Source: Lama guanicoe (Eukaryota). From it: DNA of 64,000 nucleotides. The stretch is from the NCBI GenBank assembly GCA_013239625.1, contig MU053881.1, forward strand, positions 15,306,373-15,370,372, read 5' to 3'. Shown piece after piece: positions 1-64,000 of the stretch (the first letter of the stretch is position 1; each line of letters opens with the position of its first letter). The notes under the pieces were generated by a model. The model had not been told where the DNA came from. It made no database searches and worked only from the letters and a program-made list of their open reading frames with translations. Both the position numbers and the translations under genes were made by a program.

Positions 1-899
1 GTTTCTGGCTACATCATTAGAAACTGGGCTGGACCTTGGACTTGGGTCACTGACATCTCATTCCAAGCAGCCTTGGCCCTGGATTAGCCAGGGTGCTGAC
101 CAAGGACTGTCTGCCTCTGGCCCAGGCCTCAGAATACCCAGGGCAGTGTCTCTGGACTGCCGGGAGCCTTGTTTGCGAGCTCAGACCAGAGGTCACACAC
201 TCAGCAGCTATTTTGGTCTCTGGCAGCTTCAGGTAGAATTCAGAAAATCTGAGATCCTGCCTGGGCCGGTTGTGGGATTGAGACCTCTGCCAAGTGGAAG
301 AAGAGAACAGAACAAAAATCTCACCAAGAATCAGGTTTTATAACTCACACATGTAGTAAGTGTCTGGTACTAAGTGCCAGTGTTGCTGCTAAAAGCCGGG
401 GATATGGAGACAGGCAAACCACAGCAGGTTTCATTCCCCTCAACACACTGGGGGAAAAAAAAGAGGAAACTGATGACACTCAGAGTTAGTGGTGATGGGA
501 GAAACTGAGTCACATGCTATTGCTGTGAGTGACTGGGGGTAAAGGCTTGTGTTCCCTGGACACAGACCCTGTTTAAGCACATCACTTTTCAAATGTGCTC
601 TCTTTTTTAATATCACAAACCCTTGGAGGGAGGAACTATTCTTATCCCATTTTGCAAGTGAGGAAACAGACCCAGAGCAGCTAAGCCACTCGTCCCAAGT
701 CACACATGGAAGGGGCTGGGATTTGGATCAGGAATAAGTGGGTGAGTCCTTAGCAGAGGACAAATGGGGCCGAAGAAGCCTGGCTGGAGGGACTGAGATA
801 TGTGTTCACAATCCAACTCTGCAGTAGTGTAACCAGCAGCACACGCCTGTGAGAGGTTAGGTGAAGGGATGGGGAGGGATGGAGCGCCCTTTCTTAAAA

Positions 900-1515
900 A
901 AGCAAGATGGTTACATTGGAAAGCCAAAGACAATAAAGTGGGGCAGCTACTGTGGATAAGTTTGGCAGAAGTTAAATGTAGTTACCATAGGCCCCAGCAG
1001 TTCCACTCTTAGGGACAAACCCAAAATAATTAAAAATAGATGTTCAAATCCTGTAGGTGAAAGTTCATGACCGTACAATTCACAATCGCCAAAAGGTAGA
1101 AAAGGAAACAAATGTTTATCCATAGATGAATAGATAAACAAATTGTGGCCCATCCACACAGTGGAATGTTACTCAACAGTAAAAATGAAGGAAGCCCTGA
1201 CACATGCAAAGACGTGGATGAATCTTGAAAACGTCACACTGAGCGAAAGAAGCCAGACCCAAAAGGCCATATAGTGTATGGTCCCACTGATATGAAACGT
1301 CCAGAGCAGGCAAATTCATAGAGACAGAAAGCAGATTAGAGGGGAAGTGGGGGAAAGCGACTGCTAGTGGGGACAGGGTTTCTTCTGGGAGTGATGAAAG
1401 TGTTCTGAAACTAGATAAGAGGAGGGGAGTGCACAACAGATAAGAGGAGGGGGATGTATTTAATGCCATTGTGCACTTTAAAATGGTTTAAGTGGTGTTA
1501 TGTGTATTTTATCAC

Positions 1516-1559
<44 letters not shown>

Positions 1560-2295
1560 CAGTGTGGAAGCATTGATGGAAAGAAAATCAAATGTAAGAG
1601 AAAGGAAGATGTGTTTGTGAATGCAGAAAATAGGAAGGAAGAGAAAGAAACTGCTAACAGCGGGGTCTTTGGGGAGGGAACCAGGATGTGGGTGGGGGTG
1701 GAGGCAGGACACCCTCAGCCTTCTTTCCACGTGTACATACATCAACTACTCAGAAATTAATATGATAACAGAACTCTCTTTTCAAAAAACACCGCTAGAT
1801 TTTTTTTAAAATTGAAGTCAAACACACATAAAATTTACCATTTTTAAGAGTACAGTTCAGCAATGTTGAAAGTACAGTGTTGTGCAACGGGTCTTCAGAA
1901 CTCTTCTCATCTGGCAAAACTGAAACTGTACCCATGAAACAACTCCCCATTCCCTCCTCCCCCAGCCCCTGGCACCCACCCTTCTACTTTCTCTATGAAT
2001 TTGACTACTTCTAGAGATTTCGTAGGAGTGGACTCATACAGTATTTGCCCTATTGTGACTGGCTCAATCCACATAGCATAATGTCCTCAAGTTTCATCCA
2101 TGTTAGAGCAGGTGTCAGAATGCCCTTCCTTTTTAAGGCTGAATAATATTCCCCCATATGAAAGGACCACATTTGTCTATCCATCTATCCATCAGTGGAC
2201 ACTTGGGTTGTTTCTGCCTTTTGGCCATTGTGAGTAATGCTACTGTGAATATGGTGTACAAGTATCTTTTTGAGAGCCTGCTTTCAATTCTTTTA
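900..2295. mobile_element. Old L1M-type fragments (~900-1510 plus, ~1810-2295 minus) around an (AAT)n run at ~1516-1558
   Basis: L1M 3' motifs such as gtgaaagaagccagac-like and aatgtcctcaagtttcatccatgtt. Confidence 0.7.
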
Positions 2296-4309
2296 ACCAC
2301 TCAACTTTTCTAACTTCTTAAAAATAGTTTAAGATTGATGCAAAGTTGCAAAAATAGTTCAGTTTCCTATGCACTCATAGGTTTTAACCATTGTTAAAAC
2401 CAGGAAATCGACTTTGGTACAATATAATAGACTCAGGTTCCACCCCTTACTTCCCAGAGTTGTAAAAAAAAAATTCATTTGTAAAGAATTGTTTCTTTTA
2501 GAATTCTTATGCAATTTTCTTAGAGAGAGAATGGAGGACAGCAAGTATGGTGGTTAGAGCCAACTGGCCTGGGCTCACCTCATGTGGTGCGTGCTCTCAT
2601 ATGAGTTATTTTCCCATTCCAAACCTCAGTTTTCTCATCTGTGAAGGAGTGCTAGGCCCCTGTGAGTCCTGGGAAGGGAGGCCAAGTCTACAATAGCAGT
2701 ATTCGCATAGATTACAAAGTGATCACACAGAATATCTTCATAGGGCGTCTTTTTTTGTTTTAATAGAATGGGCTGAGTGCATATGGCCAGAAGAGAGTGA
2801 TATATTGCTTAATTAATCAACGAACCCAAAATCTATGCAGTCCCTTCCGCATGCCCTCGCTCCATGCCATCTCCAATCTCTCCTAACCCACGTCACTGCT
2901 GTAATTTCACATTTATTCATGTGAGTGTGCAGCAGCTGACTGTCTCTCCCATGAGACCGTGAGCCTGGGGAGAGCAGGGACCTAGTTTAACTCAGTCACC
3001 ACTGCACACAGGGCCCAGCACACAGCAGGTGCTCAATAAATGTACCAAGTAGAGCAAAACCCACATGGCTAGAGATTGGCTTGGGAGAGAAGCTACATTT
3101 CTCTGTGGGTTCCCACCCTAACTGCACTGGGAGGCTGGGGGCCCAAGACTGCAGAGAATCAGGTTGGGGAGGCTGGGACTGGAGCATTCTGTGTTCAGAT
3201 CCTGCCCCTGGGATCTCCAAGGCTCTTCTCATGGCCAGCTCCTGCTGGGCGTGGCCTTGAGGGAGGAGGGAGAGAGAGTGGAAGCGCATGGGACCACACG
3301 GCTCCTTCTTGGTGCTCCTTCCTTTTGGAGCTGTCAAGGGCAAACTGGCCTCAGTTCAAGGACTGGATGGGCCTTTTGGCAGAATTAAGCAGAAGGATAT
3401 CAGGCAGACATGCACATTTAAAAGGGTGAATGCCTCTATGTCTCCTGGTGGTCTTGGGACGTGTGAGTCCTTTAGAGAGCTCAGGCTAGAAGATGGAGGG
3501 GTGGTTTTGGTGACTGCCCATTGCCAGGTCCCCTCCATGGTCTGCTTACAACTCTGCCTGCTCCCCATCCCGCAACACACAAAAGAACGTTGAGGCTGGA
3601 CCTGGCTTTCCTTTGGATCTGTGCTAGCACACAGTAGGTGCTCAATCAATGCTTGAGAGGTAGGGAATCGTGGGAGCCAATGATCAAGCAGTCCATGTGT
3701 TCACCTAAAGAACTTCAACCACAGGGTGCAGGGGCTCGATTTCCCTACACTCTTCCTGGGGAATCTCTTTGCTTCTGACCCTGGACGATGAAAACAGACA
3801 AGTTCCCATCCATCACCATCTACTGGGCTGAAACGAAACTTTGTTCTTTGATTCCTGTGTGCCCAGGAACATGCTGGCCCAGGTACAAACGATATTTTGT
3901 TTCAGTTCAGGATACCCGTGGCCAGAAAAAGCTCCCCAAAGGCTCTGGGTCTCGTGGAGGGGAGGAGGACTTGGTCGCTGTCCTGAGCAGCAAGGTCTTG
4001 ACCCATAAAGATGTCTGGGTTTCTAGCTTCTCAGAAGAGACAGGCGGACACCTGAAGATCCTAGAAAAACTTCACCCGATGTCGCCTTGGTGCTCCAGCC
4101 TTGACAGAGCGCCCTGTGGTCCTGAGGATTCTATCCAGAGATGTTTGAAAACATCAAACTGTTCACAAGTCCGGTAGGAAACATTTGTTTTGAGTTTGTA
4201 TCCTTGGCACCCCCACTTTTTTTTCATCTAAAGAGAATTCACTGTACACATTGTACTTACAGTTCTGTACACCATCTTTTATGAATGGGACCCCTTATCT
4301 GCTTGAGTC

Positions 4310-5097
4310 ATTTTTTAAAATTGAAGTACATAGTTGATTTACAATGTTGTATTAGCTTCTGGTGTACAGTAAAGTGATTCAGTTAAACATATATATATAT
4401 TCTTCTCCATTATAGGTTGTTATAAGATATTGAATATAGCTCCCTGTGCTGTACTGTAGGACTTCGTTTTTTATCTATTCTGTATATAGTAGTTTGTATC
4501 TGTTAATCCCAAACTCCCAATTTATCCCTCCCACTTCTTTCCCCTTTGATAACCATGAGTTTGTTTTCTATGTCTGTGAGTCTGTTTCTGTTTTGTAAAT
4601 TCATTTGTATCGTTTGTTAGATTCCATGTATAAGTGATATCTTATGACATTTGTCTTTCTTTGAGTTACTTCACTTAGTGTGATAATCTCTGGGTTCATC
4701 CATATTGCTGCAAATGGCATTATTTCATTCCTTTTTATGGCAGAGTAGTATTCCATTGTATATATACACAACATCTTCTTTATCCAATCATTTGTCAAAG
4801 GACATTTAGTTTGCTTCCATCTCTTGACTATTGTAAATAGTGCTGCTATGAACACTGGGTGCATGCATGTTTTTGAATTGGAGTTTTCTCCAGATATATG
4901 CTCAGAAATGGGATTGCTGGATCATATGGTAACTCTATGTTTAGTTTTTTAAGGATTCTCCATACTATTTTCCATAATGGCTGCACCAAATTACATTCCC
5001 ACCAACCATGTAGTGGGGGGTTCCCTTTTCCCCACACCTTCTCCCGCATTTATCTTTTGTGCACTTTTTAGTGATGGCCATTCTGACTAGTGTGAGG
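4310..5097 (-). mobile_element. L1 3' fragment (ORF2 C-terminal remnant and 3'UTR)
   Basis: Minus-strand peptides FIAALFTIVKRWKQTKCP...YTMEYYSAIK and LVQPLWK...[10 protein letters not shown], typical of L1 ORF2. Confidence 0.93.
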
Positions 5098-5582
5098 TTC
5101 CCTGAGCCATTTTTTAAAAATTGAAGTATGATCAGTTTACAATGTGTCAGTTTCTGGTGTATGGCATAATGTTTCAATTATTCATATACACACATATATT
5201 CATTTTCACCTTGAACCATTTTTAACCAAACCAAAATAACGTAATACAAAGTGTTAAAATGCAACATCAAGATACAAAAACAGACATACTAATTAGGAAT
5301 GTCATTATGATGTTACTTTTTTGAAAATCCAGAATTGTATTTTACCTATCTACACTAATCATGAAAGAACATGGATTTCTATATCTTGCAGGGGAAAAAA
5401 AAAGTCTCTCCATGTTGCATTGAATGCAAGAGCATATTTTGCGGGATTGAAAGAGAAGTTTTCTAGCGATTTTATTTCTTTCCTCCATTCCTTTTGCTGA
5501 GTAGGTTCTAGCAATCCTTAGAAGCTGTGAATGTCATTGGGGGGGTGGGTTTCCACCTACAATTTAAAATAGTAGAAACCAA

Positions 5583-6175
5583 GGGGGGAGGATATAGCTC
5601 AGTGGTAGAGTGCACACTTAGCATGCATGAGGTCCTGGGTTGGATCCCAGTATGTTCAATCAATCACCCGATGTCGGGTGATTCAATCAATCAATCAATC
5701 AGGTTAAGGGCTCAGTTCCTCCTTGAATCCTAAAAGCTAACCCATGAGATGGTTCCAGGATTTTCCTCCACATGACAGGTGGGGAAACTGAGATACTATC
5801 TCTGAGTATCAGATGCTCCTGGGGCACAAGCACCACCAGGGGACACCCTGAGGACTGTGCTGGGTTTTTATAGCATGAAGATTTCTCTTCCTTCATTTTG
5901 GTTTCTACTTGTTTTTCTTTAATTTAATTTAATTTTTGGGGGGGTGGGAGGCAATTAGGTATTGATTGATTGATTGATTGATTATGGCTGAGTAGTATTC
6001 CATTGTGTCAGTTTCTGGTGTATGGCATAATGTTTCAATTATTCATATACACACATATATTCATTTTCACCTTGAACCATTTTTAACCAAACCAAAATAA
6101 CGTCAATCAATCAATCAATCAATACCTAATTGCCTCCCACCCCCCCCAAAATTAAATTAAATTAAAGAAAAACAA
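5583..6175 (+). mobile_element. tRNA-Ala-derived SINE interrupted by a complex insertion
   Basis: A-box tatagctcagtggtagag head and A-rich tail; TSD agtagaaaccaa at 5571-5582 and 6175-6186. Confidence 0.85.
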
Positions 6176-6384
6176 GTAGAAACCAAAATGAAGGAAGAGA
6201 AATCTTCATGCTATAAAAACCCAGCACAGTCCTCAGGGTGTCCCCTGGTGGTGCTTGTGCCCCAGGAGCATCTGATACTCAGAGATAGTATCTCAGTTTC
6301 CCCACCTGTCATGTGGAGGAAAATCCTGGAACCATCTCATGGGTTAGCTTTTAGGATTCAAGGAGGAACTGAGCCCTTAACCTG
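5700..6384. repeat. 282-bp near-perfect inverted repeat (arms 5700-5981 and 6103-6384, 121-bp spacer)
   Basis: Arms are reverse complements with one mismatch seen; the ORF track shows identical peptides at 5699..5896(-) and 6188..(+). Confidence 0.97.
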
Positions 6385-7526
6385 TACAAACAGCCCCCTA
6401 ATCTTCTTTTTCCCTCCCCTTCTCTTCCTTATCAATTTTTTTATATAATGCATCTCAACATAACATCATAACCTGTCTTCTATGTCACATGTATGGCACA
6501 TGTAATTTTTAAAAATAAGCTTTTTATATCAGAATAAGTTCAGATTTCCAGAAAGGTTGTGAAGACTGTAAACAGTCCCCATCCCCTCCCCCATATTCCC
6601 TGAATGTGGACCTTTGACATTATCAGGGCGCATTTGTACAATTAAGAAATTTACACCAATGCGCTGCTATCAACCAAATGCCTGATGTTATTCAGATGTC
6701 ACCGGGTCTTCCATTTGTGTCCTCTCTTTGGTCAAGGACTCTGTCCAGGGAACTCTTTTGCATTTAGCTGTCATGGTGTTACCGAGTCCATACTCATACT
6801 GCTCACAGGCCAATAAAGCGAGAGACCAAGTTTTGGAGCAAGGAATAGCAAGACTTCGTTTGGAAAGCCAGCAGACTGAGAAGATGGTGGACTAGTGTCC
6901 CAAAGAACCAAATTTCCCTGAGTTAGAATTCAGGCTTCTTTTAAATCAAAGGGGGGAGAGGGTAAAGTCATTGTTCCAGCCAGACTCCAGAGGGGATGTG
7001 TTAATTTCTTCCTTCCTGCAGCCATTCACAGGGGGGCCTCATCAGGATGTTTCCTGTGAGCTAAACAAAGGTATTTTAGGTTAACACTCATGACCTGGGA
7101 GGCAGTGTTCCCAGAGATGGACCATTATGTGTAATTGAAGCTTATAGGCAATATCCCTTTAGAGATTAACTCATAAATATTGATACTATAATACTGATAC
7201 TGATAAAGGAATCTGTACCAGAACTGAATACTGATAAAAGAAATTTTCACATATTGAGATACAGGAAAATCATTGTAGCTTATATATGCGTTAACTTGAG
7301 TTTTATGCTAACTAAAATAGCCTGTTTGTGGGCTATCAAACATATATATTGTATACCTGCTTTAATTATTCAAGAAAAGGGCATATTGACCAGAAGTAAA
7401 TATTGTCCATGTTAAAAATAAAGATTAAATGCCACTCTTCTTGGGATGCCAATGCTGGTTCTCCTTTGATGATAAGGCTCCCTTTCCAGGTGCCAAGGCC
7501 ATACTGACTTGCTGTATCCATACTGA

Positions 7527-7528
<2 letters not shown>

Positions 7529-7559
<31 letters not shown>
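7529..7559. repeat. (TG)n microsatellite
   Basis: About 15 TG units. Confidence 0.95.
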
Positions 7560-7562
<3 letters not shown>

Positions 7563-7633
7563 GAAACCTTGAAGAAAGATACCCCTGACTTATTTAATGT
7601 TCTTTGTTCTGACAAGATATAAAACTGTGCTGA

Positions 7634-8204
7634 CCCAATGTTCATAGCAGCACTATTTACAACAGCCAAGGCATGGAAAAAACCTAAATGTCCATTGACA
7701 GATGACTGGATAAAGAAGTTGTGGTATATTTACACAATGGAATACTACTCAGCCATAAAAATGACAAAACAATGCCATTTGCAGTGACATGGATGACCCT
7801 GGAGAATGACATTCTAAGTGAAGTAAGCCAGAAAGAGTTCGAAAATTACCATATGATATCACTCATATGTGGAATCTAAAAAAAAAAAGACAAATGAACT
7901 TATATATAAAACAGAAAAAGATGCACAGACATAGAATACAAACTTGTGGTTGCCGGGGGGAGGGGGATGGGAAGGGATAAACTGGGAGTTTGAGATTTGC
8001 AGATACTGACTGATACATATAAAATAGATAAGCAAGTTTATACTGCATAGCACAGGGAATGTATATTCAGTATCTTACAGTAGCTTACAGTGAAAAAGAT
8101 ACAAAAATGAATATATGTATACTCATGTACGACTGAAGCACTGTGCTGCACACCAGAAATTGACACAACATTGTAAACCAACTACATGTCAATAAAAAAA
8201 AAAA
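7634..8204 (+). mobile_element. L1 3' fragment inserted into an LTR-like element (~7210-8345)
   Basis: Runs from aatgttcatagcagcactatttac to aataaaaaaaaaaa. The flanks resemble an LTR (TATA gatataaaa before, aataaaactct after). Confidence 0.85.
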
Positions 8205-10380
8205 GTGTTGGAATCCATGCTTCTCTGGAGCAGTTTCTCAGAGTCATTTGGGAAGCAGGCTTCTGGGCTAGTCCTCAGTTTGGCTCAAATAAAACTCTTT
8301 TCTATTCTTATTATTGATTGTTTATTGATTTTTTTCATCAACAATACAAAGGTTCTCCCCTACTGCAATGTCCCCCCAGTCTCCTCTGGCTGGGATGGCT
8401 CCTGGCTCTTTCCTTGTTGGTCATGTCAACTGAAATAATGTGCACAACCTAAAAAGTGAGAGTTACGTTTTACGAGGCTGAGATTTCTGAAGACTTAAGC
8501 CTGGGATGACAGCCTCTCAGATCACTCTGAGGGACTGCTCCAAGGTGGCAAGGTAGAAGCCAGGACATATGAGTTTTTGCAACAAAGACCAGGTAGTCAA
8601 AACATCAAAAGATTACTGTTAATTAAAGAAAACTATTTATCTCAAGTTAAGGAATTCAGCACTGTCTATGTATGGGAAGGTGCAAAGCTATGGGCTCATT
8701 GAAATCACTCCTTTGACGTGCGCCTAACTGTCTAGGGCCAGTATTCTGTTCTTTTATATTCTGAGTTTCCTCGGGGTGGCTGCAGTGCTGGGGGTGGCTG
8801 CAGAGACCTGGCTGCTTGCCTGTCTGCATCCTAAGTTCCCTCTGCTCACTGTCCGGGGTGGCGGTGGTGGCTGATGACTTGATGGCCACAGCATTCTTTT
8901 ACTAATATGGCTTACAATCTTTTTTGTTCACACTCATGATCTCTGCAGTCTTGGGGAGGAGTGGCTGGCGTCCTGTAGAATGCCTCCTATCTGGGTCTGT
9001 CTGATGTTCTTGTCATGATTAGAATAGGGTTCTAGGCATCTGGGAAAAACCACAGAGGTGAGGCGCCCATCTCATCTCCCCAGATCAGGGATCCCTAATA
9101 TCCACATAACTCCTCACAGTGATGCCATCAGGATCACTTGGTTAAGGTGGGGTATGCAGTTCCCTCGGCTGCTGTAACAAATGACCACTGGGGTAACGGA
9201 GCAGGACCCTGGGGGGCTGTCCTGGGACAGACCCCTCCCCATGTCCTCTGCTGTAGCTCCTCTCTGAAGTACCCAGATAATAGTATTTCATGTATACTTC
9301 CTCAGTTTTTCAGATGCTAAAAACCACCACCAAAAGGAAGACATTAACTACTTGATAATCAAGTACATGTAGCCCCCAGACCTATTAGAGGTTGACAGTG
9401 TTCACTGCCCCATTATCTCAACGTCAGCCAATCAGAGAATTGTGCACCAGTTGATCACATACCCTGCATCCCCACCCCACCCCAATCTGGTCTTAAAATA
9501 CGCTTTGCTCAAACCCTTGGGCGAGTTCAGGTTTTCTTGGGCATGAGCTACCCCATCATCCTTGCTCAGCCCTGCAATAAACTTTTCTCTGCTCCAAACT
9601 CCAATGTTTCAGTTTCTTTGGCCTCATGGTGCATCAGGCACACGAACTTGCGCTCAGTAACAGGAGGACTCCAGTCCATCCTAAATCCCAGATGATCTCA
9701 TCTCAGGATCCTTAATTAACTGCATCTAAAAAGATACTTTTTCCAAATAAGGTCACATTGAAAGGTACTGGGGGTCAGGACTTGGACATGTGTTTAGGGG
9801 GCCATGATTCAACTCACTACAAGTGGTATCTACCAGGAGTCTCCGCTGTCAATTTACTATTTTCCCTTTTCTCTGTTTTTTAGAATCGAGGCAATAAGTT
9901 CAGCCCACCTCCAGGGGTGGGGGTGGAGAAGGATTTACATATAACTTTTTTAAAGAATGGAAAATACTCTATCTAGTGGATGAAACAGCTTCCTCAAGTC
10001 ATCCGCTGCTGTTAGGCCTTTATGTTCTTTCTGCTATTTTTAAATTGGCAACATTGCTACAAGGCCTTGGCATAGAGTGGTTCCTGTCATTTGCAAAACC
10101 TCCTTAGTATAAATTTTCAGAAATGAATTACTGAGTTGCAGGGTGTGACACTTCTATGGATTTTTGAAACATAATACCTTTTTACCCCACTTAAAAGAAA
10201 ATATATGTTTACCAGTTTCATGACAACCTTGACTTTTACAATCCCCCTCCTCCTCCTTTTTTAAAGCAGAGGGTAGTGTATCTTTGTTAATTTGATAAAT
10301 ACATTAGCTCACACTCTTTAGGTTTCTACTGTCAAAAATACAATTTAAACTGGACTGGAAAAAACAGAGGTGTATTAGAG

Positions 10381-10660
10381 GAGAGGGTATAGCTCAGTAG
10401 TAGAGCACCTGCTTAGTATGCATGAGGCCCTGGGTTCAATCCCCAGCACCTCCATTAAAAACTAAATAAATGAACCAAATTACCTCCCCCTCTAAAAATA
10501 AAATAATAATAATTTTAAAAAACGGGGGAAGGTATAGCTCAGTGGTAGAGCACATGCTTAACATGAACAAGGTCCTGGATTCTATCCCCATTACCTCCAT
10601 TACAATTGTTAAAATAAATAAATAACCTCAATCCCCCCCCTAAATAAATAAATAAAAAGA
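10381..10660 (+). mobile_element. Two tandem tRNA-Ala-derived SINEs
   Basis: Two heads ggtatagctcagt(a/g)gtagagca at ~10386 and ~10531, each with a B-box-like motif and A-rich tail. Confidence 0.85.
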
Positions 10661-11429
10661 AACTGCTATGTAAACAATTTTTAAAAATTTAAATAGAAAC
10701 AAAAAATTAAAAATTAAAAAACAGGAGTATTAAAAAAAACAGGAGTATTTTCAAGGAATAGGGAAGGATGAAGATTTATGATGCATCAGGTACAGCTGAA
10801 TCCAGGATTAAACAGGGCCAAGACTCTGAAGTCGAAAGATGGCCATGTCTGTACCTGACTCACTTTACTCCAGCCCTGCAACTCCAGAAGCACCCCAGGG
10901 AAGACCTCTGATCCCTTGAGCCTGGGTCATATGTCCATGATGATGGAGGAACTGTGCTGATTGTCTCAAACAGTGGCCCATGCAAATTCTCACGTTGCTC
11001 CTACAGGTCAGAGTCAGGAAGGCTTAAGTGTGCAAAAGAGCAATTACAATGTGGCACAAACCAGTTAAGTATGAAAATCAGTGCAGGTACTGAAGTTCAA
11101 AGAATAAGAGAGGGAATGATTAGATTGGGGATGGGGCAGTCATTGAAGAGTTCACAGAGCAGCTATGCATTAGTGCAGGGTCTGCCAATTGTTAGGGACA
11201 GACCAAACTCCAAGTGGATTACACAATACAGGACAACTTCTTGGGCTCATATAAATGGAAAGCCATGCCTTATGACTTCAGGTATAGCTGGATCCAGGGG
11301 CTCAAACTGTACCTCTTTTCCACAGAGGAATTTTTGTGTATGTTAGACTCAACCTGCAGAGAGAGCTTCCAGAAGATCAATCATGATGGCACTCGGCTTT
11401 CACTATCGCATTTCTTTTTCTCTCGTTTT

Positions 11430-11767
11430 TTCTTTAATTGAGTTACAGTCAGTTTACAATGTTGTGTCAATTTCCAGTGTAAAGCACAATTTTTCAGTTA
11501 TATATGATCATACATGTATTCATTGTCACATTCTTTTTCGCTGTGAGCTACCACAAGATCTTATATATATTTCCCTGTGCTATACAGTATAATCTTGTTT
11601 ATTCTACACATGTCTGTCAGTATCTACAAATTTCAAACTCCCAGTCTGTCCCTTCCCACCCCTCTCCCCCTTGGCAACCACAAGTTTGTATTCTATGTCT
11701 ATGAGTCTGTTTCTGTTTTGTATTTATGTTTTTTTTTTAGATTCCACATATGAGCGATTTCATATGC
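11430..11767 (-). mobile_element. L1 3'UTR fragment
   Basis: gtttacaatgttgtgtcaatttcc...ttagattccacatatgag, same family as 7634-8204. Confidence 0.85.
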
Positions 11768-12648
11768 ACTTTTAAAAACCTCTACGGAAAGCGTTCTTCT
11801 CCACGCAGCCCTCAATATTTCTCCCAAGGGAGATTCTAAATGGCCTCGGTCGGTCACTTGCTCCTCTTTAACCAATCACTATGCCCAGGTGGATGGAGAC
11901 CTCTGGCCACTCTTATGTCGAAAGAGCTAACAAAACTGCAGTAACCATACTCCGCCACATGGGGTCACCCAAGCAGAGTTTTCAAGGGTAAGAGTTTGTC
12001 AGTTGTGCAAAAGAAGAAAGACTGCAAATAGAAAAGTCTAGAAAAGTCAGAAAGAGGTGAACCAGCACGCGATTTTCTTCCTACTTCCACCACTATGTTG
12101 ATGCTGGAGCACTTCATGTACCCCAGTTTCTGTTATTTAAATCAAAGTGGCCTCACCGTTGGCAAATAAGTCTTGGCTGGTCACCCTGGTCCCTCTAACC
12201 CATTTGGCATATCACTGTTGGCCACCTACCAGCATCCTGCACACTTCTCAGCCTTCACTAGCATTCCTGGAATCATCCCCAAGCGAGTGATAGCAGGGGG
12301 AATAAACACCTCAGCTGCCCTGATGCTTGGTGGGACCACTATGAGACACAAGCTCTTATGCTGTCTCCTAAGGTCCAGAGCTGGACTAACCCATCACCTT
12401 ATCGTTGGCGTCCACTGCAGGGATAATTCCCTCCTTGTCTCAGATTTCCATCCCCATTGGGGGTGCCTCCTGAGGTCATCCCCTGAATATGCTCTGTGTC
12501 CTTGAGTCCTCATCTCAGGGTCAGATTCTGGGGGAGGGCAAACCCCAAACCAAGACATGAAGGACAACTGTTGGTCCAGGGCTACTGGGAGCCTGGCACT
12601 TTATACAGGTTCCACATCTGATCAGTCAACACAGTAACCCTGATTGGC

Positions 12649-13129
12649 AGAGTTACCAACAATTCCTAACTTATGATGGTTTGACTTTAGATTTTTCAAT
12701 TCTACGACGTGTGAAAGCAATCATTCCATACAAATCGAACTTTGAATTTTGATCTTTTCCTAGGCTATGTGGTACCGATATTCTCTCAGGAAGCTGGGCA
12801 GCAGCAATGAGCCTCAGGTCCAGTCAGTCACATGGTCACAATGGTAAACAGCTGATACGCTTACAACTATTCTGTTTTTCACTTTCAATGCAATATATAA
12901 TAAATTATATATGATATTCAACACTTTGTTATAAAATTAGTTTGTGCTTGATTTTGCCCAACTGTAGGCTAATGTGAATGTTCTGAACACATTTAAGGTA
13001 GGCTAGGCTAGGCTAAGCTATGGTGTTTGGTAGGTTAGGTGTATTAAATGCATTTTCAATTTACAATATTTACAACTTACAGTGGGTTTATTGGGATGTA
13101 ACCCCATCATAAGTCAAAGAAGATCTGTA
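12649..13129. mobile_element. Tigger3/Golem-like DNA transposon remnant
   Basis: gattttgcccaactgtaggctaatgt...gtaggctaggctaagct...aaccccatcataagtc, recognised from memory of the consensus. Confidence 0.65.
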
Positions 13130-13849
13130 TTCCTGTTTTTAACAAGCAGGAAAGGGGAGGAATCCCCTCCCCAGACCCCTCTCCCCTCACCAGGTCCCAG
13201 AGGGGAGATTTTAGTGCCCCAAGCCTGCCTGATGGCAGGTGGCTGGACCAATGGATTCTCATCCTTTTCTGCCCAGGTCTCTGAGACCTGATGCAGGGGA
13301 ATCTTTTATTGAGAAGCTAAGGAGCAAGGGCTCCCTGAGCCAGCTCTGAGAGGCATAGGGTCTTTTCAGATAGAAGAACCTGGCCCTGGGCTTAGTAAGA
13401 AAAGGCTCTCAGGCCAATGCTGACATTCAGGAAGCCTGGTGAAGGGTGGTCACTAGAGGAGGACACCTATTGCTCAGCCTCAGAAGGTCTAGGAGTTTTG
13501 TCGGGTTAGTCACTTCTGTGTTTCCAGGAACAGGCACATAGTAGGTGCTCGAGAAATATTTGTTGCATGCCTGTGTATCAAGTGCTCAGTATGTGCTAAA
13601 TGATGTTCTATGTGCATTTACATGGCTTGATTCATTTAGTCCTCACTGAAACCTTCTAGAGCAGACACTTATTACGCCCATTTTACAGGGAGGCAAACAG
13701 AGGCTGAGGGGCACAGCCGAGATTCCAATCTACCAAAAGACGTGCCTTAGATAACGGCCAACTACAATAATGAAAATCAGCAGAGTAAGAGCCCGAAGGG
13801 AGACATTACGCACATCTCAATAACCACGGAGTTTTCGTTCCTCCATTTG

Positions 13850-14480
13850 GAAACTGGAGGCAATAACCGACTTTGTCCACACGGCGGAGTCCCCGAGATC
13901 AGCCTAGGGTTTCATCTGCGCATGCGCCCTTACCCACAAGTCCTCCTGCGCGGCGCACGTTGCTCCACCCCCTTTTGCAGCTCTCACAGCGGCACTTTAC
14001 GATTCTGTCCCTTATTTCTCCGGTGGGAACACGGCCTGCCCCGCCCCTCGGGCTTAATAGGTCCCGCCCTACTTTGCTTGGATTGGTTGTCCATCTCATG
14101 AGTCCCGCGCTGACTGGCTCGCGTCACTGCCACTCCATTTCAGGCTTGTGGCGCGCAGCGGGGCGGCTACCGGCGGGAACGTGAGCGGCGACGGCGGCGG
14201 CGGAAGTGGCCGGCGAGCCCGGTCCCCGCCGACACCATGGTGAGGGCAGGGGAACGAGGGAGCTGGCTGTCGAGGGCTTTCGGGGCGGGTGCTGGGGCAG
14301 GGATAACCCGGAGGGATCGTGCAATCGGGGCCTCGAGTTCTGCCCCCGGCCCGAGGTGGGGGAAACTGAGACTGAAGAGAGTAGGGGCTTTTCTCAGAAC
14401 ACGCAGCACGATGTTGTCAGGGGAATTTGGGATTGGACGAACGTGTTATCATAGAATAGCGGCCTAGCCTCACCGTACCC
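13850..14480 (+). promoter_or_regulatory. LSM4: LSM4 CpG-island promoter
   Basis: CpG-dense. NRF1-type TGCGCATGCGC at 13917-13927, GC boxes, inverted CCAAT (gattgg 14081-14086), ETS/GABP CGGAAGTG at 14201-14208. No TATA box seen. Confidence 0.85.
14237..14239 (+). CDS. LSM4: LSM4 coding exon 1 (ATG only)
   Basis: gacaccATG|gtgagg: good Kozak context followed directly by a GT donor at 14240, inside a CpG island. Splices in frame to LPLSLLKTAQNHPM. Confidence 0.93.
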
Positions 14481-17400
14481 ATTTTGCGTATGGAGAAACT
14501 GAGGCCAGAGAGGAAGGGAACCCATCGAAGGGCACGGTGAATGCAGCAGAGTTTTCAGGCAAGGAAATGGTTCTGAGTGCATTCTATCCAGTCTAACCTA
14601 ATAGTTAGGAAAGCTGGAGTGCCAGAAGTAGGAGACAGGTCTGCGTTCTCAAATTAAACCAATTTGAAGAATTTCAGGGCTTGTAAGGCCCTTAGGATAC
14701 TAACCGCACAGCCTCCTGCGCCACTTTTCAGACTGAAAAATAGACCTAGGAAAGGATTTGCTTCTCCCTGGGTCACATGGCATGGCATTCCGGGGAGGGG
14801 GCATTTTGAGCCAAGGATGGACTAAGCTCATCCCAGTTCACAGAAATAAAAATCGATCGAAGACCTGACAGGAAGCCTCCTCCCCAGGGCCATGCTGCTC
14901 ACAAGTTGTGAAAGTTGTGGATCTAAGTCAGAGCGTGCCTGGGCCTTCAGTGTACAACAGGGAAATGGAGGTCCACCCAGAGGAATTTAGAACTGGGAAC
15001 CTCCTGGGAGAGTGGCTGGCCCATCAGCACCTGAGTCACTCTGAGATGGTTGCTGCACATTTCTCAGAGCCCGTGATGAGGGCTCACACTAAATACTTCT
15101 GGTCGATGTAGAGATGGAGAGAAGGGAGCAGATTCCTCGCTGCTGGAGGGTAGACTTGGTCTGAGGGAATGGGTAGAGCTGGAAGAATCCATCTCTGTTA
15201 AGCTCCATGGAAACAGGATCTTTGTTTTTTATCCCCGGTGTATTCCCAGATCTTAGACCCATGCCTTTGTGAAGTACAGATTCATTCGTCCAGCCTGTTG
15301 CCATCTTCTGAAGAGTTTTCAGGCATGGACAAGGCATGACACACCGCCCGTTCCCTGTGGTCGGGACAGGGCCAGAAGTGGAAGATCTGAGTAACAGCTT
15401 CCTGAATCGGGAGCCTTAGGGCACCATTAGGTCTAGTCCTGTATTGGTCTGGACCTGAGGGCCAGACACCAGACATTCTGAGAAAGGAACTGTCATTCCT
15501 GAAGCTTTTTTGTGACCTTCCCAGCTCCAGGTGGCCCTGTCTCCCCCTGAACTGGGTGTTCAACCCTCTTCTGTCTCCCTGGCACCTTCCTCCGTCTTTC
15601 GCTTCCCGCCCCCTGGCTTTCTATTTCACCAGGATCCTCCCCTTCCCCTTGCCTCTGTCTCCAGCATAGTCCGGGACAAGGATGTAGAGGATGGCAAGAT
15701 GTGGCCACTGCTCCAGGCCATTGCAGTCTTGGAGGGCTATCCCAATGCCACCTCCCCCTAATCTGAGCCTCTCCTTGTCTGTGGGGTTGGGCAAGTATCC
15801 CCCTGCCCTAAGTGTGTCCCTGGGTGGTATGTGCTGTATTTGGTCAGCAAATATTTACTGAATCCCTCTCATGTGCCTGGCCCGGTGTTTGGCGCTGGAC
15901 AAAGTCCACACCCTCTGAATTTTCCAGTCTAGCAGGAGGCTTGGCGTTTCCAGTCTAGCTAGGGAGACATAATAAATAAACAAGTTAATTAGAGACTGGT
16001 TACGGCCTATAATAGAAACAGCAGAGGGTGGCCCAGGTGGAAACCTTGTTCCCTAGATGGTGTTATAATGAGGGCCTGGCTGTAGGCGGATCTACCAGCC
16101 AGGGGAAGGGCACCCCAGGCAGAGGGAACTGAGGAACAAAGGTTGGCCAGCAGCAGCAGGCGGGGTGTGTGAGGAACAGAGCAGGCCAGTTTGCTGGAGG
16201 CGCATCAGGCCTGGCTTTGCTGCCTACCTAGGGAGTGGGTACACAGGAGGACAGTTGTGAGCAGGTGCTGGTCCCATCTGCATCGCAGCCGTACTCGGAG
16301 GGAACACTGCCAGCAGTAGCTGGGATAGGGTCAGAGCCAGAGAGAAATTGGCATAAAAGCTGCATATGCCATAAAAGGCCATCTCTGGGTCCCCTGCTGA
16401 CAGGCATCAGCCTGCTTTCCCCAGGTTTACCAGGACCTTGCTGCGTCCCTGGGTAGGTCCCTCCTGGTCTCGCCACTGGTGCCTCATCTAGAGGGGCCTT
16501 GGCTGTACTGCTCCGACCCTCCCTCCACCTCTCAGCGCTGAGTCCATCTTCACTCTCACCTTCCAGGGCTAACCTGGTTCTATCCGCTCTCTGGTGATCT
16601 GGGAGGAGGACCCAGGTGTCTCATCTCCCCGGTCCAGGTACCCACTGGGGACACAAGAAAACAGGCTTGCCCAGGAAAGCACAAGGCTTCTCCATAGTAA
16701 AGTGCCACCTGGGTGTATGGCTCCTGCAGGCCTTTCTGAGCCTCCTGTTCTTCCTCCACGGCTCGCTGTGCCTGGGCAGCATCACACAGGTGCATTCCAG
16801 AGGTGAGGGCAGGAGCTGCAGGTTGGCCATGTTGGGACCCCAGTCGGCCTGCCTACCCACCCAACCTTCTCAGAGCAGCCATCTCTTTCCACGTGGCCCC
16901 TCCTTCCTCCTTATCTTGCCCTTCCAGGAAGCCAGTGCAGGAAGTGGGCTTGGGCCTGGCTTCCTGTCGCCACTGGATCTCCCCCCGCCCTCCCGCCCCT
17001 GGGTGGCTCTTCTCAGGGAAGGCCCATGGGATGTGGGATTTCCCCTCCAACACACACCAAGCCCTTCCATAGAGAGCCATCCTCTGGGCATTAAGGGCCA
17101 TTTGTGGCCTCCTCGCAGAGAGGCCTCTGGTTCCCACCAGTTGAAGAAGAAGCTGCCCCCTATTGGGAACGTGAGGGCGGCCTGAAACTCCCCACAAAGA
17201 GCTCCTGGGGGTCAAGCCAACTTAGAATTCCAAATTGCTAGGGCAAGGTATGGTCCTCTCTGAAGCAGTGTCTTGTTTTGTGGGGCCCTTGGTCTAGAAC
17301 CTTCACCTGGCTGTACTGGATAGGCTGTCACTGGACCCTGGACCCCAGCACTGCCACTTGAGTGCCCCTTCTAGAGACCTAGAGGCAGGCCCCAGTGTAT

Positions 17401-18331
17401 AGGTCATGATTTGTGTTCCCAAAATGAAAAGAGCTGATTTTTTCCCCAGTTATGTTATATGTTTGTTATAAAAAAAATTTAGTAATGATGGAAAAAGAAC
17501 TCTCTTGAAAGTTCACCTTACCCGGATGAGTTTTTAAATTCCATCCTTTATCTGCTATCATTGCAGTAACCACAGACTTTTTTCCTGAAATGTTTCTTCC
17601 TCTCATCTGGTGAATTCCTCTCCATGAACACCCAGCTCAGATGTGGCCTCCTCAGATCGAGTTAACTCCCAAATACACCTGGCCGAATCACTCTTGGTTC
17701 TGTCGGGGCTGCCTTCTGAGGCGTGGGCTCGGCAGGAGCTGGCTCCTGGCAGATGGGGTCCAGCGAAGCTCTGTCTCACTAGCTTTCGGTTGGGCAAGTT
17801 CCTCAGTCTCGAAGCCGCAGTATCCCCATCTGTAAAGTGGGTGTGATGATAACCATCTGTGATGCTGAAAATGAAAGGCCTAGCTAGAGCTGCGTGTATT
17901 AACATGGATACATCTCAGAAGCATCAGTTGAGCTAAAAGACGCAAGTAGCAGCAGAACCTGTGTGCTTTGATGCTATTGATAAGCTTGGAGGGCTACGCC
18001 TGGTCCTGTCGGAGGTGTGGGTGTATGCAGCATGAGCCACAAAGAAATGCCCAGAATGGTCAGCATCAAGCCCAGAGGGCAGCTGCCTCTGAGATGGCAG
18101 GGATAGGGGAGGTGGTTTCTGAGACTTTTCTGTCCTAAACTGGGAGGCAGGTATATGTCCTGGGGTTAGGCAGTTAGGATGTGTTTCTATGGAGGGATGA
18201 ACACTTCTGCACCCCCAGTGCTGTGATGAGCCGGCAGATTTGTGGGCACTGAAGCTCCAGGCATGCCCAGAGCGGGGGGCTCCACAGCCCTGATGAAACA
18301 GACCAGTCATGTGCTTTTGTCTGCCTTTCAG

Positions 18332-18373
18332 CTTCCCTTGTCACTGCTGAAAACAGCTCAGAATCACCCAATG
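18332..18373 (+). CDS. LSM4: LSM4 coding exon 2 (LPLSLLKTAQNHPM)
   Basis: Acceptor ctgcctttcag and donor ATG|gtgagt. 42 nt, matches the LSM4 N-terminus. Confidence 0.97.
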
Positions 18374-18568
18374 GTGAGTACGTGCAGGTCTGGGATGGCA
18401 AGTTTCAGTGGCGACCAGCCTCAGCTCAGAGTCAGGGACAGCCAAACCTGCTTTCTACCTGTCCACGAAACAGTGGCTTGACCTCTTCCCTCTCCCACAC
18501 ATCTCAGGACCTGTATCATTGCTGCTGCTGCTCAAAGTAATACATGCTTATTTAAAATGTCGAATAGT

Positions 18569-18710
18569 TAGGGGATGGTATAGCTCAGTGGTAGAGTGCA
18601 TGCCTAGCATGCTTGAGGTCCTGGGTTCAATCCCCAGTACCTCCTTGAAATAAATAAATAAATAAACCTAATTGCACCCCCACCAAAAGTTTTTAATTAG
18701 AAAAAAAAAT
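18569..18710 (+). mobile_element. tRNA-Ala-derived SINE in LSM4 intron 2
   Basis: ggtatagctcagtggtagagtgcatgcctagcatgcttgaggtcctgggttcaatccccag followed by (taaa)n. Confidence 0.88.
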
Positions 18711-18830
18711 TGAATACTAGAGAGACCTAGAAAGCAGAAGCCCCTCTTCATTTACTCCCAGTTATTTAACTAATTATTTGATACATACATGTCCAGACTT
18801 AATGTGTATGTAAATGTGAATGATTTTTTT

Positions 18831-19149
18831 TAAAAAATCTTATTTATTTATTATGAAAGTATAACTGATTTACAATGTTGTGTTAGTTTCTACTGTTCAG
18901 CTGAGTGATTCAATCACACATATATGTATTTTTTATTTGTATGTGTTTTGGTAGGGGGAGGTAATTAGGTTTATTTATTTACTCTTAGAGGAGGTATTGG
19001 GGATTGAACCTAGGACCTCATGCCTGCTAAGCACACGCTCTACCACTGGAGCTATACCCTCCCCCCATGTATTGTTTTTCATTATAGGTTGTTTCAGGGT
19101 ACTGAATATAGTTTGCTTTACTACACAATAGGACCTTGTTTTTTATCTA
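18831..19149 (-). mobile_element. 5'-truncated L1 3' end with a nested antisense SINE (~18925-19066)
   Basis: L1 3'UTR motifs (gatttacaatgttgtgttagtttc); 21-bp TSD gtaaatgtgaatgattttttt at 18810-18830 and 19150-19170. Confidence 0.85.
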
Positions 19150-19269
19150 GTAAATGTGAATGATTTTTTTAAAACATGGATGTGCTCGTGCAACACACAT
19201 TCCCTAAACTGCTTTTGTCCTTCGTGATCCATTGTGGGGTCTGTCAATAGGTTTTGTGGTCTTCTGTTT

Positions 19270-19800
19270 TTTGGATTCAGATATTATTCACATACCATAC
19301 AATTCAACCTTTTAAAAGAGTACAATTTGGGAGCATTCAGTCCATCTCCCACGTTGTGCCACCACCACTTGTGTGCAGTTCCAGAGCAATCCCGTCACCT
19401 TAAAAGGCAACCCCGTCTCCCTTAGCAGTTGCTCTCACTGCCCCCTGCCCCCTCAGCCCTTGGCAACCACTCATCTGCTTTCTGTCTCTGGATTTGCCTG
19501 TTCTAGACATTTCCTGTAAGTGGGATCATATACTGTGTGGCCTTTCATGTCTGGCTTCTTTCACTCAGCGTGATGTTTTTGAGGTTTGTCCATGTTGTAG
19601 CGTGTGTTGGGGCTTCATTCCTTAAGGCTGGATGATATTCCATTGTATGACCACACCACAGTATATTTATCCATTTGTCCATTGGTGATGTGGTGGACAT
19701 TTGGGTTGTTTCCACTTTTTGGCTATTTGTGAATATTTTGGCTGCCATGAACATCCGTGTACACATTTTTCCATGGATGTGTTTCTTCATTTCTCTTGGG
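19270..19800 (-). mobile_element. Old L1M-type 3' fragment
   Basis: Minus-strand peptide HTMEYHPAL...HATTWTNLKNITLSERSQT. Confidence 0.75.
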
Positions 19801-20298
19801 CAGAGAACTGAATTGATTCTTTTTTAAATCTCACCCTTTTCCCTTCCCAGCAATAGCATGTCTTCAGAATTACATGCTTTTCCCCAAACACATCAAAATA
19901 GACGAGTAATTATTGCAATGAAAAACTGTTTCCAGACCACCAATGCTCAGGCATGTGCCATCACTGGGCACCTGCCCCCTGGGACGCCTCCTGGCCCCTG
20001 GCCACCCTGTTACCCTAATCTTACTCGTCCCTTTAAAGATTTGTAGTTTTTTCACCAAGAGAAAAAAAAAGTGGCTTCATTGTAGTGCCCAGCAAAGCGT
20101 ATAGAGAAAGCAGAGCACGTTGCTTCTAAGACTAGGTCATAATTGAAGAGGGTTGGGGTGCTATATGTTGTGGCCACTGGGTCCTGAGAAGAGCCAAGGA
20201 CGTGTCTGAATGGGGCCCAGTGAGAGAGACCCACTCTTAGGCGTAAGGCTCTACCTTCCTTGGGGCCCAAGACTAACGTGGGACCCATTTCTCTCCAG

Positions 20299-20397
20299 TT
20301 GGTGGAGCTCAAAAACGGGGAGACATACAATGGGCACCTGGTGAGCTGTGACAACTGGATGAACATCAACTTGCGGGAGGTGATCTGCACATCCAGG
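20299..20397 (+). CDS. LSM4: LSM4 coding exon 3 (Sm1 motif, [33 protein letters not shown])
   Basis: Acceptor tttctctccag and donor AGG|gtgagt. 99 nt, canonical Sm-fold sequence. Confidence 0.98.
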
Positions 20398-22951
20398 GTG
20401 AGTCCCCTGTGCCCCGAGTTTGCGCCCGCTGCCTGGGGGCCCAAGGACAGCACCGGTATGGTGAGCGCCAGAAGTGGGGGAAGTGTGGCTGGAAATGTGC
20501 ACTTGGACCTGGGGCTTACTGAGCCTCAGCGTTCTCACTTCCAAGTGGGGTGAAGGCCCCTCCTTGGGCCCCGTGGGAGGAGTGGGACGGGGCATACCGC
20601 AGCCTATACCGCAGGTCATCCTGCTGTGGGTGACTCCTCATGGCGGGTGGGGCCCGAGGGACTGGGCGGGATGTGGAGGGAACAGATGGACAAGGCTCCA
20701 AGTCTCTAGTGCCCTGGACTCTGAATCTGACCCTGAGGGACTTAGGCCTTGGGGTACTTCTGGCTGTAAATACCTACTCTACAAGGAGGGGTGGTCTCTG
20801 GGCCCACCTCTCCTTGTCAGCCTCTGCTGCCTTTGGTCCTGGCTGTGGGCATTGCCCACCATGCAGGCTGTGGTGGCATGGCCCTGGGATGTCCAGTCCA
20901 CCCAGGGGCTTGTTTACCTCCTCAGACCTGAAACCAGGAAGTACAGGGCCAGGGCTGGGGAGAATGTCACCCAAGGTCAGAGGCCTTCCCCACGTTGGGG
21001 TGACCCACAGAGTGCCGAGGATGAAGACGGTGGTTAAGGCAGGACTCCCTCCCACTAAGCTGCACTGGGTTCTGCTAGACCTTTCCTTTCACCTGGATTC
21101 CGGTCTCCGGGAGGGCATGACCCCCTCCCCGCACCTGCTCAGCTCTGTGACCTGCTTCTTGTGCCCGAACTCCTGGTGGCAGGTGTCTTATTTCCAGTGT
21201 GGCTGCAGTGTCCAGCTGAGTGCACGTCTTCCTGCACACAGCCCATAGGCCTGGGATCTAGAACCAGTCACTGGGTCTCAGAACAAGGTCGGTCCGGCCT
21301 CCATGACCAGCTGAGACTGGACATGTGGCTCCCCCCACTCTGTGACCCAGTGGTTGGGAGGAGAGGCCGGTGTGAGGTATGATCTCGCTCAGGCCAGGGG
21401 CGTCCTCATCTGTAAACAGGTAGTGGCAGCCCCTCCCTCCCTCGGGCAGCGGGCTGAGAAACCACAGAAGAGCAAGGATTGAGAGGCATTTAGCTGCCCC
21501 TGTGAAAAGCAGAAGAAGCTGTGTTCCTCCTGGGAGTGTGCTGGGCTTGGCCTGTCCTTAGCTGAGGGAAAGCTAAGCCCTGAGCGCCCAGTCCCAGCCC
21601 TAAGCTTCCACAGAATCTTTGTTTCTGTCTGGCTGTACTTTGGATCCCCAGGGACTTGGCCCCTCACCTCCCCTTTCTGGGAAGGAATGCTCTGAGGCCT
21701 CTTGGGGTTCCTCTGTGTTGGGGGCTCTTACGTGTGTTCCTGGGAAGAGTTGGTCTTCAAACATTCCCTTTGTCCCTGCCTAGTGCCTCCACTGGGCTGG
21801 GCCGGACCGACCCAGGCACCGCTGACAAGTGTCAGGCAGGAGGACTGGGGGTTTTCAGGAGGCTGGAAGCAAAGCCTGTTGATGGCTAGAGTTCATCAGA
21901 CAACGGAAAGGTGGGAACAGCGTGTGCAGAGTGCTGGGGGCCAGAAGCCCACTGTGTGTGTTCCCGAAAATTCCAACTGGAAGGCAGATCGAGTGCTGAG
22001 AGAGGGCAGCCAGGGTGGGGCTGGATCTTGGGCCCTCTGGAGCCATGCTGAGGAGTTTGGATCTCATCCTTGGGCTGACAGGGCCCTGACTGGGATCTAA
22101 GCAGGAAGATGTCTTGGTCTGATTTATAGGGGTGTGTTGGGGTGGGGGAGAGCACTGCCCCGGCTTCTGGCTTAGGGCAGCAGGGGTGGGGCTGAAGAGC
22201 TCATCTGATGGAAGAAACCCTGGTCTCCCAAGGGCAGCAGGAGGAGGCTGGCAGTGGGGAAGGCCTTGTGCTGGTCACAGGGTGTATGGTGGAGGGGGCG
22301 GGGCATTCATCCTATGAACAGCAGGGCTGGCGCTGCCCTAGAGTCTGCAACGTTACAAGCCCCCTTGTCTCTCTAGCCTCCGTTAGCTCCCCTGAAAACT
22401 GGCATCACTGGAGCAGCCCCTGGCTGGCGCCAGACCTACCTCCCCACCCCTCTCCTGGCCCTCTTCACCTGTCAGGCAGGGTCTCCATCCTGCTCGCGGG
22501 TGTCCCCTGCCCAGCTCAGACCCTGTCAGGAGATACTTGGGTGAAGGAATGGGTCAGGACATGTAGAGAGGGTTCCAGAAGATGAGTTCTGGGAAGCTGG
22601 GGGCAGGAGGTGGAAGGAGCTAGGCTGTGGCAGCACCTGGCATGTGGGACAGACTCACCCGTCTCTGGGCTTCGGGCTGCATCCCACACCCGAGGGCAGG
22701 CTGAGGACACGGAGGCCTTCTCACATGGCCCCACCCCACCCTCCTCATGTTCGAAGGGCTGTCCAGGGTCTGGAGAGATCCTGCTGGAGGGGGACCCTTC
22801 TCATGTCATGTCCAGGACAAGAACTTTGCAGCCTGAGAAGGTGGTGCCTGGCACAGGCGGCCTGAGGGGACAGATGCTGCCTGTGCTGTCTGCATCCATT
22901 CTGCAGGGACAGCCCCTCTTCCCCAGATCAGACACCTCCCTTCTCGTGCAG

Positions 22952-23135
22952 GATGGAGACAAATTCTGGCGGATGCCTGAGTGCTACATCCGCGGCAGCA
23001 CCATCAAGTACCTGCGCATCCCTGATGAGATCATCGACATGGTCAAGGAGGAGGTGGTGGCCAAGGGCCGTGGCCGAGGTGGCCTGCAGCAGCAGAAGCA
23101 GCAGAAGGGCCGTGGCATGGGGGGCGCCGGACGAG
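22952..23135 (+). CDS. LSM4: LSM4 coding exon 4 (Sm2 motif and start of the RG-rich tail)
   Basis: Acceptor cttctcgtgcag and donor GAG|gtaggc. 184 nt encoding [28 protein letters not shown]...GRGMGGAGR. Confidence 0.98.
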
Positions 23136-25067
23136 GTAGGCTCCCCTCTCCCCGCTTCTCCCCTAGCAGGCTGGCCACCTGAAGCTGCCAGGGCCTCCCC
23201 ACTGTGGGGTGAGAGCAGCACGTGGTGTCTGTCCCAGCCCAGTGTTGACATTCTTGGCTGGTGCTGTCATGGTGCCCCGGGCCTGGCTCTGAGCCCCTCC
23301 TACATAAAGCTGAGGGCTCATGACTCACAGGGCGCTCCTGTGTGGAACGGCTGATGCTGTTGGTTGCTGCCTGCCCAACCCTGGGAGCCTGGCTGAGTCC
23401 TGGTGGTCAGTGCTGACTCCCCCGCCCACTGGGGCCTTCCTGCAGTGGCTCTTGATGCTCCTTAGCTCCAGGTCCAGCCCAGCAGACTAACTCAGCGGGA
23501 CTCGAGCCCTGCCTCTGTTTCCTGGCAGGTGCTCTGGGCATCTCCCCGAGGAGGCTCAGTTTCCACTCTGCAGAGAGGGTTCCATGGTGCCTGCCTCATC
23601 AGGCTGCTGCTGAGGACCCCTGATTCAGGGCCAGCGTGGGACCCTTCCCTGCTGTGACTCCGTATACAAAGCTGGCATCATGCCTTTTCGATAAGATTCC
23701 CACCCACACCACCCTGAGATTATAAATCTGGCATAAAATTTAGAGGCTGACTTGTGCAATCAGCTGTGGCCTGAGCCCAGAGGCCATCTGCAGACCCCAC
23801 CCCTCCCCACCTCTCCCGCCCAGCTCTTATTCTTGGAGGGACCTGGTTTTGTCTCTTCCATCTGAAGGGGCCTCCTGTGTGCCAGGAAGGACACAGCAGC
23901 CAGCCCTGAGCCAAGGCTCACGTGTTGGTCAGTGACATGTGAGGAACCAGAGGGAAGAGGACAGGAGGGCATTCCAGGTGGAGGGTAGCCAAGGCCTGGG
24001 TGTGAGGAGGGCCCTTGGGGGTTTCAGGACCTGTCCTGAGGGCTGGGCTCTTCACTGGGGGCCACCAGTGTTGAATAAGCTGCCCGAAGGAGCTGGGAGG
24101 TTGGGGAGAGTGGCTTGCTGGGACTGTTCTGAACACAGGCCATGGGGCCCTCACCAGCAGGTGGAAATCTCACAGGAGCCCCCAAGTGGCCAGGCTCCCC
24201 TTGGCGACGCTGGTCTTGCCCTGTGAGAGATGAGGTTAGGCAGACCCTGCCAGCATTGGCTTCTGTCCCCAAAGGGCCCCCCACTGCATATTTGTGGCGG
24301 AAGGGGGCTGTGTGCACATTTCCGTGTCCCCATGCTACCCTGACCCTTCTGGGACCTCCTTGGGCAGGGGCACACCCGATCTTCAACTACTTGCTTCCTT
24401 CCAGCAGCACTGCCACGTGCTCCATGTAAAATGTCTTTTGGAAACAGCCCCACCGCTGGCTGCAGAGGTCGGAGCTCAGGAGTCTCCCCTTCCCCTCTCC
24501 AGGCTGGATACACAGGAGACCCCCCAGTCATTTCTCTCCTGGGCCAGACACGGGCAATGCTAGAGCCAGGGAGGCCTGGGTCGCCTGGTGCAGTCGCCAG
24601 CCTCACAGCTGGGGATCATTGCCTCACCCCTGGACTGAGTCCAGCCCTTGTCCTAGCTTTGTTCCCTCCTCCTCCTGGAAGCCCTTCTGGCTTTGTCCTT
24701 CCAGTGACCACCCACCATCTTAGCCCCCTGCCCTCTTCCCAGGACGCCTGCCCCTAGCCCCAGTGTGACTTGGTGCCAACCTCTGTCCTCTCTGGTATCC
24801 CTGGCTCCCCTGGGAGGCCTGGTCTTGTCCCTTGTCACACTGAGAATGTTCTGGAGCACTACCTATGCCCTACCCCTCCACCTCAGGTTCTCAGCCTGCC
24901 CTCCTCGTTGGAGATACTGTCACTGCCCCCACTTTACAGAGGTGGAAGCTGAGGCTCAGACGGGTTTGATGACTTGGCCATAGTCCAAGTGTTCCCAGCC
25001 CTGTTCCCAGTCCACTGTGGGGCCTCCTAGCCCAGCTCCGCTACAGCCCCTTTCCTCTGTCCCACAG

Positions 25068-25159
25068 GTGTGTTTGGCGGCCGGGGCCGAGGCGGGATCC
25101 CAGGCACTGGCAGAGGTCAGCCAGAAAAGAAGCCGGGCAGACAGGCAGGCAAACAGTGA
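25068..25159 (+). CDS. LSM4: LSM4 coding exon 5 (RG tail to TGA)
   Basis: Acceptor ctctgtcccacag; encodes VFGGRGRGGIPGTGRGQPEKKPGRQAGKQ*. Exons sum to 3+42+99+184+92=420 nt, i.e. 139 aa plus stop. Confidence 0.97.
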
Positions 25160-25707
25160 GCCACCCTCCGTTCCCGCAGAGGCTGAGCTGCCTCCGACAC
25201 CACCGAGCATCTGCTCCCTCCCCCGAGGCTGCTTTTCTACTCTCCAGTTCATGAGTCAATTCAGAACAAAAAGAAGAGGCAGGTGTCGGGGGAGGACCCC
25301 TTGCCTGTCATCTTGTGAGCCTCCTCTTTTTTTTTTTTAAGCCAGCAGTTCTACAGTTGGAAATGTTATTCTGTGCTTCTGATTTGTTGAAGTCACAGCC
25401 AACTTGATTCCTGGAAGATCCTGTGTTTAATGCGTCCTTAAAGCCCGCGCTCTTGTTTTCAGGGCCGGCATTTTTCCAAACAGGTTTGTTTTGCATTTTG
25501 TGTTAGACCCCCGTGTGGCGAACAGACGGGAGTTTTTTCATTTTAAGCTGTTTGCACTGAGATTGACAGCCTGGAGAGTTTCCTGAAACACGGACCCCGA
25601 AATTGCCTTTGCAAAACAAATCCGGACTAACAGATGCCTCAGAAGCTGTCTCAGGGTGACACTGGGCCCTGTCCCTTCGCCTCCTCTCTCCCTCTTTGTG
25701 TTACAGA

Positions 25708-25713
25708 AATAAA
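25708..25713 (+). terminator. LSM4: Probable LSM4 polyadenylation signal AATAAA
   Basis: First AATAAA after the stop (~550 nt downstream), followed by GT-rich sequence. Confidence 0.65.
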
Positions 25714-26221
25714 AACAAATACAACTACAAATGGCAAATCCATAATTCCTTTGAACCGTTGGGTTCATCTTGTGTGTTCTCAGGAAATCACAGACCCATG
25801 AAAGAAATTTCCTTTTGCAGGCTGTGGCCTCTCACTAAGGGGAAGCATTTCACCAGGGCACAGGTTGCCATGTCCCTCAATGTCCTCTTACAAAAGTTGA
25901 AAAGCAAGACTGGTGTCTGGGCAGTGGGGGAGAGAGTGGGAGCCGTGTGGAGGTGGGGGAGGGAAGTTCTGGGCAGAAGCCAGCGTGACACCCACATGGC
26001 CCGGCTTTGCCACCAAGGTTCTGCCCTCCGTCCCTGTTTCGCAAGCACCATTCACACCAGAGTTCACCAAGAGAGAGGCTGTGACAGGCAGCTGCCTCGA
26101 GGAACAAGTGAGGGAGGTTTTCGTGAACCTTTTACCTCCTCTACAAGTCAGGGAACCACCTGTCCACATCTCAGTGATTTGCCTGAGAGGCTGAGCCAGT
26201 GCTTGTACAAAATGCTTCCAG

Positions 26222-26406
26222 AGAGGGGGGAAGGTATAGCTCAGTGGTAAAGTGCATATGGAGCATGCACAAGGTCTGGGTTCAATCCCCAGTACTGCCA
26301 TTAAAATAAATAAATCTAATTATCTTCCCCCTGCAAAAAAACACTATGTTACACAACATTGTAAATCAACTATACTTCAATAACAGTAAAACTCAAAAAA
26401 TAAAAA
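26222..26406 (+). mobile_element. SINE followed by an L1 3'-terminal fragment within one TSD
   Basis: SINE head at ~26225, L1 tail acacaacattgtaaatcaactatacttcaataa, TSD aaaatgcttccag at 26209-26221 and 26407-26419. Confidence 0.8.
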
Positions 26407-27049
26407 AAAATGCTTCCAGTGATACCGTCTGCTAACATTCTCCTTGGAACCGCAGGGACGGCCCTGTGCTGGGAGGCCAGTTCCTGTGGATGTGGGTGCT
26501 ACTTGTCACCATCCTGAGACCAGGTGTGAGGGGTGATGGGAAGAAAAGTTGGTGGGGCCTGTAGAGCTCCACTTAGCAGACCTGCAAAGTCATGGCCTAG
26601 TTATCTCAGAGATCTCTGAATTTAAGATTTCTCCTTCCCATCCTATGTGGAGAATGTAGTTCCCCACCCCCAATCATTGCTTCTTCCCTGTGGCCCCCCT
26701 CCAGGGACGTGCTGCTGCCTGAATCCTTGTCTAGTGACAAAGAGACACTTTAACAAAGGTGAGGGATGGGGGTATGGGGTCTGAGTGTGTGTCCTGGGCC
26801 CTGAGAACCCACATCGTCAGCAGAGATGTGGGCAGTGGCCCCTGGCAGGATGGGCTGTGCAGGGGCCCTGCTGACAGGCCTGAATGAAAGGAGAGAAGGG
26901 CCGCTGGGGAGGGAGAGGGCAGCTTTCACAACCCACCTCCCCCATCGCCCTGGACGCAGAATCTCATAATGGTCTCGGGGCCTGGGTTTTCTCCCTGCCG
27001 CGGGTCCTCTGGTGAGGCTTTGATGAAATCCTGGGGCGGGCGGCTCTGG

Positions 27050-27460
27050 GTGGGTGTCCTGGGCTGCTGCGGCTGCGAATGCGAAGCCCTTTAAAAGTCC
27101 CTCCCCACCCCCACCCCCGCTTCGCGGTTTGGTTTTTCTTCCCTTACTTAGCCCTGGACCAAGAATGTGTACAGACAGTCCCTAGGGTCACTTCGCAGCT
27201 CAGGGTCTTGGGTCCCCGACGCGCCGTCTCGGATCTCCGGCGCATCCCCCGCGTGCGTAATCGCGGCTTCCCGCCCGCGCCGCCAGCCGCGCCTGCCGGC
27301 CCTGACCTTTCCAGCTGGGCAGTCCCGGCTTGGCCCCTGGCCCAGTCCCCTGCTTGCCCGCTGGTGACGTGAGCCACCTCCCCAGCTCTGGCCTCTTAGC
27401 TGCCCATGGGCATCCGGAAGGCGCCGTCCGCCTGAGCTGGGTGTCGGGACATCCCCGTTT
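27050..27460. promoter_or_regulatory. Intergenic CpG-rich element (candidate enhancer)
   Basis: Local CpG cluster with GC boxes and TGACGTGA; no convincing ORF. Confidence 0.5.
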
Positions 27461-30400
27461 TCCAGTCTTCTTCCTTAATTTCAAGAAACTGGCCTCAGCC
27501 CCTCAACAAGAAGAGAAACCAAAAGCACTGGCCTAGTTCCTACACCACGGCCTCGAGCTTTCTGCCCTTCTGGGGGTCTGTCCTCAGGAACTGGCACCCC
27601 CATCAGCTGACTAGTGCTGGCTTCCTTAAGTTTAGGTGGTTCTCTAGGCCTGGGCCTCCTCCCCTTGGAGTTTGCTCCTGTACCTGGCTGGTCAAGGCGG
27701 CTCATATGCCCAGGTGTGACTCAGCCTGGGGCCAGCTCCACTGGGCCAGCCTGGGTGGCCCTGCTGTCTCAACCTGGGACCAAGAGTCCATTTCAGAGAC
27801 TTTGCTGCAGCCAGCAGCCTCAAGCAGCAGCCCCACAACGTGGTAGTGGGTGGGAGGGAGTCTATTGCTTTCCTGTGTCATCTCTGCCTGCACACACCTC
27901 CGCACTGATTCCTCCTCCACTGGGCCTCTAAGAGCAGCTCCATGGAGCAGCTCTACCCTGAGCCTGCCGCCTTTCACCTCCTCCAGGTGGGCTTGATGGC
28001 AGTTGCCCTCCCCACCCATCCAGCTGGACCCTGGGATCTACAACATGTGTGTCCCTAGTGGCTCAGCACGTGACATGGTGTCCTCTGATGTCCCTCTGTG
28101 GACAAAGAGCTACTTGACCTCTGAGGGGTACTGAAGATGGTCCAATATCCACTCAGATGACCTCACTGGGAGAAGCTACCCATCACAACGGGAGCAGAAG
28201 GCCGGTGGGAGGCATGGAGGAACTGGGGCCACAACCCCATCCCAGGCACTGGAGACTCAGTTGTGAATGAGGCAGAGAACCCCCACTATGGTGGCCCTTA
28301 GCTTCTGCAGTGGTGATCTGGCAAAAAACAAGCTGAATGCATAAATTCAGAGAAGAAACCAAGGATGGGGAAGAGAGCCGGCCTGGGCAAGCTAGGGGGT
28401 AACATTTGAGAAAAGGGCTTGAGGGAGGCAAGGGAGCCAGTCATCTGGGGGAAGAGAGTTTGTGACAGGGGAATGTCTTGTGCAAAGGCCCTGTGCAGAG
28501 TGGAGACAGGAACAAAGCGAGGAGTCAGGAAATGGGGTGGGGGCAGGCCCTGAGTGAGATGGTAAGCCACAGAAGATTCTGGAACAGACTAAGGCAAGGG
28601 TGGAAGCCAAGAGACAGGAGGCAGTGCTGGGGGCTCAGCCCAAGCTAGAGGCTGCGGAGGTGAGAGAAGGGGCAGGGGTGCCGTGAGCGCCCAGGCAGAC
28701 AGGCTTGTTGTTCTGCAGGAAGTTCAGGAGGCTGGGATGGGGCCTTTCCACAGAGCAGAAGGAGAACATGGTCAAACCAATTCCCTGAAGGACGAGAAGC
28801 CACTGGCCTCGGGAACAGAGCAGGGAACGACAGCAAATGCAAAGCCTTTGAGCTTCTGTGGCTGGCTAGGGGAGGGCAGAGAGGGCCATCAGACCCAGGG
28901 GCATGTGTGATCCTAACAATAGCCTGGCACGTGCCAGGCAGCTCCCACCTGCAGACACAGAGAGGGTGAGTAACCCACCCCAGGACACACAGCTCCAGAG
29001 CCTTCTCAGAGCTCCTCCTTCCGTCATCTCCTTGAACATGGAGGATCCATTTACCTTCTCTCAGTTCCATTGTGTCAGGTGTAGAATCAGGAGCTAGGGC
29101 CGGAAGGGGAAGCGGGAGGCAGATGAAGTCGGCACCTGCTCTAAAATTTACTCCCCAGCCTCAGCTGAGGGACAGGGTTCGAAGCACAGAGAGTGCTAGC
29201 AAATTTAACCCCACTGTGCCTCAGTTTCCTCACTGGTCAGCCGGAATAACAGGGGACTCCGCCTTACAGGGGTTGTTGGGAGGACGACATGAAGGCCCGA
29301 GGGTCAGTATGCATACAGCCAATGCGCCACATATGTTTGAAAACACCTAGGAAAGGTGCTTTACCCAGCACCTATGGAGTGTCTGAAACCTCACCTGGGG
29401 CCCTCTTTATCTCCCTAAGCCATGGGGTCCAAGTGATTGGTTCACTGTTTGTGGGGACCCGGGTGGCAGTGCCACATAGCAGGCAGCGGCCAGGCCACTG
29501 TTCTCTGTGCCCTGGAGGCTGGCATCCAATACCTGGCCCAAATCAGTGAATGGTCACCTTACAGGCCCCAGGTCCTGCCCTGAGAGCCCCCTCCTGGTTT
29601 GGGCCCAGCCACCTTGTGGTGACTCACCCCGACCCCGCCTCCACTGGAATCAGGCACCGAAATAGTCACCCAGCTCACTCCCGGGAGTGGCCGTGGAAAT
29701 ATTTCAGGGCTGCATTCAGCGCCTAAAAATACTTGGCACAACCTCATGCATCTTCCCCTCCCTCATTCCCTTCTCTGTTCCTTTGAAAACAGTCCCTGGA
29801 ATCACCCCAGGGGCCTGTCCCTCCACACTGCACCCCTCCAGCATGTTAGGCATCCCTGGCAAGCAGGGCGGTGGGATGTCCCCAAATGCCCAAGTCCATG
29901 TGGAGGGTGGCGAGGTGGCCTCCCTCCCTTCCTCTCTGTTGCCATGGAGAGACTCAGATGAGTTTCCCCAGAACTCTCTGGAAGGGCAAAGCCTTTCCAC
30001 AATCCCCAGAAGTCTTGGTTCCTGGAGGGGGAGGCCAGGGCGCAGCAACGTTGTCCAGGGAGATCTTCATTATTCAGCAGTTTTCCTTAAAAATTAGAAA
30101 ATGGTTCTTACCATTAGTGCTCATGAGGCTGCCAGAAGCAGGCCCCTAGGACAGGGGCCCTAGCTGGACTGAATTCCGTTGGCTCCACTGCCCACTTGCT
30201 TTTGGACCCCACATAGGTTGCAGGTCCTTCTCCTCCCCAAGGGGAGCAGACTTTCCCCTCCAAGGTACCCAAATATCCTTGATGTCATCCCAAACACTCA
30301 GCCTCCCAGGCACACTCCGTCCTAATCACCAAGCCCCTTGACCTTTCTGGTGGCTGCAGGAAGGTGGAAGGAGCAATTGGAGTCAGGCTGTTGCTTGGCC

Positions 30401-30584
30401 CACTGGGGTCTGATCCAGCTTCTCAGTCCCCTGAAGCCTCCAGCTAGAGGGAACAGCTGGTGCAAAGGCCCTGGGGAAGATGAGTGCTGGGTGTCTTGGA
30501 GATGCAGCAAGTTGACCCTTATTGACTAAAGTCTACTCTTTATTCAGATTTCCTTAGTTTTTATCTAATGTCCTTTAAAAAAAA

Positions 30585-30930
30585 TTAAGGTAACATTCTC
30601 TAATGTAAAATCTACCATTTTAAAGTGAGCAAGTCAGTGACATTTAGTACATTCATGATCATCTCAAAAAGAAACCCCATACCCATTCCCCCTTCCTCAG
30701 TCACTGGCAACTACTAATCTGCTTTCTGTCTCTGTGGACTTGCCTATTCTGGGCATTTTATATAAATGGGATCATACACTATGTGGTCTTTTGGGTCTGG
30801 CTTCTTTCACTCAACATAGTATTTTTAAGGTTCATACAAGTTGTAGTGTGTATCAGTACCTCATTCCTTTCCTTGGCTAAATAATAGTCTATTGGAGGAT
30901 GAATCACATTTTGTTTATCCTTCATGGACA
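30585..30930 (-). mobile_element. Old L1M-type 3' fragment
   Basis: ctggcaactactaatctgctttctgtctctgtggacttgcctattctg...ctggcttctttcactc. Confidence 0.7.
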
Positions 30931-33839
30931 TCTGAACTGTTTGTTGAGCATTTACTCTGTGTCAGGTACAGTTCTAAGCACTTAATACCCATCGCCCGAC
31001 TACAAGGTCAACTATGAACAACACACCCATTTGCCCATTTCACAGTTGGGGAAATGAAGGCACCGACAGGCAGGCCACTGAAGCAACCACAAGTTATCTT
31101 TCAGGTCTATATTCTCTGGAAGATGGGGACAGAGAGATAATAAGGCAACCAAGAATTAAACAAGGTACTCAGTGAAGACCCTAAGGATCTTCCAGGCAGG
31201 GAGAGCAGCATGTGCAAAGGCCCTGAGGTGGGAATGAGCTAGTGTGTTAGAGGGAAAATGCAGAGGCTGGTGTGGTTGGAGTGGAATAAGTGAGGAGGGA
31301 GGTAGGTGGTGGGCGCAGCTTCAGGAGCCTGAGGGATGTGCAGAAGGGTTTGGGCGGTACTGTGAGTTGGGGGGGGGGTAGAGAGAGAGAGAGAGGGAGG
31401 GAGAGAGAGAGAGAGAGGGACTGAAACAGATGCAGGAAGAGAGAGGAGGAGAGACCGGGAGCAGGAAGGAGAGAAGGAGCTTTGGCATCTGGAGGGCTGG
31501 GCCCAAGTGGCTAGGGGTCTTTCACCTGCATCCTCCCAGCCCAGACCCCTCTGTGATACCCTGACTTCATGGGCAGGAGGTAACGGCTCTGTGCTGAAAA
31601 CAATGTGGACACACAGAGGGTGGTCCATAAGTGTTGGGTGGATGAACAGAGGGATGGACAGACGGTGGATGGATGGATGGACAGACAGACAGACAAATGG
31701 ACAGGACAGAGGGAGGGAGGAAGACATGATACCCAGGTCAGTGCAGTGTGAACATCGTCTCCCACCTTCCAGCAGGTGATTGGATGGGAGTCAGTGGAGG
31801 AACTTATACAGCTGCCCTGGGACCTCATCCACTTCTCTCAAGTCTCAGAAGATGAATAGCGTGAAGTGGAGGCTACAGGATGGGGGTTGGGCAGGGTGCC
31901 GTGAGTGCAGAGGCGGCCCGGCCCCGGCGGGTACCAGATGCTGCTACCTGCCTCTGCCTCTGAGTCAGCGTTGCCTTGGCAACTCAGGCCCTGCCGGATG
32001 CTCCTCCCGGCACATCCCCCATTACTGCAGCCACCTTCACTGCCGCCTCCTCACAGGGGGCAGGGGCAGAGGGGGCAGCTATTTTTATCCAGACTGTGGG
32101 CAGAGCTCAAGGACCCTGATGCCCACCTTCTCCCATTTCCGTCAGCTTGTCTCCTGAGCCACCCTATCCCTGCAGAGCTTGCAGCCAAACCTGGGGTGAG
32201 GAGGTTGAGTGAGGGGCCCAGTGGGGTTGGAGAGCCAGTTGTCCGAGGGTCTCTCGGCTCTGTTTGGGAGGGGGGTTGGAGAGTGTCTCGTGAGGTTGGC
32301 CCTGGTGAGGGACATCATGGGCAAAGGTTGGGTGGCAGGATGGCAGCAGTGGTCAGAGAGCTGAGGGGTAACTGGGAGATGAGCTGAATCAGTGCGCCAC
32401 AGAGGGTGTGAGGAGGCCAGGGTGGCACTCACAGAAGGAAGAAGATGGGTCCCTATGACCCTGGGCAGCTCCTATGCCCCCTGAACCTCCCCTGCATCCC
32501 CTGGAACATGGCACTGGTGGGGAAATGGAGGCAGGGAAGGTAGTCATGGGATCTACTTGGGCTGGCAAGGACTCCAACTACCCCCAACTGCAACTGCTGA
32601 CAAAATAGATAATCTTGTGATCTCCCACACCCTGACCTTCTCCCATCTCCCCTTTCCTCGCCCCCACTCCAGGCCTCTTCCGTGATTCTCTTCCAATACA
32701 TTTTGCATTCCTACCTCAGGGCCTTTGCATATGCTAATCCAGCTTTCAGGAACATCCTTCCTTGGTGCTCCCTCAGGGTATTCCCTTTGTCTGCAGGTGT
32801 CAAGGTCTCTCTGTACTCTCTACTCCCCTTCTGAGATGTCTTCACAGCTCTTGTCACTGCCAGATATTATATGACTTTTCTTTTTTCAGTTATTGCCACC
32901 TTTAAAATGTGGGTCCTGCTCAGCCTCAGTTTAACACAGCTCAATAATGGCAGTAGCCAGTGTGCCAAGAGATGGGGGAGCCAGTGTGCCAAGAGATGGG
33001 GGAGCCAGGCAGGGAAATATGGGTGTCTGGGTCCTCTCCACATGACTCAGAGCTGCATGGGCAGGGTGGAGACTTGGGAGTGACCTACAGCTACCTGGGC
33101 AGGGTTGACCTTCAGTTCAGGCCACAAAGTCCTGTCAGAGGTCAGTGAGCAGTGGGTGAGCCAGGCCAGGGCCAGGAGCCACCACCAGAGATCCCTCCCC
33201 GTTGTCCTCCTGGACTGCTGGGGCCTCCAGCTCCCAAGATAGCCTGTGAGTTCCCTAATAACTCACATACTGAACATCCCCAGGGCCACTGTGTCCCCGC
33301 TGGCCCCAACTGTGCTGCCCTAGGGGATAGTCACTCTACTTTCCTTGTGCAGATTTATAGGGTCATCTCTTCATGCCAGAGACAGAAGATTGGTTCCAGT
33401 CCCCAGCCAAGACCTGTGGATCTTAGTGAAAAATGGGGCTTGATTTAAAAACAATCATGTGTCTCTTCCTGTTTCCCTGTTGTCTCCTGTCTTCTCCAGC
33501 TGGTTTCTCTTCCCACCTCCTTTCTCTCCGTTCTCTAGCCGTCCCAGTCTTGCTCCACAAGACTTTCCCTCCCTCCCTCAGGCTATCTCTCCCTCCATCT
33601 CAGCCTTTCTCCCTTTGTTTATCTCGCAGGCACTCTAATTCCCTTTCTCCTCCCATTATTTCTCCCCTCCAGCCCCCCTATTAGGAGGCCCTGATGAATC
33701 CGGCCTTGCCCAGAACCTGGGGACAGGCCCCTTAGCCTCGATCTACCCATTCATCAAATGGGCTGATCCTAGGCCATGAAGTCCTGGGAGGAGGGGAGTT
33801 CGGAAGTGTCAATTTCCTCTCCCCTGCTCCAGTCTGCAC

Positions 33840-35410
33840 TCCGGGGCCAGGCCGGGAAGGGGTTAACCGCGTGCCGTCCCCTTCCCCCCAGCCCTGCATT
33901 TAATTAGCGGCCCCGCGGGCAGACTAGCCTGGCTGGGAGGAGGGGAGGAGTTGGGAGGGGGGTAGGAGGAGGTGGTGGGGAGGCGGGGGAGAAGTGGAGG
34001 GGAGGAGCAGAAATGGAGGGAGAGGGACGATTAGGGGCTGGAGGTAAAGAGAGGGGCGGGGAGCCAGCCGGGGGATTCGAATCCCGCCTGGCTAGTGTCC
34101 CCAACTCGTACCTCCGGGCTCTCGGTTCCCTTCCCCGACCCTGGGGATGGGAATCCCCTCCCAACCCTCTCCCGAAGGCCGAGCCCAGCGCCCGCAGTAA
34201 AGGTCAGCTCTCTCCCCAGAGTCCGGTAGAAGAAACTGAGGCCCATGTAGAGGTGGCGACTAACTAGGACATTTATTTAGGAGTTTTGTCTGCGTGCTGG
34301 CGAGAAAAACGAGAACACCAGTTAGTCCCAGCCAGGCCACCCCAGGGGCGGTCTCTGCCCGTAGGAGGGGGTGACGGTGTGGGTCGGGGAAGCCGGGGAG
34401 GCTGGGTCCGAGGGGCCATGACCTGGAGCCCAGAGGCCTTGGGGTGTTCTAGGTAGGCCACGCCCCTTCCTATGCCTCAGTTTCCCCATCTTTGCGTAGC
34501 GTCAAGGAAACTGGAAGGCGGACCCTCCCCACCACCACACCCACGGTCTCCGGCGCGACGTGGGGCGCGGGCCGGGAGGCCGAAGCATCAGCCTCCACGC
34601 CGCTCCGCCTCGCCTTGACGTCGGTGTTGACGCCACCGGCCCCCCTAGCCACAGAGTCAGGCCGCTGCGCAGGGTTAACTCTTGCGCTGCCGCCGGCCCA
34701 CTGAGACCCCCAATAACATTTCTCCTCTCCACCCCCGTCACAGAAGAGGCCAGGCTGCGGGGACCGACGTAGGACATGTCCTGGGCAGACCCAGCCGCCA
34801 GGAAAGGCGGGAGGCCCCGACCAGTCTCCAAGCTTTTACCAGAGCCTGGAATGCGCCTCCCTCCCCAATCCAAGTCCCTGTTTACTGCGACACCCCTCCC
34901 TCCGGCCCGGCCCTGACCCCTCCAGGGCTGGGCGTGTCCTTGTCCGGATCGGTCTCCCCGCCCCGGGCCGGAGACCCGGGGCGAGGTCCTCTCAACCAGC
35001 AATTTACTGCTTCAAGGTCGACTTTCTTACCCCTATTTTTAAGATGAGAACCGTCGAAGCCCAGAGAATTTAGGGGTCACCCAGGGCGGGGCTGTGCAGC
35101 CCTGGCCGAGCCCCAACTCTTGCGGCTCCCCGGCCCCCACCCCTGTTGGGGGGGGGGCGATTCTTACGGCGGAGGCGGGGAGCCTGCAGGCCCTCCCCTG
35201 CCCCAGGGGAAGTGAGAATGGGGGGGCCCTCCCCCGCATCCTCACCACTTCCTCCCGAGGAGAGGCGGAGGCGGGGGCAGGGGTAAGGGTGGGAGGCGAC
35301 AGGCAGGAGAGTACCTAGGAGAGGCCTCAGGTTCAGAGTGGGTCTCCCTGCCCCCACGCCCGAGAGGGGCAGGACTGGCATTTATATGTGTCGCGTACCG
35401 GGGCCCCTCA
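33840..35410. promoter_or_regulatory. Intergenic CpG island ~6-7 kb upstream of JUND (candidate enhancer or lncRNA promoter)
   Basis: CpG-dense with several CRE-like TGACG/GACGT motifs (34550-34770) and G-tracts; no homologous-looking ORF. Confidence 0.55.
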
Positions 35411-38400
35411 GATTTGCTCCTTCCTTGGGGCCTCTTCCAAACCGGCTCGGACTCCCCTTGTTTCTCCCCACCCGGTCTGCCTCCTCCTTGCTCCCTCCGC
35501 AGCCTGCCTCACCCCTATTCCTTCTGCTCCCCTACACGGGCCTAGACCCCGTAGGGCTGCCGACCAGGTGCTGGCCCACAAAGCTCCCCGAAGGCCAGAA
35601 GTCCAGTCCCATCTCCTGTCTGCACCAGCCCACCTCCCTGAGCCCAGCCCTCCCTTCCCTTTACCCCGCCCCACCCGAGTCTGCCTGTAGAGATTCACCT
35701 GGATTCCAGCCTGCCCTCCAGAGATTGGAGCCATGCGTTGTTCAGAGCCTTAGTTTGTCCACGCGAAAAATGAGGACGAGTATTCCTTCCTCCCATGCTG
35801 CTGCGAGGCTTTTAAGGAACAGTGTTGAGAGTGGGGTTCCCATCTTGACATTGTAGAAGCATCTGCTCATTACTTCACTAACTCATCCATTCCAGCATCC
35901 ATTTATTCGTTTAGTTATTTAATGTATCCATTGATTTACACATCCCCCGTTCCCCAATCCCAGGCAGCCTGGGAAGGACGTCAGGGGCCCAGAGGACCGT
36001 GGGTGGGGACAACCCCAAGGTCTTGAGGCAGAAGTAAGAGCTTTCACGTAGCCAACGTGAAGCCTCCCCAGAGAGGCCCCTGGGGTCCCATCCCCAAGAG
36101 GAAGCTGTCTCTCACCCCTGCCTCCATCTGTTCCCCAAAATGGGTCAGTATCTCCCCGGGCCTTGGGGATCTGGGCTGATACAGGCAAACCCCACACATA
36201 GTAGGTACTACATAGTAGGTACTCATCACCAAGGCTGTGCACATTATTGAGCTCCTACTGTGTGCTGGGGCCCTCGGAGACAGGAAAGTGGTATGGGTTC
36301 CCGTGGCCCCTCCTGCCACCTGTGTGCACATGCCCCATTCTTCTTGGCTTGGCTGGGGGCCTTTAATGCTTTGTGGATACTGGAACATTCACTGTCCAGG
36401 ACTGGCCCAGAGTGTCCCTGAGGAGGGAATGCCTGGGTTTTGCTCTTATTTCATCGTTTTTTGGTTTCCTTCTATTAATGGCAAGAGAAACTGGTTTTCC
36501 ATTCCTGGTGGTGACTGGAAGCTTCCCTTTTGAAATATATTTACTGAAGTAAAAACAGAAAAGGGGTCGACTGAAAGGAAAAATTATGACATTGACCTAA
36601 AGTGGGTTTCTATATTCTGGTGGTTACTTCCCATACACCATAAGTCATGTCAGTTCAGAGGTGATGAGAGATGGCCCAAAACCCTCACCCAGCTCACAGG
36701 CCTGGGCACATAGCAGGTGCTCAATAGAGGGTGGTGGAATGGATGAACGATGGGCCAAAAGTAAAGGAAAAACAAATCAACTTCTGAAGTTGGTCTAGTG
36801 AAATCGAATGACCCACCGTCTGACCCTCAAATCTTCTGTATCCAACATCGGCCTATAAAAAGGGCCTAACCTGGGCCTGGGTATACAGCAAGTGTACATA
36901 AAATGTACCCTGGATGAATGCAGGGGCCCTGCTTGTCCTGGGGGGTGGGAGGCAGGGTGGTAGGCAAAGTTGTTTTCTCCTTACGCTATCGCCCTCCACG
37001 GCTCACTCGGGACGATCGGTCCCAGCGTCTCTCTTGGACCTGTGGGACATCATAACTTCGGGGAGCATTAACAGGGCCACGGATCATAAAGCAGACTCTG
37101 CCAGGTGTCAGTCTGGTGCTGAAGGTATCTGTTTCCTGGTCTGTAAAGGGGTCTCGTGATACTAGACAGACCCGATGCCAGCCCAGAGGGCAGAGGCTGG
37201 GTTCCCTCCCAGCGCTGGACAAACACCTGCACCGGACAGGGGAGGTGACTGGGGTTCCTGCTCCAGGCAAGGGCGGAAGCGGGGCAGAAGGGAAGGGGAG
37301 GGGCCGCCGCCTGCGCCAGTAACCTGATCCTCAGGAATGCGCTGGGGCCAGACGCGCCCCCAACCCGCGGCCGGCACCCTTCCCCCGGCCGCCCCAGGGG
37401 GTCCTGCCGGCGGGCGGGCCGCCCCAGCAAGCCCCACCTCCACCAGCCCATGCGTCCTAAGCGCCCGGGGACTGTCCCCACAAGCCCAACCCAGCCCCTC
37501 CAGTGTTCTGAGCGCCAGCGAACCATTCCTGGCCAGGCCCTCTGCCCCAGGACCGCGCTGCTTTCACTCCTGCTTCTTGCTTAGCTTTTTTTCTTTGGGC
37601 CTTTCCATTTTATCAAGTAGATTTTAGTCTCTAGGTCTTAAATAAAGGCTAAACATTAAACCAAATTGCAGGCTGCTTTACACAAGAAAGCAAATCTTTT
37701 CATGCTGGGGAGAAGCCAGAACCGCGGAGATTTGAACACTGGCGCCGGGCATCAGGCTCAGCCTCCATTTGGAAGGCAGGGGTGGGAATGGGACTGAGTT
37801 CTCTTCAGGCCTAGGCTGTGTGACCCAGGGCAGGTGGCACACCCTCTCTGGATGCCACTCTGGGAAGTGGGATGTCCCAAGAGTTGGGGAACTGCAGGGA
37901 GAATAAAGGCAAAAATGACTGCTGACCTAGCCCTAATTACCATCTCCCTCAATCCCATCTGCCACTTCCACTGCCATTAAGACAAACACCACCTAGGTTT
38001 CCACGGAGATACCTCCACTGCTACCCTTGCCTTCCTTCTCTCCGCCTGGCTCAGTGAATCCAGTCCCACTTGCCTCTCTACCCTCCATCAATGTAGCCAG
38101 CTGGTTTTTGACCCTGGGCCTTTGCATTTGCTGTTTTCACTGGGACCCTGTGCCCTTCTATTATCTCATGATTTACTCCAGCTCCTCCTTTATTCAGCAT
38201 CACCTCCTCGGGTGCCCCTCCCAGATTACCCAACTCTAAAACACATCCCCCCTTAATTCTCCATGAAGGAGGTATCTTTCATTCTCTTTGAAGCTGTGCT
38301 TGTCAGGTTCTTCCTTTACCCTGTATACTTAGAGGGTGTGGGTGTTTGTGTCATTCATGTGTGTCCCTATCACTAGGCTCACAGTAGGTGCTCAATCAAC

Positions 38401-40497
38401 ATATGTGGAATGAATGAATGCATGGGAATTATTCCTAGTTCATTGCATGGGGCTGGTTGATGAATTTTGGGCCCCCCTTGACCTGCTTGAGGAGTCCCCA
38501 GTCTGGGAGGACTGCACTGGACACAGCTGCCTCTCAGTTCTGCAGGGTCAGGGCTGGTCCAAATGGAGGAGCAGGACTGGGGTGTCCCAGAGGGAGGAAG
38601 GAGAGGATGAGGAAGGGCATTCATTGGGTCACAGGGAACAGCAAGTACACAGCAGAGTAGTCTGAGAGGGGTAGGCTTTGGAGAGTAAGGATGGCAGAGG
38701 CTGCCAGGATAGCCCTCCACACTTAGAGGCCAAGATAGGTCCTCCTCACCCAGCCCCAAGGACTCTCCTTCCCCTGCCTGGGGCAGATAGAATCAGACCG
38801 ATAGTGGACAGAGCTCAGCCAGAGGGGGACTGGGGGAGTCCCTGGAGGCATGGTTAAGGAGGGCTTCCTGGAGGAGGGAACACTGGAGGTGGGTTTGGAA
38901 GGACGAACAGGAGTTTGTCAGGAGGCTAAGGAAGGGCACTCCAGGCTAAGGGAGCTCCAAAACAAAGAACTGCAGTTAAGTCTGGCCAAAAATTAATAAA
39001 GCAACACAATTATAGAAAACATTACTGAGCCCTTACTATTTATTCAAATTGTCCATAAACAGACTCAGAGAGGTAACAAGCCTTGGCCTCCCTGTGCTTC
39101 CATTTCCCAAAGTCTGTCTGCTGGTCAACCTCTCAGCTTAGGCTGGCCCTGCCCACAGTTTACCAGACCATTCACCTACCTATTAATGATAAGCTTCAAG
39201 GTTAGGGTGGAGTCTCCCTAGTCCACCCACTCACCTTCCTGCCTTGGAGAGAACCATGGCCCCATCTGTTCCAATTGAGCCTCAATGCCCAGGCCCAGAA
39301 GGGGTCCCAGGGCAGGGCTGGCTACAGGTTGGGGGTTACATCCCCTCCCATCAGGCAGGGACCCAAGAAGACAGGTCTGGATGGCACAGAGACCCACATG
39401 TTTATAAACACGCAGATACATACATATGCACATGTATATAGATACTCACACATACACAGGTACACAAATCCACACCAGCACAGACACCCACCCTATGTGT
39501 GAACACACTTGGGTACACTGACCCACACATGAACAGACACACTTGGGCACAGACATTTATGTACATAGACACACATGCGTACCCTTCACCCTCTGCCTGC
39601 CAGGCCAGGCCTCTTGTTCATGGTGACACCCTCCCTCATGGCCTTCTTGCTCCACAGCCCAGTTAGGGGGCAACACCAGGTGAGGCCCAAGACGGGTAAG
39701 AGCCCAGCTCTCCAGGGACTTATGGTCCATCCTATCATTCTGGATGGTTCTAAGGCTATAATGGAAACAAGGTGAGTGGGCGGGGCCGCAGGACACAAGT
39801 TAGCACTGGGGGAAGGGAGCACCAGGCTGAAAGCAGAGCATCTGTCAGGGCCCTGAGGCAGCAATGAGTTGGGAAGACAAAACTAAAAAGAGGATGAGGG
39901 TAAAAGGTTAGAGGGGGAGCACCAGAAGAAGGCGGTCACCAACTGGCTGAGGACTGAGCTCCATCTTGAATGTGGTGGGAGCCACGGAGGGATTGTGTGC
40001 AAGGGCGGTAGGTCAGGTTTAGATGTTCCAAGGATCTCTTGGAGTGTAGGGAAGGACTCCTCCCACTTCCCTCATAGCTCATCCCCAGCCAGCCTTTATG
40101 GAGGCCAATTAAGCCTGACCTAATAGTAATAAACAGGTAATAATTACCAGCTGGGATTCCTGCCTTAATAGCCCAGTCCAGAAGTCACCGGGGGATCCAC
40201 GGCAGGGCCTGGGAGATACAGAGTTAAAACGTAGGCGGCCGCCCAGCCCAGTGGAATGGACAGGTCCATGCTCCTGGCCCCGGGCACAGGTCACTCCACC
40301 TCGCAGAGCCTCAATTTCCCGTCAGTAAAGTCAGGAAGTTGGACTCTGCGCTTTAGACCCCACCCAGTGAAAAGTAGCAGGCCAAAGCGCTTCTAGCAAC
40401 TTCTGGCAGCCCTACTGTTCCCTCCCCTGGCCTTTCTGGGGCAAACACACCACCGGGGATTGGGATGCGCGTGGGGGTGAGGTGGAGAAAAACCTAG

Positions 40498-42261
<1,764 letters not shown>

Positions 42262-42885
42262 GCCCGCGCACGGGGCGCATGCGCGGCCCCCTCCCTGAGA
42301 GGCGGGCTCGCGGTGGGGGGGCCTGGGCGCCTCAGACTCAGAGAGGGCGCGGCCCCGGGGCACCCCCCGGAGGGTGCCAGGACTCGGAGAGGGCGCCTCA
42401 GACTCGACAAGCTGGACCCCCTTCTCCCGGGGGTGAGCGCATGACCCCCCTTCCCCCGCCCTCGCGCTGCCTCTGTCTCCGGCGCGCGGCCACCCCGTGT
42501 TGCACAAATCCGCGCGTCCTGGCCGCCCCTTTGTACACACCACCGTGGAAGGGGGCTCCGAGGGGGCGCAGCCTCAAGCCCTGCGTTTCCTTTTCTTTTA
42601 CTTTTTTTTTTTTTTTGGACTTTGGAAGAGAGAACAGAGTGTTCGATTCTGCCCTATTTATGTTTCTACTTGGGAACAAACGTTGGTTGTGTGTGTGTGT
42701 GTGTTTTCTTGTGTTGGTTTTTTAAAGAAATGGGAAGAAGAAAAAAAAAAAACTCCCTCCTCCCCTTTCCTCGCTCTTGCTACCCCCTCCTCCCGCCCTT
42801 TTTCTTCTGTTTTGTTTTTTGTTTTGTTTTGCTACGAGTCCACATTCCTGTTTGTAATCCTTGGTTCGCCCGGTGTTCTGTTTTC

Positions 42886-42891
42886 AGTAAA
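42886..42891 (+). terminator. JUND: Probable JUND variant poly(A) signal AGTAAA
   Basis: No AATAAA seen in the U-rich 3'UTR. AGTAAA is a known variant hexamer, ~625 nt after the stop. Confidence 0.6.
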
Positions 42892-44429
42892 GTCTCGTTA
42901 CGCCAGCTCGGCTCTCCGCCTCCTTCTTCCCCGGCCAGGGCCTGACGGGCTGGGCGGGGCCTGGTCGGGTTTCCTTCCCCGTTTGCCTCCGCCCCTGGTC
43001 AGAGGAGGGAACCGGCGTCCTGGAAAGGTCTGCACATCTGGCGCGCAGCGAGCGCCATCTAGGCGCGCCTGGGCGCGGGGCCGACTCTTTTCCGTGTTGG
43101 GCGGGGGGGACATTGGAGTTTCCAGCCAGCATTTGGAACCAGACAGTCTGCGTGTGTCGCCTTTGCGGAGGGGGGACTGCAGGAGGGAAAGGGGACAGCT
43201 CCAGCCTGAGGCACGACGGAAAAGGCAGAAATTTAAACTTTCTGGGCTTCTGTTTGCCTGTCTGTAAAAGGGGCAGAACAATCAGAAATTTATCCCAAAA
43301 AGTTGTGAGGATGAAGAGAGTTTGTTTACTGAGCAGTGCTTGGCTTACAGGTCGTCCTCAAGGTAAGCTTTTATTATTGTTCTTGTGATGGGGAGCCTGA
43401 GTCTCAGGACCAGAAGGAAGACTGACACAGGTAGGATCTTACCCAGCCAGTCAGGATTCCAGGACTAGAGGTGTAGTTAGGATCCATGGGACCTCCCTCT
43501 TGGGGCACTGACTTGAAATCCAGGATTTTTTAAGTCCTCCCTGCAACCCTGCTCCGCAACATCCTATTCTCCCATTTTGAAGAAACTAAAGTTCAGAGAG
43601 GTTGAGTGACTGGCTTGAGGTCAGACAGCTTTTCTAGGAGACTCTACAGGGATACTGAGACCTTGGGTTTCTCACCTCAAGAGCCTTGACTGCCAGGCTA
43701 CCCTTTTCCCCTGCCTGCTCTCGCCTTTGCTGTTGTGGAGGCAAAAAACCCTGGATCTTAGGCTTCTACCTCTCTTGGGGCCCAGAGGAACATAAACATT
43801 GGTGGCCAAGGATGCAGGGCAAGTGAATTTCGAACACTGATCTTGTACCCAACCCTGCTAGGGAAGGTGGGCAAATTGTGCCTGTTTTACAGATGAGGAA
43901 ACAGGTGCAGAGAAGGAACGCCTTGTGCCCACAGTCCCGCCGCCATCAAGAGAGTAGGGCCCCACCAACCCACGTGTTCCCTCTTCCTCCGGGTCACCCT
44001 GACTGCCAACTTTTCTTCAAGGCTTCAAGAGCTGCTTTAGGGTTTGGTTTTTAACCCTGTGACCTCTTGTACCACCTTCAGGCAGATGTGTCAGGAAAGG
44101 GGCCTGGAGTGAGAAGGGGGCTGATGGGGGTGTCTTGACATGGAGGAGACCATGTTTTCTCGGGGGCAGAGCTCTTCAGGAGACTGAATCCCAGCTTGGG
44201 TGCCAGTTGGCTACCATAACCTCAGCCAAGTCCCCTCCCCACTGTGGTTTTTACCTCCTGTGCTGTGAAAAGGATGTGTTTCATGTGTCCAGATAACATG
44301 TCCCAGGTCAGAAGTTGGAAGGACTCGGTGTGAACAATGAAACAGTACTCAGGGGTGCCCTCTACAGCCCCCAATCTATAGAGACGGGGAGGCCCAAGGA
44401 GGTTTCGAGATCTACTGGGATACCCCCAA

Positions 44430-45145
44430 AATGTTTTCACCCACAGCACTTCTGACACCAAGTGTGTGGGTGTTTTTTTTCCCTACATCAACCAGTTCTT
44501 CCAACTCCAGACACCAACTGGATATCCTACAATTCAATTCTGACACGATCTGCCTGGAGTTAGCACAGACAACACAGGTGAAGGGTTCAGTCCCTCAAGT
44601 CCGCCCCCACTGCAGACGCAGGTCACGTGTCCCAGATTGCCACCTGTACTTCTGTAAACTTGACGGTTTCCACAACTCCCTCCTCAGGTTCAGTAATTTG
44701 CCAGAACATCTCCCAGAGCCCAGGAAAGCACTGTACTACTATTTCCAGTTTCTTATAAAGGATATAACTCAGGAACAGCCAGGTGGAAGAGATGCATAGA
44801 CAGTGTATCAGGGAGGTGCGGGGAGCTTCCATGCCCTCTGCACGCATCACCCTCCCAGCATCCCTATGTGTTCACCAATGCTTAGGCAGGATCGATTAAA
44901 TTACTGGCCTTTGGTGATTAACTCAGTATCCATCCTGTACCCTCACAGGAGGTGGGGCTGAAAGTTCGAATCCTCCCATCATGCCTTGATCTTTTTTTGG
45001 CGACCAGTCCTGGTCCTGAAGCTATCTAAGGGCCCCAGCCCTCTATTAGCATACAAAAGACACTTATCACTCCAGAGATTACTTAAGTTTTAGGAGCTCT
45101 GTGGCAAGAACCAGGGACAAAGACTAAATGTATCTTATATATTAA
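44430..45145. mobile_element. MER21-like LTR
   Basis: acttctgacaccaa...aattcaattctgacac...cctggagttagc motif series, recalled from MER21. Confidence 0.55.
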
Positions 45146-46855
45146 GATGAGAACCGTCCTAGTCACCGCTGAAACAAAGGACAGAAGTTCTGTCCAACAG
45201 CCATGTCCCTGGTTTTGCCCAAAGCCACAAGCACAGGGTGGAGAAGACTTAGGGAATCTTTGCAGAGGGAGGCTGGACGTTCCTGTTGGCCTCTTGCTTC
45301 AGTGGCTCCCCAGGGAGGCCAGGCAGAGGCCTCTGGGCCAGGCTGTGTGGCTTTGGCAGGACCCTGCTGAGCTGAGGCCAAAGTGTGTGTCAGCCCCGGC
45401 CCGGCCAGCAGTGATTCACCCCGGGCCTTGGCCCAGGCCCAGGATGTGACTGGGGACCGTGGCCTCACTTCCCCTTCCAGGACTGTGACTCAAGGTCAGT
45501 GCCCACTTTTGCGAGGCTGTTGGGGGATCGCAGGGGGCCTTGGGTCGGGTGCTACCCTAAGGAGCCCCTATCCTCAGAGCTGGACACAAACACCTGCCTG
45601 GCCTTTTAGTACATAAGTCAGAGCACAAGATCCTGGGCCTCCTTTGCTTTAAACCCTCTCGTAGCTTCCTGGCTCCCTCTCAACAAAGTCTAAACTGCTG
45701 TATTCCTCTCTGAAGCTCCTATACAGTCCTCCTTCTCTGCCCTCTTCTCCCTTGCCTCCAATGGCATTAGCCTCCTCCATGTTCCCTAAACATGCCCAGC
45801 TTGTTTTCACTCAAGGCCTTTGCATATGCTCTGCCCACCACTTGGGACTCCCTTCCCACATCTCTCCCAACTCTTTCTCTCCCTGTGGGGCTCAGCCTAT
45901 CCCACCCCCTCTTTGGTTCCTTCCTAGAAGTTTCACATCCCTTAATTATTTGAGTTGTTTGTGTCCTCAGGACCAGATCAGGTCCCAGCAAATGCCCAAG
46001 GAATGGGAAACTGAGGCCACCTCCAGGCACATGGAAGATTTTGGGGTCCCCTATGTGCTCAGAGCCCTAACTTTCTGCTCAGGATGGGCAGGCCATATGT
46101 AGTAACCACCATACTCCTTAGCCCTGAGCTGGCTCCTGCTTCTCCCCCTCCCCACTGAGTCTACCTTCTAGAACCTCCCCTCCCCCCAGGAGCTGGTGGG
46201 GATTGGCTGGAACCTGACTGTGAGTCACAAAGCCACTGTGGCACTAGGGCCCCAAGGCTGGCTATTCGGGCTGGTGGGTTCAGCTTCAAGGGCAGGTGAG
46301 TGAGGCTGGTGGTGAGTTTGGTGGGGGTGGGTACATGGCAATCTGGTCATTCTCCCCTGGAGCCGAGTGCCCTTGGAGTCCTCCCAGGCCCTGCAGGTGG
46401 CTCTGAGAGGTGGGTCAGCTCCACAGCCCCTCAGAGCAGAGGTGCTAGGGGCTCCAAAAGGCCTGATGGTGGGTTTGTCTGCCTTGGGGGCCCAGCCTGG
46501 AGAGCCTATCACATCTTCTTGAGAGCGTGGGAAAGTGGGCTTAGTTCAAGTTAAGACGTCGGGGAAACTGAGGCTCAGAGGGATTTACTCAAAATCGCCT
46601 TGCTGGCTACTTGGCTTATGTGTCAGGGGCTCCTATTCCTTCATCCCATCTCTTGCAATCTGGTTTCTCTTTTCCTGGCCTTCATATAACCCTTTTGGCT
46701 TTTATGTAATATTTGTTCCTATGAATTGTACGGTTTTGGACATTACAGTGAATGGTATTTTCTTCTCGTTTTCATTTCCAGATGGGTTTGTCTCAATACA
46801 GAAGAGCTGTTGGTTTTTGTATGTAGCCATGTGCCTTAGCAAAGATAGGAGACAT

Positions 46856-46906
46856 GATAGATAGATAGATACATACATAGATAGATAGATAGATAGACAG
46901 ACAGAC
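46856..46906. repeat. (GATA)n/(GACA)n microsatellite
   Basis: gatagatagatagat...gacagacagac. Confidence 0.9.
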
Positions 46907-47269
46907 ATATTTTTAAACTAGAATCTCTTGGGTCTTCTAGGGTGGCAATTCTTGCTAAGCGCTCCTCCTTTTCAAACATTTACACTGGTCACTCAAGTCT
47001 TTGTCACCTTGATTTTGCTGTGACCACCAAAAATGATGAAGGAGCAAGATGTTACCCGCCTGCAGCAAGGGTGGGTAACATCTTGCTCCTTCCTTTAATA
47101 GAAATGCTTCAGTATTTCATCATTTAAAATGACATTTGCTGTGGTTTTGTGATTAGGCTTACCATTTTTAGGCACTATCCTATCTATGTATTAAAAATGT
47201 TTATTAGAAATAGCTATTGGATTTGATAAAATGCTTTGGGTGTCCTTTTTGAAAAATCATGTGACTATC

Positions 47270-47361
47270 TTTTTTTCCCCCTTAATGGAGGTTCTGGGGA
47301 TTGAACCCAGGACCTTGTGCATGCCAAGCATGCACTCTACCACTTGAGCTATACCCTCCCC
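47270..47361 (-). mobile_element. tRNA-Ala-derived SINE
   Basis: Reverse complement of the SINE head (ggggattgaacccaggacc...gagctataccctcccc). Confidence 0.85.
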
Positions 47362-48356
47362 ACTTCTTCTGTTTCCTTTTCAATGGCCTATAATTGGAAT
47401 AACCAGTTTATCCTCTTTTATGTCCAGCTTCTTTCGCTCAAAACAATGTGAGATGTATTCATACCGTTGACCTCATGGGTCATTGATTTATAAATAAGTC
47501 AATATTTCTATTTATTTATATTAATACATTGATGAATATACAGCTGATTTATTCACTATTCTGTTGATGGGCACTTGGGTCGTTTCTGGTTTGGGATGAA
47601 TATAAACACTTGGACCTCTTGAGTCTATTCGTCAGGGTGGGATTGATGAGTAATCTTCAAGATTATCATTAGTTTCCCCAAGTGGTTGTAACATGTTCAT
47701 TTCTTAAATTTTAGCCATTCTTGTGTATCTGGATACCATTTCTAATGGCTGGATAGCACACCACTGTATGAATGTTCTACTGATTATTCTACTGATTAAT
47801 TTCAGGTATCTGTTAATAAGCATTTGGGTTGTTTCAGTTTTGACTCTTCTAAAACAATGCAGCAATGAACATCCTTAAACACTGTTCTTTATGCACTTGT
47901 AACTGACCCCTTAGCAATCACCTTTTTGGTTATTTCCAGTTGTTTTGTTTTTAGGTACAAAATAACACTGGAATAAACGTCCTTGCACCTTCATCTTTGT
48001 GAACTGAAAGTCTTTTTTTTTTAACCCAAAGACATGCATGTAGAGTAGATGCACTGACAGTTGTAGCAGAAGTGCTCATTTTTGACGATGGCTTTACCCC
48101 ACCCTATGGCTTGACTGGTATTTCTCTAGTTTTACCTCTGAATGCATAAGCTTTGCAAAAAAAAAAAAGATTCTTGTTTTGTTAGAGAATTTAGGTTTTT
48201 TTGCTTTTAACGTCTCTTCTCACATTGTTCTTGGGGACAGAGCCAGCCCAGGGCAGTGTTGCTGCACATTGCGTGGGATGAAGGGCTGAAAGCTGCTTCC
48301 TCTTGCAAGCTGGCTTCTGAGATTGCACCTTCTCCTCCTGCTCCTCTTCCAACTCT

Positions 48357-48369
48357 ATGACCCTCCAAG
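48357..48369 (+). other. IQCN: IQCN upstream exon end with ATG ACC CTC CAA G (MTLQG) and donor gtatga; splices to acceptor at 49605
   Basis: CAAG|gtatga donor at 48370 and acceptor ctccctgccaccttccacag|GCAGAGCTGAC. The product MTLQGRAD matches the human IQCN N-terminus as recalled, but here stops at TAA 49697-49699. Confidence 0.7.
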
Positions 48370-48499
48370 GTATGAAGTCTAGTTGGTCCAGCAGGAAGGG
48401 GGAAAACTTCTGCAAAATAAATGTGTTATGCTCTAGATTATATATCAGGGCTGCTTGACAATGTCTGAACTTTCTCTGCACCAAGGTCCTTCTGAAAGC

Positions 48500-49120
48500 C
48501 AGTCATCCCCTCATCCATCTTTCTACCCATCCTTCCATCTGCCATTGATCTATCCATCATCTATCAGTTATCCACTATCCATTCACTGATTCACCCAGCT
48601 GTTCATCAATCCACCTCCTATTCATTGATCTCTTTACCAATTCCTTCATCTTTCTTCATTCACACAGTCATTTATCTACTCAGATTTCATCCACCTGTCC
48701 ACCCACTCACCTATCCTCCCTCCATCTATCCATTTATGCCTCCACGCACCCATCCATCCATTTATCTATCTACTCATCTATCCATCCATCCATTCCTCCA
48801 TCCATCTATCCATTTATTCATCCATGCACCCAACTACACATCCATCCCATTTATCTGTTTACCCACTCATCCATCCATTTATCCATCCATCTATGGGTCC
48901 ATTTCCTTATTTACGGATCTGTTCATCAATTCAGCCATCAACTTCCTTTACTCATCCGTTTTCGATCCAATCCTTCATCCATCCTTCCAATGCATCCAAC
49001 ATTCATTCATCCACTGATTTATCCACTCAGTATCTAGTCCTGCCCATCTATCCATCCAACTTTCACTCTCTCACCCACTCATATATTAGTCAAGGTAGCC
49101 ACCCAGCCACTATCCACCTG
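48500..49120. repeat. Degenerate (TCCA)n low-complexity tract in the IQCN intron
   Basis: Many catccatcca/tatccatc units. Confidence 0.85.
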
Positions 49121-49634
49121 TTCACAGCCTGGAGCCAAGTCTTGTGACCGAGATGGGGACAGAGAAATGACTCAGATTTGGTTCCTACCTTCTAGGAATT
49201 CACAGTCAATGGGAAAAGGCAAATAATAACACCATGCACACACACACACAATGTGCACATATACACACAAACAAGATATTTCCAAAACAGTGTGATCAGT
49301 GCTGTACTCACAGTATGCTCCAGATACAGAGGAAGATTGAAAAGCTAGTAGGTGGTTGGCCATTCAGGTGAGAATGTGCACTGCATGCTAGTGTCAAAGT
49401 AGCTACAGGATGATGGGGAGACATAGGGACCAAAGGCCACCTGGGCATGTGGCCAGGAGAGAGAGGGCCTGCAAAAGAGAGGAGGAAGACTGCAAGGTGC
49501 CAGGAACAAGAAGATATAGGTCCAAGAGTGAGCACATACCCCAGCCAGGAGACCTCGTGTCTGCTGGCCCTACTCCCTGACTGCCTCCCTGCCACCTTCC
49601 ACAGGCAGAGCTGACCCGCCTAGGAACCAAGACA

Positions 49635-52600
49635 ATGCAGCAAGCAACACAGCTACAGGTGCCACCCAGTGGGCAGAGCTCCCACCAGCCCATCCCTAAT
49701 CTTCAGGACAAAGCGGGGATGCTGTGTCCACAGCTACAGATGTCACCCAGTGGGCAGAGCTCCTACCAGCCCATCCCCAAACTCCAAGACAAAGTGGGGA
49801 CACCACGTCCACAGCCCCAGCACCAGCCACCTGCATCCAAGGAGACCCTCCTGCAACAGCCTGACAAAGACAAGACGGTGGCTCGCCATATCCCACGCCT
49901 CCGGGCTGTGGTCGAGAGCCAGGCCTTCAAGAATGTCCTGGTGGACGAGATGGACATGATGCTTTCCCGCGCAGCCACCCTCATCCAGGCCAACTGGAGG
50001 GGCTACCGGCTCCGACAGAAGCTGATCTCTCAGATGATGGCGGCCAAGGCCATCCAGGAGGCCTGGCGACGCTTCAACACCAGGCGCCTCCTCCGGTCTG
50101 GCAAGACGGTGGAGAAAAGAGTGAAAATGGAGGAGAGGGACATTCCGTACCACCCACCCCAGCAGGTGCGGTTCCAGCATCCGGAAGAGGGCAAATCCCT
50201 TCTGGCCCCGCCCATCATGCTGAGCAAGGAGACTCAGTTCCCATCCTCTGACAGCTTGGCCACTTACAGCGAACAGCTGGCCCTGCTACAGTCCCAGGGC
50301 ATGTCACAGCCTGGCGTGCAGGCTACATGTGCTGTTGGAGGCCCCAGTGTCACCTTCCTGCCTCACCAAGCTGTCGCCATCAAACTTCCATGTCCAGTGA
50401 GTCTAGAGGCAAAGTGCCACCCATGCCTGCTGACAGGAACTGTCAGAAGTTCCTGCGTTGTCCGTGTAGAAGGTGACACAACGAAGACCAAGCCAGTAAC
50501 TTCCAGAGCCAACAAGGCAGAAGCCACAGGGCCACCACCGTCCGGAAGATATGCCCAGGCAGTACATGGACAGCTCAAGACCCAGACTCAGGCCCACATG
50601 GAAGCAGAGGTCTTCAAAGCCCCACCCCAGACAGGCCCAACATCTGTGATAACCAAGACCCCACCCCAGCCAGTGCCCACCATGACAGTCACCAAGACCC
50701 CGCTTCAGATGTACCCAGCAGCCAGGATAACCAAGACCCCACTCCAGCCTTGCCCAGTGCCCATGGTAACAATAACCAAGACCCCACTCCAGGTACACCT
50801 GGCAGCTCCAGTGACCAAGACCCCAGCCCAGACATACCCGGCAGCCACAGTGACCAAGACCCCACTCCAGTCGTGCCTGGCGGCCATGATGAACAAGATC
50901 CCACCCCAGCCATGCCCGGCACCAATGGTAACAATAACCAAGACCCCACCCCAAGTGTACCCGGCAGCCCCAGTGGCCAAGACGCCACCCCAGACGTACC
51001 CACCAGCCATGATGACCAAGACCCCACTCCAGTCGTGCCTGGCGGCCATGATGAACAAGATCCAGTCCCAGCCGTGCCCAGCACCTGCAATAACAATAAC
51101 CAAGACCCCACCCCAGCCGTGCCCAGTAACCCCAATGACCAAGACCCCAGTCCAGATGCGGCCAACAGCCTCAGTGACTAACACTTCACCTCAGACACGC
51201 CCGGCAGCCGTGATGACCAAGATCCCACCCCAGTTATGCCTGTTGGCCTCAATGATCAAGTCCCCACCCCAGACACGCCCCACAGCCACCATGACCAAGA
51301 CCCCGCCCCAGACATGCACGGTGCCGATGATGGCCAAGACCCCACCCCAGATGCGCCCGGCAGCTACGATGACCAAGACCCCATTGCAGACATGTCAGGC
51401 AGCCACGATGGCCAAGACCCCATCTCATCAGATGCTCCAAGGAGGCTCGGTGACCAAGGCTCCTCCCCAGACACGCCTGGCAGCCATGATAACTAAGACC
51501 CCGGCACAGTTACGCTCAGTAGCCACCATCCTCAGGACCCTGTGCCTGCCCCCTCCAGCAGCAGCTGAAAATCCGAAACCTTCACTTTCAGCAGCGGCAG
51601 CAGCCGGAATTCCTGACACCTCATCCCACACCTGTCTAAGTGGGCCAAAGACCAAGGCTGTGGGGAACACCAGGCAGGCAGCAGGGGTGGTCAAAGTCTC
51701 GTCCCGCTCATATTTGACTGAGGGAAAGGTGAAATATTTCTCCCCGTCACATCTGGGGGCTGGGGCTCCCAAGGTTCCAGCCAAGCCTCCTTTGGAAGGT
51801 GAGAAAATCAAGGCCTTCTCCCAGAAACAAGTGAAAATGGAAACCGTGTCTGATACCAGCGTCGCCATGGAAATACCTGGGGCTTTGTCCTGGGCAAAAG
51901 TGGCTGAGGACAGGAACAAGCAGGCCCACCTGAGGGCAGATATCATGAAGATTCAATCCCGGGTGTATGCGCCTGTAGAAACAGCTGTGGTGCCCCAGGC
52001 ACAGCTGGACACATGTCCCGCCAGAGTTTCGCCTCCGGCACAGCCAGGCCCATGTTCAACCACCATCTCATCCCAGAGACATCTGCTCGCTGAGCTGACC
52101 AGGGCTCTGCCCCAGGCCCACTTGGGCACGTGTCTGTCCAAGCCCCTGTCCCAGGCATATCTGTCTACCAAGCTGACCAAAGCCCCGTCCCAGGGGTATC
52201 CACCATCACCTGCTGAGCTGACTGCAGCCCCAGCCCAGCCACATCTAGTCACGTGTCTGTCCAAGGTGCAGTCCGAGGCCCATCTGCCCGCCAAGCTGAC
52301 CAAAGCTCAGTCCCAGGCACATCTGGTCACAGGAGCGATAAAGATCCAGTCCCAAGCCCATCTGCCCGCAGGGCTGACTAAGGCGCAGTCCCAGGCCCAG
52401 CTGGTCACAGAAACAGCCAAGTGCCTCCATGCAGCCCACCAGGCTGCCGAGCTCAGCAGCAAGACCCAGTCCCAGCCACTCCTGATTGGGTTCAAAGCTT
52501 CCACCCAGCCCTGCCAGCACATCAGTGCCCTGGGCACTCTGCCCCGAGCCAAGCCAGAGGACAGACTGACCCAGCTCCCGTCCCATAGCCATGTGCAGGC

Positions 52601-55600
52601 CAAGGCCACCCAGGGCCCATGCCAGGGGGTCTCTGAGACCCAGAACGTGCTGGTGCCTCTGCTGGCATCTGCTGGGCACACCACGTGCAATGTCGAATCC
52701 TGGGGGGACAGCGGAGCCACCCGGGCCCAGCCGTCAATGACCAGCTCGGCCCCGCCCTGCCAGGAGGAGCTGGCAGCCTCCCAGCTGGCCTCCCTATGTG
52801 CTGAGCTAGCCGCCGTGCTGGGCTCCCAGGAGGACCTCCGTGCCCTGCTGGCAAAAGCCCTCTCCCAAGGGGAAGTGAGGGCGGCCCTGAACCAGGCCCT
52901 GTCCAAAGAAGTCTTGGGAGCCACAATGGCCAAGGCCCTGCCCCAGGGCATCCTGGGCACGGCACTGGTGAAGGCGCTGTCCTGGGGCGAGCTGGGCACC
53001 ACCCTGTCCCGCGCCTTGTCCCAGGGTGAGCTGCGGGCGGAACTCACTAAGGCCATTCAGGGCCGACTGGCGGATGTGCTCAGCAAGGCCCTGACGGAGG
53101 AGGAGAGGGCCACCTTCAACCAGGCCCTGTGTCAGGGGGAGCTGGGCGCCGTTCTGAGCCAGTCTTTGTCTCAGGCGGCCTTGAGGTCTGGGGTTGTCCT
53201 TCCCAAGGCTTCCTCGAAAACAGCGGGAAGCAGGATGACGGTGATGCCAACCCCAGTGGAGGTGGACTACAGGGGGAGCCCATCGGCCGCATGGGGGCCC
53301 ACCCTGGGCTCCATGAGACTACAGCCTGGCAAGGTCAGGGTTCCTTGGGGTGGGGTGTGGGAGGGCTTTGTCACCAACTGGCCCTCTGGGCTCTTGGGAG
53401 AGATGGGGGATGGGGCCATGCTCTTGGGGTCACCCTGCTCATCAGTGGTCTCTGTGGGAGCCTTATTGACTGGTAAGGTGGTCACCACCATTCATCAGTA
53501 TTCCCTACTTGCTGCCCTGGACCCCACTCTGTCATGGGAGATGGGGCCCAGCAGCGACTCCTTAAACCTAAGCTCTGGGGTCAACGAGGAGAATGTGTGC
53601 CTGCACCCAGGGGCCAGTAAATTGGCATCAGATCTTAACCCGGTGTTGAGTGACATGGACCCCAATTTGCCCAAGTCACCCCACCAGCATCCTCCCTGCA
53701 GTCTCTGGCAGCCACTCACTGCCAATGGTGTGGGCCCTAGCACCAGCCGGCCATCATTGGCTGGTGGTGGCATGACTCCGAGTTCCCACAATCCACCTGA
53801 GGTCAGCACGGTGGCCCCACGTCCATGGGTGTCGTCGAGGGAGGGCAGGGTGGCACCAGCCAAGCTTCCCAGAACTACAGGTGGTAGGAGGGCCACCCAC
53901 TCCCACCAGTGTGCCGCCGCTTCTGGGGGGTCTGCTTGCTGGTGTCAGCCCTCAGGGGTTGGCAGGGTGCCCCCTGGTATGTGTCAACCTTTAGTGGCCA
54001 AAGGTCCCCAGCAGCCATCCATGGTCCCCAAGGAGATCCTGCAGAGGACTCAGTCCCCCAGTCATAGACGGGCCTCCATGGGCACTAGGGAGATGACCAA
54101 CAAGGTAACCCCAAGTCCACCGCGTGCCACCACGGTGACCAAGGTGCCCCTAATCCAACCACAGGCGCCCAAGGCCTGTGTCATAACCCCAGGTCTTCGG
54201 CCTGATTCCATGGCCCCTGGTCATCACTGGGCACTCAAGACTCAGGTTGACCCCTGTGTGTTCCAAGCCTCCCCAGGCAAGAGGTTGGCACTGACCCTTC
54301 CCTGTGTAGCCATCTCCAGGCAAGAGAAGAATCAAACACGGGGGACCATTTCCAGTGGGCGCTGCCCACCGGAGCTGGTGACTAACCATATACTCAAGGA
54401 ACTGGTGGCCAGTTTACCACAGGGTTCAGACAGTGACCTGGCCAGGAGCTTCTCCCAGGGCTCCACAGGCTACGGCCCCAATGTGAGCAATTCCCAGAGC
54501 TCACTGCGTAGTTGCAGTTCACTCAGCCTTTCCACCATGTCTGTGGCCAGCTTGACCACTGTTAACCTGGTGGAAGGGGAGTCCTGGGAAGCCAGTTTGG
54601 ACAAGGATTTTCATCAAGATGCTGGCCTCTCTGGAGAGGCCGGGGAGAAATCCCAGGTACCCGGGAATATGGAAGAGATTGAGAGAGCAGGTGTTGGGCA
54701 TGTGACCCTAAACCTCCACGACCAGTCCTCTGGAGCCTCAGAGCTGATCCCCATTCTGCATCACAGCTCAGTGTCCAGTCGCATGACCTTGAGTGTCCAC
54801 TGGGGCTCAGATGACTGGGATGAGGGAAATATGTCCTCAGGCCAAAGCTCCATGGATCTGAGGGAGAGCTTGTCCCAGAAATCCTATAGGGCTGGGTTGA
54901 CAAGAAGTCTGTCTTTGAATAATGTAGTCCCGACTGCATATCAGTGGTCATCTGTGGCCAGTAGGTTAACACCATGCCTATCACAACCCACAATAGCCAG
55001 TAAGGTGGCCCCAAACCCAAGCCAGCCTTCTATGGCCAGTAGGGTCATCCCCAGCCTATCTGAGCTCTCTATGGCCAGTAAGATGACTCCCAGCCTAGGT
55101 GTGCCATCTAAGACCAATAGGGTGGACCTCTGCCTAGCCCAGCCATGTAGGGTCAGTGGGGTGGCCATCAGCCTAGGCCAGCCACCTGTTATCTGTGAGG
55201 TAGCCCCCAGCCTAGCCCAGTCATTGATGACTTGTGAGGTGGCCCCCAGCTTTGCCCAGCCATTGATGGCTGGTGGGGTGGCCCTCAGCCTAGGCCAGCC
55301 ACCTGTGATATGTGAAGTGGCCCCCAGCCTACCTCAGTTATCAATGACTGATGAGGTGGCACCCAGCTTTGCCCAGCCATTGATGGCTGGTGGGGTCGCC
55401 CCCAGCCTAGCCCAGCCATCTATGACTGGTGGGGTCACTCCCAGCCTAGCCCAGACATCTGTGACCAGTGGGGTGACCCCCAGCCTAGCCCAGCCACCTG
55501 CGACTGGTGGGGTGACCCCCAGCCTAGCCCAGACATCTATGACCGGTGGGGTCACTCCCAGCCAAGCCCAGCCATCTGCGACCAGTGGGGTGACCCCCAG

Positions 55601-58600
55601 CCTACCCCAGCTATCTGCGACCAGTGGGGTGACCCCTAGCCTACCCCAGCTATCTGTGACCGGTGGGGTGACCCCCAGCCTAGCCCAGCCATCTACGACC
55701 AGTGGGGTCACTCCCAGCCTAGCCCAGCCACCTGTGACCGGTGGGGTGACCCCCAGCCTAGCCCAGCCATCTATGACCGGTGGAGTGACTCCCAGCCAAG
55801 CTCAGCCACCTGCGACCAGTGGGGTGACCCCTAGCCTAACCCAGCTATCTGTGACCAATGGGGTGACCCCCAGCCTAGTCCAGCCATCTATGACCGGTGG
55901 AGTGACTCCCAGCCAAGCTCAGCCACCTGCGACCAGTGGGGTGACCCCTAGCCTAACCCAGCTATCTGTGACCAATGGGGTGACCCCCAGCCTAGTCCAG
56001 CCATCTATGACCGGTGGAGTCACTCCCAGCCTAGCCCAGCCACCTGTGACCGGTGGGGTGACCCCCAGCCTAGACCAGCCATCTATGACCAGTGGGGTGA
56101 CCCCCAGCCTAGCCCAGCCACCTGTAACTGGTGGGATTGCCTCCAGCCTAGGCCAGACATCTATGATCAGTAGAGTGGCCCCCAGCCTTGCCCACCCAGC
56201 TATGACCAGCGAGATAACTCCCAGCCTAGCCCAGCCACATAAGACCAGTAGAGTGGACCTTAGCCTAGGTCAACCATCAATGGCTGCTGGTGTAACTCCA
56301 AGCACATTCCAGCCATCCATGAGAGATGGGATGACCCCAAGCCTAGCCCAGCCATCTGTGCCTGGTGGGGTGGCCCCCAGCTTAGCACAGACATTTATGA
56401 CTGGGGGGGTTGTCCCCAACCTAGGCCAGACATCTAGGGTTGGTGGGGTGGCCCCCACTCTGGCCCAGTCATCTATGACCATTGGGGTCACCCCTAGCCT
56501 AGGCCAGCCATCTTTGACCATTGGGATGACCCCCTGCCTAGCCCAGCCATCCTTTGCTGGTGGGGTGGCTCCTAGCTTAGGCCAGCCTTCTATGGCTTGT
56601 GTGGTGGTCCCCAGCCTAAGCCAGCCATCTTTGACCAGCGGTGCGGGTTGTGCACTCAGTCAGCCAAGTTGGGCCCCTAGGGTGGGTTCAAATCTACCAT
56701 CATCAAGGGTGAACGCAGTGGCTCCCACTCTGCGTCATTCATCATTTGCCATTGAAGTCACCTCATGTACACCGTATCCATCACTGACTAATGGCTTGGG
56801 CCAGGGTCTGAGCCAGCCAACCATGTCTACTAGGGTGGACCCACGTCAAGATCCTCTGATGGTTAGTGGGGTAGCCTCAAATCCCCAGGCCCCTGAGTTC
56901 AGCGAGATATCCCTTGGGTTTTATCAGCCACACAGTATTGGTGGAAGGCGCCCAAGCATAACTGAACAGTCTGCTGTCACAGTTTCAGCTCCAAATCTCT
57001 ACCAGGCATCTATTGCCAGTGGAGGGGACTCTTGTCTGGGCCAGGGAACCAGCATATCTCAGGGGATTCTGTTCCAGGGTATGGCTACAAGCATGTCCCA
57101 GGGCACCATGGCTGCTGGCACGCTCCCGGGTGTGTCTCAGGGGACTCTGGCGGCTGGCATGTTTCTTAGTATGTCTCGAGTACCTATGTCTCCTGGCATG
57201 AGCAGGAGTATGTGCCGGAGAAGCGTGGCAACTGGTAATGGCCCAAGACAATCTCAAGGGGCCAGGGGCATGGCTCCCCTCACATCCCGGGCCTCACTGG
57301 CTAGTGCCCCTTTGATTCATCAACCAGTCTCAGGGGTGTGCCCTGGCTTTTCTCAGGCTTCAGTGCCCAGTGGACTGGATATGAGTTTGTCCAAGTTTTC
57401 CCTGAGTAGTGTGAGTCCCAGTATGTCTCAGGTCAATGTTAGTCTCCCAATACCTTTGGACCACCAGTGTACTTCTGTGTCCACAATCTCCACATCCAGT
57501 TATCAACAAGCACACGCTGGCAGTCAGCAGCCTGGGATGGGCATAGCCAGAGGTTTGGTGCCAGGTTCTGTAGCTGGTAGGATTTCCACGGCTGTGGCCC
57601 CAGGTTCTATGGCTAAGGGCGTGGCCCCCAGCCTTCCACCAGGTTATATGATCAATGGTGTGGTTCAGACCCTCCTTCCAGGGTCTGTGATCTGTGGCAT
57701 AGGCCAGGGCCCCCCTCCAGGGTCTGTGATCAGTGGCATGGGCCAGGGCCCCCCTCCAGGGCCTGTGATCAGTGGCATAGGCCAGGGCCCCCCTCCAGGG
57801 CCTGTGGTCAGTGGCATAGGCCAGGGCCTCCCTCCAGGGTCTGTGATCAGTGGCATAGGCCAGGGCCCCCCTCCAGGGTCTGTGATCTGTGGCATGGGCC
57901 AGGGCCTCCCTCCAGGGCCTGTGATCAATGGCATGGGCCAGGGCCCCCCTCCACGGCCTGTGATCGGTGGCATGGGCCAGGGCTTCCCTCCAGGGTCTGT
58001 GGCCAATGGCATGGCCAGAACGCTGTCTCCAAGTTCCGTGGTGACTGGGGTGTCCCCTAGTCCGATTGCAGCCTCTGGTGCTGGTGGGAAGAGGCAAGGT
58101 CTCTCTGTAAGACCCTCAGCCAGTCTAACTGCTCCAAACCTGCTCCTAGGTTCAGCAGCAAGTGGGGTGGGCCCAGGTAGCCCACCTGGTCTTGTGGCCT
58201 CTAGTGTGGCCCCATCATCTATGAATCAGAGCCTGGTTCTGGGGCCCATGGCTAGTGCAGCTGGTCCACCCTCCACAGCCGGAAGCATGGCCCAGGGCCT
58301 TCCCCACGGGTCCCTGCTGATTGGGATCACCCCCCGTCCATATCATGGGATCCTGTCAGGGGAAGGTTCTACAGCCTCCTTCCAAGCATCCCATGCCACT
58401 GGCCTGGCTCAAGTTCATCCCCAGACCTTGGAAGCTAATGGCACAGCCAAGGGAGTGCACCAAGTGCCCACGGTTCTGCAAAAAGCCTCAGAGTTGAGCC
58501 AGGCTCTTGGGATGATGCCATTTGAGACCATAGGCAGACAGACAGTGATGAAGCCAGAGGACCTGGACAAGGTTCCGCCCCAGGAGTCAATATCCAGGAG

Positions 58601-60614
58601 GGGGTCTGAGGTACTTGAGGCAACCCCGTGGATATACCATAGTCCCCTGGCAACTGACATTGACTATGGCCATGACTTCCCTCCAGAGGACGAGACTCTT
58701 CCCAAAGGCCAGAGGCCGCTGTTGAAGGAGGTGGCTCCAAGCCAAGCTAAGTCTATGACCAGTGGCATGGCCTCTGTCCCTCCCCAGTCTCTGAGTTTTG
58801 CCAAGAACTCCATCGCCAGTGGTGGCACCCCAACCCTGCAGCAGAAGTCAGCAACCAGTTGGAGGGCCCCCAGTTCTCACTCTGTGGCTGCCAGCAGGGT
58901 CCCTGGTGTTCATCAGCAGGCATCGGTGCCTCACGTTGTGCCCCGGAGCCCCTCAGTGGCTCGTGTGGTGCCCCGGAGTCCCTCGGCTTATCAAAAGGCT
59001 TTGGTGGCTCACATTGTGCCCCGGAGCCCCTCAGTGGCTCACGTGCCCCAGAGCCACTCCCGTGGGATGATGGCTTCTGCTGTAGTCTCAAGGTCACCCA
59101 GGCTGGCCAGTTTGCACCCAGGGTCTGTGGCTGGGATGGGGACCCCAAGCACTTCTTGGAGGTCAGGGGCCACCAGTGTGGCCTCACATGTGCCACTTCA
59201 TCCACCCCTGGCTAGAAAGGTAGCGCCCCGTGGGTTCCAGAAGGAAGCCATCCCCAGCGCACTCCGGAAGCCAGTGTCTGGGGACCTGATTCAGAATGGC
59301 CACAGGTATCTTAGCCCTAGAAAATCCTACAGGTCCATGCATGGTATCCCTGTCCCACAGAGGCCAGAAAATTCTGTGGCAAGGATTGTGCCCTCCAATC
59401 AGGTGCAGGAGGATGCCTCCAAGTCCTCACAGGAAGTTCTTAAAAATTCCATAGGCGCACCAGTGGCCATAATGCCAATCATCCGCACCGGTGAGGTGTC
59501 ACACCGCACAGCCATCCCTAGGCTGAACCTGGGGGCTCGGAGGGTGTCTCTGGGCTATGAGTCTTCACCGAGTGGTTCTCTGCGACCCCTTTTTAACCAG
59601 AAGTTGCTGCTGGGATCTCAGGACTCCCATAGCTCTGTGGCTCCTGTAGACAGTCACAGGGCCTCCCTGACTCCCACTGTACTCCAGGGCCCTAAGGACG
59701 CTGGCGTATCTGGTGGCCAAGCGTGGAACTCCGTCGTCCCCAGTGTAGCGGTTGGGCGCAGGAACAGCACCGTGGCCCCTTGTGGTGTGTGGGAGCCACC
59801 CAGGGACGCTGTGCCATGGGATGCCATGGGCAGCAAAGTGGCAGTGGATCCCAGACAGCCAGGGGAGCTGGTGGCGTCAGTGCAGGCTGTGGAGAAGATA
59901 ATCATCAATGCCGTGGTCATCATCCAGGCATGTACACGAGGCTACCTGGTGCGCCGTACCATCAAGATTTGGCACCAGTGGGCCATCATCATCCAGGCTG
60001 CCTGGCGTGGCTACTGTGTGCGGCGGGACCTGGCCCGGCTCTGCAGGGCTGTCACAATAATCCAGGCTGCATGGCGAGGCTTCTGTACCCGCCGGAGTCA
60101 TGCTCAGCAAATGCTGCTCCCAAGCGTGTGGGCAGAGGTGGGCGCCAGGGCCAGGTCTACATCTGACCACCGCTGCTTCCAGTCCTGCCAGCCACATGAC
60201 TGTACCCTCTGCCGGTCACTGAGCTCCGGGCTGGGGAGCCCACCCAGTGTGGTGATGCTTGTGGGATCCAGCCCCCGCACGTGCCACATGTGTGGCCATA
60301 CTCTGCCCACGAGAGTGGTGCACGGCGTGGGCCGGGGTGCTGCGGTCCAGGCTGTCATGCCTCGGAGCTGCATTACCCAGTCAACACCTCGGAGTCCCCG
60401 CCAACCCCATCCCCCGAACAAGGCAGCCACGGCCATCCAGTCTGCCTGGAGGGGCTTCACTGTACGCCGCCGGCTGAAGCAGCAGCAGCTAGCAGCCAAG
60501 ACCCTTCAAGCCACCTGGCGCGGCCACTCCACCCGGGCCTCCCTCACCACGGATGCGCTTTTGGGATCGGCGATGTGGGACAACTCGCGGCACACGCAGT
60601 GGCCTGGCGTCTAG
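49635..60614 (+). CDS. IQCN: IQ motif-containing protein N (KIAA1683): continuous 3659-aa ORF, or 1541 aa if 53334-59687 is spliced out
   Basis: N-terminal RLRAVVESQAFKNVLVDEMDMM...AATLIQANWRGY and C-terminal IQ motifs (IQACTRGY, IQAAWRGY, IQAAWRGF, IQSAWRGF, LQATWRGH), ending SRHTQWPGV*. ATG has A at -3. Lies downstream of JUND as in human. Confidence 0.9.
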   Translation: MQQATQLQVPPSGQSSHQPIPNLQDKAGMLCPQLQMSPSGQSSYQPIPKLQDKVGTPRPQPQHQPPASKETLLQQPDKDKTVARHIPRLRAVVESQAFKNVLVDEMDMMLSRAATLIQANWRGYRLRQKLISQMMAAKAIQEAWRRFNTRRLLRSGKTVEKRVKMEERDIPYHPPQQVRFQHPEEGKSLLAPPIMLSKETQFPSSDSLATYSEQLALLQSQGMSQPGVQATCAVGGPSVTFLPHQAVAIKLPCPVSLEAKCHPCLLTGTVRSSCVVRVEGDTTKTKPVTSRANKAEATGPPPSGRYAQAVHGQLKTQTQAHMEAEVFKAPPQTGPTSVITKTPPQPVPTMTVTKTPLQMYPAARITKTPLQPCPVPMVTITKTPLQVHLAAPVTKTPAQTYPAATVTKTPLQSCLAAMMNKIPPQPCPAPMVTITKTPPQVYPAAPVAKTPPQTYPPAMMTKTPLQSCLAAMMNKIQSQPCPAPAITITKTPPQPCPVTPMTKTPVQMRPTASVTNTSPQTRPAAVMTKIPPQLCLLASMIKSPPQTRPTATMTKTPPQTCTVPMMAKTPPQMRPAATMTKTPLQTCQAATMAKTPSHQMLQGGSVTKAPPQTRLAAMITKTPAQLRSVATILRTLCLPPPAAAENPKPSLSAAAAAGIPDTSSHTCLSGPKTKAVGNTRQAAGVVKVSSRSYLTEGKVKYFSPSHLGAGAPKVPAKPPLEGEKIKAFSQKQVKMETVSDTSVAMEIPGALSWAKVAEDRNKQAHLRADIMKIQSRVYAPVETAVVPQAQLDTCPARVSPPAQPGPCSTTISSQRHLLAELTRALPQAHLGTCLSKPLSQAYLSTKLTKAPSQGYPPSPAELTAAPAQPHLVTCLSKVQSEAHLPAKLTKAQSQAHLVTGAIKIQSQAHLPAGLTKAQSQAQLVTETAKCLHAAHQAAELSSKTQSQPLLIGFKASTQPCQHISALGTLPRAKPEDRLTQLPSHSHVQAKATQGPCQGVSETQNVLVPLLASAGHTTCNVESWGDSGATRAQPSMTSSAPPCQEELAASQLASLCAELAAVLGSQEDLRALLAKALSQGEVRAALNQALSKEVLGATMAKALPQGILGTALVKALSWGELGTTLSRALSQGELRAELTKAIQGRLADVLSKALTEEERATFNQALCQGELGAVLSQSLSQAALRSGVVLPKASSKTAGSRMTVMPTPVEVDYRGSPSAAWGPTLGSMRLQPGKVRVPWGGVWEGFVTNWPSGLLGEMGDGAMLLGSPCSSVVSVGALLTGKVVTTIHQYSLLAALDPTLSWEMGPSSDSLNLSSGVNEENVCLHPGASKLASDLNPVLSDMDPNLPKSPHQHPPCSLWQPLTANGVGPSTSRPSLAGGGMTPSSHNPPEVSTVAPRPWVSSREGRVAPAKLPRTTGGRRATHSHQCAAASGGSACWCQPSGVGRVPPGMCQPLVAKGPQQPSMVPKEILQRTQSPSHRRASMGTREMTNKVTPSPPRATTVTKVPLIQPQAPKACVITPGLRPDSMAPGHHWALKTQVDPCVFQASPGKRLALTLPCVAISRQEKNQTRGTISSGRCPPELVTNHILKELVASLPQGSDSDLARSFSQGSTGYGPNVSNSQSSLRSCSSLSLSTMSVASLTTVNLVEGESWEASLDKDFHQDAGLSGEAGEKSQVPGNMEEIERAGVGHVTLNLHDQSSGASELIPILHHSSVSSRMTLSVHWGSDDWDEGNMSSGQSSMDLRESLSQKSYRAGLTRSLSLNNVVPTAYQWSSVASRLTPCLSQPTIASKVAPNPSQPSMASRVIPSLSELSMASKMTPSLGVPSKTNRVDLCLAQPCRVSGVAISLGQPPVICEVAPSLAQSLMTCEVAPSFAQPLMAGGVALSLGQPPVICEVAPSLPQLSMTDEVAPSFAQPLMAGGVAPSLAQPSMTGGVTPSLAQTSVTSGVTPSLAQPPATGGVTPSLAQTSMTGGVTPSQAQPSATSGVTPSLPQLSATSGVTPSLPQLSVTGGVTPSLAQPSTTSGVTPSLAQPPVTGGVTPSLAQPSMTGGVTPSQAQPPATSGVTPSLTQLSVTNGVTPSLVQPSMTGGVTPSQAQPPATSGVTPSLTQLSVTNGVTPSLVQPSMTGGVTPSLAQPPVTGGVTPSLDQPSMTSGVTPSLAQPPVTGGIASSLGQTSMISRVAPSLAHPAMTSEITPSLAQPHKTSRVDLSLGQPSMAAGVTPSTFQPSMRDGMTPSLAQPSVPGGVAPSLAQTFMTGGVVPNLGQTSRVGGVAPTLAQSSMTIGVTPSLGQPSLTIGMTPCLAQPSFAGGVAPSLGQPSMACVVVPSLSQPSLTSGAGCALSQPSWAPRVGSNLPSSRVNAVAPTLRHSSFAIEVTSCTPYPSLTNGLGQGLSQPTMSTRVDPRQDPLMVSGVASNPQAPEFSEISLGFYQPHSIGGRRPSITEQSAVTVSAPNLYQASIASGGDSCLGQGTSISQGILFQGMATSMSQGTMAAGTLPGVSQGTLAAGMFLSMSRVPMSPGMSRSMCRRSVATGNGPRQSQGARGMAPLTSRASLASAPLIHQPVSGVCPGFSQASVPSGLDMSLSKFSLSSVSPSMSQVNVSLPIPLDHQCTSVSTISTSSYQQAHAGSQQPGMGIARGLVPGSVAGRISTAVAPGSMAKGVAPSLPPGYMINGVVQTLLPGSVICGIGQGPPPGSVISGMGQGPPPGPVISGIGQGPPPGPVVSGIGQGLPPGSVISGIGQGPPPGSVICGMGQGLPPGPVINGMGQGPPPRPVIGGMGQGFPPGSVANGMARTLSPSSVVTGVSPSPIAASGAGGKRQGLSVRPSASLTAPNLLLGSAASGVGPGSPPGLVASSVAPSSMNQSLVLGPMASAAGPPSTAGSMAQGLPHGSLLIGITPRPYHGILSGEGSTASFQASHATGLAQVHPQTLEANGTAKGVHQVPTVLQKASELSQALGMMPFETIGRQTVMKPEDLDKVPPQESISRRGSEVLEATPWIYHSPLATDIDYGHDFPPEDETLPKGQRPLLKEVAPSQAKSMTSGMASVPPQSLSFAKNSIASGGTPTLQQKSATSWRAPSSHSVAASRVPGVHQQASVPHVVPRSPSVARVVPRSPSAYQKALVAHIVPRSPSVAHVPQSHSRGMMASAVVSRSPRLASLHPGSVAGMGTPSTSWRSGATSVASHVPLHPPLARKVAPRGFQKEAIPSALRKPVSGDLIQNGHRYLSPRKSYRSMHGIPVPQRPENSVARIVPSNQVQEDASKSSQEVLKNSIGAPVAIMPIIRTGEVSHRTAIPRLNLGARRVSLGYESSPSGSLRPLFNQKLLLGSQDSHSSVAPVDSHRASLTPTVLQGPKDAGVSGGQAWNSVVPSVAVGRRNSTVAPCGVWEPPRDAVPWDAMGSKVAVDPRQPGELVASVQAVEKIIINAVVIIQACTRGYLVRRTIKIWHQWAIIIQAAWRGYCVRRDLARLCRAVTIIQAAWRGFCTRRSHAQQMLLPSVWAEVGARARSTSDHRCFQSCQPHDCTLCRSLSSGLGSPPSVVMLVGSSPRTCHMCGHTLPTRVVHGVGRGAAVQAVMPRSCITQSTPRSPRQPHPPNKAATAIQSAWRGFTVRRRLKQQQLAAKTLQATWRGHSTRASLTTDALLGSAMWDNSRHTQWPGV
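50620..51510 (+). repeat. Coding tandem array of TKTPPQ repeats, ~39-bp (13-aa) period
   Basis: Recurrent accaagaccccaccccag; e.g. TKTPPQTCTVPMM/AKTPPQMRPAATM/TKTPLQTCQAATM. Confidence 0.85.
54950..56640 (+). repeat. Coding minisatellite, 39-bp unit (GVTPSLAQPSMTG)
   Basis: About 40 degenerate copies of ggggtgacccccagcctagcccagccatctatgaccggt; homogeneous core ~55390-56140. Confidence 0.92.
57610..58020 (+). repeat. Coding minisatellite, 39-bp unit (GQGPPPGSVISGM)
   Basis: About 8 near-perfect copies of ggccagggcccccctccagggtctgtgatcagtggcatg plus degenerate flanks. Confidence 0.92.
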
Positions 60615-60676
60615 GACCTTGGCTTCCTAGTCGGGGGACACCAGGGGAGGGGCCGTGTGGCTCTCTGTGTCTAATG

Positions 60677-60682
60677 AATAAA
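60677..60682 (+). terminator. IQCN: IQCN polyadenylation signal AATAAA
   Basis: AATAAA ~60 nt after the TAG, with GT-rich sequence downstream. Confidence 0.8.
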
Positions 60683-61439
60683 GCCCTCCACAGCCTGGGT
60701 CTTGGTCCAGTTGTGCTTATGGGGGCATCTTGGGCATGGTGTGGGGGGAAATTAGGGGAATCTGGAACATCCTGTACAGGAGGGGCCTCCCAACTTCCAA
60801 CCATGCAGTTGGCACCTGGGGTCTATTGCTAGGGTGGGAACCCTAAGCCTTTCCCAGAGGTCATGGCTGCCAGCGTGGCCTCACATGTCCCATCGTGTCC
60901 ATCCATGGCTCATGGGATAGCGTCCAGTCAGTTCCAGATGGAAGCCACCCCCAGGGCACTCCAGAAGCCAGTATCTGGGGACCTGGCCTACAAGGACCAC
61001 CATGAGTCTCTTGGCCATAGAAAACCCAACAGGTGCATGCATGGGTGCCTCATTTGGGAAATGCTAGAGGTCTCCTGACTCGGGATGCTGGGCCCACCCC
61101 CAAGGAGCCGCCGTCTGGGTGAGAGAGACGGACACAGACGTCCCCAGCCGGTGGGGTCAGGGACAGGGCAGAGATGTAAGGAGGAGGTTTGGGGGCACCC
61201 GGAGGGGACAGCCTGGCCAAGAGGAGGAGCAGAGGGGGTGACAGCATGGGTTTGGGGCAGCTATGGAGGAGGCCATGGAGTGGTGGGGGCTCCAGGGGAG
61301 AACGGGAAATAGAAGGGGCAGGGGACAAGCAGAGTGTAAAGCCTCAGGGTCTTAAACCAGACGGGTTTGTTAGAAGTGGGGGGTGGGGTCCAGGTGGAGG
61401 AGGGGGTCAGAAATGTCACCCCTGGTGAACAGTAGCGCT

Positions 61440-61585
61440 CCCCAGAGGCCCTGCGTCCTGAGGCCCCGCCTCCGCCTCTCCCCGAGTAGCCCCGCACGCC
61501 GCCAGCAGGGGGCGCGCACGTGTAAAGAGCAGTCACCCGGCCACACACCTGTACAGAGCGCGCCGTCCCCACTCCCTACGCCGGA
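61440..61585 (+). promoter_or_regulatory. GC-rich promoter with CTCF-consensus motif and E-box
   Basis: CCAGCAGGGGGCGC at 61502-61515 (CTCF core), CACGTG at 61517-61522, GC boxes, just upstream of ATG 61586. Confidence 0.65.
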
Positions 61586-61694
61586 ATGGCTGGCTCCCAG
61601 CTGCCGCCACCGCTTCTGCTGCTGGCTTTGCTATTGCTGCTGCTGCCGAAAACTTCTAGTACGACTCTCAGTCCTCACACTGTCACCTCTACAG
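61586..61694 (+). CDS. CIST1: Exon 1 of a signal-peptide protein, probably CIST1 (colon, intestine and stomach enriched 1)
   Basis: MAGSQLPPPLLLLALLLLLLPKTSSTTLSPHTVTST: Leu-rich hydrophobic leader, good Kozak (ggaATGG), donor ACAG|gtaaga at 61695, CpG-rich promoter. The gene name rests on recalled synteny only. Confidence 0.7.
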
Positions 61695-62870
61695 GTAAGA
61701 ACAGGAAAGAAACAGCCACGGCTTTCAGGAAGCTGAGCATATGGCCTAGCCACACACCTGTCGTCTGGATTCCTCCCTCAGGCCACGCTGATGGGCCAGC
61801 CTCCCCCCCCTCCCCAAAAAGGGTTGCTCCTTCTCCCAGAAGCAAGGTGGGGAGGTCATGAGAACAGCTGGAGCACCACCCCCTCCACCCCCTACCCCAG
61901 CCCTGCTGAGGCTGCCTGTTCAACGAACCCCGGCATGACCTGAGCCAGTGAGAGGCTAGTGAGTGACAGCCTCATACCCAGTTTGAGATTCTGTTTCAAA
62001 CCTCAGTTTCTCTTAGCCAGCCCCCAAAGGGAGAAGGGTGAGGACTCCAGCACCATGAAGTGGGGAGGTGGGGAGAAGAGCTCACTTCCTGGTCACTGAG
62101 CATCTATGACTCCCAGGAGAAGTTCAGATGCCTGACTGAATTTCTTTCTGCTCCCCCATAAGACGGTTCCCAGTGTGGAGAAGAGTTGAACTTGCTGCAT
62201 CCACTCCCTAGCCCTTCCATCCCACCAAGTCATCATTCTCTTTGATCCATGTCCTAGCCCCAAACCTGGAATATTAGAGTGGAGGCCACCATGCCTGAGA
62301 CTCTTACAGTGGACAAGGATTTCGCTCAGAAGGCACCATGTTTATCCCCATTTCATAGCTTAGGCACTGAGCTGAGATCTCCCAGCCTGTTGCTGGATCC
62401 AGATTAGAACCAGTTGACTTGGCTCATGCCAGCTTCCTGGTTTGGGAGTCTCTGGGCAAAGCAAACTCCTGGCCAAGTGCATAGAAACAGCCCCATTTTA
62501 CCTTCTGGTCAGCTCTCCAGAAGGCACTCAGCAGAGCTTGTGTCCACCACCACCTCCTCTTTCCAGGCCCACTAGTTTTTCTTCAGTTCCTTTAAAAGTT
62601 CAGCTCCCCAGAGTTCTGGTTTGGCTTGGGATCCACTGTGGCCCCTGAGTCCTCTTCATTTCAGCAGAAACCTCTTGTCATCTGGATTCCTCCTCAAATG
62701 ATGGTAAGAGGAAGTTTGGGGAGGCTGGACTCTTAGTCCTTGACTCTTCGGAGGTCTCTGAGAGGCCCTCTTCCCACCTCCCAGTCACCTGGGACCAGAC
62801 CCTCTACTATTCTGAGCTTCAGCTCCCCATCTATAAAATGGGGGTGAGGTAAGGCCAGCGCACCATGCCT

Positions 62871-62975
62871 CCTTTTTTTTCGGGGGAGGATCAGGTTTAT
62901 TTTTAAGTTTTTTAATAGCGGTAGTGGGGATTGAACCCAGGACCTCTACCAGTGAGCTACACACTCCCCCCACCC
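62871..62975 (-). mobile_element. Internally deleted SINE
   Basis: ggggattgaacccaggacctctaccagtgagctac with a T-rich tail. Confidence 0.65.
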
Positions 62976-63915
62976 CCACCATGCCTCTTTTGATTCATCT
63001 GTTATTCCCAAAGGGCCTGGGAAACTGGACAGAGAAATAGGGGTCTACATGTGGACCCAGCCCTGTCCTGGGGCCAGAACTGGGTATTATTTCCGCATTT
63101 CTGCTGCTTGGGGTGAGGCGAGGAGGAAGCACAAAGATTGACCCAGGGTGGAGTGGGTAGGGTGGGGCAAGGAGTGGTTGATGAATGAATTTGCAAGTAG
63201 CTGAGGTGTCCAGCAGCAGGGAAGGAAGTAATTGCGGGAGATGGCCCATGAAATCTTTACTCACCCTCAACCTGGCCCCTGGGCCTGGTGTCTAGGATGG
63301 AGTAGGGACTAAGGAGCAGCTGGAGCAAGGGAGTGGGGGTTCCAGAGCCTTGATCTGCTGGCTGTTCCTAGAGCCCTAGAGCTCTGTGCTCCCATGAAAA
63401 CTCTGAGTTTAGCCATGGGGGACCTTCCAGGTACCTGGGGAAGAAGATAAGGGTGGATTCTCCCTGGATGCTCAGATGTGGATCTGTGCCACCCAACATT
63501 ATTATGTGCCAGACCTGTGTGAACTCTCAGGGACTCTGACTTCCTGTGATGTCCATTTTACAGACAAGGAAACTGAGTCCCAGAAGGTTTAAAAGAGCTG
63601 TCCAGCATGCTGCCTGGGTTGAACTGTTCCCTATATCCAGAGGGCTTCTAGAGCCCTAAAGCAAGAGGAGGGGGCAGGGAGGGTCCAACCTGGATTGGAA
63701 CCCTGACTGTGGGACTTCGGATAAGGAACTTGACAGGGCACCTCATTTTCTGAGCACCGACATGGTGCACTAAGTCCTCCAAGTCTCCTTAAACAGTGGG
63801 TGTTGATTATCTGGCATAATGGGGGAAGAGCATCCAGAGGGGGGTTGGGGCCAGGGTTGCACACCCTCATTCCTAATCATCTGCTCCCTGCACCCTGATG
63901 GTATCTTCTTTCCAG

Positions 63916-64000
63916 GTGTTACAGCCCCAGAGGCCACGAACTCAACTCATGAACCTCTGATTTCCTCCTCCAGCCACAGCTCCTCCAGTTTAGTGACAAC
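63916..64000 (+). CDS. CIST1: Exon 2 (partial) of the same gene, Ser/Thr-rich mucin-like ectodomain
   Basis: Acceptor tcttctttccag, phase-1 compatible with exon 1; reads (G)VTAPEATNSTHEPLISSSSHSSSSLVT, open to the window end, with an N-S-T sequon. Confidence 0.65.

Follow-up and report, generated by a model that had tools for sequence, protein, structure and literature searches.

A putative very large, frame-preserving exitron in the last exon of a camelid IQCN gene

The IQCN locus and its terminal exon

The stretch of DNA analysed here (the window, 64,000 nucleotides) carries a gene whose sequence identifies it as the IQCN of a lamine camelid (alpaca/llama group). The available portions of PMC9728048 and PMC11749140 describe IQCN as a male-infertility gene with testis-specific expression and a role at the manchette or acroplaxome, coding for a protein with six IQ motifs (1180 aa and four exons in human). 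Within the giant reading frame of the window, the Pfam IQ domain is matched with an E value of 2e-17. Residues 900-1251 are 100% and 99% identical to alpaca and wild camel records, and both constitutive flanks described below are 98% identical to the IQCN of the Bactrian camel. IQ motifs are found at both ends of the frame and the best matches along its length are the IQCN proteins of close relatives, as expected of an IQCN orthologue. The C-terminal part of the gene is single-copy in the window's own genome. A processed pseudogene of the short form, sought as DNA proof of splicing, was consequently rejected as a line of evidence.

All features given here lie on the + strand of the window; slashes mark junctions. 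A single stop-to-stop frame of 3677 codons spans 49581-60614 and ends in a TAG stop (60612-60614), followed by a predicted AATAAA polyadenylation signal at 60677..60682 that would place the segment discussed below within the last exon. The acceptor AG of this terminal giant exon (49603..49604) reads ...CCACCTTCCACAG/GCAGAG, so that the exon begins at 49605 in phase 0; the alpaca record P0044 reads MTLK/AELTR... across this point, and the upstream "MTLK" exon of the alpaca model gave 0 pattern matches in the 64-kb window. The ATG at 49635..49637 (MQQATQ..., residue 19 of the frame) is the start in most database models, including P0002, P0010, P0019, P0021, P0052 and P0086.

The N-terminal constitutive coding part (49605..53333) is 98.2% identical to camel and contains two IQ motifs, one strict and one loose, at 49983 and 50052, as well as two 39-bp arrays of TKTP type (50648-51422 and 52269-52403). 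The C-terminal constitutive part (59688..60614) contains five strict IQ motifs at 59922, 59991, 60060, 60435 and 60504. Between them lies the candidate exitron, 53334..59687, whose 6354 nt equal 3 x 2118 and which sits in phase 0 inside the 3677-codon frame. An earlier sequence-only reading had proposed that this segment is an open, phase-0 frame of a length divisible by three, and our counts bear this out. The frame shared with the flanks has 0 stops in 2118 codons; the other two forward frames have 150 and 79, and the three reverse frames 100, 58 and 90. About 68 stops would be expected from base composition, which puts the probability of a stop-free segment at ~1e-30. The segment thus has coding sequence of one and the same exon at either end, and its removal deletes residues without a change of frame. 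Its retention causes neither the premature stop nor the frameshift that would define a detained intron. Counted from the ATG at 49635, the retained and spliced forms would be 3659 and 1541 aa long, and the same lengths had been put forward in the earlier reading.

Splice signals

The core signals of an intron are present at the segment boundaries (AAG/GTCAGG, CTGAC and CAG/G), in agreement with the donor, branch-like ctgac, pyrimidine tract and acceptor previously noticed. The donor (53334..53341) reads AAG/GTCAGGGT and codes for Val-Arg when the segment is retained. The 3' splice region (59648..59687) combines CTGAC, a moderate pyrimidine tract and CAG, and codes for ...SLTPTVLQ when retained; the acceptor reads ...CCTCCCTGACTCCCACTGTACTCCAG/GGC, with CTGAC 18 nt upstream (putative branch A at 59670). 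These signals may fall short of constitutive introns in strength: C at +3 and G at +6 of the donor are non-consensus, and the pyrimidine fraction is 0.59 at this acceptor versus 0.76 at the acceptor upstream. In alignment A3 (18 sequences), in which 27 of the 570 columns are invariant, the first two residues of the insert, V1 and R2, are among the invariant ones, which fits constraint on the donor GT and on the AG at +4/+5.

Short and long forms among database IQCN proteins

The alpaca record P0044 (1462 aa) joins exactly 53333/59688 (...LQPGK/GPKDAG...), as the sequence-only reading had predicted for its splice sites, while two records of the Bactrian camel, of 3740 and 3646 aa, continue through the segment without a join. 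At the junction, 161 database IQCN proteins were compared, with no human record among those tested. Zero insert was found in 78 of them (75 K/GP, 2 K/GA, 1 K/VS), so that the join of P0044 recurs in 77 other short forms. An insert of 873-2506 aa was found at the same point in 34 proteins from seven placental orders, mouse included, and in all 34 it starts K/VR and ends Q/GP. The remaining proteins either lack one flank (48/161) or bear an insert of 100 aa (1/161). Long forms are annotated in Camelus, Sus, Bubalus, Ovis, Cervus, Bison, Equus, Diceros, Felis, Acinonyx, Panthera, Canis, Mustela and Lontra, in seals, and in Talpa, Tamandua, Mus and Mastomys. No long form under a primate, bat, cetacean, lagomorph or elephant name was retrieved (0/41 and 0/12), and the insert may therefore not be universal.

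The records of either form are gene models in databases, most of them predicted automatically, and four long ones carry the flag LOW QUALITY. Among the records found, alpaca is represented by the short form of 1462 aa and by an older model of 2396 aa that is patchy, and no full-length long form from the window's own lineage was found among the database records. In P0032, an older model, the minisatellite arrays are read in another frame.

Conservation and coding character of the insert

At 92.7% identity to camel, versus 98% for the flanks, the insert is the faster-evolving part; its identity falls to 60-65% in other laurasiatherians and 35% in mouse. Homology is collinear over residues 1-2114 in Tamandua, and over 1-1157 and 1657-1832 in mouse. 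Together with the 34 inserts found at the same point, this lends weight to the earlier proposal that the segment is probably coding. A marsupial counterpart was considered and set aside, as the bilby record matches the repeat arrays only and is not collinear; no origin before the placentals is claimed for the insert. In two scans of metagenomes, relatives were sought as host DNA, and none of the 34 and 232 pattern matches encodes a relative.

The pattern of change also points to an open frame under maintenance. Under random acceptance of mutations, the 154 amino-acid differences from camel would be accompanied by ~5.8 nonsense changes, and 0 were seen; by the same arithmetic, the at least 699 differences from pig would entail at least 26. 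All nine indels relative to camel P0002 preserve the frame, those in the arrays being whole 13-residue units. All three insert frames are best matched by the codon table of the corresponding flank frame (3/3). In a block-wise codon test, which gave a weak signal, the right frame was chosen in 5/10 insert blocks versus 6/6 flank blocks.

Amino-acid constraint inside the insert is weak. Invariant columns make up 2.5% of the insert versus 13.9% and 26% of the flanks, neither Trp nor Cys stands out for conservation within it, and no sharp conserved islands were seen there. We infer that selection mainly preserves an open frame and a similar composition, not the exact residues.

Composition and predicted structure

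Ser, Pro, Gly and Thr account for 44% of the insert. Combined with the IQ motifs on either side of it, this matches the S/T/P/G-rich spacer between IQ clusters that had been suggested. Minisatellite sequence takes up roughly one third of the segment, in two arrays whose 39-bp units are, as had been pointed out, multiples of three: 41.5 copies at 55022..56638, with 13-residue units of type GVTPSLAQPSMTG (array A), and 8.8 copies at 57677..58018, with units of type GQGPPPGSVISGM (array B). Copy numbers differ from those of camel by whole units (13 or 26 aa). The other two-thirds are open as well, and show 50-75% identity to other species. AlphaFold, run on the two non-repeat thirds with the 18-sequence alignment, gave mean pLDDT values of 32.8 and 37.9 and no secondary structure, and the insert is probably a disordered spacer according to these models.

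Synonymous changes were also compared between repeat units. Their share was 0.34 versus 0.29 expected in array A and 0/76 in array B, so that neither showed a synonymous excess. The test is uninformative, because the control array of the constitutive N-terminal part showed none either (0.28 versus 0.27).

Self-BLAST of the window, a method blind to elements that occur once in 64 kb, places dispersed repeats on 6.1% of the remaining window and on 0% of the segment and of the whole giant frame. The earlier remarks on SINE and L1 are thereby confirmed in part. The description of the neighbourhood as full of such elements is not shown, since the immediate neighbours at 32-46 kb and 60-64 kb have almost no dispersed repeats by the same method.

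RNA data

Nine RNA-labelled runs from three studies, several of them labelled reproductive system, contained 0.44-0.46 of the words sampled from 52334-60687. The two flanks represent only 24% of this interval, and the share found in the nine runs exceeds what the flanks alone could supply. It is flat across RNA runs of 178-939 million letters, and the words could derive from pre-mRNA, DNA carry-over or transcripts of a relative. Runs of organism B contained 0.92-0.95 of the words.

Exon, intron or both

The segment could conceivably be nothing more than part of a plain giant exon that camelids always retain, the short alpaca model being the human or mouse gene structure projected onto its genome. 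The non-consensus donor and the pyrimidine tract, weaker than that of the upstream acceptor, would suit such an explanation, as would the Bactrian camel records, all of which are of the long type. Yet 78 of the 161 records, drawn from many orders including the primates, show the same join, and the curated human transcript, according to the available part of PMC9728048, has the four exons and 1180 aa mentioned above. Furthermore, 34/34 long forms preserve the donor Val-Arg and the acceptor Gln within a region that is only 2.5% invariant. Such preservation in a poorly conserved region is expected only with splice signals in use, and we regard constant retention as unlikely.

Conversely, the segment could be an ordinary or detained intron, belonging to a germ-cell programme of intron retention, in which case the retained form would never be translated and the open frame would have no meaning at the protein level. 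Amino-acid conservation is indeed low, near our own guess for unconstrained sequence, the codon-usage signal is below that of the flanks, and the IQCN literature, in the available text of PMC9728048 and PMC11749140, describes a short protein only. In an untranslated intron, however, nothing would keep stops and frameshifts out. It would hardly stay open over 6.3 kb (P ~1e-30), with homologous open inserts in 34 proteins across placental orders and with every camel indel in frame; we therefore consider this explanation very unlikely. The notion that the frame was opened by chance, or by mis-assembly of repeats, draws on the minisatellite third of the segment, a type of sequence badly handled by assemblers, and on P0032 with its arrays in another frame. 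It can scarcely be credited given the same probability of ~1e-30, the open and homologous non-repeat two-thirds and the word share of 0.92-0.95 in the runs of organism B.

A probable very large exitron in IQCN

We thus favour the interpretation that 53334-59687 is an exitron in the last IQCN exon, which we consider likely, with a retained form of ~3659 aa and a spliced form of ~1541 aa. The comparison of sequences supports a very large, old and frame-preserving exitron, that is, a coding segment open to removal by splicing, and the gene probably makes proteins of both ~1,500 and ~3,700 residues. In the model we propose, a terminal exon of ~11 kb (49605 to ~60700) would carry almost all IQCN coding sequence, and its middle 6354 nt would be coding sequence that doubles as a working GT...AG intron. 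When the exitron is kept, translation would proceed through 2118 extra codons to give the ~3659-aa protein, in which a Ser/Pro/Gly/Thr-rich spacer would part the N-terminal IQ pair from the C-terminal five-IQ cluster. When it is spliced, the in-frame K/G join would give the ~1541-aa form, the presumed counterpart of the human and mouse IQCN that have been studied. Because the exitron would sit in the last exon, no premature stop would come to lie ahead of an exon junction in either case, and therefore both mRNAs should be stable. We infer that both are made in the testis of this animal and that the long one is translated.

A bolder view, which we hold to be possible but doubtful, is that the giant protein of three to four thousand residues is ancestral and the main testis product of IQCN in most placentals. 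Its central ~2000 residues would then be nearly free in sequence, and the short form would be an exitron-spliced minority. What keeps the central stretch open would be the need for translation of the unspliced mRNA to arrive at the C-terminal IQ cluster. In lineages that have only short annotated forms (primates, bats, whales), decay may have reduced the segment to a plain intron, and if so, a 6-kb coding sequence would have been caught in the process of becoming an intron.

Long IQCN proteins are already present in automatic annotations of camel, pig, bovids, horse, cat, seals, mole, tamandua and mouse. The word "isoform" is absent from the available text of PMC9728048 and PMC11749140. Our literature searches retrieved no discussion of long IQCN forms and no mention of six long-form accessions or names, and "exitron" was not found together with IQCN or KIAA1683, the supplementary lists of PMC4484396 aside. 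A form two to three times longer may nevertheless be made in many mammals. If this is true, antibodies, the interpretation of "intron" variants, knockouts and models of calmodulin-manchette bridging would all need a second look. The mouse Iqcn knockout, reported in the available text of the same two papers as lacking 9,832 bp with exons 3 and 4, is a case in point. Given the parts of mouse P0039 (3339 + 5103 + 963 nt), the deletion must by arithmetic also take the intervening segment, and hence cannot separate the two forms. The mouse antibody of PMC9728048, directed at residues 1-200, should recognise either form, with estimated masses of 370-400 kDa and about 160 kDa. For splicing biology, the IQCN exitron would be a very large and old one, shared across placental orders and removing a disordered region of ~2100 residues, and a clean case of sequence serving as both codons and splice signals.

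Comparison with known systems

The exitrons of Marquez et al. 2015, as far as the available part of PMC4484396 describes them, resemble the IQCN segment in being an internal part of a coding exon with GT...AG ends, a branch point and no stop. They also share a length of 3n, an in-frame deletion, an unusually long exon and a disordered-looking product. Their sizes are near those of exons, in contrast to the 6354 nt found here, and the putative alternative use of the IQCN segment is known from gene models instead of reads.

The long IQCN models of Camelus bactrianus (3740/3646 aa), Sus scrofa (3805 aa), Felis catus (isoform X2, 3815 aa), Equus asinus (3677 aa) and Mus musculus (mCG1048898, 3135 aa) represent the same gene, with the same insert position, K/VR start, Q/GP end and a collinear insert. 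They differ in being unpublished automatic predictions, and their repeat copy numbers vary between species. The published human and mouse IQCN are likewise the same gene, and the short form matches their description in the available text of PMC9728048 and PMC11749140.

Finally, exitron-type splicing of TARDBP, in the part of bioRxiv 10.64898/2026.10.06.756961 available, similarly uses a donor inside sequence coding for a disordered region, recurs across species despite residue divergence and preserves the structured or functional ends of the protein. TARDBP is another gene, spliced in another tissue, whereas the IQCN event, known here from sequence alone, would remove ~2100 residues.

Reading frame and gene context

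The IQCN segment at 53334-59687 (6354 nt, or 3 x 2118) lies in phase 0 of a stop-to-stop frame of 3677 codons on the forward strand (49581-60614). The unbroken 2118-codon frame claimed by the sequence-only reading was recovered, with no in-frame stop; the other forward frames contain 150 and 79 stops and the reverse frames 100, 58 and 90. Base composition predicts about 68 stops, and the probability of finding none is about 1e-30. On the forward strand, the sequence places the acceptor AG opening the giant exon at 49603-49604, and the ATG at 49635 is the start in most IQCN models. Since the frame ends with a TAG at 60612 (+), followed by an AATAAA at 60677 (+), the whole coding sequence, segment included, lies in the last exon. 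A pattern search of the entire window found no ATG exon matching the MTLK start of the alpaca record, which comes from an upstream exon. The sole full-consensus donor (MAG|GTRAG) within the giant exon is at 51799, in the constitutive N part (49605-53333). Just 5' of the exon, a simple-sequence tract (48496-49147) holds three ORFs of 162-173 aa that overlap one another and abound in I, H, P and S, and GC skew in the 48-49 kb bin is -0.377.

IQ motifs are the only Pfam matches of the giant frame, and its top database matches are IQCN. Residues 900-1251 are 100% identical to the alpaca short-form record P0044 (1462 aa) and 99% to a wild-camel record, while the 3740- and 3646-aa records of Bactrian camel span the entire frame; these matches point to a lamine camelid, or a very close relative, as the source. 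The window differs from P0044 by a few substitutions and by 93 additional residues in one repeat array, the 39-bp TKTP-type array in the constitutive part (50648-51422); copy-number variation, a collapsed assembly or an artefact of the gene model could explain the extra residues. An 81-bp tandem duplication (49648-49800, 1.9 copies), adding 27 residues near the N-terminus, is shared by the window and P0044; camel P0002 and P0043 lack it. Upstream of IQCN, a long GC-rich ORF (40498-42261, +) has a C-terminal half that, judged by eye, we take to be JunD-like with a basic leucine-zipper end; the JunD-like ORF is placed at about 41.2-42.3 kb. In Fukomys, the 'KIAA1683' model (P0146) includes both bZIP and LSM Pfam domains, which fits with IQCN adjoining JUND and LSM4.

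Splice signals and protein junction

The GT donor, branch-like ctgac and AG acceptor noticed earlier are all present, as AAG|GTCAGGGT at the donor, ...CCTCCCTGACTCCCACTGTACTCCAG|GGC at the acceptor and CTGAC 18 nt 5' of the acceptor. Alpaca P0044 reads ...SMRLQPGK|GPKDAGVS..., the exact join of 53333 to 59688. When the 40 residues on either side of this join were sought in all 161 other fetched proteins, the two sides were adjacent in 78 (K|GP in 75, K|GA in 2, K|VS in 1), including proteins from bats, primates, rodents, whales, carnivores, artiodactyls, lagomorphs and shrews, in agreement with the proposed splice sites 53334/59687. The sides were separated by 873-2506 residues in 34 proteins, all 34 inserts starting K|VR and finishing Q|GP, and by 100 residues in one; the remaining 48 lack one side, being fragments or too diverged. 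In the retained segment the donor encodes Val-Arg (GTC AGG) and the acceptor ...Leu-Gln (CTC CAG). V1 and R2 are two of only 27 columns, out of 570, that never vary in an insert alignment of 18 sequences, rodents and Tamandua included, as would be expected were these lineages using the splice signals.

Long forms, with the insert retained, were found by name in Camelus, Sus, Bubalus, Ovis, Cervus, Bison, Equus, Diceros, Felis, Acinonyx, Panthera, Mustela, Lontra, seals and sea lions, Talpa, Mus (mCG1048898, 3135 aa) and Mastomys. Long and short models also occur side by side within one family or genus, in horse, bovids, cats, mustelids, mouse and camelids. Primates, bats, whales, lagomorphs and elephant gave none (0 of 41 in one search and 0 of 12 in another); the set of long forms reflects only lineages where annotation pipelines called one and says nothing certain about the DNA of others.

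Repeats and encoded protein

Tandem Repeats Finder confirmed the 39-bp minisatellites noticed earlier, as array A (55022-56638, 41.5 copies) and array B (57677-58018, 8.8 copies). By self-BLAST, a weak test, dispersed repeats cover 6.1% of the window outside the segment and are absent from the segment itself. The segment appears free of SINE and L1 copies as claimed, but the supposed contrast with repeat-full neighbours is not shown, the nearest neighbouring sequence having almost none either. An older-looking 2396-aa model of the same lineage (P0032), 99% identical in parts, reads parts of both arrays in another frame and leaves out much of the insert, which suggests earlier assemblies with frame errors in the minisatellites.

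The insert is composed of 15.3% Ser, 11.8% Pro and 10.5% Gly; Ser, Pro, Gly and Thr together reach 44% and charged residues 10%, and IQ motifs flank it on the N- and C-terminal sides, in agreement with the S/T/P/G-rich spacer initially proposed. No Pfam family match and no strict IQ motif was found within it. A loose IQ match, IQNGHRYLSPR (residue 3237, window 59289-59321), is missed by the strict pattern, and the top-scoring of Pfam's three IQ stretches is in the C part (59688-60614). In AlphaFold2 models built on 18-sequence alignments, pLDDT averaged 32.8 (insert residues 1-570) and 37.9 (1560-2118), secondary structure being absent. The insert is best read as a long spacer, predicted to be disordered, that carries two 13-residue repeat arrays and sits between an N-terminal IQ pair and a five-IQ C-terminal cluster.

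Evolution of the insert

Identity to the window in the N part, insert and C part, respectively, is 98.2, 92.7 and 98.1% for camel, 80.7, 65.5 and 82.1% for pig, 72.1, 62.4 and 72.1% for ass, 75.4, 61.4 and 69.5% for cat, 67.7, 53.5 and 72.0% for mole, and 52.0, 34.8 and 57.9% for mouse. Tamandua is collinear with insert residues 1-2114, and mouse aligns to residues 1-1157 and 1657-1832. Homology of the insert beyond placentals is not claimed, as a bilby record matches the repeat arrays only. The laurasiatherian conservation profile of the insert is flat (0.5-0.75), with no sharp conserved islands. Across 17 long forms, 13.9% of N-part columns are invariant, as against 2.5% in the insert and 26% in the C part; this low figure for the insert, together with the lack of special conservation of its Trp and Cys, argues for weak constraint on its residues.

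Random single-base changes in the insert would be nonsense in 2.6% and missense in 70% of cases (computed). By arithmetic, the 154 insert differences from camel should produce about 5.8 stops and the at least 699 from pig at least 26; none is present in either, and all nine indels relative to camel P0002 are in frame, in line with the coding interpretation of the sequence-only reading. Five of these indels fall inside the arrays and each amounts to one or two complete repeat units (13 or 26 residues), and so does a 26-residue indel just outside array B; the remaining three measure 1, 1 and 7 residues. Judged from these comparisons, the frame of the insert is maintained despite the weak residue constraint. 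Coding signal inside the insert is mixed overall: with codon tables trained on the flanks, each insert frame best fits the same flank frame (3/3), while block by block the correct frame is best in 5 of 10 insert blocks versus 6 of 6 flank blocks. Repeat units show no synonymous excess, and equally none is seen in the constitutive control array, making this comparison uninformative.

One exon, two products: a proposed reading

We propose that one terminal IQCN exon would yield two in-frame products, depending on whether its internal GT...AG pair is used, and consider such an optional internal splice probable. That it is a plain giant exon whose internal splice sites lie idle in camelids is unlikely. 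Nine RNA-labelled runs from three studies, labelled organism A or 'reproductive system metagenome', match 0.44-0.46 of 866 sampled words of 52334-60687. As the flanks account for 2000 of the 8354 bases (24%), we infer that the segment itself supplies at least a fifth of the words. The matched share is nearly constant across runs of 178 to 939 million letters, which seems to fit saturated abundant transcripts better than pre-mRNA traces; pre-mRNA, DNA carry-over or transcripts of a relative could also supply these words. A retained RNA that is never translated is somewhat less likely than a plain giant exon, and leaves the maintained frame unexplained; chance or mis-assembly is very improbable.

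Comparison with known systems

Exitrons as a kind, and long IQCN protein models in public annotation, are already known. Our searches found no literature linking 'exitron' to IQCN or KIAA1683, and the word 'isoform' occurs neither in PMC9728048 nor in PMC11749140. PMC9728048 gives human IQCN as four exons and 1180 aa, and the mouse Iqcn knockout as losing exons 3 and 4 through a 9,832-bp deletion. With 1113 + 1701 + 321 residues in the mouse long form, exon 3, insert and exon 4 span about 9.4 kb, and the deletion must therefore have removed the insert as well. That 'intron 3' of this male-infertility gene is a conserved 5-7.5 kb coding segment is apparently undescribed in the literature searched. 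Exitrons, as defined and characterized in PMC4484396, have exon-like sizes, whereas the IQCN segment is far larger. The closest described behaviour, in a 2026 preprint (bioRxiv 10.64898/2026.10.06.756961), is the recurrent loss of disordered regions through exitron-type splicing.
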